NCBI GenBank assembly: GCA_965218095.1
Contig: OZ244587.1
Coordinates: 2,496,001-2,560,000, forward strand
DNA: 64,000 bases
Origin: Candidatus Poribacteria bacterium
GTDB taxonomy: Bacteria > Poribacteria > WGA-4E > PCPOR2b
Reading direction: 5' to 3'
Made by a program: the position numbers and the translations under genes. The notes under the pieces were generated by a model that was not told where the DNA came from, ran no database searches, and saw only the letters and a program-made list of their open reading frames with translations. Positions 1 to 64,000 of the stretch are shown one piece after another. Each line of letters starts with the position of its first letter. The stretch's first letter is position 1.

Positions 1-601
1 GGGGCAAAAATCGCGGCGTCATTGGCTGATTTACTATATTAGTTGTATCAATTCACTCGTGGGCAGTGTGACTGCTTCCACGCTTGGGTTGCTGATTAAG
101 ACCCGTTTGGGCGCCGTGATTCAATTCAGCCACTTTTCGATAAAAGTAGCGTCGCTGACAGGGATTTTGCTTGCCCTCCGATGGTTACTCTTTTTTCTAT
201 TGGCGCCAGTCTTCGGACACCTTGCAGATCGATTGAGCCGAAGATTCGTGCAACTCTTCGGACTCCTGATACGCATTGTCGGATTAGGGATCTTAGCCAC
301 CGGCGGCAGTTTTATCTGGATTGGCACTGCGCTGATCCTGACATCTATATCGAGCCCGGCAATTTCAGTCGCTCTGGATGCCTCAATCACAGATGCAGCT
401 TCAGCGAGGCAGCGGGGAAAAACGATCGGCGCCTACACGACTTTCACAGATCTGGGGTCTGCTGGGGGGCCGTTCGTGGGCTACCGGGTGATTGATTGGA
501 TCGGCGTTTCACCGGGTTTGGGAACGGTTTATTGGGCAGGCATGGTGCTGTTGCTCTCAGGCGTATTGGCTTCGTTTGGCGTCAAACGCGCAAAGGATTA
601 G
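1..601 (+). CDS. MFS transporter, C-terminal part (5' end lies outside the window)
   Basis: Frame is open from the window start; multiple TM helices; MFS motif-A-like GHLADRLSRR and a RGKTIGAY..DLG..GP segment. Confidence 0.85.
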   Translation, partial: GQKSRRHWLIYYISCINSLVGSVTASTLGLLIKTRLGAVIQFSHFSIKVASLTGILLALRWLLFFLLAPVFGHLADRLSRRFVQLFGLLIRIVGLGILATGGSFIWIGTALILTSISSPAISVALDASITDAASARQRGKTIGAYTTFTDLGSAGGPFVGYRVIDWIGVSPGLGTVYWAGMVLLLSGVLASFGVKRAKD

Positions 602-603
602 GG

Positions 604-744
604 ATCCTGTCAAAAGAAAGTGCATCCTAACATTTGTGTGACTTTTGATACGCCCCCTCTATGTCTCCCCCAAAGTTGGGGGGAGATTCAGAGGGGGCAG
701 GATAGTCGCATCATAACTCACTTTGCACGTTTCCTTGACATGAG
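604..744. mobile_element. MITE-like element with imperfect ~24-bp TIRs enclosing a C/G-rich palindrome
   Basis: Left ATCCTGTCAAAAGAAAGTGCA (604) and right CTTTGCACGTTTCCTTGACATGAG (721-744); same end type recurs at 48644, 48697 and 48999; internal CCCCCAAAGTTGGGGG hairpin. Confidence 0.5.
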
Positions 745-745
745 T

Positions 746-781
746 CAAGTGTGCTAAAGTGTCTAAAGTGCCTGAAGTTAG
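746..781. repeat. Short ~9-mer tandem repeat; its first 24 bp are identical to 61203-61226
   Basis: CAAGTGTGCTAAAGTGTCTAAAGT at both sites. Confidence 0.75.
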
Positions 782-940
782 GAAAGGCGCACAATCGGCT
801 GTTTCAAAAAGTGATCTGAACTTGCTTAATGTTACTTGGTCATCATAAGACCGCTCAAGCCCAATGAACCCTTAAACTCCTTATTTTCCTCTCACTCACC
901 GTTCCCTCACTCCCTTGCCCCTCTGCTCCCCTGCCCCTTT

Positions 941-1999
941 TCACTGCGCTGTAACTTCCCGCCATCGTTCAACCAATCTCTGCCTGTTCCCCGCCGCCCA
1001 GATGGGGTCGAAGCGAATCAACTTCACCTGATCTGCGGTGACTGCGCCTTGAACAACTTCGGCTCGCGGGTTCAAGGGCGTGCGGAACCATCTCTGCATC
1101 AAGTTCTGCGCCTCCACGGAGAGCGCCCAATCCATGAACCGTTTGGCGGCGGTTTGATTGGGACCGCCTTTTACGAGCGCCATCGCACCGATCTCGTATC
1201 CGGTCCCCTCCTCCGGAAACCTCAGAACAACAGGGTATCCTTTCGCGGGTCCCTTCTTGACAATATCGTGCGAAAAGGCAATCCCCACGGCAATTTCGCC
1301 AAAACCCACCTGCGTCACGCACGCCGATCCGGATTTGTTGTAGTGGTGGACATTCCGATTCAACTTTGCAATATAATCGAAGCCTGCCTCCTCGCCTATC
1401 AGTTGCACAAGCGCAGCGAGCAGCGTGTTGGCTGTCCCTGATGTATAGGCATAAGCCACGCCAATTTCACCTTTGAATTCAGGTTTTAACAGGTCATACC
1501 ATGAAGTGGGTGGTGGAATCCCTTTGCGTGCCAGGATTTCCGTGTTGCAGGCGAAACCGATCGCGCCAAAGTAGAACCCCGTCCAGTGGTGCGCTTCGTC
1601 GAATGTGCCGGGCGGAGGCTGAAAATCGGTTTGCGGTTGATAAGGGGCAAGCAATCCTTCCCGCCTGGCGATAATGAATTCCGGCGATGGTCCCCCAAAC
1701 CAGAGCGCGACTTGTGGATTGTTTCGCTCACTTCGGATGCGCACCAACGCCTCCCCTGCGGGCAGACGGACCCACCGCACCTGAACCCCGCTCTTTTCCT
1801 CAAAAGCGCGGAGGTAGATCTTTGCCTCATTCGTGTCCAGAGATGTGTAAAGGTGAAGTGTGTCGCCCGTGCCGCTTGTGACATCCGCTTTCGACGCTGC
1901 GGTTTGTGACTGGCTTGATGGTGTTTCACGACACCCCAGCAGCCAGAGAGTGGAGAGCAAGCAGATAATAATAAGAATGTTCATGTATCCTCGGCGCAT
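941..1999 (-). CDS. ABC transporter substrate-binding lipoprotein (AfuA/FbpA-like)
   Basis: Lipobox LLGC; LYTS, WFGGP, TSGTA, P.EGTGYEIG and AKRFMDWALS motifs of Fe3+/sugar-phosphate SBPs. Confidence 0.88.
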   Translation of the reverse strand: MRRGYMNILIIICLLSTLWLLGCRETPSSQSQTAASKADVTSGTGDTLHLYTSLDTNEAKIYLRAFEEKSGVQVRWVRLPAGEALVRIRSERNNPQVALWFGGPSPEFIIARREGLLAPYQPQTDFQPPPGTFDEAHHWTGFYFGAIGFACNTEILARKGIPPPTSWYDLLKPEFKGEIGVAYAYTSGTANTLLAALVQLIGEEAGFDYIAKLNRNVHHYNKSGSACVTQVGFGEIAVGIAFSHDIVKKGPAKGYPVVLRFPEEGTGYEIGAMALVKGGPNQTAAKRFMDWALSVEAQNLMQRWFRTPLNPRAEVVQGAVTADQVKLIRFDPIWAAGNRQRLVERWREVTAQ

Positions 2000-2039
2000 C
2001 AGATGAGTCGTAACCTTTCTGGGGCTCTTTTCGACGTTT

Positions 2040-2303
2040 TGTAGTGGTCAACAACATATTGCTTTTTCTCGCTCCCCCGCTCCGCCGATGAATCAGCGGG
2101 CTACACGGCTGCGTCCGATGAATCGGACTTAGAAGATCGCTTGAAAGCCCCGATCGCTTTGATCGGGGTGCCGCTGTTTAACTCGGCAACTTCATCGCCG
2201 AGCGTGCATCACCGAGCGAAAAGATCTGGGTAAAAGTAAGCCTCGTAGGAGAGGGGCCAGAGGAGAGGTTCTGTGCGACTTCAATATGTGCTTGACCATT
2301 ACA
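2040..2303. mobile_element. 264-bp non-autonomous MITE with TGT...ACA ends and a 15-bp flanking direct repeat
   Basis: TIRs TGTAGTGGTCAACAACATATTG / CAATATGTGCTTGACCATTACA; DR CTCTTTTCGAC(G/A)TTT at 2025-2039 and 2304-2318. Confidence 0.75.
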
Positions 2304-2361
2304 CTCTTTTCGACATTTTATCAAGAACACCAGGATCTTTCAACCCAAAAAGGAATTCGCC

Positions 2362-3685
2362 TACCCTCAGTTTTTTCTAAGAGTATATGCTCATTGTTTT
2401 TGTGAGCGATAAGTGTGAGAAAGGCTTGTCAGATATGGTAAAATACCTCCTTACCTAAAACACCGACTGTTTAAAGCAAGGAGGTATTATGAAAACACCC
2501 CCCCAAAAGCGGGTGAATCCCATACCCATGATAACCACTATCACCGAGATTTTCAACCCCGTTTTGAAAAAACCAGCGTTAAAAAACCTGATACTTACGA
2601 CCTTAGCCATTGCATTGGCTAAGACCTTTCGTCTCAATGAAATTGCCTCACGATTGCCGGTAGCAGTCAAGAGTCAAAAGACGAAACAGAAACGGCTGCT
2701 TCGATTCTTGGCACGTCCCTTTCCAATAGGTGCGGTGATGCGCTGTTGGTTGTTTTTCGTGCTGAGGCGCGTCTGTCAACCCGACACCACTCGTCGTTTG
2801 ATTTTGGTTGATGAAACGCAAGTGCTTGGCAATTTCAAAGCGATTGTCGCCGCCGTGCCATTTCGCCGCCGGGGTATACTTATCTACTGGCACATCTATA
2901 GTGATGCTGAGATTCAGGGTATGACATATAAAAGCCATAATGAGATTATCCAACGCTTTTGTGTCACGCTCTATCAAAAGACCCAAGCGGCTTTGCCTCC
3001 CACGTGTGATCCGGTGTTGATATTTGATCGGGGGTTCGCCCGTGGTAGATGTGTGATAAAGTTTCTCAAAGCACAACAGATTCCGTTTATAATGCGCGTC
3101 TGTCGCAATGTTCGCATTACCGTTTGGGGAACTGTCAAAAAGATAGAACAGTTGAAGGCAACCGGGTTCTATCCACAGATTCTCTATCACCAAACGGAAC
3201 AGATTCGACTGAATCTGTATGTAGTGAGAGATGCACGATTTGCTGAGCCGATGTATCTGATTTCAAGTCATTTGACAGGGAGTCAAATCCACCGCTGCTA
3301 TAAGCGAAGAATGCAGATTGAACACGGATTTCGGGACATCAAAACCGGCTTTGGCTTTGGCAGTCTGATTCTCAACAAACCGACGAAATCCCGCATCAAT
3401 CTGTTATGGCTGTTGGCTTGTCTGAGTTATGGGTTGCTGTTTATCATCTATCAAAAATCCGGCCACCGATGGGCAAAAGCATTCAACACAAAGACAAAGA
3501 CTTATTCGCTGATTACGGTGATTAAGCGCGTGGTTGCTGATGCGTGGGTGGAATGGTGTCTGAGTTCCTTTTTCACCCTTCCCCTGTGTCGGGGAGATAC
3601 CCTTCAACATGCTTAACGACAACCATTCTCACAACCCTAACCGCTCAAAACCCGTCAAATCTCTACTCTTGAAAAACTGGGGGTA
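2362..3685 (+). mobile_element. Insertion sequence, IS4-like
   Basis: Imperfect TIRs TACCCTCAGTTTTTTCTAAGAGTA (2362-2385) and TACTCTTGAAAAACTGGGGGTA (3664-3685) around a transposase; no long TSD seen. Confidence 0.8.
2489..3616 (+). CDS. IS4-family DDE transposase
   Basis: ILVDET, IFDRGF and the Y(2)R(3)E(6)K signature YKRRMQIEHGFRDIK. Confidence 0.9.
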   Translation: MKTPPQKRVNPIPMITTITEIFNPVLKKPALKNLILTTLAIALAKTFRLNEIASRLPVAVKSQKTKQKRLLRFLARPFPIGAVMRCWLFFVLRRVCQPDTTRRLILVDETQVLGNFKAIVAAVPFRRRGILIYWHIYSDAEIQGMTYKSHNEIIQRFCVTLYQKTQAALPPTCDPVLIFDRGFARGRCVIKFLKAQQIPFIMRVCRNVRITVWGTVKKIEQLKATGFYPQILYHQTEQIRLNLYVVRDARFAEPMYLISSHLTGSQIHRCYKRRMQIEHGFRDIKTGFGFGSLILNKPTKSRINLLWLLACLSYGLLFIIYQKSGHRWAKAFNTKTKTYSLITVIKRVVADAWVEWCLSSFFTLPLCRGDTLQHA

Positions 3686-4119
3686 AATGAAAAAAAGGAA
3701 GCATTGACACTGGAAAGCGATTTGTGCTACACTAACATCGCTTTCGGTTCAGATATTCAGGGAGAACTGTGAACGGTTTTATTTGCAGCTTTACTCAAAT
3801 GTCAACAGAACCTAATATCTGCCGAGGATTTTATTGAAAAAGTTGCAACTAAGACTATTGCAGGCAATCCGTACTATGTTGTGGAGGCAGATAGGGCCAA
3901 ACAGAAGTTGGACGCTTGGCTAATGGACGTGTTACGAAAACACCGCACTCGCAATATAAGATGAGATTAAGAACGCTTCCTTACCTGTTCTCTCACTCGA
4001 CCGGCACCTCCGAAGTCGTGAACTAATACCACCTAGAAATCCCCCACGCTCTCGTTGGCCCCGCTTCGCACCCCGATCCATCGGGTCCCGATCGAGCAGG
4101 GCATCTCTATCTTTTGGGG

Positions 4120-4148
4120 TTGACAGAAATCACATCTTGTGCTAACTT
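4120..4148 (+). promoter_or_regulatory. Putative sigma70 promoter upstream of dnaE
   Basis: TTGACA-17 nt-TAACTT with an extended TG. Confidence 0.45.
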
Positions 4149-4254
4149 TTAACTTGTTCTCAATCTGCAATTCACGCCAAAAGGGATTATCTCTCCGCAA
4201 TTTCCCTATTTTCTCATTCCACTATGAAACACGCAAAGATAAGGATATAGAGAT

Positions 4255-7200
4255 ATGGCAAAACCCGCATTTGTTCACCTACACAATCATAGCGAATATA
4301 GTCTGCTTGATGGTGCCTGTCGAATCGTGGACATGATCGATTGGGCTTATAAAACGAGCACGCCTGCGGTTGCACTCACAGATCACGGCAACCTGTTTGG
4401 TGCATGGGAGTTCTACAAAACAGCGAAGGATAAGGGCGTCAATCCGATTATCGGTTGTGAGGTTTACGTGGCACCTGGCAGTCGCCATGAACGTGGCAAA
4501 GAACAGGGCAGTCCGTATCACCTGACGCTGCTCTCGGAGGATGCAACCGGTTATAAAAACCTCATGAAGTTGGTTTCGCTCGGCTACATTGAGGGCTTTT
4601 ACTCGAAACCTCGCATCGACATGGAAATCCTGCGCGAGCACCAAGAAGGCATCATTGCCCTGACAGGGTGCATCCAGGGATTTGTTCCGGCGCTTCTGGC
4701 TTTGGATCAGCGCGACGAAGCAGTGAAAAACTTCAGGATGCTTCAGGAAATTATGGGTAAAGATAACCTGTATGTCGAGGTTCAGAGTCACGGCATCCTC
4801 GAAGAAGAACGTGCCTATCATGTCATGGTAGAGCTTGCCAAAGAGTATAATTTGCCACTCGTTGGAACAAACGATTGTCACTACCTCAAAAGTTCCGACC
4901 ACAAGATGCACGATGTGCTACTGTGCATCCAAATGAAGCGTACAGTGAGTGAAGCAGACCGCATGCGCTTTCTGAATGAGTTTTATTTCAAAAGCATTGA
5001 TGAGATGAACGAGGCGCTTAAGGATTTTCCGCCCGAAGCGATTACTAACACCATTGAGATTGCCAATCGGTGCCAACTGAAACTCCATTACGGCGAGAAC
5101 ATGATGCCGAAATATGAAGTGCCCGAAGGCTACACCGACGCCACCTATCTTTCCAAGCTCTGCTACGACGGGTTGAAGGAAAAGTATGGCGAACTCTCCT
5201 CAGAGGTAAAGCAGCAAGTCGACCACGAGCTTGATGTGATCACACAGACCGGCTACTGCGGCTATTTTCTGATCGTGTGGGATTACGTCAACTACGCACG
5301 AAAGCAGGGCTTTCCGCTGACCGCCCGTGGGTCGTCGGCGAGTAGCTTAGTTTTGTATGCCCTCGGCGTAATCAACTTCAACCCAATGGACTATGGCTGC
5401 CTATTTGAACGTTTTCTGAATCTTGAGCGTGTCGATCCACCTGACATCGACATTGATTTCGCAGACGAAGCCCGGAAACTGGTGATTGATTACCTAATCG
5501 AGAAATACGGCTCGGAATCCGTGGGGAGTATTGCGGCTTTCAACAGCCTTGGGGCAAGGGCTGCGATTAAGGATGTTGGTCGGGCTTTGGATATACCGTT
5601 GGAGAACGTCGATCGATTAACGAAGTTGATTCCAAGTACACCGGGAATTACGATCGATAAAGCCTTAGAAGATGTACCGCAATTAAAGGAAATCGCCGAA
5701 GAATCCGACAATCAGGAGTTGATAGAACTCTCAAAAGCAGTCGAAGGGATGAAGCGGCACGTCTCAACTCACGCTTCGGGAATTGTGGTGGCAAATGGCC
5801 CCCTTACCGATTACGTGCCCCTGTTCAAGGATAAGCACGGGCGAATTGCCACACAGTTTGAAGGAACAACGGTTTCAGAAATCGGTATGGTGAAGTTCGA
5901 TTTTCTCGGCGTGCGCACTTTGTCGGAAACCTACAACTGCCTTAACCGAATCAAGGAACGGCATGGGGTAGACCTCAAACTTGAAGATATTCCGTTTGAT
6001 GATGAAAAGACTTACGCTCTCATCAGCAAGGGGCTTGTTGCAGGGCTCTTTCAGTTGGAGACCTCGCCGGGAATGCGTCGCATTATCATGCAAATTAAGC
6101 CCGATAATTTTGAGGAGTTCACAGCGATTCCCGCGCTGTATCGGCCCGGCCCTCTGGACAGCGGGATGATGGATAGCTTCATTCGCCGTAAACTTAAAGT
6201 CGAAAAGGTCACATACCCGCACCCGATTTTGGAAAACGCGCTGAAGAATACCTTCGGTGTGTGCGTTTATCAGGAACAGGTGATGCGGATTGCCCAAGAT
6301 ATGGCTGGATATACGCTTGGAGAGGCGGGCGTCCTCAATTACGCGGTGAGTAAAAAGAAAGTCGACATGATCAAAGAGCAGCGCGTGAAATTCGTTGAAG
6401 GGGCGGTCAACAACGGAATCAAGGAGGAGGAAGCGGGAGAAGTCTTCGACCTGATTGAGCCATTTGGTCGGTATGCGTTCAACAAATCGCACACCGTCAC
6501 CTACGCGATTCTGTCATATCAGATGGCGTACCTCAAGACGTACTATCCGCGGGAGTTTATGGCGTCAATGATGACCGGTGAATCTGCCCATAGCGACAAG
6601 ATTACGAGATATACCGCCGAATGTCGCAAGCTATCGGAATTCCTCGAAACAAAGATTGAAGTCCTACCCCCGGATATTAACAGCAGCAATAAGGACTTTA
6701 CTGTTGTTGGGGAGGACATCCGTTTTGGGTTAATTGCCGTCAAAAACGTTAGCGACGCGGCGCTTGAGGCGATTGTCCAGGCGCGCGAAAAGGACGGTTC
6801 ATTTAAGTCGCTGCAAGACTTCTGCGAGCGGGTCGATACGAAGCTGGTTAATAAGCGGGCGATTGAAAGTTTGATTATGGCGGGGGCGTTTGACTCACTC
6901 GATGGGCATCGGGCGCAGCATCTAGCGAGTCTTGAGCAAGTTATGAAGGCAGCTCAGAGCGCGCAAAAGGACCGGGAGAAGGGGCAGATGAATCTCTTCG
7001 GAGCGATTGAGGAGGAAACGCCGATGACGCAGGTGGATCTAGTCGATGCGCCGGAATGGTCGTATGCCGAAATGCTCAAGAATGAAAAGGAACAACTCGG
7101 CTTCTATCTTTCCGGGCACCCGCTGGAGCAGTATGAGGACATTATGAAATACTACACCACTGCCACTTCTCAAACCCTTACGGAGCATTCTAACGGGACG

Positions 7201-7788
7201 GAGGTGTACGCCGTTGGCTTGATCGCTTCGGTTCACCTCACCAGAACCAAGAAGGGCGATCCGATGGCAATCTTGGTTATCGAAGATCTGGAAGGCGTCA
7301 CCGATGTTGTTGTTTTCCCGGAAGCCTACAAGGGTTCACGGTACGTGATTGAGGAAGGCAGTGTTGTGTGGGTTCGTGGGAATGTTGGCGAAGGCAGACA
7401 GAAGAATGGAGGGAATGGCGACGAAATCGAGGAGGATATTCGTCAGATTCAGGCGGAGGCGATCTTACCGATTGATGAGGTTGTAGACGAGTTGACATCG
7501 GCAGTCGAAGTCGAGATTGCTGAGACTGATATTGCCAATCAGGAGAAGATTGATGCGCTGCAGACCATCTGTTTGCGAGGACGCGGCGACCATGATCTGA
7601 TTCTGCGTCTCATAAATCCCAGGTACGGTGAAGTCATCGCGCAATGCAGCGCACGCTACAACATTTCCTATGCGCCCAAAATCGTGTCGGAAATTGAAGC
7701 CCTCTTTGGCAGCGACTCCGTTAAGCCGAGCAACCGCACCACTCGTGTTGGAGAGAAATCTCAATATTCTACGATGAATTTTGTCTGA
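4255..7788 (+). CDS. dnaE: DNA polymerase III alpha subunit
   Basis: PHP motif HLHNHSEYSLLDGA, catalytic PDIDIDF, KFDFLG, YAFNKSH, clamp-binding QMNLF, OB domain; 1177 aa. Confidence 0.98.
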   Translation: MAKPAFVHLHNHSEYSLLDGACRIVDMIDWAYKTSTPAVALTDHGNLFGAWEFYKTAKDKGVNPIIGCEVYVAPGSRHERGKEQGSPYHLTLLSEDATGYKNLMKLVSLGYIEGFYSKPRIDMEILREHQEGIIALTGCIQGFVPALLALDQRDEAVKNFRMLQEIMGKDNLYVEVQSHGILEEERAYHVMVELAKEYNLPLVGTNDCHYLKSSDHKMHDVLLCIQMKRTVSEADRMRFLNEFYFKSIDEMNEALKDFPPEAITNTIEIANRCQLKLHYGENMMPKYEVPEGYTDATYLSKLCYDGLKEKYGELSSEVKQQVDHELDVITQTGYCGYFLIVWDYVNYARKQGFPLTARGSSASSLVLYALGVINFNPMDYGCLFERFLNLERVDPPDIDIDFADEARKLVIDYLIEKYGSESVGSIAAFNSLGARAAIKDVGRALDIPLENVDRLTKLIPSTPGITIDKALEDVPQLKEIAEESDNQELIELSKAVEGMKRHVSTHASGIVVANGPLTDYVPLFKDKHGRIATQFEGTTVSEIGMVKFDFLGVRTLSETYNCLNRIKERHGVDLKLEDIPFDDEKTYALISKGLVAGLFQLETSPGMRRIIMQIKPDNFEEFTAIPALYRPGPLDSGMMDSFIRRKLKVEKVTYPHPILENALKNTFGVCVYQEQVMRIAQDMAGYTLGEAGVLNYAVSKKKVDMIKEQRVKFVEGAVNNGIKEEEAGEVFDLIEPFGRYAFNKSHTVTYAILSYQMAYLKTYYPREFMASMMTGESAHSDKITRYTAECRKLSEFLETKIEVLPPDINSSNKDFTVVGEDIRFGLIAVKNVSDAALEAIVQAREKDGSFKSLQDFCERVDTKLVNKRAIESLIMAGAFDSLDGHRAQHLASLEQVMKAAQSAQKDREKGQMNLFGAIEEETPMTQVDLVDAPEWSYAEMLKNEKEQLGFYLSGHPLEQYEDIMKYYTTATSQTLTEHSNGTEVYAVGLIASVHLTRTKKGDPMAILVIEDLEGVTDVVVFPEAYKGSRYVIEEGSVVWVRGNVGEGRQKNGGNGDEIEEDIRQIQAEAILPIDEVVDELTSAVEVEIAETDIANQEKIDALQTICLRGRGDHDLILRLINPRYGEVIAQCSARYNISYAPKIVSEIEALFGSDSVKPSNRTTRVGEKSQYSTMNFV

Positions 7789-7796
7789 TAGATTGA

Positions 7797-7829
7797 AACC
7801 TTGCGACGGTTCAAAACCTTCGCAAGGTT
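7797..7829. repeat. REP-like palindrome or terminator after dnaE
   Basis: AACCTTGCGA...TCGCAAGGTT, 10-bp arms. Confidence 0.6.
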
Positions 7830-8158
7830 AGTGTGCTCTAGCTAAGTTGTTGGTGATGCTCCCCGATTTTTTTCGTTTATTACCCATCACCAAATACTAC
7901 CAAGTATCACTTTTCACACACCTAACAGGGATAATCCAATGGCAGCAACCCCAAGAATCGTCGAAGAAAAACCGTGCTCAGAAAGAAACAATAAATGCCT
8001 TTGCGACTCTGATTATCGGCGAGGATCTGCGGTTATGATTACGATGGCAGGTTTCGGAACTTTACGTGGTTTGCAAGAGATGCGTTCGGAGGCCAAACCG
8101 CTTTAGGCGGAATGAGGACAACGGCTGTCGTATAGGTTTTATGTATCGTCATTTTATT

Positions 8159-8315
8159 TTGACTTTGTTAGATTAAAAGAGAGTGTCGGTAGATTCACTG
8201 GTGGCCTACTTCCCCCCGGCCCCCGCCTCCCTCAATTCCCCAACTTTGGGGGGAAGGGGAGAATCGCAAAAACTCCCCCAGAATTAGGGGCCGGGGGCGC
8301 ATGTAACAAAGTCAA
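8159..8315. repeat. IR-bounded element containing C/G-run palindromes
   Basis: Perfect 12-bp IR TTGACTTTGTTA / TAACAAAGTCAA; inside CCCCAACTTTGGGG and CCCCCAGAATTAGGGG, like the 655-700 repeat. Confidence 0.55.
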
Positions 8316-8349
8316 GATACATTTCACGCGGATAAAAAAGGTCTCGCTT

Positions 8350-9324
8350 ATGGATCTGGAAGTTCAGGTACAACAGTTCCGAGAAAACTTCAACCAAGTG
8401 AAGGCAGAAGTCCATAAACGCATCGTCGGGCAGGACGAGACCATTGAAGGCGTCTTGCTTTGTCTGCTTGCCGACGGTCATGTTTTGCTTGAGGGTGTCC
8501 CCGGCTTAGGCAAAACGCAGTTGATTCACACCTTGAGCGAAGCACTGAGTCTGTCGTTCAAGCGGATTCAGTTTACACCAGATACGATGCCATCGGACAT
8601 CACAGGCACGATGCTGCTCGTTGAAGATACACAGGGACGAAAACAGTTTGAATTTCAGCCGGGTCCAATCTTCGCGCAAATTGTCCTTGCGGACGAGATC
8701 AACCGCGCAATGCCGCGCACCCAATCTGCCCTGCTGGAAGCGATGCAGGAGCGTACTGTGAGTGTGGCACGGACGAGCTATAAACTGGAAGAGCCTTTCT
8801 GTGTTCTCGCAACTCAGAATCCGATCGAAATGGACGGGACATATCGCTTGCCGGAGGCACAACTGGATCGATTCCTATTCAAACTTTATGTCACTTTTCC
8901 AGAGGAAGATGAGATGCTTGAAATCTTGCGTCGAACGACAACGGATGCAGAAGCCGCGATTGAGAGAGTCAGCGATTCAGCGATGATTCAGCTAATGCGC
9001 CACGTCGTCCGACGTGTCCCAATCGCAGAGCATGTGGAACGCTATATCATTCGGCTCATCCGCGCAACCCATCCAGATAACTCCGATGCACCGGACATGA
9101 CGAGGCAGTATGTTGAATTGGGCGCAAGTATTCGTGGACTGCAAGCGATAACATTGACAGCGAAGATTAAGGCGCTGCTTGATGGGCGTTACAACGTTGC
9201 TTTTGAGGATGTGCGATCTGTTGCCCTGCCAGCATTACGACACCGTATCATTTTGAACTTTGAAGGCGAGGGAGAAGGCATCCAAACGGATGAGGTCATC
9301 AAGAACGTATTGGAATTCTTGTAA
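8350..9324 (+). CDS. MoxR-family AAA+ ATPase
   Basis: GHVLLEGVPGLGKT, RIQFTPD.MPSDITG, LADEINR, ATQNPIE, LPEAQLDRF. Confidence 0.95.
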   Translation: MDLEVQVQQFRENFNQVKAEVHKRIVGQDETIEGVLLCLLADGHVLLEGVPGLGKTQLIHTLSEALSLSFKRIQFTPDTMPSDITGTMLLVEDTQGRKQFEFQPGPIFAQIVLADEINRAMPRTQSALLEAMQERTVSVARTSYKLEEPFCVLATQNPIEMDGTYRLPEAQLDRFLFKLYVTFPEEDEMLEILRRTTTDAEAAIERVSDSAMIQLMRHVVRRVPIAEHVERYIIRLIRATHPDNSDAPDMTRQYVELGASIRGLQAITLTAKIKALLDGRYNVAFEDVRSVALPALRHRIILNFEGEGEGIQTDEVIKNVLEFL

Positions 9325-9366
9325 CTAATGGTCCATTTCAAAAGTCCGCATAGGGTTTGTCGCCTC

Positions 9367-9533
9367 AGACCTGACAGGTTTTGAAAACCTGTCAGGTCTA
9401 GCCATCCGAATTTAAAAACGAACCACCAACTTTCCATGAACTTATTGCGGGTAGTTTCTTGGAAGTCTAATAGAGCGCAGCGAAGAATCTCCTCGTTAAG
9501 GTGTAAGAGATCCTTCACTTCGTTGAGGCTGAC
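9367..9533. repeat. Cluster of REP-like palindromes
   Basis: AGACCTGACAGGTTTTGAAAACCTGTCAGGTCT (9367-9399); GAGCGCAGCGAAGAATCT...AGATCCTTCACTTCGTT (about 9473-9524). Confidence 0.7.
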
Positions 9534-9688
9534 GGGAGAAGCACGTGTTTTACTCGCTATAAGTTCAATATTAAAGTTCTCATTTCCTTGATGGAAGAGG
9601 AGAGGAAGCATAGAAGTCCACTTCCTTCCATTCTTCCTTTTCTTCCTCTTACGGATTACGTTTTACGCATCCCATTTCATATTTTCCT

Positions 9689-10537
9689 ATGCGATACTTA
9701 CTCGAAGAAGCCTTTTCCAATATCCGATATGGTGGTTTTGTCAGCTTCCTGAGTGTTGTGATTATTACCCTTACAATCACGATTATGAGTGCTTTGATCC
9801 TGATTGGCAACTATCTGCGTCGAGAAGTTGAAAGTCTCAAGGATGAACCAGCGATCATCGTTTTTCTCAAAGACAGTGTGAATGAGTCAGAGGGGCTGGA
9901 ATTCCGCAGCCGGATTGAGAAGATAGATCGGGTTGCTTTAGTCATTTACGTGTCCAAAGTAGAAGCGCTTGCTCGAAGTGAACAGGCGTTTGGTGAATTG
10001 GGGCCGATCATCACACAAGGATTTGAAGATATGAACCCATTACCCGCCTCTCTAGAGATTTATGTCGGTGAGACCTCGCTGACTCGTGAAGCGTTAGAGC
10101 AGCTTGCCCATCAAATTAAGTCCTTTCCGCAGGCTGAGGATGTGAGACATGAGCAGTACAGTTCTGAATTTATTCGTAAGGCGGAGATGGTGATCATGGG
10201 ATTAGGGGGGTTGATGGGGGCGGCTTCGGTGATCATTGTTTGCTTCTCGATTATGCTCACAGCTTACTTCCGCCGCGAGGAGATCCGCGTCATGAGGCTG
10301 GTTGGGGCAACCTACTGGTACATCCGTGTGCCGCTTATTGCCCAGGGGGTCTTTTTGGGATTTATGGGGAGTCTATTCGGAATCGGCAACTTCTATGCCC
10401 TGTTTCGCCTGTTCACGCCGCGAATTGGTGATATGGTGTTCATTCCATTTAATCAACTTAGCCTGATTCTGCTAGGTGGCGTCCTACTCGGATTGTTTGG
10501 CAGTATTCTACCGCTAAGGAAATATGTAAATGTCTAG
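9689..10537 (+). CDS. ftsX: Cell division permease FtsX
   Basis: N-terminal TM, YVSK.EAL, NPLPASLEI, RREEIRVMRLVGAT..IR.P; four TMs. Confidence 0.9.
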   Translation: MRYLLEEAFSNIRYGGFVSFLSVVIITLTITIMSALILIGNYLRREVESLKDEPAIIVFLKDSVNESEGLEFRSRIEKIDRVALVIYVSKVEALARSEQAFGELGPIITQGFEDMNPLPASLEIYVGETSLTREALEQLAHQIKSFPQAEDVRHEQYSSEFIRKAEMVIMGLGGLMGAASVIIVCFSIMLTAYFRREEIRVMRLVGATYWYIRVPLIAQGVFLGFMGSLFGIGNFYALFRLFTPRIGDMVFIPFNQLSLILLGGVLLGLFGSILPLRKYVNV

Positions 10538-10596
10538 CGCCTATACTTTGTTAACGAACATGCCTTAACTCAATTTAACCTTCGCCGAAGTCCGAT

Positions 10597-10854
10597 ATGC
10601 CCAATCAGAAGGCTGTTCAACTGAAGGCAGGCGATATTGTTTTCTACAACTCCAGTCTTCTCCACAAAGGGTATAACTGGTCGGGGGCGACACGCCAAAC
10701 ACTGCATTACGCGCTCGTGGTTGCACCGCCCGAAGGGGAAACGCCAAACCCGGATAGCCCTACGAGTCAGGAGTGGCTGAACGATCCAGCGTTCTTTGAA
10801 AGTCTCAACCCGCGAATCAAACCGCTTTTCGATAACTGGTTAAAATATGGATAA
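10597..10854 (+). pseudogene. C-terminal fragment of a phytanoyl-CoA dioxygenase (PhyH)-family protein
   Basis: LKAGDIVFYNSSLLHKG...R motif; the HxD-containing N-terminal half is absent. Confidence 0.7.
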
Positions 10855-10905
10855 GAAGGGAAGCGTTGGGTTTACCCTCGAAACAACAGAAAATGAGGAC
10901 ATATC

Positions 10906-12087
10906 ATGTTATATCTGAATTCCATTGAAAATGCTGAAGACAGTCCAACAGAGAAAAAATACGCAATTTGTCACGACGAAGTTCCATCTATGCGGAATAT
11001 CCCAGGATTAGCACCATCAAAGGCACTGCTCGCACAGTGGCAATCCCAGAAGATTAGTTGGGAAATATTTCGTAACCAATTCATGGAGGAAATGAGAACG
11101 GAGTATCTCCGCAACGAGAGCCGACTTAAAAGGCTGGCAAAATATGGCTTGGAAAATGATGTCACCCTCCATTCACCGGAGCCGAGCGGCGAGCAGACCT
11201 ATCGCACCATTTTGGAAGGGGTTATTAACGCAATCCTGGAAAGCGAAGGGCGGACAGACCGCGTAACCAATCTCGCACGAGAACCGGTTGAGGAGTCACA
11301 ACTGCAGGTGCAGGAAGATATTACCAGCCTTTTTCGTGACACTTTGCGTGAATTGAGCTTGACTAAAGACGACAAAACTCGATTGCTCAGGGAAAATGAC
11401 GAATTGAAAAGACAAATCGATCAACTTGAGGGAGAAACCAACACCCATACTGAGAGTATAAAATTACTGGATGAGAGAATCTCGAATAAAGATGAGCAAA
11501 TTCAATCGCTTCAAGCCGAAAGCCACAACAAAGACAGAGAGAATGCCGAGTTGAAAACGCAAATCGATCAACTTCAAAGAGAAATCAACACCCATACTGA
11601 GAGTATAGGAACTAAAAACGACGAAATTAAATCACTCAAAGCTGCAATCCGTAACAAAGATGGAGAGAATGATGAGTTGAAAACGCAGATTGCTCAACTT
11701 CAAGAAATCAATACCCACCCGGGAATCAGAGACATCGCCGTAGAAGCAACAGGGGACAATCTAGTGTTTGGAGAATACTTCAGAGACCTCAATATTGATG
11801 AAAATCTCCCTGAAATACTACGCAACTGGCTTATAAGGCAGTTGAGAACAGATCCGAATTCCCGTGAAGGATTGCCCATACTTATTCGGGAGTATCAAGG
11901 CTTTGGTGAATTTGATAAATATGATGTTCAACTTGCTCATGCTATAAGAACACAACGCGAGCTAATCGCTTATCGCGGACAAGAAATTGATGAAAGGACG
12001 AGAATGGGACGGGCACTTTGCTGCTTCTTTGCGGCAGCATTGTTATCTCCAAAACTTCCAGAACCGAAACAGCCCGCTTTTAAGTAA
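10906..12087 (+). CDS. DUF488-like domain + coiled-coil repeats + possible HEPN-like C-terminal domain
   Basis: LAPSKALL...WEIF..F..EM...VTL...YRTIL (DUF488-like); three EN.ELK.QI.QL repeats; AHAIRTQRELIAY. Confidence 0.6.
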   Translation: MLYLNSIENAEDSPTEKKYAICHDEVPSMRNIPGLAPSKALLAQWQSQKISWEIFRNQFMEEMRTEYLRNESRLKRLAKYGLENDVTLHSPEPSGEQTYRTILEGVINAILESEGRTDRVTNLAREPVEESQLQVQEDITSLFRDTLRELSLTKDDKTRLLRENDELKRQIDQLEGETNTHTESIKLLDERISNKDEQIQSLQAESHNKDRENAELKTQIDQLQREINTHTESIGTKNDEIKSLKAAIRNKDGENDELKTQIAQLQEINTHPGIRDIAVEATGDNLVFGEYFRDLNIDENLPEILRNWLIRQLRTDPNSREGLPILIREYQGFGEFDKYDVQLAHAIRTQRELIAYRGQEIDERTRMGRALCCFFAAALLSPKLPEPKQPAFK

Positions 12088-12123
12088 CCAACTCAAATAT
12101 GGATAACAGAGGAGGAGGGATTT

Positions 12124-13059
12124 ATGGCAACACATCACTTTGAACCAACCGTTTATTACACCGCAATCGGGACGCACGAGCCGGTGCTCCACATCGACAG
12201 CGGTGATACTGTCATCACAACAACGGTCGATGCGGGCGGCGTTGATGCCGCAGGCGAGCAGGTCACAGAGAGGGGAAATCCGCAGACGGGGCCCTTTTAT
12301 ATCAACGGCGCGGAGCCGGGGGACACACTTGCTGTCCATTTTGATCGCCTCGTCCCGAATCGGAAAATGGGGCGAACCGGGACGGTAATCGCCCCGCATA
12401 TCCTTGATCCGCACTATGTCGCCTCCGATCTGCCGGAGAATGGCCGCGGAGACTGGGAAATCGACCTAGACGAATGGACGGCGACCTTAGTTTCTCCGGA
12501 AACGAAACTGGGCAGGCTCACGCTGCCGTTGGAGCCGATGACCGGGTGTTTTGGTGTCGCCCCGCCGCGTAGACAGGCAATCTCCACAGCGACCTCTTCA
12601 ACGCATGGCGGGAACATGGACTACCGCGGTTTTTGTGAAGGCGTTACCGTTTACCTACCCGTCTTTGTGGATGGTGCCCTGTTCCACATTGGGGATGGAC
12701 ACGCTGTACAAGGTGATGGTGAAATCGTCGGAACCGGGATTGAGATCTCGTTTGATGTGCAGTTTACGGTCAATCTAATTAAAGGAAAAGAGATTGGTTG
12801 GCCCAGAGCGGAAAACGACAACTATATCTTAACGGCGGGAAATGCGCGTCCCTTGGATCAGGCTGTGCAACATGCGACAACTGAGCTCGTGTGCTGGCTG
12901 AATGAACTTGGCTTGGAAGGAAACGCACCCCACATCTTGCTCGGTCAATGTGTCGAATATGACCTCGGCAACGTCTATGATCCGGCGTATACGATGATCT
13001 GCAAGGTGAAAAAGCGCATCCTGCGGGATATTGGTTTGGATCTGGAACCACTGATCTGA
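12124..13059 (+). CDS. Acetamidase/formamidase family protein
   Basis: NPQTGPFYI.GAEPGDTL, HGGNMD, GDGHAVQGDGE..GTGIE. Confidence 0.93.
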   Translation: MATHHFEPTVYYTAIGTHEPVLHIDSGDTVITTTVDAGGVDAAGEQVTERGNPQTGPFYINGAEPGDTLAVHFDRLVPNRKMGRTGTVIAPHILDPHYVASDLPENGRGDWEIDLDEWTATLVSPETKLGRLTLPLEPMTGCFGVAPPRRQAISTATSSTHGGNMDYRGFCEGVTVYLPVFVDGALFHIGDGHAVQGDGEIVGTGIEISFDVQFTVNLIKGKEIGWPRAENDNYILTAGNARPLDQAVQHATTELVCWLNELGLEGNAPHILLGQCVEYDLGNVYDPAYTMICKVKKRILRDIGLDLEPLI

Positions 13060-13254
13060 AAATCAACGAAGTAGAATATGGCCGATTCTCGGACGAGCAC
13101 TGCCAGCCCCCGATCGTCGATCGGGGATGCTTGCGGAGCAGGGCTTGTTTTTGCCAGCCTCTGAACCAGCTAGTGGTCTAAGGCATAAATATGTGGGCAG
13201 TCACCTTGACTGTTTAACTGTCCAAGAACTTCTGCCGTGAAACACTAACAGCAG

Positions 13255-13287
13255 GTTAAACGAAGCGAAGTCCCGATATATCGGGAC
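13255..13287. repeat. CCCGAT-N-ATCGGG palindromic repeat family member
   Basis: GTTAAACGAAGCGAAGTCCCGATATATCGGGAC; relatives near 2148, 4071, 13107, 19310, 29677 and 56657. Confidence 0.65.
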
Positions 13288-13292
13288 TCTAC

Positions 13293-13925
13293 TTAGAACA
13301 ACGTCAACTTCGGCTGCTCAGGGACTTCTGCCAGTTTACGCTTCGCTTCGGCGATGTCATCAATCAAGCTTTGCCGGGCATGCGTATATGCCTCGCCCTC
13401 CTGCCTCAACACATATGCCGGGTTAAAGGTCGCCATCACGAATGGAGCATAAAGTGTGTCTGTGAACCACGTGCCACGCTCCTCAGTCATGCGGAATCCC
13501 TTGTGGATGAGCGTATTGGCAGCAGGACTTCCCATACACAGAATGACGGATGGGTTAATCAACGTGATCTCTCCATCAAGCCACTTTGCGCACGCTTTGA
13601 TCTCCCCTGCTCTCGGCGGACGGTTTTTGACGACACGCCCCTTTCGGACGGCGGCGCGACATTTAATTACGTTTGTCAGCCAGATCTCCCCACGAGTCAA
13701 TTCGTTTGCCTGAAGCACCTCATCGAGTAGATCTCCCGATGGCCCTGAAAACGGGAGCTTTGTGTGTTCATCCGTCGCAGATGGACCTTCAGCGACAATA
13801 ACGAGTTTGGCGGCCGGATCGCCGCTCCCAAAAACGACGTTCAACCGGGTTTCTGCCAATCTACAGGCAGTGCAGACAATTGCTTGCGCTTTGAGTGTCT
13901 CCATTTTTTCGGCGCCTTTAGTCAT
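13293..13925 (-). CDS. Family-4 (Fe-S) uracil-DNA glycosylase-like protein with atypical motifs
   Basis: CTACRL, VFGSG, AEGPS, PF.GPSG, TNVIKCR, NRPP, EI.AC; motif B reads FNPAYVLR. Confidence 0.9.
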   Translation of the reverse strand: MTKGAEKMETLKAQAIVCTACRLAETRLNVVFGSGDPAAKLVIVAEGPSATDEHTKLPFSGPSGDLLDEVLQANELTRGEIWLTNVIKCRAAVRKGRVVKNRPPRAGEIKACAKWLDGEITLINPSVILCMGSPAANTLIHKGFRMTEERGTWFTDTLYAPFVMATFNPAYVLRQEGEAYTHARQSLIDDIAEAKRKLAEVPEQPKLTLF

Positions 13926-14003
13926 TTTGATCGCCCATATCTTTTGGGGGTACGGAGAATTGTATCTCTTGATGATAGTTAAGAATATGGCATGTCGGTT
14001 TGT

Positions 14004-14168
14004 TCAAACCGGATGAAATTCAGATTCAAATTCAGTAACCGGCACTTCAATTGTCCCCTGAATCGCTTCAAGTGAATGGGCTTTTTTCTGCATCTCACCG
14101 TAAACCTTCAACGTGAAATATGGTTCACCACAGTGCTGGCAGACGCTCGCAGACACATTTTCATAGTG
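14004..14168 (-). pseudogene. YgiT/MqsA-type zinc-finger protein remnant (3' half)
   Basis: Minus-strand frame HYENVSASVCQHCGEPYF...IEVPV; no start codon or first CxxC. Confidence 0.6.
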
Positions 14169-14268
14169 AGAACAGGGGAAGAAGAAGCAAATTGGAAGGG
14201 AGGAAGGAGAGTAAACCTCCAGTAAGACGCTGACATTCTTCTAAGTCCGTTGACGGACATTCATTATC

Positions 14269-14781
14269 TTACTGCTTTTCGTAAACCGTTGTGGTGGTTC
14301 GTCCGGTTGCTTCATCTCTGCTGGTAATGGTCAGCCGGTTTTCGTCGCGTTTGACAGTTGATTCACCAGTGATTCCAGATGGGACCGAAAGCCACGTATT
14401 GAAGTCCGGTTCTATCTCGATATCAGTTGTTTCACCAGTGATTTTGTTCCCGGAAATCTTGTAGGTTCCTTGTGCGGTAACAGTGAATTGTCCGAGCACA
14501 GGGACCTCCGACACAGTCGTAACACTCCAGGTCCCATCAGCTTCGAGAGTAAACGTCTGCTCAGGTAAAGCGCTTGTGCCAGGAACCTGTGGTTCAAAGG
14601 CAACAAGTTTCCATGTGCCAACAATATTGACACTATCACGACTGCTTGCGTCTACGGTGATGGGATTGCTATCTTTACCTATGTCATCCGTTTCATCGTC
14701 ATCGCCGCAACCAACGAATACAGATACGCACACAGCTAAAACAATCACCTCTATGAATAAGAAAAAAGGAAAACACTTCAT
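14269..14781 (-). CDS. Lipoprotein with lipocalin-like domain
   Basis: Lipobox FVGC followed by acidic linker; IVGTWKL, DGTW, GTYKISGNKIT. Confidence 0.75.
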   Translation of the reverse strand: MKCFPFFLFIEVIVLAVCVSVFVGCGDDDETDDIGKDSNPITVDASSRDSVNIVGTWKLVAFEPQVPGTSALPEQTFTLEADGTWSVTTVSEVPVLGQFTVTAQGTYKISGNKITGETTDIEIEPDFNTWLSVPSGITGESTVKRDENRLTITSRDEATGRTTTTVYEKQ

Positions 14782-14894
14782 TTTGTCTGGAAAAAGTAAG
14801 GAATAGGATCGAGGGGAGTAATAAGGGGGAGGGGAAGAAGGGTCAGTTGGGAGGAAGGATGGAAAGCGTTTGGCGTCAAATGCTTTCCATCCTT

Positions 14895-15045
14895 CTAAAC
14901 AGCTAATTTCAGGTATTCATTGCATGACTGTTTCTCGGAAACGGTTCTGGACGTTTCCCCTGTTGTCGCATCTGTGCTGGTAAAGACAAGCTGGTTTCCG
15001 TCACGCTCGTACATTGTTTCATTCTCGGATATCCCACCCTCTGAA
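14895..15045 (-). pseudogene. C-terminal remnant of a paralog of the adjacent lipoprotein
   Basis: ETMYERDGNQLVFTSTDATTGETSRTVSEKQ aligns with ESTVKRDENRLTITSRDEATGRTTTTVYEKQ. Confidence 0.65.
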
Positions 15046-15255
15046 GTAAGATGATAACATAGTTATTGGGGGATGTCAACATGTATAAACGATCTTGCTG
15101 GCAAAGTGGGATATACTAAGTGGTGGCGCAGGTGCGAGCGTATTTTTTCAAAGGAGAGAGCGAGAAGGCAAGGGAGTGAAAGCAGATAAGCGAAAGGGAC
15201 TTTGAGGCTCATTTCTGGATTAAGTACCTGGCGGGGATCATGATTCTTATACGAC

Positions 15256-16098
15256 CTAAAACCGCTTCCGCAAAACAACTCGGCTCTGAAGGGTATGGGG
15301 GGAGACGGTCGTTTGCAGTTCTAATTCAAAGGGCTTGGGGAATGCGGCTTGCGGAGCATGTTTTTTATTATAGTTTTTGGTGGCAATACGGGCGTCAATT
15401 GCGCTGACGACGTGATTCAAAATCACGATTCCCTCGAAATTACGAGCCGACTGGAATTTGTCGTTGGCATCCTTTCGCAGTTTGCGGGCTTCCAGGCGTA
15501 GTGGGGAAGGAGTAGAGATTTTTTCTTCTTCTCTGTCTTTGAATGACCGTTGATCGCTCCAGTACCACTTGCCTGTGCGCGCCCGGGTCGGATCTGAATC
15601 ATACTCATGGTTCCAGTTTTCATATTGCGTCGCGTGCTCGAAGTCTTCGATAAGGTCCCAGTTGTTGAACTTCGTGGGTCCTTCAGGAATAACAACGTGT
15701 TGTCTCACCTGTGCACGGTAGTCCTTCCGGAGGTCTTCCGCGTTGCTGCGCGTAATGAAATAGGCGGCAAGGAACCCCACCTCCGCCGCAATCTGAAGAT
15801 AGCCACGCTTCGCGCCAATGTAGAGCTGCCCCGAACCGGGAACGAGCGCCGAATACAAAAATGCTTTGGTTGGGGATTTCGACGACTCTGGATTGAGTGT
15901 GCTCTGGCGTCCCCCCATGCTTGAGGCCTCACTTTGATCTACCGGTAATGCCTGCATGCCAAGCGCAGAGATCAGCCGAAAAGAAGTCCGCTCAAAGCCC
16001 GACTTATTCGACTCGACCTCTGCTGATGCGACACTTAGCCATGCGAACATCGCTCCATGGATCAGCAGCACGAAAGCAATCCAACGTGTATATCTCAT
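15256..16098 (-). CDS. Exported/membrane protein, DUF5683-like
   Basis: Signal peptide; KSPTKAFLYSALVPGSGQLY; NHVVSAIDA; ends in F. Confidence 0.65.
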   Translation of the reverse strand: MRYTRWIAFVLLIHGAMFAWLSVASAEVESNKSGFERTSFRLISALGMQALPVDQSEASSMGGRQSTLNPESSKSPTKAFLYSALVPGSGQLYIGAKRGYLQIAAEVGFLAAYFITRSNAEDLRKDYRAQVRQHVVIPEGPTKFNNWDLIEDFEHATQYENWNHEYDSDPTRARTGKWYWSDQRSFKDREEEKISTPSPLRLEARKLRKDANDKFQSARNFEGIVILNHVVSAIDARIATKNYNKKHAPQAAFPKPFELELQTTVSPHTLQSRVVLRKRF

Positions 16099-16215
16099 TT
16101 TTTTCTCCTTAGGAATCGGGTGGCGGGGTTTAGAGCCGCCCCTCGATCTGAGAAGGCACGGAATTTCTGAAACATGACGTAATACCTGAGGGGTTTCACG
16201 TTTTACGCTTCACGC

Positions 16216-17367
16216 CTAGAATCTCAGTATCAGAGCAAAGACGTGCAGACGCTTATTTTCTGGACCGCCGCCGGGGAGTTGCGCGTAATCAATCTGATAG
16301 TTGAGCAATCTAACACCTAAACCGTAGGTTAAGTGATCCGTGAAGTTGGGCAGGTCAATACCGGGTTCACCTTTATAGCCAACGCGCAGTGCAAGAAGGT
16401 TGCCCATCCAATACTCGACGCCGATGCCCTTCCGCATTTGCCTCCATTCAAGGGCGCGTATCCCGACGCCCCGATCTGAAAGCAACCCGTTGCGTGTGAA
16501 TTCAGGCTTCAGCTCCCGACCTTCCGTTAGTCTCTGTTCATTTTCCTTTTTTATGAGCGCATTTTGCTCCAGTAAATACGCCTCTAATTCATCCTCATCC
16601 TCTTTCAATTTATCGATAAACGCAGTCAGGTCACCAATGAGCCTCAGATTGTGATTTCCTTCATCGTAGAGCGTTACCGCTGTTCCAAATCTGAACATAC
16701 GAGGGAGTGGGTCACTTTGGTTTTCATCTATGAACTGAATCCGTGTTCCCCAATTCAGCACGGCTGCACCGATCCGGACCGGAACAGGCAGATTCGGCAG
16801 ATCATATTGTAAGCCGAGATCTACGGCATAGGAATGTCCGCCATCCCGCCACAATTTCAGACTGATAACTTTGCCGCTGATTCCTCCCAACAGTCCTTTC
16901 GCCAATTCATCCGCGTAAGAGACAGTCCACACCCAGTTTGTTCCAAGATTCTCTGTTCGCTCTGGCACCGGCGAGGTGGTTGTCACATCAATGGTCCCTT
17001 GTCCTTCAAGCTGAAGCATGGTGCCGAGGGTGCCGGCATCCTTGAGCGATAAAGCACCGCCAAAGAAGGCATAGAACAATCCTTCGCCGGCCTCTCCGAA
17101 GGGTTGGCCGTGGTCTAAAAGCGAAATAACCGCCTGTTTCTTTTCCATAATGCCTAGCCCACTCGGATTCCATAAAGCAGCCGTGACATCGTTATTAATC
17201 GCCGAGAACGCATCGCCTAACGCGGCAGCGCGTGTTCCACCGCCAAGATGGAGGATTGGCGCACCAGTTCGCCCCGGGCCCGCCAACACAGCAGATGGAA
17301 TAGAAAGCATTATCAGTAGTAGCAGTGTAACAGTCGTGGGTCGCACAATTGTTTGTTTCATTTTCAA
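16216..17367 (-). CDS. PorV/PorQ (UPF0164)-family outer-membrane beta-barrel protein
   Basis: GGGTRAAALGDAF.A..DVTA..WNPSGL, DPLPRMFRFG, GVEYW...ALRVGY, C-terminal F. Confidence 0.8.
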   Translation of the reverse strand: MKMKQTIVRPTTVTLLLLIMLSIPSAVLAGPGRTGAPILHLGGGTRAAALGDAFSAINNDVTAALWNPSGLGIMEKKQAVISLLDHGQPFGEAGEGLFYAFFGGALSLKDAGTLGTMLQLEGQGTIDVTTTSPVPERTENLGTNWVWTVSYADELAKGLLGGISGKVISLKLWRDGGHSYAVDLGLQYDLPNLPVPVRIGAAVLNWGTRIQFIDENQSDPLPRMFRFGTAVTLYDEGNHNLRLIGDLTAFIDKLKEDEDELEAYLLEQNALIKKENEQRLTEGRELKPEFTRNGLLSDRGVGIRALEWRQMRKGIGVEYWMGNLLALRVGYKGEPGIDLPNFTDHLTYGLGVRLLNYQIDYAQLPGGGPENKRLHVFALILRF

Positions 17368-17531
17368 AATCTCCTTACATCAAACCCCAAAAGGGGATAA
17401 AACTTTAGCATTTACAACCGATCCAAACGAGAAGTTGTTTAATCAAGTTTACACAAGGTATTTAATTTCATTTACCGCTCTCGATGCGGATGAGAGCGTC
17501 GGGGTGAACCTCTCAACACCCCGTCAAACCT

Positions 17532-19223
17532 CTAAAGAAAATCAAAGTCGCAGCCCAGATGCGCCTGCTCAATATGCTCGATGTACAGCTTACCGTAGCC
17601 TCGCTTAAAGTGTGGTTCAGGTAAGATGAGGTCCTCTCGCCGCTTTGCCAATACCGCGTCATCAACCCGTAATTCCAACCGCTTGTTCCGGGTATCCAAT
17701 TCGATGAGATCGCCATCCTGTACCAGTGCGAGCGGACCACCGACAGCCGCTTCGGGGGAGATGTGCAGCACGATTGTGCCAAATGCGGTTCCACTCATAC
17801 GAGCATCTGAAATGCGAACCATATCTTTGACGCCTACCCGCAGCAGTTTCTTTGGGATAGGGAGATAGCCTGCCTCCGGCATTCCCGGTCCACCAATGGG
17901 GCCTGCGTTCTGGAGCACAATCACATGCTCTTCGGTGATAGGTAAATCAGGGTTATCAATGCGGTTGTGCAGGTCCTCAAGCGATCCAAAAACAATCGCC
18001 GGTCCCTGATGTGTCAGCCAATGAGGAGAAGCAGCGGAACGTTTGATCACCGCACCATTCGGCGCCAGGTTTCCAAAAAGACAGGCAAGCGATCCGGTTC
18101 CAAGCAAAGGCTCATCCTTGGTTTTAATGACATCCTGCCAGGCTGGGGGCTGGGGAACGGTCGAAAGATTTTCTCCAATGGTCGTCCCCAGCACAGTGAG
18201 GGCATCTCGATGGAGAAAGTCTTCGAGTGCTTTCATGACAACGGGAATCCCACCCGCCTTGAAGAGGTCCTCCATGTAATATCGACCACTTGGCTTGAGG
18301 TTCAGCAGCACCGGTGTTTCATCACTGATCTGATCGAAGTCCGTGAGGTTGAGTCGAACGCCGAGTCGCTTCGCAATCGCCGTCAAATGAATGACGCCAT
18401 TCGTCGAACCGCCGATTGCCATCAGGAGGCGCATCGCGTTTTCAAATGACTGATGCGTCAGGATCTTTGACGGACGGAGTTCTTTCCAAATCATTGAGAC
18501 AATCGTTCTGCCCGTCGCTTCCGCATGGCGACGCCGTTCCGCCATTACCGCGGGGATAGCGGCGCCGCCAGGCAGCATCATTCCGAGCGCCTCTGCCAGC
18601 CCCGCCATTGTACTAGCTGTTCCCATGACCATGCAGGTGCCTGTGCTGGAACATAACCGACCGCCGATTTCATCGGCTTGATCTCTATCCAAACGTCCAG
18701 CACGGTATTCGCCCCAGAATCGGCGACAATCCGTACAAGCTCCCAGCCGTCTGCCTTGATAATCCCCGGTGATCATCGGCCCCGCAACCAAACAGATTAC
18801 CGGTCGATCCGCACTCACGGCCCCCATCAACTGGGCGGGGACCGTTTTATCGCACCCGCCCAGCAGAACAACACCATCCATCGGCTGTGCGCGGATCATC
18901 TCCTCTGTATCCATCGCCATCAGGTTGCGAAACATCATGGTTGTGGGCGCCGTGAACATTTCCCCAAGCGAGATCGTCGGGAATTCGATGGGCAGCCCAC
19001 CTTGAGACAAAACGCCCCGCTTAACCGCTTCGATCAGATCGCCGAAGTTGTGATGGCAGCTATTGAAACCACTGAAGGTGTTGATGATGCCGACGATAGG
19101 TCGCTCAAGCTCCGCATCGGAATATCCCATCCCTTTCGCAAATGCCTTGCGGATATATACACTGAACTCCGGATCGCCGTAGTGGGTCAAGCCTTGCTTG
19201 ATGCCTGATGGATTGTTTTGCAT
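17532..19223 (-). CDS. IlvD/Edd-family dehydratase (probably sugar-acid)
   Basis: NSCH, GGCDKT.P, CMVMGTASTM, GGSTN, GGPGMPE, ISDARMSGT, H.SPEA. Confidence 0.93.
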   Translation of the reverse strand: MQNNPSGIKQGLTHYGDPEFSVYIRKAFAKGMGYSDAELERPIVGIINTFSGFNSCHHNFGDLIEAVKRGVLSQGGLPIEFPTISLGEMFTAPTTMMFRNLMAMDTEEMIRAQPMDGVVLLGGCDKTVPAQLMGAVSADRPVICLVAGPMITGDYQGRRLGACTDCRRFWGEYRAGRLDRDQADEIGGRLCSSTGTCMVMGTASTMAGLAEALGMMLPGGAAIPAVMAERRRHAEATGRTIVSMIWKELRPSKILTHQSFENAMRLLMAIGGSTNGVIHLTAIAKRLGVRLNLTDFDQISDETPVLLNLKPSGRYYMEDLFKAGGIPVVMKALEDFLHRDALTVLGTTIGENLSTVPQPPAWQDVIKTKDEPLLGTGSLACLFGNLAPNGAVIKRSAASPHWLTHQGPAIVFGSLEDLHNRIDNPDLPITEEHVIVLQNAGPIGGPGMPEAGYLPIPKKLLRVGVKDMVRISDARMSGTAFGTIVLHISPEAAVGGPLALVQDGDLIELDTRNKRLELRVDDAVLAKRREDLILPEPHFKRGYGKLYIEHIEQAHLGCDFDFL

Positions 19224-19345
19224 AATATTCTTACTTTGCAGGAGCGGAATCCTTTCCGAGACTCTCTGTATCTTTCCCGGAGGCTAATTCTTACTCATAA
19301 GTCTGTGAACCCCGATAAATCGGGGCGACTTCTCTCTCTCCCTTG

Positions 19346-20671
19346 TCAGCCGATATTCTTCACAACCGTGTCTATCTGAATAACGATTTTAAGAATCAAT
19401 TCCAACATTTCCAGGTCGATCATGTTCGTCCCATCGCAAAGCGCCCGATCCGGATAGTCATGCACCTCCATGAAGAGGGCGTCTATCCCCACCGCAGCCG
19501 CTGCCCTTGCCAGATATGCTACGAGCTCCCGCCGGCCGCCAGATCTTTTCCCTAAACCGCCGGGCAACTGGGCGCTGTGGGTTGCGTCGAAGACAACAGG
19601 ATATCCAAACTCGCTCATGAGGGGAAGCGAACTCATGTCAACCACCAAATTGTTATAACCGAAACAGCTTCCCCTTTCTGTCAACAGAATCTGCTCATTC
19701 CCGGTGGATTCAATCTTCTCAACCACGTTCGTCATATCCCACGGTGCCATGAACTGACCTTTCTTGACATTTATCGGTTTCCCTGTCCTTCCGGACGAAA
19801 CGAGCAAATCCGTTTGTCGGCATAAGAAGGCGGGAATCTGAATCGCGTCGAGGACAGAAGCGGCAGGTTGAACCTGACTCATACAGTGAATATCCGACAG
19901 CACCGGCACACCGACCTCTCTTTGAACCGTCTCTAAGATGGAAAGTCCCGCCTCAAGCCCCGGCCCCCGATAGGAGTTTATCGCGGAACGGTTCGCCTTG
20001 TCATATGAGGATTTGAAGACGAAAGGGATACCTATCCGCTCAGAAATCTGCTTTATCGCCTCCGCCATCCGGAGAGTGTGGTCTTGACTTTCGATGACAC
20101 AGGGGCCAGCTATCAGTGTTATTGGGAGTCCACCTCCAATCTGAACTGCCCCGATTTGGACGACCTTTCCTTTTTTGTCGCTTTCTATTTCTTGTGAGAG
20201 GATCATGTCGCATATCTCCCGGACAGCCCCGGCGCCGCCGGGTTTTTCTGTCACATAATCGGCGTAACTTTTCACCTTATCGTGCGCATCAGCAACGGCA
20301 ACGGGAAGCCCAACGAATTGCAGAACCTCAATATCTCCGAAGTCGTCTCCGATGTAAAGCGTCTCATCAGGCGATATCCGATGTCTTTGGAGAATCCCCT
20401 TTAGAACGGAAAGCTTATCGTTCTCACCCAGGTGTATCTCGTCCACAAGGAGCTCCTGTGAGCGTCTCTTAGTAGCCTTGCTGCTTCTCCCTGAGATGAC
20501 AGCCGTCCGGATGCCATGCCTTTTGATCCGTTTAAGCCCTTCCCCATCATGGACATGAAAAGTCTTTATCTCCTCACCGGAATCGGTATAGTAAAGCCTT
20601 CCATTGGTCAACACCCCATCAACGTCCAGGACGAGGACTCGAATATTTTTTAATCTCTCAATGAAACGCAT
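19346..20671 (-). CDS. kdsA: Fused KdsC (KDO8P phosphatase) and KdsA (KDO8P synthase)
   Basis: N-term HAD DVDGVLT...GDD..D...GG.GAVRE; C-term [40 protein letters not shown]; one uninterrupted ORF (alternative start 20719). Confidence 0.93.
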
Positions 20672-21090
20672 AAGGATTCCATCTATCCTTTCCCAAGGCC
20701 GCATGAAAATTATGACCAAGCCTCAACCAAACAACGGTAGCCCAGCGATTTATCGCGGGGTGGCTGTTACCCAACTAGGTTCTCAAACTCCATGAACCGA
20801 CTTGAGCTATCCGCCCGATCTTCAGGGCATAAAGTGTCTACCCCTGAACCCTTGACGGGAGATAAGCGGGATGAGGGTGAACACACATTCACTCAACTGT
20901 TTGGTGCAACCACTGAATTTTTCTCCCCTCACCCCTTCGACTGAGTCACCGATGACGAAATAAAGAATACCATAACATCGAGAGAGAAGCAAACAGAAAC
21001 CAGAAACCGCAAAAAGCCTTGAATTTTTCGAGGTGCTTGTGATATGCTAATGAAGTTGCTCGGATTTTGGAGAGAAAGGAGGTGGGTAAA

Positions 21091-21312
21091 TTGGCTCGAG
21101 TATGCTATAGCTGTGGGAAAAAGCCCATGGCTGGTAACCGAATCAGCAAATCACGGCGGCATACCAAGCGGAGATGGCTGCCTAATCTGCAGCGTGTCCG
21201 CATTCAAACGGAAAGCGGTAATAAACGGGTTCGTGTATGCGCGCGATGCCTTCGGTCCGGGAAAATCATAAAAGCAGTCTCTGGCGGTGGGCAAGTCGCC
21301 TACGGCAATTGA
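21091..21312 (+). CDS. rpmB: 50S ribosomal protein L28 (zinc-ribbon form)
   Basis: AGGAGGTG RBS and TTG start; ARVCYSCGK..GN...TKRRWLPNLQ...VCARCLRSGK. Confidence 0.96.
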   Translation: MARVCYSCGKKPMAGNRISKSRRHTKRRWLPNLQRVRIQTESGNKRVRVCARCLRSGKIIKAVSGGGQVAYGN

Positions 21313-21373
21313 AAGCATAAAAGCGGAGATGGTTCAAGCTCGAAATCATAAAAGTGGAAACGTAAAGCATGTC

Positions 21374-23521
21374 CTATGTGAATCGAGTGACGCTTCGCAC
21401 CCCTTTTAAGTAGCGGATTGATTCCATAACAGCCTCTAACTGTTCGATCCCATTAACTGCTAAGGTTAATTGGTCATGCGCGGTGCCGGTATGCTGTGCC
21501 GTTGGACCGAGATTTCCTTTTATGATATTCACTTTGTACTGGGCAATTGATGTCGCAATTTCTCCAAGCATTCCGGGGCGATCATCACACTCGACGGAAA
21601 TCACCGTGGGGTAAGTGACCTGATCGACAGCTTTCCACTCAATGTGAACGATTCTTTCCGGCTCATTGATTATCCGAAGACAGTCTGATTTATGAATTGA
21701 AACACCTTGCCCCCGTGTGATATATCCGATGATCTCATCGCCGGGAATGGGCTTGCAACACTTCATGATACGCACGGCATCTAAATCGATACCTTCAAGG
21801 TGAATCGTTGGGGCTGAACGGGGAGTTTCTACGGCTTCCTCTTGTTGCTTGGTGGCAGCGGGCGGCTCTGGGCGTAGTAAGTTGACAACGTGCGTCGCTG
21901 ATTGCTTGCCATTGCCGATTTGCATGAACAAGTCATCAATGGTTTTTGGCTGCAATTGTTTCTTTTTTCCGGGCGTTATTTTTTCAACAACAGCAAGCAG
22001 GTCTGGCGATTTAAGGTAGTCCTTCAGATTAAGCTGGTGGCGCCGCATCTCAAGATCAAGAATTCGTTTCCCAAGATTAATTGCATGTGTGCGATCCTGC
22101 ATGTTGAGCCAATGCCGAATTTTGTTACGCGCCCGGGCCGTTTTAACCCACCGCAGCCAATCACGACTTGGATGCCCCTTTGCGTTAGTAACGATTTTAA
22201 CCCGGTCCCCATTCTGTAAGTGATATTTGAGGGGCACCATCACGCCGTTAACTTCTGCACCACAACACGTTTGTCCAATATCAGTGTGTATTTTGTATGC
22301 AAAGTCAATCGGTGTCGAACCCGCGGGCAGGCTGTGGAGATCTCCTTGGGGCGTAAAGACAAAAACCTCATCAGGAAACAACTCGCCTTTCATTGATCGG
22401 ATAAACTGGTAAGGATCTCTAAACTCTTGAATCTCCTCTAGCATGTCCCTGAACCAGGTGAAAATCCGCTCGCTTTCCGTTTTTGATGGAACTCCTTCCT
22501 TATACCGCCAATGGGCGGCAATCCCATATTCAGAAACCTGGTGCATTTCCTCAGTCCGGATCTGAACTTCTACCGGACGCTCGCGCTCCAAAATTGTTGT
22601 GTGCAATGATCGATAGCCATTCGCTTTGGGAAGTCCAATAAAATCCTTGAACCGCTCTGGAATATGATGCCATTGCTCGTGGAATACCCCAAGCGCGGCG
22701 TAGCAATCAGGAGTTGTCTTGACCAAAACGCGCAACCCTGTGAGATCGAAAATCTCTTCAAAAGGCGTCCCTTTCTCATGAATCTTCCGGTAGATGCTAC
22801 AGATATTCTTAGATCTGCCATAGACTTGCGCTTCGATGCCCCAGGGGGCTAGTTCTCGCTGGACGATGCCAACCAACTTATTCGTATACGCTTCCCGCTT
22901 CTCCAATTTCTCCGCGAGGAGACTGGCGATTTCTCTGTATTCGATGGGGTACAGGTATTTGAACGCCAGATCTTCAAGCCTGCTTTTGATCTGCCAAATC
23001 CCCAATCGATGGGCAAGCGGTGCATAAACCTCAGAGGTTTGCTTGGCAATCCGTTCCTGCTTATGTGGAGGCAGGAAGGACAGTGTGTTCATATTATGCA
23101 GCCGATCGGCAAGTTTAATGAGGATGACCCGGATATCTTTTGCTGTTGCAAGCAGTAGCCTCAGGTAATTCTCCGCCTGTCTTTGTTGCACCCCGCCCTT
23201 GAACTCATACTTACTAATATTGGTCACGCCTTCAACAAGTTGGGCAATTGTTTCTCCAAATCGGCTCGCAAGTTCATCACGGGTGACTGATGTATCTTCC
23301 AGCACGTCATGCAGCAGCCCGGCGCAGATCGTATCCATGTCCAATTTCAATTCAACTAACGTCTTAGCTGTCTCAAAGCAGTGCGTAAAATAAGGATCTC
23401 CAGACTTCCGCGGTATACCACTATGGCATGCCTCGCTATATTCATAGCTTCTGCGCAGGAGATCAAAGTCCGCATCAGGGTTATAGGCTCGGATTTGGTT
23501 AATTAAATATTCGACACTCAT
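21374..23521 (-). CDS. rel: Bifunctional (p)ppGpp synthetase/hydrolase (RelA/SpoT homolog)
   Basis: RKSGDPY..H, LLHDVLEDT (HD intact), KLADRLHN, RFKD, YRSLHT, EVQIRT, TGS DFAY.IHT, CC and ACT domains. Confidence 0.96.
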   Translation of the reverse strand: MSVEYLINQIRAYNPDADFDLLRRSYEYSEACHSGIPRKSGDPYFTHCFETAKTLVELKLDMDTICAGLLHDVLEDTSVTRDELASRFGETIAQLVEGVTNISKYEFKGGVQQRQAENYLRLLLATAKDIRVILIKLADRLHNMNTLSFLPPHKQERIAKQTSEVYAPLAHRLGIWQIKSRLEDLAFKYLYPIEYREIASLLAEKLEKREAYTNKLVGIVQRELAPWGIEAQVYGRSKNICSIYRKIHEKGTPFEEIFDLTGLRVLVKTTPDCYAALGVFHEQWHHIPERFKDFIGLPKANGYRSLHTTILERERPVEVQIRTEEMHQVSEYGIAAHWRYKEGVPSKTESERIFTWFRDMLEEIQEFRDPYQFIRSMKGELFPDEVFVFTPQGDLHSLPAGSTPIDFAYKIHTDIGQTCCGAEVNGVMVPLKYHLQNGDRVKIVTNAKGHPSRDWLRWVKTARARNKIRHWLNMQDRTHAINLGKRILDLEMRRHQLNLKDYLKSPDLLAVVEKITPGKKKQLQPKTIDDLFMQIGNGKQSATHVVNLLRPEPPAATKQQEEAVETPRSAPTIHLEGIDLDAVRIMKCCKPIPGDEIIGYITRGQGVSIHKSDCLRIINEPERIVHIEWKAVDQVTYPTVISVECDDRPGMLGEIATSIAQYKVNIIKGNLGPTAQHTGTAHDQLTLAVNGIEQLEAVMESIRYLKGVRSVTRFT

Positions 23522-26051
23522 ACGATACCTTCTTCCAAATTTGTTGGATGTTTTGCCGCAGTTGAAATTCCGAAAACAACTGGCTCGTCTGTTTAACCTG
23601 TTCACCATTCAGATAGGTTTCGGATTCGTGAAGTTGACGCTTCTTCGACGGCGGCGGTAAAAGCTGGATTTCGCGTTTGGGAGAATCTGAGTATTGAACC
23701 AAAAGCCGTAATTCTTCAAGGATTGAAAGCCCATTCGCGACGGCGAAAGCTGGAATTGAATCGGCCTGGGCTCCTGCCATCACTCCCTCGAGTGCAAGTT
23801 GCTTACCGTTGCCCTGACTTAGCGTTTGCAGCATTTTATAGAGCTTTCTCAGGGTCTGTTCATCTGGATATTCCCAAGAAATACATTTCTGCATCCATTC
23901 TATATCCTTCGGATTATAAATCAGATGGATGTATGTCGTTTCAGGATGTTTGAATGCTGGCTGACATCGATTAAAGAACATCAATTGCTGAGGGATTGGG
24001 TGACAGAATACAAGGTGGTTGACATGAGGCAGATTGGTCAAGGTACAACTTGAAGCAATCGCGAGCAGTTCCCGCTTTGCCAGTTTATCCACTATGAACT
24101 GTTTTTCGGTTTCAGACATATCCGCGTCGCACCGACCAATTTCCTCTTTTGAACCGATCAACGCAAGAATCTGGTCTAACGCCTTTCCGTCTCGCACATA
24201 TAACAGCGTGGATTCCCCCCGATCGAGTAGGTTGAGAAGGTAATTCTGCTTGCTTCTCACATTGCGGCGATCAACAATTCTCACAGGGCTTTCCATGTCC
24301 TCTGTTGGGAATACCGCTTGAAGGGAATGGCGGTCAACCGTGTGCAGTTGAAGATCTTCAATCTTCAATTGGAGGCGACGGGTATTGTTCCATTCATTAA
24401 TCTCCGGCTCAAAAGCCAGATCCAATCGGATGTTCTTATTTCTCAGCGCAGTGAAGTGATCTGACATACGCCACCCAACGGCTTCGACTGTTTGACGCCC
24501 GTCCGTCACAAACAGCTTGAGATGGTTCTTCTCCTTCCCAATTAAGTCCGGTGGTCGCTGGAGAAACAGGTTGTGCATCGCAAGGCGCGGCGATGGATTA
24601 TCCGCCCCAAAAGGTTCAAGCAGATGCAGTTCTTCTATGGCTGCCAGCGTCAAATAAGGCGTCTCCACTTCAAGGTCTACGCTCAACTTCGGAACGAGAT
24701 CTTCATCAGAGAGGTGTTCAGAGGCATATTCGTTAAATCGCTTCGCAAATCTGGGGATATTCCTCGTTTTGATTGTCAGCCCTGCTGCCGCCTTATGCCC
24801 ACCATGTTTGACCAACAGCTTGTCACATGCGTTCAAACTGGCAGCGAGGTCAATGCCTTCGATGCCGCGTCCGGAGCCGTGCGCTTCGTCGCCATCGATT
24901 GCAAGCAGGAACACAGGACGGTAATACTGCTCAAGAATCCGTGAGGCGACAATACCAACAACCCCTCGATGCCACTTCTCGTGGGCGACAACCAAACCCT
25001 TCACCTTGTCGAGATTTACCTCTTTTTTAATCGTTGCAACTGCTTGCTCCTGGATTCGATTCTCCACCTCCCGCCGCTCTCGATTATGGGCGTCAAGCTC
25101 TTTGGCGATTGGCGCCGCTTCTTCGTAAGATTCAGTCGTCAACAACCGAACCACCTTGCTTGCTGTGTCCATTCGCCCAGCCGCGTTAATGCGGGGACCT
25201 AACACATACGACAGCGTATGCCCAACGATTGGCTTGTAGGGGCTATGGTTCGCCACATCGCAGAGCGCCCGAACCCCAGGACGTTCACGTTTGTTGATTT
25301 CCGCCAGGCCAAGCCGCGTGAGGATTCGATTCTCCCCCGTCAGCGTGGCGATGTCCACAACCGTGCCGAGCGCGACCAGATCGAGTTGAGATTGGAGAAA
25401 CGGATTCAGGTCGTCGCCCCCCATCAATCCGTGCGCCAACTTGAACGCCAATCCAACCCCCGCGAGCCCATCGAAGGGGTATTCGCTCTCCGGCATCTTC
25501 GGAGTGATGATGGCGTAAGCCGGCGGCTGCGCGTCGGGGCGCGGCTGATGGTGGTCTGTGATAATGACATCCACACCGATCTCGTTGGCAAGCTCCACCT
25601 CTTCAATCGACGTAATCCCGCAGTCAACCGTGATTAACAGATCGCAGCCCTCATCCTTTAGTTCCCGCATCGCTTTCTTGTTGAGCCCATATCCTTCCTT
25701 AAAACGGTCGGGAATATACGGCGCCACCGGGAAATCGAGATGCCGAAATGTGTTTAGCAACAGCGAAGCCGCTGTCGTGCCATCGGTATCGTAATCTCCG
25801 AAGATCCAGACTTGTTCGCTGCGCTTCATCGCTGCACGGATGCGCTCAACCGCCTTTTCCATCCCGTACATCTTGAATGGCGGATGTAGATCTGCGGTTG
25901 TTGGATATAAATACGCACGCGCTGCATCTTCCGCTTCAATGCCTCGATTGATGAGAAGTTGCGCGACCAACTGCGAAATTCCCAGTCGCACTGCCAGCCG
26001 GGAACTCTTCTCGATGTCATGGGTTTTAACCTGCCAGATTTTTTGTTTCAT
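23499..26051 (-). CDS. recJ: ssDNA exonuclease RecJ with long C-terminal extension
   Basis: GDYDTDG, TVDCG, TDHH, PRINAAGR, GSGR, GGH..AAG, LEPFG.DNP; about 270 extra C-terminal residues. Confidence 0.96.
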   Translation of the reverse strand: MKQKIWQVKTHDIEKSSRLAVRLGISQLVAQLLINRGIEAEDAARAYLYPTTADLHPPFKMYGMEKAVERIRAAMKRSEQVWIFGDYDTDGTTAASLLLNTFRHLDFPVAPYIPDRFKEGYGLNKKAMRELKDEGCDLLITVDCGITSIEEVELANEIGVDVIITDHHQPRPDAQPPAYAIITPKMPESEYPFDGLAGVGLAFKLAHGLMGGDDLNPFLQSQLDLVALGTVVDIATLTGENRILTRLGLAEINKRERPGVRALCDVANHSPYKPIVGHTLSYVLGPRINAAGRMDTASKVVRLLTTESYEEAAPIAKELDAHNRERREVENRIQEQAVATIKKEVNLDKVKGLVVAHEKWHRGVVGIVASRILEQYYRPVFLLAIDGDEAHGSGRGIEGIDLAASLNACDKLLVKHGGHKAAAGLTIKTRNIPRFAKRFNEYASEHLSDEDLVPKLSVDLEVETPYLTLAAIEELHLLEPFGADNPSPRLAMHNLFLQRPPDLIGKEKNHLKLFVTDGRQTVEAVGWRMSDHFTALRNKNIRLDLAFEPEINEWNNTRRLQLKIEDLQLHTVDRHSLQAVFPTEDMESPVRIVDRRNVRSKQNYLLNLLDRGESTLLYVRDGKALDQILALIGSKEEIGRCDADMSETEKQFIVDKLAKRELLAIASSCTLTNLPHVNHLVFCHPIPQQLMFFNRCQPAFKHPETTYIHLIYNPKDIEWMQKCISWEYPDEQTLRKLYKMLQTLSQGNGKQLALEGVMAGAQADSIPAFAVANGLSILEELRLLVQYSDSPKREIQLLPPPSKKRQLHESETYLNGEQVKQTSQLFSEFQLRQNIQQIWKKVSYECRIFN

Positions 26052-26227
26052 GATAGTGCTATATTATCATGAATCCATTTTCTCGTCAAGAGGAGATTGA
26101 CGTTCAAAAGCCGTAAAAAAATCGATTTTTGTTGACACGGGTATGCGCTTGCTGGTAGCTTGTATATGAACTGGGTTTGGTTTCCTTTCTCCCCAATATT
26201 TCCTGAAAGATGTTTAAGGAGTTCATC

Positions 26228-27049
26228 ATGGAAACAAGTCCGTTAATTGAAGGACAAAAAAGTATTCTAACTGAAGAACAGAAGCGCCAATGGAAGGAAG
26301 ATGGCTATCTTGTCCTGAAAGACATCCTGTCTTCAGAAGAAATTGAGAACCTAACAGCCGTTGTTGATCGGATGTATGAGGAACATCTCCAACAGCCCGA
26401 CGTGGAGCCGGGTGCGGGGCTTGATCGGCGAAACGTCATGGAGGAACACGATATTTTCGTCGAATTAATCGACCATCCCGTGACATTTCCGGTCGTGCTT
26501 GAGCTCATGAGCCCGTACATACACTTGAGCATGTCTGAGGTGATGGTTCCCCTGAAGGTAAGGGGCTTTTGCACACAGATGGTGGTCAGGCGATGAGACA
26601 GCTAAGGGTCAGCGAAAGCAGTCTTCCGTTCCAGATCAAGCTTCAATATTTCCTGACCGATCTACCGGCACCGGATATGGGTAACTTCACGCTTGTCCCT
26701 GGCAGTCACAATCGTCCCTTTCCAGAAGGAGGATTCGAGGAGGGACCTTATATCCCTGAAGCGGTGCAACTGTGTGAGGCGGCCGGCGACGTGGCGATCT
26801 TTCCCCATGCAATGTGGCACGGTTTCGTCGCAAACAGATCAGCCGCGAAAAACGCTGATTTATTGCTATGTCCATCAATGTCTTCGTGCATTTGATTTTG
26901 AAAAGGCGTCGCCAGAACTTTTGGAAAGGTGTATGCCTCGACAGCGAAGGTTAATCGGGGATATTGGCGAGTGGAAGTTTGGTTCTTACTTCTATTCCCC
27001 CCCAGATTAGGTGGAATTGATGACAGGGCTCGAACAGAAAAAAGAGTAA
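26228..27049 (+). pseudogene. PhyH-family dioxygenase, two frameshifts and an internal TAG
   Basis: LTEEQ..QW.EDGYLV, HTDGG, LVPGSH, GDVAIF...WHG and the C-terminus lie in three different frames; TAG at 27008. Confidence 0.85.
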
Positions 27050-27298
27050 CTCAGCGCCCTGAGGCATGACACGACCTGGTGATTGAGCCGGTGCGCGATT
27101 GCCAAACTTTTCCAAAGGCGCGGAGTTGAGCAGAAGGGATCTCAAAGCTTCAAATCGAAGGGATGGGAACGCAGAAATCCTTCCGTTCCTTCCCTTCTTT
27201 GAAGTAATACCGTTTACAGTTCATAATGACACTTTCTCAGATAGACTAACGCCGAAATCTGCCCGTATATCTTGCATAATGAGGATTTTGGAAAGCTG

Positions 27299-27660
27299 TC
27301 ATTTTAAAGTGCATTTGGTATAAATTCTAAAAAACAACTTCCACTTCTGTTCTGCTGGGGTTGCACCCCAGCGACATAAGATAGGCCGGGGTAAAGACGA
27401 AGTATTCGCCAAAGCCGTAGGGGTTGCATGGAGACTGCTCTTAAAAATCAGTCCCACAACAAACAGCGCAACTGCTACACCGATCAATATGAGTTCGTGC
27501 TTGATGTCGAAATCCGCGTCTTCGTCAGATTCGGCATTTGATTGCTCGACGATTTCGACATACGGTTCCACCTGCTTGACAACGTGGCGAATACCTTCGA
27601 TACGGGACACTATGGCGATCTGACTCTTTCGATTCCCACATTGAGGGTCACAAAAGTGTC
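27299..27660 (-). pseudogene. N-terminal remnant of a CadA/ZntA-type heavy-metal P1B ATPase
   Basis: IRHVVKQVEPYVE followed by the first TM LILIGVAVALFVVGLIF...LHATP, then breaks off. Confidence 0.5.
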
Positions 27661-27664
27661 TTCG

Positions 27665-28981
27665 CTAAACTACCTCCGCCTGAATGAATTTCCCCTCCAA
27701 ATCCATCAATTTCACGGGTAAAGTTTGGTTAATTGCGAGATTCGGCAGATCCATTAAAACACGCAGATAATTTCCCGTAAAGCCGGCCAACTTTCCGTCC
27801 TTTCCTTCCCGGCTATCTTCAACCAACACATCCATCGTTTTGCCCAGCATGCGACGTCGAAATTCAAGACCGAGCCGCTTTCCCAACGCAATCATCGCCT
27901 TACTGCGTTCAACGGAAATGTGTGGCGGTATCTGATCCGCGTAATCTGCTGCCGGCGTGCCGCGGCGAGGGGAGTAACGGAAGACGTGTAACTGACTGAA
28001 ACCGATTGCCTCGACAAATCGAAGCGAGTCCTCAAAATCGGCGTCGGTCTCTCCCGGAAAGCCGACCATGACATCGGTGGTGAGTCCAACGTCCGGAAAT
28101 GCAGCGCGAAGTTTCTCGACCAGATACGCAAACCCCCTTGTTGTATAACGCCGACGCATCTGGCGCAAAATCTTATCGCTCCCGGACTGTAGCGGAAGAT
28201 GGAAATGTGGCATGCACTTGGACAGTGCCGCCATCCGACCTACAAGATCATCCGGGAAATTCATCGCCTCGATTGAACTGAAACGGATGCGCTCAATTCC
28301 GTCGATTGGGTGGACGCGCTCCAAAATGTCAGCAATGGTCGTCCGCCTTCCAATGTCGAGTCCGTAAGCCCCCAAATGCACGCCGGTAATCACGATCTCC
28401 TTATACCCGTTTGCTGCAATCTGCTCGGCTTCCTTCACGATGTCTCGAAGTGGACGACTTGTCATGCGGCCGCGGACATAAGGGATGATGCAGTACGTGC
28501 AGAAGGCACTGCACCCGTCTTGAACCTTGATGAGTGCCCGTGTCTGTTTTCCTGCGGTGCTCAACGACATGCTGAAGTTCGCATGTTCGCGGATGGCGTC
28601 GTGGCGGCTTGGCTGGATCTGTAGGCGGTATGAATTCGATTCGTGAAGGCGGGCTAGATATTTCTGGAGGTCTGCCTTTTCACGATTTCCAAAGACAAGT
28701 GAAACGCCCGGTATCCCCTCGATTGCTTCCCGATCGTTTTCAGCGTAGCAACCCGTGACGAGCACTTTGGCATCGGGATTTTTCCGAACCGCTCGCCGGA
28801 TGACTTGACGGGCTTTCTGATCCGCGACGTTTGTGACGGTGCAGGTGTTGATGATGTAGATATCGGCTGCATCCTTCTCCGTCACAATGGTATACCCATT
28901 CCGAAGCATGACCTCCTGCATTGCTTGTGTATCGTATTGATTCACCTTGCACCCCAAGGTGATCAGTGCTGCTGTTGGCAT
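27665..28981 (-). CDS. mtaB: tRNA t6A37 methylthiotransferase MtaB
   Basis: TLGCKVNQYD, INTCTVT, VTGCY, KVQDGCSAFCTYCIIPY.RG, H.PLQSGSD, G.TGNY. Confidence 0.95.
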   Translation of the reverse strand: MPTAALITLGCKVNQYDTQAMQEVMLRNGYTIVTEKDAADIYIINTCTVTNVADQKARQVIRRAVRKNPDAKVLVTGCYAENDREAIEGIPGVSLVFGNREKADLQKYLARLHESNSYRLQIQPSRHDAIREHANFSMSLSTAGKQTRALIKVQDGCSAFCTYCIIPYVRGRMTSRPLRDIVKEAEQIAANGYKEIVITGVHLGAYGLDIGRRTTIADILERVHPIDGIERIRFSSIEAMNFPDDLVGRMAALSKCMPHFHLPLQSGSDKILRQMRRRYTTRGFAYLVEKLRAAFPDVGLTTDVMVGFPGETDADFEDSLRFVEAIGFSQLHVFRYSPRRGTPAADYADQIPPHISVERSKAMIALGKRLGLEFRRRMLGKTMDVLVEDSREGKDGKLAGFTGNYLRVLMDLPNLAINQTLPVKLMDLEGKFIQAEVV

Positions 28982-29043
28982 TTTCTCGTTCCTTCTAAAA
29001 TTGTGGTGGTGCAGTCGTTTCAACGAAATTTCCTTAATTGATT

Positions 29044-29414
29044 CTAAAATCCCATCCGATCACCTTTCTCATGTCTTCGGGGAAGCGCGACGATAAATGC
29101 ATTGCCTTCTAAACACAGATCCGATTTACTACCTCTGGTCTCACGAAGCCTCCGAATCATCCTCGGAATACCGCTGCCTGCGTCGGTGACAAGCCCAATT
29201 TTCAGGAAGATATTGTAAATGGTCGCGTTACGCAACACATGGACGCCCAATCTGAGGGAATCGATCGTCACCGTATTAGGAAGTTGTCCGGGTGTGCGAA
29301 TCTCAACGCGGTCATGGACGCCCCTAAGACATCGGGCTGAATCCCCCATTCCTTGAATTCGGTGTGAAGGTTTTCCCCACTTTCCAGACGGGTGGTGAGC
29401 TCGGTGAGATTCAT
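29044..29414 (-). pseudogene. AlbA_2 (Schlafen-like) / RecG-C (HATPase_c_4) protein with a large internal deletion
   Basis: MNLTEL..RLESGENLHTEFKE N-terminus joined out of frame to DRVEIRTPG.LP...RN.TI...GSGIPRM. Confidence 0.75.
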
Positions 29415-29773
29415 GAGGCGTTTTCCCCTTCATCACGCTGCCGCCAAATTCGGTTTGAGAGCGTTTTTGCCGAAAATAACCGAAAACATCTGTCCCGTCG
29501 CCACATGTTTCGTTGCGACATCCATGTAGGCGGCACTGAATGTTCGCCGCGGTTTCGAGGTGCGATTCACCCCGGAACGATTGAGAATCACCAACTTTTG
29601 GTCCCCATTTTCGCTTTGGTTAGAAATGATACGTTTGCACGCTAAGTATTGAATCCGATATTGACATATCAGTCAAGTTAAGCAAAGCGAGTCCTCATCC
29701 ATCGAGGATACCAGATGCAAAGTGGGAGTGATGTGAATTATGACCTGTGGCTCAAAATACGCCCCGCCCCGTT

Positions 29774-30583
29774 CTACTCTTTCAAATCCGTCTTTTTCGA
29801 CGGCATGACAATAATCTCAATTCGACGATTTCTCGCCCTTCCTTCGGTGGTTTCATTCGTATCGATTGGGCGGTAATATGCATAGCCGGCAGCCGCCAAC
29901 CGGATTGCATCCACACCGGCGTGCACTTGCAGGTAGCGAACCGCCGAAATCGCTCGCGCCGTGGATAAGTCCCAATTGTTCAGGAGCGAACCTTTGAACG
30001 GAACGTTGTCGGTATGCCCCTCAACACGAATCTCCCGGTCTGGATAACGGTTTAGGAAGGTCTTGGCAATCTGATTCAGAACCCGCTTCCCATCAGACTT
30101 AATCTGCGATTTCCCGGAGTCGAACAGGATCTTATCCATTAGATTGACTGTCAATTGTCCTCTCAATTCCGTAATGGTAATTTCTTTATCCTGAATTTCC
30201 CGTTGCAAACTCTCACGGAGATCTCGAAATTCTTCTGCCCTGCGTTTTAACTCGTCCTCCCTCCGCTTTTTCTCCGAAAGGAGTTTCATCTTCTCTGCTT
30301 CCGCTTTTGCTTTGGCTTCGCTCAAGTTGCTTGCGCGTGTCTGTATCTCGTCAATGGTATTCTCCAAGATCTCGATCTTGTTTCGCTTCGCTTCAAGTTC
30401 TGCACGGGTTGCGGTTAATTCGCGCTGGAGTTTTGCGGACCGGTTTTCATAAGCAATGCGACTGGCTTGTTCCGTCTCAAAATTCTTCTTGAACTTGAAG
30501 AGATAATAACTCATGGTGGTGACAAGAATAACTAGGACGAGCGCAGCAATGCCGCCGATGAGATAGAGTTGTTTCTTGTCCAT
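29774..30583 (-). CDS. OmpA/MotB-family peptidoglycan-binding protein with coiled coil
   Basis: N-terminal TM, coiled coil, ILFDSG, VEGHTDNVP, NWDLSTARA, NRRIEI. Confidence 0.9.
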   Translation of the reverse strand: MDKKQLYLIGGIAALVLVILVTTMSYYLFKFKKNFETEQASRIAYENRSAKLQRELTATRAELEAKRNKIEILENTIDEIQTRASNLSEAKAKAEAEKMKLLSEKKRREDELKRRAEEFRDLRESLQREIQDKEITITELRGQLTVNLMDKILFDSGKSQIKSDGKRVLNQIAKTFLNRYPDREIRVEGHTDNVPFKGSLLNNWDLSTARAISAVRYLQVHAGVDAIRLAAAGYAYYRPIDTNETTEGRARNRRIEIIVMPSKKTDLKE

Positions 30584-30663
30584 CCGTTTCAGCTACCTCC
30601 GTTGTGCAACACGTAAAACGTGAGCAATGCGTAAAGAATGAACGCCTGAACTGCTCGCCCTGC

Positions 30664-31476
30664 TCACCGACTTCCCGGCTCACTTTCTCCCGCGTTTCCA
30701 CCGGCTTTCTGAATATGGTGATAGATAATCTGAAGTCCTTTCAACATTAACTCCGGGTCTACCACATCCACCAATTCCGAGCCCTGCGCAATCCGGTTTG
30801 CCAATCCCCCTGTGGCAATGACTTTTGCGTCCTCACTCAGTTCCGCTTTCATGCGGCGAATGATGTATTCCATCTGCCCGAGAAATCCGTAATAGAATCC
30901 GGATCGGACACAGGCGGCCGTGCTCTTGCCAATTACATCCGATGGCTGGGAAAGATCCACGCGCTTCAACAGGGCGGTTTTATCAAATAGCGCGTCCATC
31001 GAGATACGAATGCCGGGGGCAATCACACCGCCGAGGTACGCGCCATCCGCAGCGACGGCATCGAATGTCGTCGCTGTGCCAAAATCCACGACGATCAGGG
31101 GACCGCCGTAGGTACAATGTGAAGCAACCGTATTTGTGATGCGGTCTGCGCCGACTTCTTCAGGGTAGTCACAACGCAATTCAATACCCACATCTGATTT
31201 GGCAGAAACTACAATCGGTGTGAGATGAAAGTATCGTTCGCACATCCCAACAAACTCGCGCAGTGCCAGCGGGACGACAGAGGAAATAATAACTCCCTCA
31301 AAACCGGAGCGAGGAATTTTGTGAATGCGTAACAATTCACAAATTTGGGCACCATATTCATCAGCAAGGCGGTGCGGGTCTGTGAGAATGCGCCAACTGA
31401 TCTTGACCCGTTCACCTTCCAAAACGCCGATGACAATCGTGGTATTGCCAATATCCACAGCAAGTACCATACCCAT
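30664..31476 (-). CDS. coaX: Type III pantothenate kinase
   Basis: AVDIGNT, SSVVP, VGADR, VVDFGTATT, GG.IAPG, ATGG. Confidence 0.96.
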   Translation of the reverse strand: MGMVLAVDIGNTTIVIGVLEGERVKISWRILTDPHRLADEYGAQICELLRIHKIPRSGFEGVIISSVVPLALREFVGMCERYFHLTPIVVSAKSDVGIELRCDYPEEVGADRITNTVASHCTYGGPLIVVDFGTATTFDAVAADGAYLGGVIAPGIRISMDALFDKTALLKRVDLSQPSDVIGKSTAACVRSGFYYGFLGQMEYIIRRMKAELSEDAKVIATGGLANRIAQGSELVDVVDPELMLKGLQIIYHHIQKAGGNAGESEPGSR

Positions 31477-31506
31477 TTCTCCTCAATGCAAATTGTTGGA
31501 ATGTCC

Positions 31507-32112
31507 TTACTTTGAATAGCGACTTCTAACCATGACTTGAGACGCTTTGGCCACGGGAAGGTACTTCTTCAAGACCGTCTGAACTCTGGCTTCATTGAGT
31601 TGCTGCTGCGTGATAAGGAGACATTTTCCCGCTGAAGCGGATTTCCATTCCTGTTCAAAGTCGGCAATGGTTGGTCTCCTTTCGCCTCTATTGGCAGGGT
31701 TTTGCAGATAAATTCGTTCGGCTGTATCATATCCGATAACAGCCCACAGGTGTCGTCGATTTCCATACTGTAATAGCACGATGGGTACCCATCTTTGGAC
31801 AACAAATGCCTTGAGAATATCCGAATCGCAGTTGGACACAATACTGAGATTTCTGATCTGTAACCTCCCGTAGAGGGTCTCAAGTCGATCAGGGGTTTGT
31901 GTTTTGAAGGCAACATCCAAAGGTGCGAGCACCCCATATCCTCTAGGATTAATTTTAGCGGTCGGGGGTAATGAGCCCATCGTCGAAGTGGACAAAGTGG
32001 GTCGTGAAGATCCAACTTCTGGGATAGGCATCCTCCGGGTCGATGTTCCACAACTCATCAAGAGTGCACATAAAGTTAAAGTAAATACAATGCGCAAGGA
32101 TTGGTTTTGCAT
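31507..32112 (-). CDS. Lipoprotein with C39-peptidase-like fold, no evident catalytic Cys
   Basis: Lipobox LMSC; PIVLL...HLWAVIGYD...LQNP...DFEQEW. Confidence 0.55.
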   Translation of the reverse strand: MQNQSLRIVFTLTLCALLMSCGTSTRRMPIPEVGSSRPTLSTSTMGSLPPTAKINPRGYGVLAPLDVAFKTQTPDRLETLYGRLQIRNLSIVSNCDSDILKAFVVQRWVPIVLLQYGNRRHLWAVIGYDTAERIYLQNPANRGERRPTIADFEQEWKSASAGKCLLITQQQLNEARVQTVLKKYLPVAKASQVMVRSRYSK

Positions 32113-32393
32113 GACTTGCTCCTTTATGTCATTCGGGTCCGAATCTGAACAACCTTTTACACTCAATAACCTAGTGTAGCACAGGGAAAGGTTGCTGTCA
32201 AGGGGGAAAGAAAGTTATGAATTAACGAATGGACAAAAAAGAAGAAGATTGGTGGCGCCACAACATCACATATTACGCAATACACATCACGCTTTACGTT
32301 TTTACGCTTTACGATTAATATTGAGCTCTGTCGGGATTTCTGTTACACTTTCAAACTGGGGATCTGCCTTAGCACATAACAAAAGGTGCATAT

Positions 32394-32633
32394 ATGAAAT
32401 CGAATACAGACGACACACTAAACGAAAATGAAATGGTTGCGCTCGCCCAAAAACATCTAGCGGAACTCGGCATTGAGAACGCGTTGATCTATCCCCATAA
32501 GAAGATTGTGCGTATACAGGCGCCAGAGTCCGACTTTGATCGTGCAGTTCAGATCCGCGAAACAATTGTAGAGCGGATGAGAGCAATTGGTTACCGATTT
32601 GTCACGCTGGATCTTGAAGAGAAAGCGGATTAG
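32394..32633 (+). CDS. Small protein resembling the LarE C-terminal domain
   Basis: H.KIVRIQ...RETIVERMRAIGYRFVTLDLE. Confidence 0.65.
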   Translation: MKSNTDDTLNENEMVALAQKHLAELGIENALIYPHKKIVRIQAPESDFDRAVQIRETIVERMRAIGYRFVTLDLEEKAD

Positions 32634-32840
32634 ACTTTACTCAAACTCAGGAGGTTCACGATACGCTGCTATCGCGAAATAAAGTGGAAGAAATCGCTGA
32701 ATCTCGGATGGCGCTGTCACTCGTCCCCTACGAAGGGGCTACCTCCTCTGGTGAAAAATTGGCGCAAAGCACGCAGAAGCCGGGTGCACGGTTCATCCCA
32801 GCCCCCCCCGCAGTTGTGAATCTGTCAGGACCTATCCCTG

Positions 32841-33944
32841 CTACGATTCACTATTTGGATACTCGATAATCGTTTTGATTGATTCGCGCTGACGGGGGGC
32901 GTATGCGTCACGGAAATTGCAGAGTGGAACGCGCAAGGTAATCAGACCCGAGAGCGTGGTTGGGTGATGTGTTTGAATCCAACGCATGTGATTGAATGCG
33001 GTGTTGAAATCACGATGTTCAGCGGCATTGACGATGCCAATCAAAACCTGATTGTACATCAGCAGGCGGCGCATCAGGTGGCTGAAGTCAACTGTCATCG
33101 GTCGCCATCTGTGACGCTCTGAGCCTGTGATGACCATGACACCGCGGTCGCCAAGGGCATCTGTGACGGCATACGCCAATCGGTCGCTGCCGGTGCATTC
33201 GATGATCAGGTCGAAATTTTTATCTCGATTCTGGAAGTTCTTGAAGTCCACCTTTCGATAGTCGAGGTAGTCGATGCCGAGCGATTTTGCTAGTTGAACC
33301 TGATAATCCTGTTCATCGCGGCGTCCGACGATTGTCGTGTCAAACTGGTGTGTGAGCGAAATCAACGCCGAAGTAAAACCGATCGCTCCCAATCCGGTAA
33401 TCAGCACGCGGGGATTACGATGTCGAAAACCAGCCTCGCCGATTCGGGCGATCTGGATTTGAATTGCTTCATTGAACGCCTTCTCTCCGATTGAAAACGG
33501 CTCTGTGAGCATAGCGAACGCTTCCAAACCATCGGGTACGCGATAAAGGTGCTCAGGGGATTCCAACCAATACTCGGCGCTGAAGCCGTGCTGATAGTAG
33601 ATGCCTCGCTCGGTGAATTCATCTCGCGCCGCAAGGTCAAGGCGATACGGCAAAGGTTCATCGCTTTTTGGACGCCGCACGGAAGGCGCCACGAAATCAC
33701 CCGGCTGAAATTCTGTCACGTCCTCTCCAACAGCTTCGACCTTTCCAACCGCTTCGTGACCGAGAATCAGGTACGATTCCCCTGGCGGTGTTCGTGGCTC
33801 ACCTGACGCGAGAATATCCCGATCTGTGCCACAGATTCCGAGGGCGCCGGCTCGCACGATCACACCGTTCGGTGATATTTCCGGCTGTTGCGCTTCGATT
33901 AATTCAGGTTCGCTGCATCCCTGTCGGATGGCAATGGCTCTCAT
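32841..33944 (-). CDS. Zn-dependent glucose 1-dehydrogenase-like (MDR family)
   Basis: GICGTD, LGHEAVG, VRRP, ERGI, LTEP.SI.EKA, GLGAIG, NQ.L.G.VNA. Confidence 0.88.
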   Translation of the reverse strand: MRAIAIRQGCSEPELIEAQQPEISPNGVIVRAGALGICGTDRDILASGEPRTPPGESYLILGHEAVGKVEAVGEDVTEFQPGDFVAPSVRRPKSDEPLPYRLDLAARDEFTERGIYYQHGFSAEYWLESPEHLYRVPDGLEAFAMLTEPFSIGEKAFNEAIQIQIARIGEAGFRHRNPRVLITGLGAIGFTSALISLTHQFDTTIVGRRDEQDYQVQLAKSLGIDYLDYRKVDFKNFQNRDKNFDLIIECTGSDRLAYAVTDALGDRGVMVITGSERHRWRPMTVDFSHLMRRLLMYNQVLIGIVNAAEHRDFNTAFNHMRWIQTHHPTTLSGLITLRVPLCNFRDAYAPRQRESIKTIIEYPNSES

Positions 33945-34074
33945 CTACTCCTCCTTGCTGAATCTCCCTCTTCCGCGTTCGGCTTTGGGAAGTATCGCGT
34001 GTGTGAAAATTAGGCAAAGTGGGGCTGGAAATCGTAGAATTCGCCCTACCTTTTCAAATGCAACACATGCTTGC

Positions 34075-34157
34075 CCTGCGGCGGTTTGAATCTCTCGTCG
34101 CGCAACCTTCCTATCGCCTTCAGCCTTATCAATCCACGCCTGCGTCTCGGGCTTCAT
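34075..34157 (-). pseudogene. HEPN toxin N-terminal remnant
   Basis: MKPETQAWIDKAEGDRKVARRE overlapping the MNT 3' end, then unrelated sequence. Confidence 0.7.
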
Positions 34158-34472
34158 ACAAGACAACCCCTTTCATCATTACCTCTGTGGCAAAGATCCC
34201 TTTGCGTGCCAGAGAAGCATTCTAGTCGGAGGGCGTGGATACGATAATGTCCAGAGGAAAGGGATGGTCAATAGCTGCGGCAATTCGAGCTGCGACATGG
34301 AGAGGCTTTTCTTCCGTATCCATCGTGACCAGCAGATATCGCTATCCGCTGTCGGCGTGCCGTAAGCGTGAGAACCAAACAGGATTATCTTCTGCAGATG
34401 AAAATGCTCCACAATTTGCCAGACAATTTCCTGAGTGCGCTTTAAGGTCACAACCGTTTTGACTTCAGCCAT
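34128..34472 (-). pseudogene. Minimal nucleotidyltransferase (MNT) antitoxin, frameshift plus internal TAG
   Basis: KIILFGSHAYGTPTADSD, frameshift, then LLVTMD...PLDIIV.TP.D*...KGVVLYE. Confidence 0.8.
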
Positions 34473-34506
34473 TTTACCCGACCTCCTGAGTTTTCTGCGC
34501 GAACTC

Positions 34507-35322
34507 TTACACTACAAACAAAGAGCGCAAATACGCTATCGACGCCTCCACGATCCGCTGGACTTCATCAAGCGGCGTGTCCGTCCCCTGATGTGTGCCG
34601 ACTATCTCCAGCGTCACATAAGGAACATGATCGATTGTATTCATAACAGCAGCAAGCACGGGCAGATCCATGGCGCCCTTGCCGGGAATCTGCGTCTCAA
34701 CAGGTCCTATCGGCCGCTCACGGCTTTCCCGGTTATCACGGATACGCAAGGTCGTAACGTAATCCTTTAGTTGTTTGAGTGATTTGACCGAATCTTCGGC
34801 GGCGTCTGTCCGCCAGATATGGCTCGCATCAAAGTTGAGTCCGACCCACTCGCGATCGACTTTCTCCATAAAGCGCAACGCTGTCTCCGTTGAATACACC
34901 GCATTGTTGACGTGCGGCTTGATGCTCAACTTGATCCCAGCCTGCGAGGTTTGGGCAGCAGTCGCGTTAATCAATTCCACAACCTGTTTGAAACTTACTT
35001 CGTCATCGGACTTCCCGCCTGCGCCTTCGGCAATTGCTGGGGCACCCACCAATTGTGCGGCTTCGATTACCTTGTCAAATTCTGGACTATCCACGCCGAT
35101 TCCGCCTGTCCCTGCGATCGATTCGATCGCCAATCCGTGCGAAGCGATTTTCGATTTGACTTCTTCGTAGTAAGAAGCCGGTTTACCAATTCCCAAATGC
35201 GGTGCCATTCCGGGGCGAGCGCAGAGTTCGATTGCCTTATACCCGGCTTTCGCAATTCCCGTAAGCGCCTGATCTAAACTGAAACCACCGTATAAAATTG
35301 TGCTGCATCCAGGTTTTTTCAT
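34507..35322 (-). CDS. Sugar phosphate isomerase/epimerase (xylose isomerase-like TIM barrel)
   Basis: AGYKAIEL, VGLNFDASH, PGKG.MD, TLE. Confidence 0.85.
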   Translation of the reverse strand: MKKPGCSTILYGGFSLDQALTGIAKAGYKAIELCARPGMAPHLGIGKPASYYEEVKSKIASHGLAIESIAGTGGIGVDSPEFDKVIEAAQLVGAPAIAEGAGGKSDDEVSFKQVVELINATAAQTSQAGIKLSIKPHVNNAVYSTETALRFMEKVDREWVGLNFDASHIWRTDAAEDSVKSLKQLKDYVTTLRIRDNRESRERPIGPVETQIPGKGAMDLPVLAAVMNTIDHVPYVTLEIVGTHQGTDTPLDEVQRIVEASIAYLRSLFVV

Positions 35323-35434
35323 GTATCCATTCCTCAAGTGAGGTATTCATACGCATCAAAGATATGTTATACTTTATCTTACTTTACCAGACGGGTCAAG
35401 TGAAAAGAAGCAACCCAGAAAGACGAATTTCCGA

Positions 35435-35463
35435 TTGACAATTTCGATGAGAGATGGTATCTT
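35435..35463 (+). promoter_or_regulatory. Putative sigma70 promoter
   Basis: TTGACA-17 nt-TATCTT with an extended TG. Confidence 0.5.
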
Positions 35464-35539
35464 GAATCTATATGCTGGACTCACCGGTGTGATGAATGCT
35501 ATCGTTAATGGATGAAATTGAACAAGAGAGGAACCTGTC

Positions 35540-36247
35540 ATGCCTATCATTGATCATTTTAGTCCAAAGGTCAGGGCGATTAGCCGTTTCCATTCCTTTT
35601 ACAATGCGTGGGCGACACACATTGCCGCGGACTTGAATGCCTTATTGCCGGAAAATTTCATTGCAGAACCGAACGTGCAGATCGGCAGTCTCGTTGAAAT
35701 CGACGTTCAAGCAGACGAACTGCTGGATGAAGATGAAAACCTGCTTGTAAGTCGATACCAGATTCCTGCTGCAATGGTAAGTGTGCCTGCATCATTTCCT
35801 GACGAGATGGAGGTCTACATCGTAGATCTCGGCGCCGCCAGACGAACCGTCGGCGTGATTGAGATTGTCAGTCCGGCCAACAAGGACAGACCACAGCACC
35901 GAGATACCTTTATCGCCAAATGCTTGCGCCTGATTTCGCAAGGGATTTCTCTCGTGATTGTGGACATCGTCACAGTTCGGCTGTTCAATTTTCACAACGA
36001 ACTGATGCGACAGTTGGAATCCAAAGAAGGGCAGTTACCAGAGACTGAGGAAGCTCCGCTCTACTGTTCAGCGTACCGATACACCCTTAATCGGGAGGAT
36101 CTCCGCGTTGAATGCTGGGCGCATCCACTCTCGGTTGGAGATGTCTTGCCTGAATTGCCGTTGTTTATTCGTTCAGAAATTGCTGTACCCGTCAGGCTTG
36201 AGCAAACGTATATGGAAACTTGTCAGAAGTTCAGGGTTGTTGTTTAA
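35540..36247 (+). CDS. DUF4058-family (PD-(D/E)XK-like) protein
   Basis: MPIIDHF...FH.F...W, VIEIVSPANKDR, LPELPLF, VRLEQTY. Confidence 0.8.
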   Translation: MPIIDHFSPKVRAISRFHSFYNAWATHIAADLNALLPENFIAEPNVQIGSLVEIDVQADELLDEDENLLVSRYQIPAAMVSVPASFPDEMEVYIVDLGAARRTVGVIEIVSPANKDRPQHRDTFIAKCLRLISQGISLVIVDIVTVRLFNFHNELMRQLESKEGQLPETEEAPLYCSAYRYTLNREDLRVECWAHPLSVGDVLPELPLFIRSEIAVPVRLEQTYMETCQKFRVVV

Positions 36248-36272
36248 TTATCTAATCAATGGAGGTAATGTA

Positions 36273-37691
36273 ATGCAAATGCACATTGGCGGCGAATGGG
36301 TTGACAAGCCGCAGCAGATTGAGGTTTTGAATCCCTTTGACGGTTCGGTTGTCGATACCATTCCCAAAGGCGATCACAACGATGTAGAAACCGCTCTCAG
36401 AACTGCCGAGCGCGGCGCCGAGATTATGGCAAAAATGACCGGTTACGAGCGGTACGAGATCATCCACAAGGTCTCAGAACTGATGACGGAGCGTGTGGAC
36501 GAACTCGCTCGAATCATTACATTGGAAGAGGGAAAAATCCTCGCAGAGGCGACGATTGAGGCCGGTCGTGCGTCAGAGATCATCGCGCTGTCCGCAGAGG
36601 AAGCTAAGCGGCTTTATGGGGAAGTCATCCCGCTCGAAGGCGGCCCCGGAGTTAAGGGAAAATTGGGCTTCACGGTGCGAGTCCCGTGTGGCATCGTTGT
36701 CGGGATTAGCCCCTTTAATTTCCCACTGCACCTCGTTTGTCACAAGGTAGGTCCAGCATTAGCCGCAGGAAATGCGATTATTGTTAAACCCGCCACAGAC
36801 ACGCCGTTGTCGGCACTGAAACTGGTTGAGCTTTTCCTTGAAGCGGGCACGCCACCGGAAGCGATCCAATGTTTGACCGGATCGGGCAGCGTGATTGGCG
36901 ATGCGCTTTGTGCAGATCGGCGCGTCAGGAAGATTACCTTCACCGGCAGCCGTGATGTCGGGGAGCATATCTGCCATACTGCGGGACTCAAGCGCGTAAC
37001 GATGGAATTGGGATCGAACTCTCCGCTGATTGTCATGCCGGACGCAGATCCAGAGAAGGTCGCAGCAGCTGCCGCAGCCTCCGGCTATTCTAATGCAGGG
37101 CAGGTCTGTATCTCAACACAAAGGGTCATTGCCCACGAGGGCATCTATGGCGATTTTCTCGATGCTTTCAAATCAACCGTTGAAGGTATCTCGACAGGAA
37201 ATCCCCTCGAAGCACCGACTAAGATGGGACCAATGATTCGTGAAGATGACGCCATCCGCGTTGGCGAGTGGGTTGATGAAGCGGTCAGCAGTGGTGCGGA
37301 ACTCCTCACCGGCGGTAAAAGAAATGGGCAGATCTACGCCCCGACGCTCGTTGCCAATGTCAAGCCAGAGATGAAAATCTCATGCGACGAAATCTTTGGC
37401 CCCGTTGTCGGTGTAACGAAGGTTTCAAACATCGACGATGCTATTACCCTCGCCAACGACACCAACTACGGGTTGAGCGCGGCAATCTTCACCCAAAACA
37501 TCGATTGGGCGATGCGGTTTGTGCGTGAAGTTGACTCCGGCAACCTGATGGTGAACTGGGGAACGCAGTGGCGGGCAGACCTCATGCCCTATGGCGGTCT
37601 AAAAGAGAGCGGCATGGGCAAGGAGGGGCCGAAGTACGCTGTACAGGAGATGACTGAGACGAAGATGGCGATTTTCCATCTGAGCGAATAA
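36273..37691 (+). CDS. Aldehyde dehydrogenase
   Basis: GGAGG RBS; ISPFNFP, FTGS, MELGSN, GQVCIS, EIFGP, PYGG.K.SG. Confidence 0.95.
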   Translation: MQMHIGGEWVDKPQQIEVLNPFDGSVVDTIPKGDHNDVETALRTAERGAEIMAKMTGYERYEIIHKVSELMTERVDELARIITLEEGKILAEATIEAGRASEIIALSAEEAKRLYGEVIPLEGGPGVKGKLGFTVRVPCGIVVGISPFNFPLHLVCHKVGPALAAGNAIIVKPATDTPLSALKLVELFLEAGTPPEAIQCLTGSGSVIGDALCADRRVRKITFTGSRDVGEHICHTAGLKRVTMELGSNSPLIVMPDADPEKVAAAAAASGYSNAGQVCISTQRVIAHEGIYGDFLDAFKSTVEGISTGNPLEAPTKMGPMIREDDAIRVGEWVDEAVSSGAELLTGGKRNGQIYAPTLVANVKPEMKISCDEIFGPVVGVTKVSNIDDAITLANDTNYGLSAAIFTQNIDWAMRFVREVDSGNLMVNWGTQWRADLMPYGGLKESGMGKEGPKYAVQEMTETKMAIFHLSE

Positions 37692-37692
37692 G

Positions 37693-37745
37693 GCGTGAAA
37701 CGTAAAACGTGAAACGTAAGCATTGATTACGTTTCACGTTTTGCT
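37693..37745. repeat. Heptamer tandem repeat (ACGTAAA/ACGTGAA) arranged as an inverted pair
   Basis: CGTGAAACGTAAAACGTGAAACGTAAG...TTACGTTTCACGTTTT; similar runs near 9650, 16194, 21352, 30611, 32288, 55345 and 63685. Confidence 0.7.
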
Positions 37746-37764
37746 TTACAGCATGAGGAATGAA

Positions 37765-38469
37765 ATGCCCTCCGAATACCAACACAACATTTTTGTTTTT
37801 GATATTGAAACGATTCCTCAAGAGACATTAACCATTCCTTTGTGGAGAGAACTCGAACACAAAACAGGGAATGAGGTTGCGAAAACATCTGAAAACGAAG
37901 AAACAATACGATTGAAATTACAGCACCTAAACCCGGCTTTCGGTCGAATTCTTTGTATTGGCGTTCTATACAAAAGTATGAACTCACAAGGAGAATGGAA
38001 GGAGGAAAGAGAAGCTTTCTATGCTTCTGATGAAAAGGAACTGCTGTCGAATTTTGGGAGCAGGTTAGCCGACTTTGACAACCGAAGAACTTTATTCGTT
38101 TCCTTTAACGGGCTACGGTTTGATGTGCCATTTATCATCGCCCGTACAATTGCCCAAGGTTTGCCTCGAACAAACAGACTCTTTCTTGATACATACAGAT
38201 ATGGAAGATTCCCTCATTTTGATGTTTGTCTTGCTTTAGAAAATCAACTGACGCTTGAAGCTGCCTGCGAGATGCTAGGTATAGACAATCCGAAAACAGA
38301 GGCTATAAGAGGAAGCGACGTTTTTGAATACTACAAACGAGGACAGATTCTAGAAATCTTAAATTATTGTCTTAGAGACGTTGAATCCACATATGAGATC
38401 TTTCAGAAAATCCAATCTTTTTATCCACTCTCATACGCAGATGAGAGAAAAGCAAGAAATTGGAGTTAG
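37765..38469 (+). CDS. DEDDy 3'-5' exonuclease (PolB exonuclease-like)
   Basis: ExoI FDIETIP, ExoII SFNGLRFDVPF, ExoIII YCLRDV. Confidence 0.88.
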   Translation: MPSEYQHNIFVFDIETIPQETLTIPLWRELEHKTGNEVAKTSENEETIRLKLQHLNPAFGRILCIGVLYKSMNSQGEWKEEREAFYASDEKELLSNFGSRLADFDNRRTLFVSFNGLRFDVPFIIARTIAQGLPRTNRLFLDTYRYGRFPHFDVCLALENQLTLEAACEMLGIDNPKTEAIRGSDVFEYYKRGQILEILNYCLRDVESTYEIFQKIQSFYPLSYADERKARNWS

Positions 38470-38760
38470 CTGAAGGGCGAAGTCACCCCAATTCCTGTTC
38501 GAAGCCCAACTTTCAAGTGCATTGCTTGTCGCAAGACGTTCTACCCCGAAAGTTTGGACTTTTGTGAGGTTTGTGGTGATTTTGCTTGCCTTGAGTGTAA
38601 AGAGGGGTTGGAACGTGCTGATTTGGAGGCGATTGGGCTTGGAGATTACACTGGTGACATTCAAAAGTATACGCGGGAGGAATACTTGAGCGGTAAAACT
38701 CAAGTGGAAACCAGCGGCTCCCTGCCTTCTGAACTCACAGATGATGATATCCCGTTTTAA
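38470..38760 (+). CDS. In-frame continuation of the exonuclease: 3xCxxC zinc-binding domain with SSB-like DDDIPF tail
   Basis: Same frame as the exonuclease, separated by a single TAG; CIAC, CEVC, CLEC; ends LTDDDIPF. Confidence 0.7.
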   Translation: MKGEVTPIPVRSPTFKCIACRKTFYPESLDFCEVCGDFACLECKEGLERADLEAIGLGDYTGDIQKYTREEYLSGKTQVETSGSLPSELTDDDIPF

Positions 38761-38796
38761 GTCTTTGCTTAATGCAGCTTTGAACAGGAAATTGTA

Positions 38797-41388
38797 ATGT
38801 CAGATAAGGGCTCATCCGTATACATAAAAATGAGTAACGATTTAACCCATATTCGCCAAACAATCGAAACAATTCTCCGTTGCAACCTCTCTGAAGCAAT
38901 TGGTCTCCCAGACAAAATGGAAGCTGAGAAAATAGTTCAGCGATTTCTCCATGCTGTCTCAGATCGAATGGGTGGGCGATCAGATCTGGTTCACAAGGAT
39001 TTGGAGCAACTGTCTCGCCAGATCGACCCACAGTGGGTCATCCTAGCAGCCGGCAAAGGAACCCGCATTGATCCGTCCAGCCGTCTGAACAAAAACTTAG
39101 ACCTATGGTTTGGTGAGCGGAATACTCTACAACTGTCCCGAAGCTACCTACCGGGAAGTCGTCCGCACATCATTGTCGTCAATCCCCAAATGGCGGCGCG
39201 CGTAGCGAAAACAGATATCCCTTCAAGTGGCGTCATCCTCCCTTCAGCACTTAATCCAGAAGAAACCAATCGACTGTTTGGACCAAACGTCATCCTGTGT
39301 GTACAACCCGAGCATCCTTACGGCACAGGTGCCGCGCTACGGGTTGCGTTGCCAGCGGTTGCCGAATCTGACGCAGAATGTATCGGTGTTGCCTTCGGCG
39401 ATGAGCCATTTCTGAATCAAGCCATCTTCGTGGGTATACTCCTGTCACACTTTACTGTCGGTGCGGATATTACCCTCTGTGGCAAAATTCCAGATACCGT
39501 CGTCGACAAAGGAGGGTTATTCTTTGACGATGAGGGAGAGTTCATCGGCACAAAGGAGTGGTACGACATGACCGATGTGGAGAAAGAGGCGATGTGGCGG
39601 CGACTGGAGCGCGGGGAAGCCTACACCAATACCGGTATCACCTTGATCCGCCGTGATGCAGCGATCGCCCGGATAAATCGATTGGAACCCCACGGGGATA
39701 ATTCGGAGCTCCATCATGTCGATCTCATCCGCCACTGCTATGAAGACGGCTTGAAAACCAACGCTTATATCCATCGAAGTGAAATTATCTCTGGCATCAA
39801 TCGCTGGTCAAACGTCCTCACTGGCGAAGAATACCTATTTGCAGATGCCAAGAAAAAACTAATCCAGAAAGGGATTCGGGTCGATCCGGCGGCACAGATC
39901 ACGTTGGCAAATGACGATATTGAGATCGGTCACGGATGCTACCTTTTAGGGCGTATTCATCTCGGCGGCAGGATACAGATTGGGAACTACTGTCGTCTCG
40001 AAAACGTTGTGTTGCGAGGAAATACCACTGTCGGTGACCGTGTTGGTTTGAAAGACGTGACCGCAACGGACACAGTCTTTGAGTCAAACTCGCTTTCGAC
40101 CGAAATCGCTGTGCCGATTACGGGCTTGGCAGTTGGCAGCTCTATCAAAAGCAGCCAATTCGATCGTGTGAAAGTCGGGGGTTCGACAAGCATCGAGTCC
40201 GTTGTTGCAAGGGCAACGGTGATTCCCGCAGAACTCTCCATAAGGGGCAAACAATTAGGCATCCCCGCCAGATCTACTAATCATGTAATACGCGACACAC
40301 AATCCGTTTCAAGCCAAATCTTGCAGACCGTCTTGGATCAACTGGTCTCCCCCGGCTATAGACCCGGTGTATTCACTTTCGGCGAAAAGCGTGGTTTGCC
40401 AGACTGGGAAAACCTCCGCCGGCATGTGAGTTCGCATTCGGAACGCGAATTGATTGAACGTGCCACCCGCAACCCGACATTACGTCAAGCTGCAATCAAT
40501 GCCGTTGAAGAACTGCTGGAGTTGCGGCAATCTAACGGTGCACATGTCATTGATGATTTGACGCCCGAAGAACTTTGGGGAAGCATCTTCCAAATTGTTA
40601 CGCTCTCTACGGGAAATCCAGATCCATATCGCAGGGACAAACTCAGTGCTAGACAAACAGCGATTAACCTACTCATCCAATTTTCAGATTGCGATTGGCT
40701 GGAGCGACTGAAACTGGTCATCGCCGCTAATATCATCGATTACAGTAGTGCAAGGGTTGTGGCGAAACTTCGAGAGAATCCAGATTACTTCAACCTTGTA
40801 TTGCGAGAGGCGATTCATGCATCCTTGGCGATTGATTGCTTTGACCAATTTCGGGCACGGGTAATTGAAGATGAACCAAAAAGGCTCCTCTGGCTTATCG
40901 ATAACGATGGTGAGTCGGTCTTTGATCTGTGGTTTATAGAGTCCCTCGCCGATTGTGGCCATCAGATTACGATTGTTGGCAAAGCGGAACCCGCAACTAA
41001 CGACGCAACGCTCGATGATTTACGAGAACTCACTGCACATCCGTATTTCCAAAAACTCCGGGAGCAGATTGCCGTTGGTGATATGCGTTTAATCTCATCG
41101 GGCTCAAACACCGTTGGGACCAATCTCTATCAAGCAACAGGAGAATTTGCGAATGCACTCCTTGATGTGGATCTCGTAATTTCAAAGGGACAGGGGAATC
41201 TCTTTACAACGTTGGGGTTAAAAAAGGACACGTTCTACCTACTGCTCTCCAAAGGGGTGACGGCGGAGCGTTTGACCGGGGTTGTCCCGAATCAGAATCA
41301 GGTGATTGATGGGTTGATTTTGGCGTATGTGCCGGGCGGAACACGGTTGAATCAGACACTCAAGAAATTTTGCACGAGGGATGATTGA
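38797..41388 (+). CDS. GlmU-like nucleotidyltransferase + left-handed beta-helix + DUF89 (ARMT1-like) phosphatase fusion
   Basis: ILAAGKGTR, QP...GTG.A, GDEP, GIN; hexapeptide repeats; DPY..K, ANIIDY, DNDGE, NDAT, ISKGQGN. Confidence 0.85.
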   Translation: MSDKGSSVYIKMSNDLTHIRQTIETILRCNLSEAIGLPDKMEAEKIVQRFLHAVSDRMGGRSDLVHKDLEQLSRQIDPQWVILAAGKGTRIDPSSRLNKNLDLWFGERNTLQLSRSYLPGSRPHIIVVNPQMAARVAKTDIPSSGVILPSALNPEETNRLFGPNVILCVQPEHPYGTGAALRVALPAVAESDAECIGVAFGDEPFLNQAIFVGILLSHFTVGADITLCGKIPDTVVDKGGLFFDDEGEFIGTKEWYDMTDVEKEAMWRRLERGEAYTNTGITLIRRDAAIARINRLEPHGDNSELHHVDLIRHCYEDGLKTNAYIHRSEIISGINRWSNVLTGEEYLFADAKKKLIQKGIRVDPAAQITLANDDIEIGHGCYLLGRIHLGGRIQIGNYCRLENVVLRGNTTVGDRVGLKDVTATDTVFESNSLSTEIAVPITGLAVGSSIKSSQFDRVKVGGSTSIESVVARATVIPAELSIRGKQLGIPARSTNHVIRDTQSVSSQILQTVLDQLVSPGYRPGVFTFGEKRGLPDWENLRRHVSSHSERELIERATRNPTLRQAAINAVEELLELRQSNGAHVIDDLTPEELWGSIFQIVTLSTGNPDPYRRDKLSARQTAINLLIQFSDCDWLERLKLVIAANIIDYSSARVVAKLRENPDYFNLVLREAIHASLAIDCFDQFRARVIEDEPKRLLWLIDNDGESVFDLWFIESLADCGHQITIVGKAEPATNDATLDDLRELTAHPYFQKLREQIAVGDMRLISSGSNTVGTNLYQATGEFANALLDVDLVISKGQGNLFTTLGLKKDTFYLLLSKGVTAERLTGVVPNQNQVIDGLILAYVPGGTRLNQTLKKFCTRDD

Positions 41389-41820
41389 GGGGGCCGAGCT
41401 TTTAAAAGCCTAATGCACTCATAGTGAAACTTTAGTGAGGAGTGTATTATTTGGGAGCGATAGCGTCCTACTTTTAGTTTAGGCAAATCGTTCAAGCGTG
41501 AGATAGCTGCGTTACCAAGGGAAGGAAGCGAGTAGATGTCATTTGAGGTTGATAATGTTTGCATTTTGGGGGACCATGAATAACATAACCCGTCGATTTA
41601 ATCCACAGGAATGACACGTTGAATTGCTTTGGGTGGAGAAAACGCGGTCTAAATCGTTGGTCGGGGATCGTGAAGTGGAGATTATGCGTCCAGACTAGGT
41701 AATTGAGAGGATAGCTGCGATGAAAGGGTGGCGAATGCGTTTGGTGAGTGATATAAAAAGATTTATTCCGTTTAGGTCCTAGGTTTTAGGATCGTGTTAT
41801 AGGAGGTCTCTATGTTACTT

Positions 41821-42929
41821 GAGGGGTGTGCATAGTAGTTCATTGGAAAACAGCCGCCATATGAGAGATATTGCGAGCAGGTAACTTCCATATGGCATTG
41901 GCAATCATAGCCACTTGCACTGATAACACCCCGATAGCTAAACAACAGCGTACATTGAAAAACCCCTTGACCGGTAACTGCTTCTGTTGAGGAGTGGTGC
42001 CTATCACTTTAGCAATCAAGTCAAACAACGGTTCAACCGAACTGCGACGTTTGCTTAAACAGAGACGCTGCTTGGGTTGGTTGATAAATCGATGATACGC
42101 CTTGGCAAACCGTCCCTTTGTCCATCTAAGTGCCGGGGTAATCAAAGCGACTTGTGCCTTCGCCCAACGACGGATACGGTCTGCTTGGGTATAGGCATCA
42201 TCGGCAGTGAGTGTCTGCGGTGAAAGTTGTGTCAGAATCTCAGACGCTTTAGCATCTATCGCCCAACTTTCGGAGACCGACGCACGGTGCACAGTTATCA
42301 GTGTTGGGAACGCACCTTGTGTGCAGATAATGTGAAGTCCGTAGCCATAGACCCAGCCATGATAACCACTCTTGCTCCACGTGGCATCGGTGTCGAGGTT
42401 GCGTAGATGTTTAGGTGCTTTTCCTGCTTTGCGGTCAGTTTGATGCCAGACGGGTCCTCGTGCCTTAAATAAACTTTTGTCGGCTACCAGATGAGCCAAG
42501 TTGAATTGTTGGGACAAGTCAGTGGCATACTGACCGATAAACAATACAAATGCCTCTATCACTTCATATAATGCCTTATAGCGACGTGCAATCGTGGTTC
42601 GATGAGGGGGCTGTTGCCACCCCAGCATTTGTAACACTTCTGGGTGATTGATTAGCCACCGCCATTGCGTTTTGAAGCCATAGATGCCGTGAAACTGCAT
42701 CAACATGAAGAAAATGATAAACGAGGTGGTTGAATATGTCAATGGTTTTGCGTGTGTGACACCTGGTTTGTCAATACGGTGTTGCATAAACTGCTCAAAG
42801 AGTTGCATAATAAGAGTGACATAATCAGCCAACATTGGTCTTTGTACCATATTGGGGCTCCTTTTGCTATGATAACAATAGGAAACCCTTTTGGCTTGAT
42901 TATGTCAACTATATTTATGCACACCCCTC
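41821..42929 (-). mobile_element. IS with GAGGGGTGTGCATA TIRs and 9-bp TSD ATGTTACTT
   Basis: TIRs at 41821 and ending 42929; TSD at 41812-41820 and 42930-42938. Confidence 0.92.
41840..42850 (-). CDS. DDE transposase (DDE_Tnp_1; IS5/IS982-like)
   Basis: VADKS, DTDATW, GWVYGYGLH, TADDAY, KRRSSVEPLF. Confidence 0.88.
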   Translation of the reverse strand: MVQRPMLADYVTLIMQLFEQFMQHRIDKPGVTHAKPLTYSTTSFIIFFMLMQFHGIYGFKTQWRWLINHPEVLQMLGWQQPPHRTTIARRYKALYEVIEAFVLFIGQYATDLSQQFNLAHLVADKSLFKARGPVWHQTDRKAGKAPKHLRNLDTDATWSKSGYHGWVYGYGLHIICTQGAFPTLITVHRASVSESWAIDAKASEILTQLSPQTLTADDAYTQADRIRRWAKAQVALITPALRWTKGRFAKAYHRFINQPKQRLCLSKRRSSVEPLFDLIAKVIGTTPQQKQLPVKGFFNVRCCLAIGVLSVQVAMIANAIWKLPARNISHMAAVFQ

Positions 42930-43444
42930 ATGTTACTTAGAATTGTTTTTATTGTATGCATTGTAACCTGTTTGCTTGTGACGATAGGAACGTTTGTCAT
43001 CGCCTAGCAGACCGAAAAGCCTAATGACAAGAAATTTACTGTTTCGGTCAGTGCGAATGACGATAAGGTGAACAAACAGGCAGAAAGCTATATCAAGCGA
43101 GAACTTCGGAGTTTGGGAGACGTAAAAGTTGCTGATTATGGTGAATGGAGGCTCCAAATTCTGGCAATGGAGGACATAGTGGGAAGTGGTAGGAAGGTTG
43201 GATATACTTTAGCGGTTGTAGTTACACGCAGTGCAATCGTGTTAGCATCGGACGCGCTAAAGGAGTGGAAATCTAACACAGGCTTGTCGGTTGATTCGGA
43301 AAACGACGTCTATGCACACCTCCTCCTGAAGCTATTGAATGAGTATATTTATGAGAGGCTTTACGTCTATGCGCGTGGCGATACTCCTGGTAATGATTTG
43401 AGAGACAGTTGTGAAGCGGCTGTTACCAAGTTTGATATTAATTA

Positions 43445-44368
43445 ACCCAAGTTGCGACCTATTCATCGAATATGTGAGTGAACTCAGAGCTGATTGATAC
43501 TGCTAGCCAATACAAACAAGACCACTTTCAATTCAAATCCGTGTTGCGTTACTGCATAGATTGAACGTGGAAGCAGTTTGTTAATCAAACTGCCAGCCGT
43601 CTCAACAGACTTACGATGGTAATTAGCCAAGTAGGTCTCCCATGGTGGATACAGCCGCTTGGAATTCTTCTTGCGTACTGGCTTTAATTCGACTCCGACT
43701 GATGTAACAATATCTTCTATCTCATAATTATTGTATGCTTTGTCACCATAGCCCGGTGGCAAGTCGAAGTCAAACCACTGTAACCCTTCAACGTCCCCTG
43801 TACTGGCTGGGGTCACAAAAAATTCAACAGGGTGTCGACTCGCAGTCACTAGCAGATGAACTTTCAAGCCATAGAAATACCGACGTTTGGACGCTTGATA
43901 GCCTCGATATGCCTTATCGGTATAGATTTTTGACCGACGAATGCGGAACAAACAGCAATTGGTATGGTATCCAGTGCATAGATTTTCTGTTGATTAAGTT
44001 GCACATAGCTTCGTCCCAAGATTTTGAACAATGTGGTGAACATCGGTTTAATTCGATGAAGTCGTCGGTTGAATCGACTTTTTGAAAGCATCTTGGGTAT
44101 ATAGCCATGAGTCTTTAGAAAGTCACAAGTGGTTTGCAAGTTTGCCCCGAAGAACAACGCAGCGACGATGCCGGTGGTCATCACTTCGGCATCAGACATC
44201 TGCGTTTGTGGGTGTGGTTTTGAGTTGAGTGCTTCTAAGAGCTTGTCACAGAGATAGAAAATGGTTGCAATTTGGATGTCCATGGGTTTCTCCTTTGAGG
44301 TATTATGGTTTGGATTACCTCTACTTTAACGGAAAACCCATGGATTTTCAATTACTAGCAACTTGGGT
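43445..44368 (-). mobile_element. IS982-family element with 9-bp TSD TATTAATTA
   Basis: TIRs ACCCAAGTTGC / GCAACTTGGGT; TSD at 43436-43444 and 44369-44377. Confidence 0.92.
43484..44283 (-). pseudogene. IS982-family transposase, frameshifted near 43950
   Basis: MSDAEVMT, SRFNRR, ALDTIPIAVC, then a second frame with YFYGLKVH, YGDKAY, RKSVET. Confidence 0.88.
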
Positions 44369-44398
44369 TATTAATTACCTTGAGCCGAGGAGGTCAAA

Positions 44399-44650
44399 AT
44401 GAATAAGGATACACGAGGGAAGGATAAAACATCAAAACAGAAATATGTATGGATTGCTTTTACTTGCTCGGTTATAGTTCCTAGGGCAGGACAGTTTTAT
44501 AATGGGCACTATGGCAGATGCACCATTTTCCTTGTGTTATTTCTTATCGGCTTTCCGTTCCATCTCGATGTGAATTTCGTTGTAAGGTATGGCGGGTGGC
44601 TCTGTTCAATAATTGAAGCCACTGTTTCTGCTTACAGAACGAATTATTAA
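44399..44650 (+). CDS. Small membrane protein (TM2/DUF5683-like)
   Basis: GGAGG RBS; SVIVPRAGQFYNG, hydrophobic segments, SIIEA. Confidence 0.55.
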   Translation: MNKDTRGKDKTSKQKYVWIAFTCSVIVPRAGQFYNGHYGRCTIFLVLFLIGFPFHLDVNFVVRYGGWLCSIIEATVSAYRTNY

Positions 44651-44758
44651 GTGAATAATGTCCATAACCGCAATTATCGGATAACAATCGAGAGTGGCGA
44701 AACTTCAAGAGATGGGAATTTGAGATAAACTAAACTATGGGATAGGAGATTTGTAACC

Positions 44759-45046
44759 ATGAGTAGATTACCCAAAATTGTCCGCAATCTCGCCGAAGAC
44801 AATTATTTGATTTACGAGTCTATAAAAAGAATGGCAGGAAAAACCATTAAAAAAGTACGCTATGGCACACGCGAAAGTATCAAAGGGGTACATGAAAGCG
44901 AAGTTTTGCATATCGAGTTTACGGATGGTGAGATTCTTGCCATAGATACAGGTTCAAATTTAATCGAGTTTCAATCAAAAATGAAGCCGGAGAATATTCA
45001 TATAGATTTCATGTTTACATGGGAACCCGAAACACCCAGTAGTTAG
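44759..45046 (+). CDS. Hypothetical protein
   Basis: AGGAG RBS and ATG; 95 aa ORF. Confidence 0.55.
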   Translation: MSRLPKIVRNLAEDNYLIYESIKRMAGKTIKKVRYGTRESIKGVHESEVLHIEFTDGEILAIDTGSNLIEFQSKMKPENIHIDFMFTWEPETPSS

Positions 45047-45218
45047 CTGTAGTTGTTTTGCAAATCATTATAGAAATGATAATTAAACTTATTGGATATT
45101 ATTGCCACTTTTGGCACAAAACGCAAAAATCAAACCCTGTATTCATGCGGGTCGCACCCAGAGAAAACTCTAAAAAATATGTCCGATAAGAAAATCGAAC
45201 TAGTCAGGAGGGGTAAGC

Positions 45219-45718
45219 ATGATTTATTTCATCTAAGAGGGAGAAAACGGTCCAATCAAGATAGGGTATTCAAACGATCCAGAACAGCGACTAGGCAAAC
45301 TTCAGGAAGGCAATCCTGAACCACTCAAGCTGATTGCAGTTATCCCCGGTGGTCGCGGGGAGAAAAGGCTATCCATAGAGATCTTCAGGTTTTTTGCTGT
45401 CGCGGTGAATGGTTTCATCCAAATAGAGAAGTTTTTGATTACATAGAAAGGGTTAAACAGGTTGATTATGAGTATGTTGATGGCGCGCTAGTCGCAATCC
45501 TCTGGCGCAGACACAATCATGGGCAGACCGCTTACTGTCCTTTCTGCGGAGTGCCACATCTCCATGAGGGGGAAGATGGTCATTACGAGGTAGCAGTAGC
45601 CTGTCAGCTATATTGGCGGAGGCCCTCCTTACATTTGTTGGCGTGTGATGGAACGGTCATAAAGCAGGCTGATGGGTACATCATTCGTACTGACAAGAAC
45701 CTTCCGATGGGGTTTTAG
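45219..45718 (+). pseudogene. T5orf172-type GIY-YIG nuclease with a C-terminal CxxC/His segment; nonsense codon and frameshift
   Basis: MIYFI*EGENGPIKIGYSNDPEQRL..LQEGNP.PL, frameshift, EKAIH...RGEWF...CPFCGVPHLH. Confidence 0.75.
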
Positions 45719-45829
45719 TCATGAAAACTCTCTATTTTTATCATGACTCACTTGCTTAAATTACCTTTCAGTTGGCAGTTCCAGCCGTGGAAGCCTACCT
45801 GAGTCATGGATGATGAAAGAAGATGAGCG

Positions 45830-46272
45830 GTGACAGCAATATACCGAATCTGGAATACGCGAAACGGCAAATCATATATCGGACAATCCAATTGTCCGTA
45901 TCACCGAATCCTAGAACATTTGATGCCCAATAGTTCAAAGGGCAACTCTGCAATCCATGCTGACCTGCTCAATTATCCGTCTGATTCGTGGCAGTGGGAG
46001 ATTATAGCCGATACTGGTGGTGAAAAGGCTTATAATCTTTGGTATATCAGCCTTTCTCAACTTGAGCGCCAATTTATCCATCAGTTTGACTCGGTTCGCA
46101 ATGGATATAACATTGTTGAAGGAAGTCCTGTGAACTACAGCCAAACACTTGATGAACCATATCTTTCATGGGGCATAAAAACTTTTCACCGTTCAGAGAT
46201 GCAACAAGTGATTTACAACGCTATTGAACGGCAGCAATTAGAGGAACAACGACAGCGGGATGTCAGCTACTT
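45830..46272 (+). pseudogene. GIY-YIG endonuclease truncated by an IS
   Basis: AIYRIWN..NGKSYIGQS....RI.EH...E..FI..FDS..NGYN; frame runs into the IS end. Confidence 0.8.
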
Positions 46273-47377
46273 GAGGGGTGCTCATAAGTCCCCTTATCGA
46301 AAGAGTGTAATCAGATGTGTTACATTTCTCAGGGGTCTTCCCCAAATAGAATTGACTAACATAGCCAGTTGCAGTAAAACCACCCCCAGCATCAAAAAGG
46401 TAGAGACATTCGCTTTTCGACTCACCGGCAATTGCTTATGATTGGTATGGGTCGATAGTAATTGGCTCAACAATCCAAAGATAGGTTCAATAGCAACCTT
46501 GCGCTTGTGTTGATAGGTCTGCAACTGCGCCGATTGATTCACCGCTTCAACATAACGCCGTGCCCGCTGACTCTTTGCGCCTCTGACGGGAGTGATTAGC
46601 AACAGTCCCTGGTTCGCCAAGTGTTGGGTACGTTTCAAGTCGGTATAGCCGGCATCAGCGACTAAATACCCGATGTTCTGTTCAAGCAGTGTGTCGAGTT
46701 GTCGGTCAAGGACGGCTTTTTCACTCACACACGCGGTGTCAATGGCACTCATACGAGGCAATCCCTCTATAGAGACGGTCAGATGAAGCCCATAGCCGTA
46801 AACCCAACCGTGATAGTGACTCTTTGACCAACTGGCGTCTGTGTCAATGGCACGGATGCCAGTTGGGATGCGATTGGCATTTCTATCCTTCTGATGCCAG
46901 ACGCTTCCTTTTGCCTTAAACAGACTTTTGTCTTGGTAAACCACCTCTGGAGGTGAGTCAGGTATCAAAGTCATTCCCACATCACCGAGATACCCGATGA
47001 ACGCCTCTAGCTGGTAAGCGAGTTGTTTGTAGCGTCGGCAAAGGGTTGCCCGAGACGGAACACATGCCAGTTTAAGACGACACAGCCACTGCGGGTGTAG
47101 CTTGAGCCATCTGTGTTGTGCCTTAAAGCGATGGAGGCCTTTGAGCGTTAAGATGGCAAAAAGGACAATCAAGCAGTCGTCTGTATACGATTTCGGACGT
47201 CCATGGCTCTCAGGTGGCGGTGCATGGCTGGAAGCGTTGAAATGGTCAAGTTGTTCAAACAAAAATGTGATATAATACGTACTGTCAGGATAACCCATGT
47301 TATAATCCTCTCTTTCTTGCACGTTAGATTAGATTATAACCGTTATCCTGACTCAAGTCTACTTATGAGCACCCCTC
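46273..47377 (-). mobile_element. IS with 17-bp TIRs GAGGGGTGCTCATAAGT, no TSD
   Basis: Perfect TIRs at 46273-46289 and 47361-47377; flanks do not match each other. Confidence 0.9.
46294..47322 (-). CDS. DDE transposase related to 41840..42850
   Basis: YQDKSLFKAKG.VWHQ, DTDASWSKS.YHGWVYGYGLH, VADAGY, KRKVAIEPIF. Confidence 0.88.
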   Translation of the reverse strand: MQEREDYNMGYPDSTYYITFLFEQLDHFNASSHAPPPESHGRPKSYTDDCLIVLFAILTLKGLHRFKAQHRWLKLHPQWLCRLKLACVPSRATLCRRYKQLAYQLEAFIGYLGDVGMTLIPDSPPEVVYQDKSLFKAKGSVWHQKDRNANRIPTGIRAIDTDASWSKSHYHGWVYGYGLHLTVSIEGLPRMSAIDTACVSEKAVLDRQLDTLLEQNIGYLVADAGYTDLKRTQHLANQGLLLITPVRGAKSQRARRYVEAVNQSAQLQTYQHKRKVAIEPIFGLLSQLLSTHTNHKQLPVSRKANVSTFLMLGVVLLQLAMLVNSIWGRPLRNVTHLITLFR

Positions 47378-47622
47378 AGTTAAGTGAGGAGGAAAACTAC
47401 TATTACCAGGGGAGTTTAAAAGAGGCTCGGGATCGTTACGCTGAAGAGGAAACAGCTCGCATTCTGGGCAGAGAGGAAGGTAGAGAAGAAGGGGTGACGA
47501 TTGAGGAAAAGAGAAAGGCAGTCGAAATCGCGCAACAGCAGATGCCGTTGGAAACCATTCTGCAACTCACTGGATTAACGGCGGAAGAACTTCAACCCTT
47601 CTTATCTGCTGCACAAAATTGA
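47378..47622 (+). pseudogene. C-terminal remnant of an Rpn-family (PD-(D/E)XK) nuclease
   Basis: LSEEE..YY..SLK..RD...GREEGREEG...EIA...MPLETI.QLTGL..EE. Confidence 0.75.
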
Positions 47623-47706
47623 TTCCCTACAGAGGATACGAATAATACAGATGTATCGAAATCAAGTGTCTTTGATATGCCCTTTTTCGTCAGAAAGAGA
47701 ACCAAA

Positions 47707-48609
47707 ATGCCACACTTTGTCGAACTCCAACCGCAACATCTAGGCGAATTGGCTGACTTTTGCAACCGAAACTTTGCATTTCATCAGGGACAATTTGAAA
47801 AGGAGATCCTGCAAAATCGGATTTTCGATGACCCGGATTATCGACCGGAACACGCCTTTCTCCTGCGCGAAAAAGGGAAAACAATCGGTTTTATGATTGG
47901 TGTGCTGCGTGGATATGACGCATGGCTGAAGCTCTTTGCTATTGATTGGGAGCATCGTCGATCAGGATTTGGGAGCATCATGTTGGCAGAGATGGAAGAT
48001 CTGGTTCGATCTGATGGCGCAGAGCAAATTCATATCTTGAATTCCTCGCCGTACTATTTCATGCCCGGCCTGGACGTGCGCTACACGGAGGCGTTGTGCT
48101 TTTTCCAATCACACGGCTACACTTTTGAGCGCTACGTCCACAACATGGTGGTGGATCTCACGGCGGATGATTTTGATACTACGCAGACAGAATCGAAGCT
48201 GGCGAGAGCGGGCATCAAGATCCGACGCTTAAAGCGCGAGGAGGAACAGATATTTTACGAATGGATGTCGGGGACCTGGAGCAAAAACTGGACGACGGAA
48301 TCGTGCAATTCGCTGAAAAACACCCCGGTGACCACCTTTATTGCACTCGATCGGGATGGAAATATCTGTGGCTTCGCCTCTTACGATGTGACGATGTTTC
48401 CCGGTGGATTTGGCCCCACGGGGGTGGAAGAACGGATGCGCGGCTTGGGAATCGGAAAAATCCTCTTCTTCCGTTGCCTCCACGATATGAAAGACCAGGG
48501 CTATCCGCGTTGTGAGATCGGGTGGGTCGGACCGATTTCCTTTTACGCCCACACCGCTGGCGCGAGAATATGTGCGACGTTTATGCAAGGAAGCAAGCCG
48601 GGTATATAG
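47707..48609 (+). CDS. Tandem-GNAT N-acetyltransferase
   Basis: Two acetyl-CoA motifs, HRRSGFG and FGPTGV...RGLGIG; IGWVGP..FY. Confidence 0.88.
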   Translation: MPHFVELQPQHLGELADFCNRNFAFHQGQFEKEILQNRIFDDPDYRPEHAFLLREKGKTIGFMIGVLRGYDAWLKLFAIDWEHRRSGFGSIMLAEMEDLVRSDGAEQIHILNSSPYYFMPGLDVRYTEALCFFQSHGYTFERYVHNMVVDLTADDFDTTQTESKLARAGIKIRRLKREEEQIFYEWMSGTWSKNWTTESCNSLKNTPVTTFIALDRDGNICGFASYDVTMFPGGFGPTGVEERMRGLGIGKILFFRCLHDMKDQGYPRCEIGWVGPISFYAHTAGARICATFMQGSKPGI

Positions 48610-48643
48610 GGAGCAATTGCTGACGCAATATCATCGGCGTTGG

Positions 48644-48720
48644 CTCATGTCAAAAATAAGTGCAAAGAAACCGAGTTTCTCAGAGAAACTCGGTTTCTTT
48701 GCACGATTTCTTAACTTGTC
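48644..48720. repeat. MITE-like shell around a 45-bp palindrome with perfect 22-bp arms
   Basis: GTGCAAAGAAACCGAGTTTCTC-A-GAGAAACTCGGTTTCTTTGCAC (48660-48704); outer ends match the 604-744 element. Confidence 0.7.
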
Positions 48721-49501
48721 TTCACATCCTGCAGTCACTGATCCTCCGCTGGTGGCCAGTTTATTCAGATTGTCTCAGTTTCGGCAACAAATAAAATTCG
48801 GCAGTCCCGACGCTGTTTGTTTCGAGAATCGAAATATCACAACTGCTTGCACTCTCGGTGCGAAGCACCGGAGGTCGTGGATCCACGATGTTGTAACCCT
48901 CGGAACGAGCGAACAACATCGGGCCTTTTCCTGCCTACTTTGGAAATATACAACAGCCATTTTACCCGTTTTTCACGCTCTGGTAACAAAAATCTCGGCT
49001 CATGTTAAGAAAACGTGAAAAGCAGTTTGTTACGCCGCATCGATAGCTCTCTCGTGGTGTCCCCCAGTATTGACTTGCTATTGCCCACATCTCGACTATG
49101 GAGGCACTAAATTCACCAAGAATCTGGTGAGAGAGGGAGAAACCCACACCTCGTATGGGTTGCCAGACTCATGGGTAAAAGTAAAACCCGAAGTCGGGGA
49201 AGAGACAGAAGGGGCGATACAATCGCATCAGAATTTCTTGGCAAAATCAAAAACGGAACCACCAAGCTGTTTTGAGTCCGGATTTATCGGGGACGCTAAG
49301 ACGCTAAAGAGAAGTGGCAGTCGCACTTGACAGTTGCAGTCAAATCCTGGCGCTTCTGCCACTGCTGCTACTGTGACTTTGCGCCTTCGCGATAGATTTC
49401 ATCGTGAGGGAGCGAGTCGGGAAATCCATGCCCAAGAACTTAGCAGATTTCCTGGGCTTTTGCAACTCACTTTTTACATGGATAGCTCAAGATTTCTAAA
49501 A

Positions 49502-51652
49502 TTACCCGACTGTTTGCCCAGACCATTGAAGCCACTTGATCGTTCCATCAGCACGAAACCCGCGACAGTTTACCGCCACAGGGTCCATATTGAGGCGAAA
49601 CTGAACGGACGTATCCCCAATACTGGCGCCGATTATGTCCGGTGCTTCAATGCACTTAACCGCCGGTAGATCAGCTTTGGGACTCCGCAAAGCTGAGGCG
49701 GATTCCTCGCCCGCCCGGCCAACCACGAGCACGCTCAACAGCAGACGGCGAGAAGTCGTTGGTGAGAAGTCGCAGGTCAAGTGCCACTGATTGGGCTGAG
49801 CCGCTTTGTTGGGACCGACATCAGGAGGTTCGCTGAACTGGTCCGTCTGGGAGATCTTGACCTCGCCGGGGTCTAGTAGATGAATTCGCGCCAGGGCGGG
49901 ACCGTTGGTGATAGTCACCACCCGCTGCTCGTCATCAACCTCAAACGGGTTCAATGCATGGAGCAGAAACTGGACAGATGCAGGCGCTTGCGTCTCCGTG
50001 TCGTCAAGTATGACGAAGGCGTTGGGTCTGACAAACACGATGTGACGCATGACCCGAACCACACCCTCACTGACAGCGCACAGTTCTGGATGGGGCACGA
50101 CCCCAGTCGTGTGGTTCGGGAGGCACGGCTGCTGGTATGCCTCCGTCGCGTCGCCTGCGGTGTAGTCGAAATCTGCCGTGGTGACAAAGGCGGTGATGCA
50201 CCCTGCGGCAGCGACGTTCATTACACCCTGACCTTTGCCATTGAACAGCAGGGCGTTGTGGGCGCGGGTCTGCTTTGTCCAACTGTAATCGTGGGGGCTT
50301 CCATACCAGGGATAATAACCGCTATCTATCAGCAAGGGTTGGCCGAAAGCCTCAAGCAGGAAAGCATTCTGGTCGGCGTGGCTGTGACTGAAGGAGCCGA
50401 AGTGGTTACTCTTAAACTGCAACATGATGTTGCGCTCCCCGTCTGCCAAGTTACTGTGCATGGCTACCCAATCAATGTCGCGCAGATGAATTGCCTGGGG
50501 GAGGTCGCTTGGGGGCTTTGGCGCCGGCGTCTGGGTCCAGGTCAGGAGATGGCTCAACGCGTGTTCGGCACCCCGCCCGCTGAAAGCCGGTCCTTCGATC
50601 TGGTCTGCGTACCACTGGTAGTGAGGGTCCTGATGAACCATGGCATAAATTTGCATAATCGACTTATGAAGTCCTTTAGGGCGATTATAGCCCGCATCGC
50701 CGAAGTTGGGACAGTTGCCATAAGGGGGTTGGAAATAAAGGAGATGTTTACCGTTGTTACACCCCCAAGGTGTGTTAAAGAAATTTACCTCCGTTGCCAC
50801 GTAGATGATTTGACAAATCGTTTGGAAGTTATGGGAGTGGATGTACCCGAAGCCCTGTGCCCAGCCGCCGTCATCCCCACCAAAGGTGGGGAAGGTCTGG
50901 TCCATATACGTGAAGATGTCCTTTAGCCACTCTTCCGCCTCGGGCTGGTGATGAAAGAGCGCCAGGGCAGCACGGACCATCCCTGGGGGGCCATAGACAT
51001 TGGGATGGCTGCCGAGCGGGTTGCGATACATGGCCTCTTGTACCGAAAGGGGATGGAACTCGCTTGCACGCGCAGCGAGGGCAGCGACAATCGCATCCCG
51101 TTCCTCAGCTACCAGTTCGTCCCATAGATAATCCAAAGCGGCAGCCAACACAGGAACAACGGAATGAAAACTGTGCGTGTTGGTGTAGCTGGTTATCGTC
51201 AAATCCAGCCCTGCCAATGCCCGCATTGACTGGCGCGCCTGCTCCAGGTAACGCCCGTCTCCACTGAGACGATAAACTAATGCTGAGCTTTCGACCAGCG
51301 GTGCTATTGCTCCGAAGGGTGCTTGAACTGCCGTGTTTGCCTCCATTCCCTCCTGGGTTTTGGAGTAACGCGAATCCCACGGGCCCAGATCGGGAGCATA
51401 GTAGTCAGGAGGAAATTCAAACTGAGGAAGCGGTTTGCCAAGACCCGCGTCGGCTCGCTCTTTTATCGTCTGGAAAATCTGAGCAAAAGAGGGCTCTTCC
51501 AACCGCGCCTTGAGTCGCTCAAAGTCGCCCGGTTTGAACAGGATGCGAGGATGCTCGTGCGGAATTCTCTGTCGGAGTTCAGCCCTGTTTGGGATGCGCG
51601 GTGCGCCCATCACTCGGCTATACATTGGTTGACTGGTCTTATCGTTGTCCAT
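49502..51652 (-). CDS. Heparinase II/III-family polysaccharide lyase (DUF4962-like N-terminus)
   Basis: HPRILF, DGGWAQGFGY, FGD, SHSHADQNAF, IDSGYY..YGSPH, T.AHN. Confidence 0.88.
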   Translation of the reverse strand: MDNDKTSQPMYSRVMGAPRIPNRAELRQRIPHEHPRILFKPGDFERLKARLEEPSFAQIFQTIKERADAGLGKPLPQFEFPPDYYAPDLGPWDSRYSKTQEGMEANTAVQAPFGAIAPLVESSALVYRLSGDGRYLEQARQSMRALAGLDLTITSYTNTHSFHSVVPVLAAALDYLWDELVAEERDAIVAALAARASEFHPLSVQEAMYRNPLGSHPNVYGPPGMVRAALALFHHQPEAEEWLKDIFTYMDQTFPTFGGDDGGWAQGFGYIHSHNFQTICQIIYVATEVNFFNTPWGCNNGKHLLYFQPPYGNCPNFGDAGYNRPKGLHKSIMQIYAMVHQDPHYQWYADQIEGPAFSGRGAEHALSHLLTWTQTPAPKPPSDLPQAIHLRDIDWVAMHSNLADGERNIMLQFKSNHFGSFSHSHADQNAFLLEAFGQPLLIDSGYYPWYGSPHDYSWTKQTRAHNALLFNGKGQGVMNVAAAGCITAFVTTADFDYTAGDATEAYQQPCLPNHTTGVVPHPELCAVSEGVVRVMRHIVFVRPNAFVILDDTETQAPASVQFLLHALNPFEVDDEQRVVTITNGPALARIHLLDPGEVKISQTDQFSEPPDVGPNKAAQPNQWHLTCDFSPTTSRRLLLSVLVVGRAGEESASALRSPKADLPAVKCIEAPDIIGASIGDTSVQFRLNMDPVAVNCRGFRADGTIKWLQWSGQTVG

Positions 51653-51739
51653 AGGTGTGCCTTCTTGTTGTTTGATTTTCTAACTCAAGAATGGGCATAG
51701 AACACCATCCCATTTTGACGTAATTTTTTGACGTAATTT

Positions 51740-52115
51740 TTCCACTCATGGGAATTTATTTTCGGCCAAATCATAGGAAATATGAAATCCTCTTTAGTCG
51801 CTCGAAGCGATACGATTTGGCAAGTTGTTCAGCCGTTGGAGCTGGTTCATAAAAACCGAACAAGGCAAATCAACAGATTGGCAAAGTCTTGTAGCGATTG
51901 ATGATGTCGTAACACTGGTTTTGAGAATTTGTCTGTGATAAATGATTCCTAAACCCCACTGTCAAAGTAGCCGTCGACTACAGAATGCTTCAAATTGCCT
52001 GATGAATCACATTCCCATTTAGATACGGGTGCTGAAAAACATGAGTGCGTAATGCTCATTACCAACCATCTGTTTGGTTTCAGAACGCGGTGAATCTCTA
52101 ATATGCTTCCTTCAT
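51740..52115 (-). pseudogene. Class I SAM methyltransferase C-terminal remnant
   Basis: EIHRVLKPNRWLVMSITHSCF...YFD.GV*...HQSLQDF, frameshift, FYEP.PT. Confidence 0.65.
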
Positions 52116-52187
52116 ACGCCCTCATCCGTACACTCGCGGACGGAGTTTTCGGGAGGCACAACCGCTACCCGTCCGGTGTCCGGCGAC

Positions 52188-53579
52188 CTAACGGCGAAGG
52201 TCCCAAGGCCTCCCGTCTGACCACTTGAAGAGATCTCCCGTGCCACCTTCGAGCTGGATGTCGAGCACGCGCGTATCCGCTTCGCCTTCGCTCGTGCGAA
52301 GGGTCTCGACAAGTCCCGTCAGGCGGTTGAGTCGCTCAATCTGCTCGACCGTCCTGTCGAACGTGAGCCGTACCATGCGCGCGCCATCCATCTTGCTCAT
52401 GTTGAGTCCGTGTACGAGGTTGACCACCATGAAGTACTCTTCTCCCGCCTCGTCGTCGAAGAAGCCGACCAGCAGCCCCATATCCTTGCCCTGGACCACC
52501 TCCACAGCTTTGAACGCTCCGTGGCCTTCGAAGGCGCCCAGACGGAATGGCACCGCCGGATTCATCGGGTAGCCGGGCGCATCGTGGTCCCAGAGTCCAC
52601 CGTCGCCGGCGTAGGCGACCGGATCCTTCGAACGCAGGTTCAGAAGCGCGCGTGCAAGCGTTTGCACCTCGGGGGCGACGTCACGGATGGCAAACCAACT
52701 TCGGCTGATGATGGTTCTCTCGTAGTGGTGGTTGGCGGCGGGTTCGTGGCCAGGCCGCAGTACGCCCAGGTCATCCACCATGTTCGCCGCGGTCTCGGGA
52801 GGACCCTCCCCGTAACCGTAGTAGATGAAGAACTGGATGCCGGTTCCGCCGTGCGCGAGCAGCGTGAAGACCAGGAAGCGAATGTCGGCCCCGTCCGGAA
52901 GGCGAAGATCGGTAGCGGGCTCCCCCGCCGCGTGTCCAAAACTCTGAAGCCACATCCAGTAGGGCAATTTGTGTCTTTGCGCGGTTTGGCGTCCCCACAT
53001 GATGTTGTAGAGGTAGTGCTCATCCGTCGTGCCGCCACCGCGCAGGGGATAGTGGTCGAAGCTGAATATGTCGGGTTTCGTGGTTTCGATCACGATATCG
53101 TGATCGGCTTTAGCGATCGAGAACTGGACATACTGGGGGATGTCCGGATGGTTCTGCCTTAGCCACTCAGCTAGTTCTGCGATCTCCGCAAAATCTTCGG
53201 GCGTCGTGCCGCTAGGTTCGTCAGCCGTCATGATGTATGCGCAGCCGGGGATCTTAAGCGCGTTGGCGACGATCGTGACGCCGCCTCGATGCCCACCCGC
53301 CCATGAAATCCCCGCTTCGTGAGCGGCGCGGAAATAGTCGTGGGCGGCGCCGGGTTTGAGCCACACGAAGGTGTTGAGACCCGCCGCCTTGAAGCGCGCC
53401 ACGCGATCGGTCAACCGGTCCCTGGGCACGCAGTTATGCAGCGCGGCCATCATCATAGGCCGCTCCTTCTGCCACTTCGTGTACTTCTCGCTGTAGGGGT
53501 ACCACGCGCGCACGATCGGCGCAAACATGAACATCAGGACAAACCCAGCTACCATCACAAACACGAATCGCTCCTGCAT
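52188..53579 (-). CDS. Secreted protein, putative glycoside-hydrolase-like TIM barrel
   Basis: Signal peptide; ADEPS, FSFDHYP, PYWMWLQSF, LAHG.TGIQFF.Y. Confidence 0.6.
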   Translation of the reverse strand: MQERFVFVMVAGFVLMFMFAPIVRAWYPYSEKYTKWQKERPMMMAALHNCVPRDRLTDRVARFKAAGLNTFVWLKPGAAHDYFRAAHEAGISWAGGHRGGVTIVANALKIPGCAYIMTADEPSGTTPEDFAEIAELAEWLRQNHPDIPQYVQFSIAKADHDIVIETTKPDIFSFDHYPLRGGGTTDEHYLYNIMWGRQTAQRHKLPYWMWLQSFGHAAGEPATDLRLPDGADIRFLVFTLLAHGGTGIQFFIYYGYGEGPPETAANMVDDLGVLRPGHEPAANHHYERTIISRSWFAIRDVAPEVQTLARALLNLRSKDPVAYAGDGGLWDHDAPGYPMNPAVPFRLGAFEGHGAFKAVEVVQGKDMGLLVGFFDDEAGEEYFMVVNLVHGLNMSKMDGARMVRLTFDRTVEQIERLNRLTGLVETLRTSEGEADTRVLDIQLEGGTGDLFKWSDGRPWDLRR

Positions 53580-53888
53580 GACTGCTCCTCCTCTCTTGCG
53601 TCTACCACTGCTTGACTTCAGCCTCGACCGAGGCCGCACTTAGCCGTACCAGATCAAGTTGCTGGAAGGCGAATGGGGTCGAGGAGACATATTGACCTCC
53701 AACACTTTTCAAGTAGCAACTGAACCCAACCGACTGCTACTAATCGACATTTCACTAATTCACCTATTCTGCGGCACCATTTCGATGTCGGTGGGCTGAA
53801 CTAGATGGGTTGGCGAGCCTCCGGCCGGTACGCTCCAACCGAAAGGAGGAGCGACCATCGGCTTGCTCAAGGGGTTTCCGGATAGGCT

Positions 53889-55328
53889 CTAAGTGACCTC
53901 CGGGACAAGATCATCATGCGGTCTGCCTATGATCAACCGTTCCCCGTCGGTAAACTCTTCTGGACGATCTTTGATGACCTCAATCAGACGCTTTCGCCAT
54001 GGCGAAAGCTGATCATCGACATCCGCCTCTCCAGCAATGTCATGTAGTTCGTTCGGATCTTCGTCCAAGTTGAAAAGATGTTCACGCCCGGTCTGGCTGT
54101 ACCAGATGTATTTGAAATGACCGTTGGTCAGATAGTGCATCCCATCCTCGTAGCGGTAACAGCCGGAGTGTTCGCCGTGTAAGATTTCCCGCCGGCCGTC
54201 TTCCTCACCTCGCATCAAAGGCAGCAGGCTGCGGCCGGTAAGCGTTTCAGGGATGGGCACACCCGCGACTTCTAACAGTGTCGGCATGACGTCCTGCAGA
54301 CCCACCGGCGCGAAAGTGACGACCTCCTCCGGATAGTCCAACGTCATGGGGGCTTGAGCGAAGAAGGGCACTCGTGCGGAAGCCTCGTAGGCGAAGGTCT
54401 TGCGGAACATGTTGTGATCACCCAGCATCTCTCCATGGTCTGATGTGAACAGGACGAACGTATTGTTCATCACCCCGCGATCTCGCAGAAAATTGATGAG
54501 TCGTCCCACCTGATCATCAATGTGGTTAATCATCCCGTAGTACGCCGCACGACAGCATCGCATGGTTTGCTCATCCAAACAGAGGATCGAGGCGTTGATG
54601 TCCAGTCCTTTCTCCGGCCCCTCAAACTCAGGCGCCCAATCGCCAACCACGGGCATCGGCAGATCCTGGTCGATGTAGCGGTCATAGTAAAACTGTGGTG
54701 GCGTGAGGGGCGGGTGGGGATCGATGAACGACGCGTTAAGGAAGAAAGGAGAGGTGGGATCGCGCTTGCGGATGAAGTCTATCGCCTGCGTCACGCACCA
54801 GAAAGTATGGGTCCTGTGCTCAGGCAGATAGTGGGGACGCCCAACCCAGCCGTTGGACGAGACGCCGTGTGCCACGCCAGCGTGCGACACACCAGCCTCC
54901 AGCGGCACCGCACCTCCCTCCATGAGCCAGTCTGTGTAATCGTTGTTCTCACCACGAGTAGACTCCGCCAACTGAATGTGGTCGAAACCGTAGCGCCTGC
55001 GGGCCGGGTAGAGATGGAGTTTGCCGACCATTTCAGTTTGGTAACCAGCCTTTGAAAGTTCACCACCGAGGGTGTGTAGGGGGTTCCATTGAACCCCACC
55101 TTTGAAACCGACCATGCCGTTGGCTGCAGGTGCTTGCCCACTCATCAGAACCCGCCGCGCCGGGACGCAACTGGGGCACTCCGAATAGCCCCGCCGGAAG
55201 TGCGTGCCCGAACGCGCCAGCCAGTCCAGGTTGGGGGTCTGCAACACGGGGTGCCCTTCAATGCCGAGGCAATCGCCTCGCTGCTGATCGGTCAGGATCA
55301 AAACGATATTTGGTCGTGTATCAGCCAT
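53889..55328 (-). CDS. Arylsulfatase (formylglycine-dependent)
   Basis: PNIVLILTDQQR, TPNLD, CVPAR, VGKLH, PHPP, SDHG. Confidence 0.95.
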   Translation of the reverse strand: MADTRPNIVLILTDQQRGDCLGIEGHPVLQTPNLDWLARSGTHFRRGYSECPSCVPARRVLMSGQAPAANGMVGFKGGVQWNPLHTLGGELSKAGYQTEMVGKLHLYPARRRYGFDHIQLAESTRGENNDYTDWLMEGGAVPLEAGVSHAGVAHGVSSNGWVGRPHYLPEHRTHTFWCVTQAIDFIRKRDPTSPFFLNASFIDPHPPLTPPQFYYDRYIDQDLPMPVVGDWAPEFEGPEKGLDINASILCLDEQTMRCCRAAYYGMINHIDDQVGRLINFLRDRGVMNNTFVLFTSDHGEMLGDHNMFRKTFAYEASARVPFFAQAPMTLDYPEEVVTFAPVGLQDVMPTLLEVAGVPIPETLTGRSLLPLMRGEEDGRREILHGEHSGCYRYEDGMHYLTNGHFKYIWYSQTGREHLFNLDEDPNELHDIAGEADVDDQLSPWRKRLIEVIKDRPEEFTDGERLIIGRPHDDLVPEVT

Positions 55329-55413
55329 GTTTGAAACTCCTTATGCGTGAAACATAAAACGTAACGCGCTTATAAAAATTAGGCTTGTGTATTCCTTGAA
55401 TCTATAATAAAAT

Positions 55414-55478
55414 GGGGTGTTTACAAGCCCATGGGATAGTTTCCTGTTAAATCATAGGCTTGTTTTACCTTTCACTCT
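55414..55478 (+). repeat. Copy 1 of a duplicated ~65-nt structured element
   Basis: GGGGTGTTTACAAGCCCA...TTAAATCATAGGCTTGTTTTACCTTTCACTCT. Confidence 0.8.
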
Positions 55479-55544
55479 CAAAAATGAAGGAACACCTTAT
55501 TAACATTTCATGGCGATTCCCAAATCGCCTTTCTTTATAAGGAA

Positions 55545-55733
55545 GTGATACCCATTCAAGAAAAAAAACTCAACAAAATACAGATTGAGGAACGGCTCAT
55601 CGCTATTGAGGTTGATCTCTCATATCTCAAGAAAAAGTTTGAACCATTGCCTTATCACCAGACAGTGTTATTGACAGAGATACGGAAAGAAGTCGAAAAG
55701 ATTGTCTCAGATGTTTTTGAGAACATTCCGTAA
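55545..55733 (+). CDS. Small hypothetical protein
   Basis: 62-aa ORF with AAGGA upstream; start codon uncertain. Confidence 0.4.
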   Translation: MIPIQEKKLNKIQIEERLIAIEVDLSYLKKKFEPLPYHQTVLLTEIRKEVEKIVSDVFENIP

Positions 55734-55740
55734 CTGATTC

Positions 55741-55938
55741 TCAACAAGAAGTAGAATCAATATCTCCTACTTCTTGTTGAGCTCTTCGTCTAAGATTAGA
55801 CAGCATTTCGATAGTTTGGTCAGGAGTAGCACCTTCAGGCAGCTTATCCATCTCAGGCCAATATAGCTTATTGTACCTCTTCCGAGCTGCATCACTCATT
55901 TCATCATAACGAGGTTTTATATCCTCTACAGATTTCAT
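55741..55938 (-). CDS. Small hypothetical protein
   Basis: Strong RBS AAGGAGGTGG before ATG; 65 aa. Confidence 0.6.
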   Translation of the reverse strand: MKSVEDIKPRYDEMSDAARKRYNKLYWPEMDKLPEGATPDQTIEMLSNLRRRAQQEVGDIDSTSC

Positions 55939-56006
55939 AATTCCACCTCCTTATCAACGGGGGGATGAACGAACTCGCCAAAACTTCTTTTGCTATGATA
56001 TTATTA

Positions 56007-56070
56007 GGGGTGTTACAAGCCCACGATTATCTCTCCTATTAAATCATAGGCTTGTTTTATCTTTCACTCT
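56007..56070 (+). repeat. Copy 2 of the duplicated structured element
   Basis: GGGGTGTTACAAGCCCA...TTAAATCATAGGCTTGTTTTATCTTTCACTCT. Confidence 0.8.
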
Positions 56071-56095
56071 ACCAACTTACGATAGGAGGATTAAA

Positions 56096-56344
56096 TTGTC
56101 ACATCGTGTAGCCAAAGGGGTTTTTCGTATATGCTTTGCGTTGTTACTTATCGTAGGGCTTATTCTAAGTTCGTTGTATTGTGTGCATACAAGACTCCCT
56201 ATTCAGACATTCTTCATTGGTATAACCATCACAACGGTTATGGGTGCTGCTATTTCAGGGTTAATCTATTGGGCGTTGCTTGGATTTGTCAAAAATCCAC
56301 CTCCAAAGCCGCCCAAAGCCCCACCGAAATACCCACCGAGTTAG
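56096..56344 (+). CDS. Small 2-TM membrane protein with Pro/Lys-rich tail
   Basis: AGGAGG RBS and TTG start; two hydrophobic helices; PPPKPPKAPPKYPPS. Confidence 0.6.
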   Translation: MSHRVAKGVFRICFALLLIVGLILSSLYCVHTRLPIQTFFIGITITTVMGAAISGLIYWALLGFVKNPPPKPPKAPPKYPPS

Positions 56345-56430
56345 TGGTTTGAACACTCCGTTTTGAATGGGTGTCCGGTCTAACCACCGGACACCCTCTC
56401 ACGTCACAACGCAGAAAGGAGGTGAGCCCT

Positions 56431-56616
56431 ATGCGTTGTTCAAACAGCAACAATGGTGTTAAAGCAATGGTAAGACAGTTGCTTTATCCCACTGAAGCTG
56501 AAAAGCAACACGCTGCAGCGTTTCAGCGTATTGCAAACCGGCATAAGCCGGAATCTGTACAACCAATGGGACAAGGTGCCGCTTCATTGCCACCTGTCAC
56601 ATTTCCTAAGCAATAA
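56431..56616 (+). CDS. Small hypothetical protein
   Basis: AAAGGAGGTGAG RBS before ATG at 56431. Confidence 0.55.
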   Translation: MRCSNSNNGVKAMVRQLLYPTEAEKQHAAAFQRIANRHKPESVQPMGQGAASLPPVTFPKQ

Positions 56617-56742
56617 CGCTTAGGCATTTATCAGGGGGTGCTTACACAAAGCATTCCCCCGATAAATCGGGATGAAGACACCTGATGATGTTACTCATCA
56701 TCTTCATCATCATCATTGCTGATAAACAAACCTTATACCTCC

Positions 56743-57357
56743 CTAAGGTGCCCGCCATGCTACATTTCCTGCCTTATCGTAAACAAATACACCTTCAATA
56801 GATGACAAGAAAATTGCCAATTTTCCTGTTTTATCGAAGAAAGACAAACCACTTCCTTCTTCATTGGTGATTAAGTTAATCTCCGATTTTCCCATACCTT
56901 TGCCATGGAGGGACACACCATTTCTGAATTTATTGGCAGTTAATTGAGATGCCAATCCCCCCTTTTTATCGTAAACAGCCACAAAATTCTCTGATTCAGT
57001 GCCGAGTATTTGAATTGCCCTTTTCCTCACTTCATCAAAGACAGCCAAACCACTCCCTAATTCAGTGGCAGATAAACTCACCCCTGATTTTTCTTTGCCG
57101 TTGACAATTATATCATTCCTCGATTGAGAAGTGGATAATTGGATTCCCGGTTCTTTCGCTTTGCCATGGATAAGAACATGATTCTCTGATTCAGTAGCGT
57201 ATAAGCGAATTGCTGTTTTCCCTGTCTTATCAACAACTGTTAGCTTTGTACACTCAATCTCATCAAAAACTGTGACACCAACAGCGGTGAGTTGAGAATG
57301 ACTGAGCAAAACGCAACATAAGGCTACGATCAGAAACACTACCAATCTCTTATTCAT
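56743..57357 (-). CDS. Secreted protein with ~22-aa beta-strand repeats
   Basis: AAGGAG RBS; signal peptide; repeats such as VDKTGKTAIRL, YDKKGGLASQL, FDKTGKLAIFL. Confidence 0.7.
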   Translation of the reverse strand: MNKRLVVFLIVALCCVLLSHSQLTAVGVTVFDEIECTKLTVVDKTGKTAIRLYATESENHVLIHGKAKEPGIQLSTSQSRNDIIVNGKEKSGVSLSATELGSGLAVFDEVRKRAIQILGTESENFVAVYDKKGGLASQLTANKFRNGVSLHGKGMGKSEINLITNEEGSGLSFFDKTGKLAIFLSSIEGVFVYDKAGNVAWRAP

Positions 57358-57365
57358 GCGCTCCT

Positions 57366-57677
57366 TCAAAACATTGGCTGCCATAAGAGTTGCAAACAGC
57401 AAGAAAAAGCCCCGGCAGTGATGCCGAAAATAAGCGTAAAGTCATTCAGTCGAGTGCTTAATTGGTCATTCAACTCAGACCGGAGACGGTTTTCGGACTC
57501 TTGAATCTTTTGGGTAAGTCGCAGTTCAAGTGCCGTCATTTCCGAATGGATTATTGCATTTTCAGTCTTAACAACCTCTCGAATCTTCTGAATATCCGAG
57601 TGTGTTAATTCCGAGAACGCGGAACATGGTAATCCCAGCGATACAAGCAGTATAGCAACAACAAATAGGCGTTTCAT
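57366..57677 (-). CDS. Exported coiled-coil protein with C-terminal TM
   Basis: AAGGAGG RBS; signal peptide; heptad region; hydrophobic end. Confidence 0.6.
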   Translation of the reverse strand: MKRLFVVAILLVSLGLPCSAFSELTHSDIQKIREVVKTENAIIHSEMTALELRLTQKIQESENRLRSELNDQLSTRLNDFTLIFGITAGAFSCCLQLLWQPMF

Positions 57678-57842
57678 TGTGATTCCTCCTTTAGACGGTT
57701 CGTATGAACCGTGTTTGTGTGAAAGTCACTATCGCCTATATATTACCCAATCATTAGCAATAGACTTAAATTTGAAGAATTTAGACAAAAGTCTCGTTGA
57801 GCAATTGACCTAAGCACTAACCAACTTATTGCCCATCAATTC

Positions 57843-58070
57843 TCAGTTCGAGTATATCAGGATACGAAACAACCACGATTTGGCACGACGTGTATCTCGA
57901 AGTTGGGCGAAGCCCTGAAGCGCTTTCAAGCAGGTTGTCTGGACAAGATCTTCCGCATCCATCTCATTTTGAGTCAGCCGCAATGCGGCCGAATAGAGCG
58001 AATCTAAATGTGTTTTGATGACCTCAGAAAAACTGGCTGCATTGCGTGGCGGCGTGTGAATGGGTTTCAA
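57843..58070 (-). pseudogene. ECF sigma factor remnant (region 2 only)
   Basis: HLDSLYSAALRLT.N..DAEDLVQ.T.LKA...F.......KSWLFRIL then stop; region 4 missing. Confidence 0.8.
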
Positions 58071-58386
58071 GGCATTTTTCCCGGCAAGTGGTATTCAACA
58101 ACATTTTAAGACAAATTTGCCGGGGGATTTCTTCCCCAGCAACGGAGAAATATTATAACACACTCATCGGATCAATATCCACAATTACATCAATGCTCGT
58201 AGGTGGGGACGCTTCAGCGGATCGCAGAGTCAGTTCACGGAAATTCGTAACTGCTGACTCCGCAGCAGAAAGTACCATCGAAATTTGTTCTTGATTTTGG
58301 TGAGCGGCGCAGAAACGGGCCCCCGAATCTCAACTGATGGAAAACCGTCCACCTTGACGGTTTCGAGTTAATTAAGGAGCAAGTGA

Positions 58387-59076
58387 GTAGGTCAGGTTCT
58401 GCTGACGCTATCAGGCTGTCAACCATGCCGCAATGGTGATACAATACATGTCATGCCAAACTACCGACATGCTTATGTCCCTGGCGGGATGTTTTTCTTC
58501 ACCTTGGTGACCAACCGGCGCGCAGAGTCTCTATGTCTATGTGACGTTCCAGGCCGGCCCCTGCTAGAGAGCATTCTACGACGCTGCCAGATGTGCTGGC
58601 CTATGCTTGTCAATGCTACCATCTTGCTGCTAGATCACCTGCATACGATCTGGACCCTTCAAGCGGGTGATGCCGGCTATCCAACGCGCTGGAGATGGAT
58701 AGAGAAGGAATTCAGCAAAGAGTGGCTTTGCCTTGGGGGGCACGGAGCAGCCTGTGACGGCAGGGCGACGTCGGGAGCGGCGCCGCGGGGGGTGTGGCAG
58801 CCGCGCTTCTGGAAGCATACGATGAGAGACTTTGACGATTTTGAACAGCACTTTGATTATATCCACTACAACCCGGTGAAACACGGACTGGCGTGCTGTC
58901 CCCACGGATGGCGGTGGTCAAGCTTTCACCGTTGAGTTCGCGTCAGTGTTTACCCCTACGCGCGGGCATGCTCGTGTCGCCATCCCACAGTACCCCTGGA
59001 TTTCTGAGAAATTGAGGACACGACCGGCGAACCAATCATCCCCAAACCCCATGTTCTCAGGCACAGCTTGACCTAC
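58387..59076 (+). mobile_element. RAYT locus bounded by an inverted pair of GTAG-REPs
   Basis: GTAGGTCAGGTTCTGCTGAC (58387-58406) and TCAGGCACAGCTTGACCTAC (59057-59076). Confidence 0.75.
58453..58935 (+). pseudogene. REP-associated tyrosine transposase (RAYT), probably decayed
   Basis: MPNYR.AYVPGG.FFFTLVT, DHLH (HUH), WQPRFW.H, YIHYNPVKHG, WSSFHR*; apparent compensating shifts at two G6 runs. Confidence 0.85.
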
Positions 59077-59171
59077 CTGCTGCTGGCACGGTTAGGCTGC
59101 GGCGTGGCTGTGGCGGCGTTTTGGGGTTGCCCTTGTGTCATAATCCCCTGGGCGGGGAAAGCAGAAAAGTG

Positions 59172-59200
59172 TTGACAGTTTTCTCGGATTTTGCTATCCT
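59172..59200 (+). promoter_or_regulatory. Putative sigma70 promoter
   Basis: TTGACA-17 nt-TATCCT with an extended TG. Confidence 0.55.
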
Positions 59201-59239
59201 ATCATGTAATCTACCAGCAAACGAGTGAAGAGATAAATA

Positions 59240-60991
59240 ATGACCCTTATTGAAGCAGAAACTGAATATCTGCGCCAGAGGGCGCAAATTCCGGCGCGGG
59301 TCCGGGACCAACTCGACCAGATGTTTAAGGCGGGAGAGAGCCGCATTCCTCGGCGGGCGGTCGCTCTGGCATCGGAAATCGAGCGCCTTCGGTCGGCGGG
59401 CAAGCTCGGTGATGGCACCGATGGGGTGTTTAGCCACTGGTTCGACGAGCTCGTGGCAGGTCGACTCACCGAGACGCAGGCGCGGGCGATTCCGGGTCAG
59501 TTGGTGGCTGCCAGAGACCGGATTATATCCGCACTCACAGAGATAGAGCGAGGACCGGAGATTGATAAGGACAACCTTTACGACCTGCTTGCCTTCGTCT
59601 TCAAATCGAGCGACATTGAAGGGGTCGCGCGACTCGTTATTCGAGTGTATCAGCTTGGACTCAGGGTCGACATAGATCAGATCCAGACGTTTCTGACGCC
59701 TTTTCTCCATCATAACTCGATCGGCGAGATCGTGCGCCGTTTGGATAGGCTTGGACGGTGGATGACGCAGTTTGAAGGTCGGAACTATGAGGGCGTGATG
59801 TTCACCCCGGTGGTAACTCGTTACTTGGCAGAACACCCAGACTTTGAGGCAACCTTGGCAGAGTTTGACCGGCTCCGGGCGGAAACGTTGAGGGGACGGT
59901 TCCTGCTCGACAACGAACTTCAGAGAGATCTGGAATTCCTCCGGTTTGCTCACTTGAGTGCAAACCTCAATGGAGGACAAAGGGGAAGCGACGAGCAGTA
60001 CGCCGCTTTCAAGGCACTGCCGGTGCTGCCGCCACCTTGCCAAGAGACGGTCGAACTGAGCGAGGAGCATCTCGCCCAAGCGAGGCGTTACGGATACCAG
60101 GCTGCGTGCTTCCTGCAGTTCCTCAGGCATTTCAAGGACAAAACCTCACGGTCAATCGTGGTAGTCGGGAATGACCGCTATGGGAGGCAGTGGGTCGTTG
60201 AGCCGCTCCAGGACTATCTGAAAGATGATTTTACGCTCCGATACGACCGCGTTAGATCTCACGCATCGTTCAGGCTCAGAGTTCCCCACGAAGTAGATAA
60301 TAAGGCGCGGGCAGGTTTTCCCCAAGATTTTGCCAGAGAGCTGAGCGAGGAGATGCCGCACGTCGTCATCGTTGACGCTCGTAATCCAGTTAGAGGACCC
60401 GGCATGATGAAGATGTCGCGAGGTGCACGCGACTACGTGAACTGGTTCATGGTCTTCAACGACATCCGGGCAGAGGGCGATGTCTCCAAGTATGAGCATG
60501 AAGGCGCGGTGCCCCACCTATCGGAGCTAAGAAAGTGGTACGAATTCGACGTCGTGAGGCGATTGATAAAGCCGTGGGTGAAGCCTGGTCCAACGTACAA
60601 GATTACCCACTGGGCGCCGGAGTTGAAGGAGTACGTGATGCTCGGAGATTTCGCCATGCGGGCAGAATTCCCCGATCCGACGGACGATAAACCGCAGGTC
60701 GTTATATCGAACGCCGACATCTACAGGACCGAGGGTGATGACATCTACGAGACGCTTCGGGGAACGCACCCATACTACTTTGATGGGCCAGAGAAGTATG
60801 TGAAGGAGGCGGTGGAATTCGGGTTTGGGGAGTATGGATTGGAAACCCGCGTGAAGGGGCCTACGACCGATGAGTTCGTTGCGATGGTGCAGAAGGAGAT
60901 TACTGCCGAAGTTGGGAGGTTATTGCAAAGCAACGCGGTGCCAGTGGATGGGGTGATAGAGAGGCTAGAGTCACGAGATGCACAGAAATGA
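59240..60991 (+). CDS. Hypothetical protein, 583 aa; possible PRTase-like central domain
   Basis: Long ORF with its own promoter; IVVVGNDRYG and HVVIVD segments. Confidence 0.7.
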   Translation: MTLIEAETEYLRQRAQIPARVRDQLDQMFKAGESRIPRRAVALASEIERLRSAGKLGDGTDGVFSHWFDELVAGRLTETQARAIPGQLVAARDRIISALTEIERGPEIDKDNLYDLLAFVFKSSDIEGVARLVIRVYQLGLRVDIDQIQTFLTPFLHHNSIGEIVRRLDRLGRWMTQFEGRNYEGVMFTPVVTRYLAEHPDFEATLAEFDRLRAETLRGRFLLDNELQRDLEFLRFAHLSANLNGGQRGSDEQYAAFKALPVLPPPCQETVELSEEHLAQARRYGYQAACFLQFLRHFKDKTSRSIVVVGNDRYGRQWVVEPLQDYLKDDFTLRYDRVRSHASFRLRVPHEVDNKARAGFPQDFARELSEEMPHVVIVDARNPVRGPGMMKMSRGARDYVNWFMVFNDIRAEGDVSKYEHEGAVPHLSELRKWYEFDVVRRLIKPWVKPGPTYKITHWAPELKEYVMLGDFAMRAEFPDPTDDKPQVVISNADIYRTEGDDIYETLRGTHPYYFDGPEKYVKEAVEFGFGEYGLETRVKGPTTDEFVAMVQKEITAEVGRLLQSNAVPVDGVIERLESRDAQK

Positions 60992-61153
60992 AACGAAGAT
61001 GAGTCATCGGGAACAAGTCCAAGCCGCCCGCCATATACCGTTGCCGCTATTGAACATCGCTGCCATGATTATCACAGCCTTTTATGCAAAGTGCGAAACC
61101 CATGCTCTCGATTGGCTCCCCATCGCAGCTTGAGACCGTATGTAAAACTCTCG

Positions 61154-61182
61154 TTGAAAATAATAATAAATCTGGTTATAAT
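61154..61182 (+). promoter_or_regulatory. Putative sigma70 promoter upstream of the dehydrogenase operon
   Basis: TTGAAA-17 nt-TATAAT. Confidence 0.5.
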
Positions 61183-61669
61183 AGAGATAATTAAAGTTTG
61201 AACAAGTGTGCTAAAGTGTCTAAAGTTAAGAGGTCGCGTTGTACACTTGCCCGTTATCTCCCGATCTCACTTCCGGTTATACCCTTTTCGGCGCGTCGGA
61301 CACCTGTCCGACAATGACACGGTCAAAGGCACGTCAATTCGCCGACGGAAATCAAGTTGAATTTCGTGCGAATTTAACCGATTAGCAAGACACGCACAAA
61401 ATGGCTGCAACCCGACCATTGTTCGCCCTGCTCTCTGTGAAATTGTCCAAACTTTAGTAGAGATAAAGCTAAGCTATTATTCCAAATTGTAGCGAAAAAG
61501 TCAGCCCGGCGTTGTTCACGCTGATGTTGAGGTGGCCATACCGCTCGACTGTCGCCGCCACGGCGTTGAGAAACTGCTGTTCTTCGCAGGCGTCGAGCCT
61601 GACGGAAAACGCGTAAATGATAGCGCGTCGTCATATACATTCAACTTATCAACCCTAGGAGACCTACTT

Positions 61670-62650
61670 ATGACCCTGTCACCTGAATTGTGCAAGACGA
61701 TGTACAAAGATATGTGGCGCATCCGGCTCTTCGAGGAAGAGGCGAACCGCCAGACGAGTCTCGGCTCCGTGGTCGGTGCCCTTCACATGTACTGTGGGGA
61801 GGAGGCAGTCGCCGTCGGCGTCTGTGCCAACCTGCGGGAGGACGACTACGTCCTGGGCACGCACCGCAGCCATGGACACTGCCTGGCCAAGGGTGCCGAG
61901 TCACACCGTATGATGGCCGAACTTTTCGGCAAGGCCACGGGGACGTGCGCCGGGAAAGGCGGTTCGATGCACATCGCCGATTTCTCTCGTAATATGCTTG
62001 GTGCCAACGGCATCGTCGGTGCCGGCATCGCACCAGCCACCGGCGCCGCACTCGCTAGCAAGTTACGCGGAACAGATCAGGTATCGGTGTGCTTCTTTGG
62101 TGACGGCGCCGCTGCACGCGGCACCTTTCACGAAGGCATCGGGCTAGGGGCTTTGTGGAAGCTCCCTGTTGTCTACGTCTGTGAGAACAACCAGTACCAG
62201 CAGTGGGTGCCGCGCATGAATGTGGCCGTGCTCGATTCGGTCGCCGATATGGCAGGGTCGTATGCCATCCCCGGCGTGTCGGTCAACGGCCAGGACCTCG
62301 TCGATGTCTACGAGGTCGCTGGTGAGGCGGTCGAGCGCGCCCGCAAAGGCGAGGGACCCACATTAATTGAGGCACGAACCTACCGCTTCTACGGACACAG
62401 CTTGGGGGACGAAGAGCAGTACCGTTCCTCCGAGGAAGTTGATGCATGGAAGACCGACCGTGACCCGATTAACCTCTTCCGCTCGACAATGATGGACCAT
62501 GAGTGGTTGACTGACCAGGAGGACACGGAGATCCAGAACGAGGTCAAAGATGAGATCGCCAGGGCCGTGAAATTCGCCGAGGAGAGTCCGTTCCCGACGT
62601 CTGATAACGTCACCACGGATGTCCTCGCTCCCAGACAGGAGGTGGCATAA
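61670..62650 (+). CDS. TPP-dependent 2-oxoacid/acetoin dehydrogenase E1 alpha
   Basis: H...GEEA, THRSHGH, GKGGSMH, FFGDGA...ENN, TYRFYGHS. Confidence 0.95.
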   Translation: MTLSPELCKTMYKDMWRIRLFEEEANRQTSLGSVVGALHMYCGEEAVAVGVCANLREDDYVLGTHRSHGHCLAKGAESHRMMAELFGKATGTCAGKGGSMHIADFSRNMLGANGIVGAGIAPATGAALASKLRGTDQVSVCFFGDGAAARGTFHEGIGLGALWKLPVVYVCENNQYQQWVPRMNVAVLDSVADMAGSYAIPGVSVNGQDLVDVYEVAGEAVERARKGEGPTLIEARTYRFYGHSLGDEEQYRSSEEVDAWKTDRDPINLFRSTMMDHEWLTDQEDTEIQNEVKDEIARAVKFAEESPFPTSDNVTTDVLAPRQEVA

Positions 62651-63621
62651 TGAGAACGCTGACTTTCAGTGAGGCATTACGAGAGGCGCTGCACGAGGAG
62701 ATGGAACGCGACGAGACGATATTCGTCATCGGCGAAGATGTCATTACACACGGTGGGCCTTACAAGGTGACGGATGGCATTGCGGAACGTTTCCCGGAGC
62801 GGATTTTCGAGACGCCGATCGCGGAGGCAGGGATTATGGGCGTGGGGGTCGGTGCCGCTATGGCGGGGATGAACCCTGTGGTCGAAATTATGTACATGGA
62901 TTTCGTGACTTGTGCCATGGACGAAGTGGTCAACCAAGCGGCAAAGATGCGTTATATGACCGGAGGCCAAGCCAGTGTGCCGATGGTGATTCGCCTACCA
63001 TGTGGCGTCGGTCGGTTGCTGGCGGCACAGCATTCGCAGATTATGGAATCGTGGTTCATGCACGTTCCTGGCCTACAGGTTGTCGTGCCCTCAACACCCG
63101 GCGACGCCAAGGGATTGCTCAAATCCGCAATACGCAGTTCCGACCCGGTGCTGTTCTTCGAGTACAAGCGGATCTACGCCTCTAGGGGTGAGGTTCCGGA
63201 TGGGGATCACATCATACCCATCGGTCAAGCCAAGATTTGTCGCGAGGGAGAGGACGCAACCGTTGTTGCTATCGGTCCGATGGTGCAGAAGTCACTGGAA
63301 GCAGCCGTGCTGTTAGAAGACGATGGCTACGACGTTGAGGTTGTCGACGCAAGAAGCCTGTCGCCGTTGGATACCGAGACGATCTGCGAGTCGGTGCGTC
63401 GGACGGGCCATGCCGTGGTCTGCGGGGAGGACTCCAGCTTTGCCGGGGCGGTCTCCGAGATAGCAGCGATGATCGGTGAAAACTGTTTCAAAGACCTAAA
63501 CGCGCCGGTCGTTCGGGTTGGTAGCCCTCATGTGCCGATGCCATTCAGCGCCGAACTCGTCAAGCATGTTGTGCCTGATGTTTCTAATATCACGGCGGCT
63601 GTCGATCGCGTAATGACGTAA
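62650..63621 (+). CDS. Dehydrogenase E1 beta subunit
   Basis: IGEDV, TPIAEAG, PVVEIM..DF, AAQHSQ, DAKGLL. Confidence 0.95.
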   Translation: MRTLTFSEALREALHEEMERDETIFVIGEDVITHGGPYKVTDGIAERFPERIFETPIAEAGIMGVGVGAAMAGMNPVVEIMYMDFVTCAMDEVVNQAAKMRYMTGGQASVPMVIRLPCGVGRLLAAQHSQIMESWFMHVPGLQVVVPSTPGDAKGLLKSAIRSSDPVLFFEYKRIYASRGEVPDGDHIIPIGQAKICREGEDATVVAIGPMVQKSLEAAVLLEDDGYDVEVVDARSLSPLDTETICESVRRTGHAVVCGEDSSFAGAVSEIAAMIGENCFKDLNAPVVRVGSPHVPMPFSAELVKHVVPDVSNITAAVDRVMT

Positions 63622-63806
63622 CAGTGGTGCTCTGTGAAATAAGTCTTGACATCTGCAACAATCTGCGTCAGAAGGGGCTGGTCAAACGTAATGCGTAAAA
63701 CGTAAGAAGAGACTTCTTCTGACGTTTTACGTTTCACGCCCTTATGCTCACTGGACTTCAATTCTCATAATTTATCTGACGCTGTAGTAGGAGGAAAGTA
63801 GGACTC

Positions 63807-64000
63807 ATGGCAATACAATTCCGTTTAGCGGCTCTCGGCCACACCATGGAAACGGGCCGCGTCGTCGAGTGGCACATAACCGAAGGTAGTAGAGTCGAGG
63901 AGGGCCAGCTTCTGGTATCGATCGAGACAGACAAGGCGGTCGCTGACATTGAGTCGCCGGTCAGTGGCGTGCTGTTACGCATCGTCGGCCAGGTTGATGG
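63807..64000 (+). CDS. E2 acyltransferase / lipoyl-domain protein (3' end outside the window)
   Basis: LGHTMETG.VVEW...EG..V.EG..L..IETDKA...IESPVSG lipoyl motif. Confidence 0.9.
   Translation, partial: MAIQFRLAALGHTMETGRVVEWHITEGSRVEEGQLLVSIETDKAVADIESPVSGVLLRIVGQVD

Follow-up and report, generated by a model that had tools for sequence, protein, structure and literature searches.

The window analysed here is a stretch of 64,000 nucleotides from the genome of a Candidatus Poribacteria bacterium, and the features described below lie on its forward strand unless otherwise indicated. At positions 37765-38469 it harbors an open reading frame for a predicted, truncated DEDDy 3'-5' exonuclease of the PolB type, which begins with an ATG at 37765, runs for 234 codons and ends, as the original prediction had it, at a TAG codon (38467-38469). 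Pfam assigns this half to PF10108 with a score of 54.4 bits (cut-off 24; E 1.8e-14), PF13482 being a further match. The catalytic residues are D13 (37801-37803), E15 (37807-37809), D120 (38122-38124), Y201 (38365-38367) and D205 (38377-38379), and they occupy the Exo I DxE, Exo II D and Exo III YxxxD columns that are invariant in 49 aligned sequences; the window has all five. A profile search of the PDB with the exonuclease domain retrieves family-B polymerases (E 1.7e-13). The AF2 model of an intact relative, P0061 (81% identical to the window over its full length), built on the alignment of 49 sequences, reaches a mean pLDDT of 80.3 and a pTM of 0.79, with most of the exonuclease domain at pLDDT 84-97, and its top Foldseek matches are PolB exonuclease domains (E about 1e-7). 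Profile, catalytic residues and modelled fold place the exonuclease half in PF10108, as an RNase H-like domain of the PolB type. A 3'-5' exonuclease is the activity predicted for this domain, and the available part of the classification paper terms the family only a 'predicted' exonuclease (PMC3985635). The enzyme of the window may be impaired by W98G (38056-38058), a change private to the window that puts Gly in place of a family-wide Trp, held in at least 90% of 49 family members.

Behind the TAG the frame continues without a stop for 96 codons (38470-38757) up to a TAA at 38758-38760 and ends in LTDDDIPF, again as predicted. Alignments and the AF2 model describe the orphaned in-frame segment at 38470-38736 as a C4 zinc ribbon followed by a helix and a variable linker. 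The cysteine pattern that had been proposed for it is only partly a family character. CIAC, CEVC and CLEC are all present in the window, at residues 17-20, 32-35 and 40-43 of the tail, but only the first and third pairs (38518-38520, 38527-38529, 38587-38589 and 38596-38598) are invariant in seven aligned sequences, together with the KYT.E..L motif and the final D.IPF; the middle pair (38563-38565 and 38572-38574) is an extra, variable one, absent from the closest relatives, which have CEMF or CELL. In the helix motif, KYT(W>R)EEYL, the window carries W304R (38674-38676), an Arg private to it in place of an otherwise invariant Trp. W98 and W304 are invariant in 16 fused relatives, and the window alone combines W98G with W304R. 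The count of private changes serves only to flag these two substitutions, as it is confounded by the number of close relatives that each sequence has, and P0005 and P0006 score above the window.

The tail is a real coding region under purifying selection, with dN/dS values (NG86) of 0.25-0.31 in the three pairs among the window and the genomes G028 and G006; at the end of the exonuclease domain that these copies share, the values are 0.11-0.19. In the P0061 model the ribbon (residues 240-285) has pLDDT 74-86 and residues 290-299 and 314-331 fall below 50, so that the intact relative is modelled as a folded enzyme with a floppy tail; folded alone, the tail reaches pLDDT 56.4. Searches of Pfam (above cut-off), NCBIfam and PHROG assigned the tail to none of their families, and a Pfam search of both halves for an SSB domain (PF00436 / OB-fold core) found none. 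Longer members of the clade have a second, internal motif, D-F-[IV]-P-F-E-E, shortly upstream of the tip.

The amber codon and the uninterrupted relatives

The premature TAG lies at the boundary between exonuclease and tail, in the context AGT TAG CTG. Its immediate surroundings are those originally described: CTG adjoins the stop, and the first in-frame ATG, GTG or TTG is a TTG at 38554, past the first CxxC. Four public runs, each from a separate study, supplied contigs that were aligned on 37700-38800. Those of X2, X6 and X7, the last an RNA library, span 38467-38469 with 0 differences and show TAG, and the X1 contig, which is possibly the window's own source, covers the whole 37700-38800 stretch including the TAG. 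The TAG is not an assembly slip; as contigs drop rare variants, a minor intact allele is possible.

A word-indexed protein search with the exonuclease half returned 43 proteins among 223 candidates, and cluster look-ups supplied further records. The six closest proteins outside the window are 66-85% identical to it and 331-386 aa long, and in all six the nuclease, the Cys segment and the tip form a single open reading frame. In total, 15 records (P0002-P0004, P0006, P0007, P0051, P0055-P0059, P0061-P0063 and P0065) are uninterrupted, 330-357 aa long and tip-ended, and some of them sit on contigs of 1.2 to 6.3 Mb. The Cys domain and the DDDIPF tail, whose absence from homologues would have spoken against a fusion, are thus fused to the nuclease in all 15, and the fused form is the norm in the clade. 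All 15 have a sense codon at the break. In the ten nearest records (P0002, P0003, P0050, P0051, P0055-P0059 and P0061), which are intact or near-intact, the residue at the position of the window's TAG is Gln in 10/10, as in NWSQLKG against NWS(stop)LKG in the window; farther relatives have Lys or Asn (Asn in P0005, which has lost its final stop), and the cut copy of G006 has Tyr. The TAG is one base away from a Gln codon (CAG/CAA), the relatives' codon being read back from protein records. Outside the clade, 35 more distant matches are 212-286 aa long, and 11 of the 11 examined end just past the Exo III motif, without a tail. A scan of genome contigs yielded 33 loci, all of them tail-less homologues or a 30-codon remnant, and none intact and fused. 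L045, a candidate from the scan of JGI metagenomes with the tail profile, was rejected as a ribonucleotide reductase with a chance short-word match.

Because single-frame relatives have sense residues at the break, the locus of the window is very probably a nonsense allele of one clade-specific fused gene. Of the three readings first offered, this agrees with the nonsense-mutated fusion of a nuclease with an SSB-tail mimic: the relatives are single frames in which the break is occupied by Gln, Lys, Asn or Tyr, and the tip is that of the genome's own SSB, as described below. The coupled two-gene module was not borne out, with no start codon ahead of the first CxxC and no relative that is two-gene by design. 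Programmed read-through fared no better. ARAGORN found no tRNA with a CTA anticodon, that is, no amber suppressor, in the genome, and the TAG is an ordinary stop there, because TAG terminates 678 of the 2613 stop-to-stop frames of at least 300 aa. The RNA around and after the stop (106 bases) folds no better than shuffles (z = +1.0). Rfam returned nothing relevant at the locus, only a sub-threshold miRNA-like match to a hairpin at 37692-37753, and a scan for promoters and terminators gave 0 promoter-like and 2 terminator-like sites, with no excess over shuffles.

A stop at the same codon is present in one other genome, G028, whose copy contains an insertion sequence at about residue 157 and, in addition, a TAA at the position of the window's TAG (AGG TAA CTA), behind which the frame is open to DDDIPF. 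P0057, a near-identical intact twin of this copy, has Gln at the break. A tree of 37 exonuclease domains has the six other 331-aa forms as the sister group of the window's sequence, with P0057 nested inside that group; since the window and G028 are on separate branches, two independent stops are the simplest reading. A further 20 codons of the window's gene are one transition away from a stop, so that the sharing of a codon would be a coincidence of about 1 in 21. It is unusual, not compelling, and it could hint at a cause other than chance. The shared codon is the main support for two rival explanations weighed below, selected loss of the tail and recoding.

The C-terminal tip, its distribution and its origin

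The last codons of the frame (38737-38760) encode the tip TDDDIPF and the TAA. The genome has one SSB gene, located elsewhere, which ends in VTDDDIPF and shares 7/7 last residues with the tail. The third bases differ at 7/7 codons (ACA GAT GAT GAT ATC CCG TTT against ACG GAC GAC GAC ATT CCT TTC), and therefore the likeness is held at the level of the peptide and is not that of a recent DNA copy, which points to selection on the tip peptide as read from the sequence. Among 58,517 open frames of at least 50 aa in the six frames of the genome, only 2 end in [DE][DE][ILVMF]PF, the SSB gene and the tail, so that the pattern is beyond chance. In G006 the SSB ends in ..TIDDIPF and the nuclease in ..LVDDIPF, both without the third Asp and with a hydrophobic residue in its place, a hint, from two genome pairs, that the tip co-varies with the SSB of its own genome.

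The tail has in common with the C-terminus of bacterial SSB (SSB-Ct) the last 7 residues, with an acidic run followed by I-P-F, a free C-terminus and, as judged from sequence and model, a disordered linker upstream; the tip itself is disordered in the P0061 model (pLDDT <50). Bacterial SSB is an OB-fold protein that binds ssDNA, whereas the carrier of the tip in the window is an enzyme without an SSB domain. The SSB tetramer presents four tips, and a monomeric enzyme would show one.

The tail profile, run against 1.84 billion representative proteins, finds this clade only, as one fused cluster and two fragments, along with two further matches that are weak and unrelated; the tail is on no other protein in that set. 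The gene is present, at E <=1e-10, in 3 of the 176 species genomes of the phylum, those of the window, G028 and G006, the last copy being cut by a contig end. The records of the relatives bear the title Candidatus Poribacteria, and four RNA libraries that contain the gene (X7 and X9-X11) have the label sponge metagenome. Damaged copies are found in several places. Three related genomes retain only about the first 30 codons, between the same two neighbor genes; at the locus L040 a 1.36-kb insert replaces the rest of the gene; P0008, whose end looks frameshifted, and P0050 come from contigs equal in length (26,020); P0053 and P0054 both become divergent immediately upstream of the catalytic Asp of Exo III; and P0005 has 55 extra residues past the tip through loss of its stop. 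Together these records look like those of a dispensable gene lost again and again, and its confinement to one small clade together with its frequent loss means that the tail, too, may be dispensable. W98G and W304R suggest that the window's gene is decaying, and its copy is an ordinary broken gene, probably on its way out. The inactivations seen in the clade comprise two independent boundary stops, an insertion sequence, a frameshift, deletions and one stop loss that buries the tip. The neighbors of the gene in the window are an aldehyde dehydrogenase and an NTP-transferase/ARMT1 fusion, which are syntenic also in relatives without the nuclease.

The closest tail-less homologues, 35-40% identical, lie on six viral contigs and one contig of a Bacteroidales MAG. 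In these seven sister-clade loci an AAA_24 (Sak4-like) gene follows the nuclease in 7/7, with an MBL-fold gene upstream, and a DUF669 gene comes next after AAA_24 in 6/7; the module nucleases are 209-226 aa long and end right past the Exo III motif, with neither ribbon nor tip. In the tree the fused clade has support of 98/99 and is joined to the phage-module clade at 90/77 under a midpoint root, and the fused clade is separate from two groups of cellular homologues whose contexts are housekeeping ones. No AAA_24 over cut-off was found in the window's genome, nor any beside its gene. DUF669 gave no match in the genome either, a weak negative, since the control was silent in 14/14 control genomes. 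In the part of the source that describes them, DUF669 and the AAA protein form the 'Healer' recombination pair, DUF669 binds ssDNA, and prophage DUF669 proteins end in DDDIPF, the SSB tip being copied by phage and prophage proteins (PMC13687109). The place of the sister clade in phage recombination modules speaks for a part in recombination or repair rather than in defence.

The likenesses of the locus are therefore distributed over several systems. With stand-alone PF10108 / COG3298 proteins it shares the domain, the D-E-D-Y-D set and the fold. The phage-module PF10108 nucleases, to which the fused clade is sister, differ in having no ribbon and no tip, and the adjacent AAA_24 and DUF669 genes of the Sak4-like module are a feature of the sister clade only and are not at the window. 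The prophage DUF669 proteins ending in DDDIPF have copied the host SSB tip likewise, as far as the available text of that study goes, but DUF669 is an ssDNA binder and the carrier in the window an exonuclease. In phage T7, the closest parallel to the proposed way of working, the acidic tails of the gp4 helicase-primase and of the gp2.5 SSB compete for gp5/trx, according to the accessible portion of a preprint (bioRxiv 10.64898/2026.05.20.726333). T7 gp4 would thus resemble the intact relatives as a DNA enzyme with an SSB-like acidic tail, a likeness of working and not of membership, as its proteins and motif are unrelated to those of the window. PADLOC (PADLOC-DB 2.0) gave 0 matches for the fused relative, the exonuclease half and the tail. 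The locus is neither an SSB, nor a member of a Sak4/DUF669 module, nor a PADLOC system. Full-text literature searches, with subscription journals outside their coverage, turned up no description of an SSB-Ct on an exonuclease or on any other non-SSB enzyme, and within that coverage the exonuclease is a new carrier of the SSB tip.

Proposed mechanism and rival explanations

In intact relatives a single polypeptide of about 331-357 aa joins a PolB-type DEDDy exonuclease to a C4 zinc ribbon and a flexible acidic tail ending in TDDDIPF-COOH. In the proposed model, the exonuclease would have come from a phage recombination module, made up of exonuclease, Sak4-like ATPase and DUF669 SSB, would have become chromosomal and would then have gained the tip of the host SSB. 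This tip would enter the pockets by which SSB-interacting enzymes read SSB, so that the nuclease would be brought to repair or restart complexes, or would compete there, without sitting on SSB itself. In the window, the stop would remove ribbon and tip, and at most a tail-less exonuclease would be produced. Candidate readers of the tip encoded in the genome are RecO, RecJ, two RecQ-like genes and PriA, RecJ lying inside the window (about 24354-24680, reverse strand); chi and the ExoI C-domain were sought in the genome and not found. The monomer model of P0061 shows no docking of the tip. Taken as a whole, the reading of the locus as a nonsense allele of a tip-docking nuclease fusion is believed slightly more than it is doubted. 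Its central step, the docking of the tip onto SSB-partner enzymes, which is argued from the identity of the tip and by analogy, is plausible but somewhat less likely than not, and the wider proposal, that uncultivated bacteria associated with sponges have domesticated a recombination exonuclease of phage origin and wired it into the SSB interactome through the host tip, is speculative.

It could be argued that the truncation is adaptive, selected loss of the tail leaving a working stand-alone exonuclease like the tail-less homologues of about 220 aa. The five catalytic residues are intact, the stop falls exactly at the domain boundary with a second lineage stopped at the same codon, four runs, each from a different study, have the allele in their contigs, parts of the gene are covered in the RNA library (with DNA carry-over possible there), and tail-less proteins are the rule outside the clade, as in the 11/11 homologues mentioned. 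This explanation is nevertheless unlikely: the window has Gly in place of the Trp98 that nearly the whole family keeps, an insertion sequence also interrupts the G028 copy that has the same-codon stop, chance alone would make about 1 in 21 transition-to-stop sites coincide, and many relatives have a damaged copy or have lost the gene. The main alternative to docking is a fold-back, self-inhibiting tail, in which the acidic tip would be a DNA mimic that folds onto the enzyme's own DNA-binding surface or ribbon and gates its activity. The acidic disordered tail adjoins a basic-looking zinc ribbon, and self-binding tails are established for SSB-type proteins, as in T7 gp2.5 and in E. coli SSB, whose tails bind their own cores. 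A DNA mimic, however, needs neither an exact 7-residue identity to the host tip, kept despite all the synonymous differences, nor a change in step with SSB as in G006, and the monomer model places the tip nowhere (pLDDT <50); such regulation in cis is a less probable account still.

Programmed read-through, or re-initiation at the CTG, would give a short nuclease together with a full-length or a separate tail protein. The 96 open codons, the C after the TAG, a GGAG 4 bases upstream of the CTG, the stop of G028 at the same codon and the relatives' residues Q, K, Y and N, mostly one base from a stop, would all suit it. The stop is missing from the 15 uninterrupted records, though, the GGAG derives from Trp-Ser codons and is absent from G028, the two stops are on separate branches, and neither a suppressor tRNA nor a downstream RNA structure was found in a genome that uses TAG as a normal stop, which makes this reading very improbable. 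Hardly credible, finally, is the role in defence that the original prediction had also raised, in which the tip would lure phage proteins directed at the SSB tip or would titrate SSB partners during infection. Phage and prophage proteins do copy SSB tips, according to the part of the study already cited (PMC13687109), and the gene is patchy, often lost and accessory-like; against this, PADLOC recognizes neither the fused relative nor the exonuclease half nor the tail, the neighbors are housekeeping genes that remain syntenic without the nuclease, and the locus has neither a partner gene nor a toxin-like part.

Taken alone, the window gives a modest result, a copy that a single base change has broken, and it is the intact family that is of interest. 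The SSB tip is a hub peptide, and bacterial replication, repair and restart enzymes find ssDNA through it. A natural enzyme with an SSB tip of its own would show that this hub can be used without SSB, and would be a further example, beside others found mostly in phages, of a protein onto which the tip has been copied. It would also offer a simple system for finding out, in a little-studied phylum, which partners recognize the tip. If the domestication proposal is true, the enzyme would reach or block the pockets of SSB partners without SSB in between, and the repeated inactivation of the gene would mean that a tip-bearing nuclease is costly or under conflict.

Surroundings of the nuclease gene in the window

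The nuclease gene is preceded by a long hairpin-type inverted repeat (37692-37753), which spans the interval from the stop of the aldehyde dehydrogenase gene to the nuclease start, and whose sole Rfam match is miRNA-like and sub-threshold. The gene on the other side begins 36 bases 3' of the tail (38797-41388, + strand) and encodes a protein of 863 aa in which a nucleotidyltransferase is fused to a GlmU-like region resembling left-handed beta-helix acetyltransferases and to an ARMT1-like damage-control phosphatase domain. This fusion is kept in relatives both with and without the nuclease gene. Directly past it lies a DDE transposase gene (PF01609; 41840-42850, - strand), and the nuclease copy of the related genome G028 is also interrupted by an insertion sequence.

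The same window carries RecJ (- strand; RecJ_OB match at about 24354-24680, 104 bits, in an open frame of 854 aa), located 13 kb upstream of the nuclease gene and not adjacent to it. A match to the PriA C-terminal domain (about 58248-58367, - strand, 29.4 bits) falls in an open frame of 45 aa, which may be a gene fragment, since the full PriA gene is located elsewhere in this genome. Outside the window, ARAGORN called two tRNA-SeC genes with anticodon TCA (G000:C1 2576029-2576122 and 4577829-4577903) and one tRNA whose anticodon was unreadable (G000:C1 3060493-3060568).

Truncated and extended copies in relatives

The nuclease gene has been cut down to its first ~30 codons in three related genomes (locus L040, and also loci L009 and L010, relatives G014 and G017), where the remnant is flanked by the same two neighbour genes. 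The rest of the gene is replaced in L040 by an insert of 1.36 kb (6092-7451), which contains a second copy of the 3'-terminal 53 bases of the aldehyde dehydrogenase gene, and whose ORFs of 57 and 187 aa are without a match to any Pfam family. A different alteration is seen in P0005, a relative's protein of 386 aa recorded from a 2.9-kb contig: its tip Phe is not C-terminal, because 55 further residues come after ..VDDIPF. This extended form may represent a stop-loss that disables the tip.

Gene order around the tail-less homologues

The closest tail-less homologues lie on six viral contigs and one Bacteroidales MAG contig (L012, L055 and L057-L061), and these seven loci share a conserved phage gene order: HD/poly(A)-polymerase-like gene (4/7), Holliday-resolvase-like nuclease (3/7), MBL-fold protein (all seven), small ORF, PolB-exonuclease-like protein, AAA_24 (7/7) and DUF669 (six of the seven). 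DUF669/AAA is a described recombination pair (PMC13687109). The conserved phage gene order is a variant of this pair in which the nuclease is of the PolB-exonuclease type rather than the Cas4 type.
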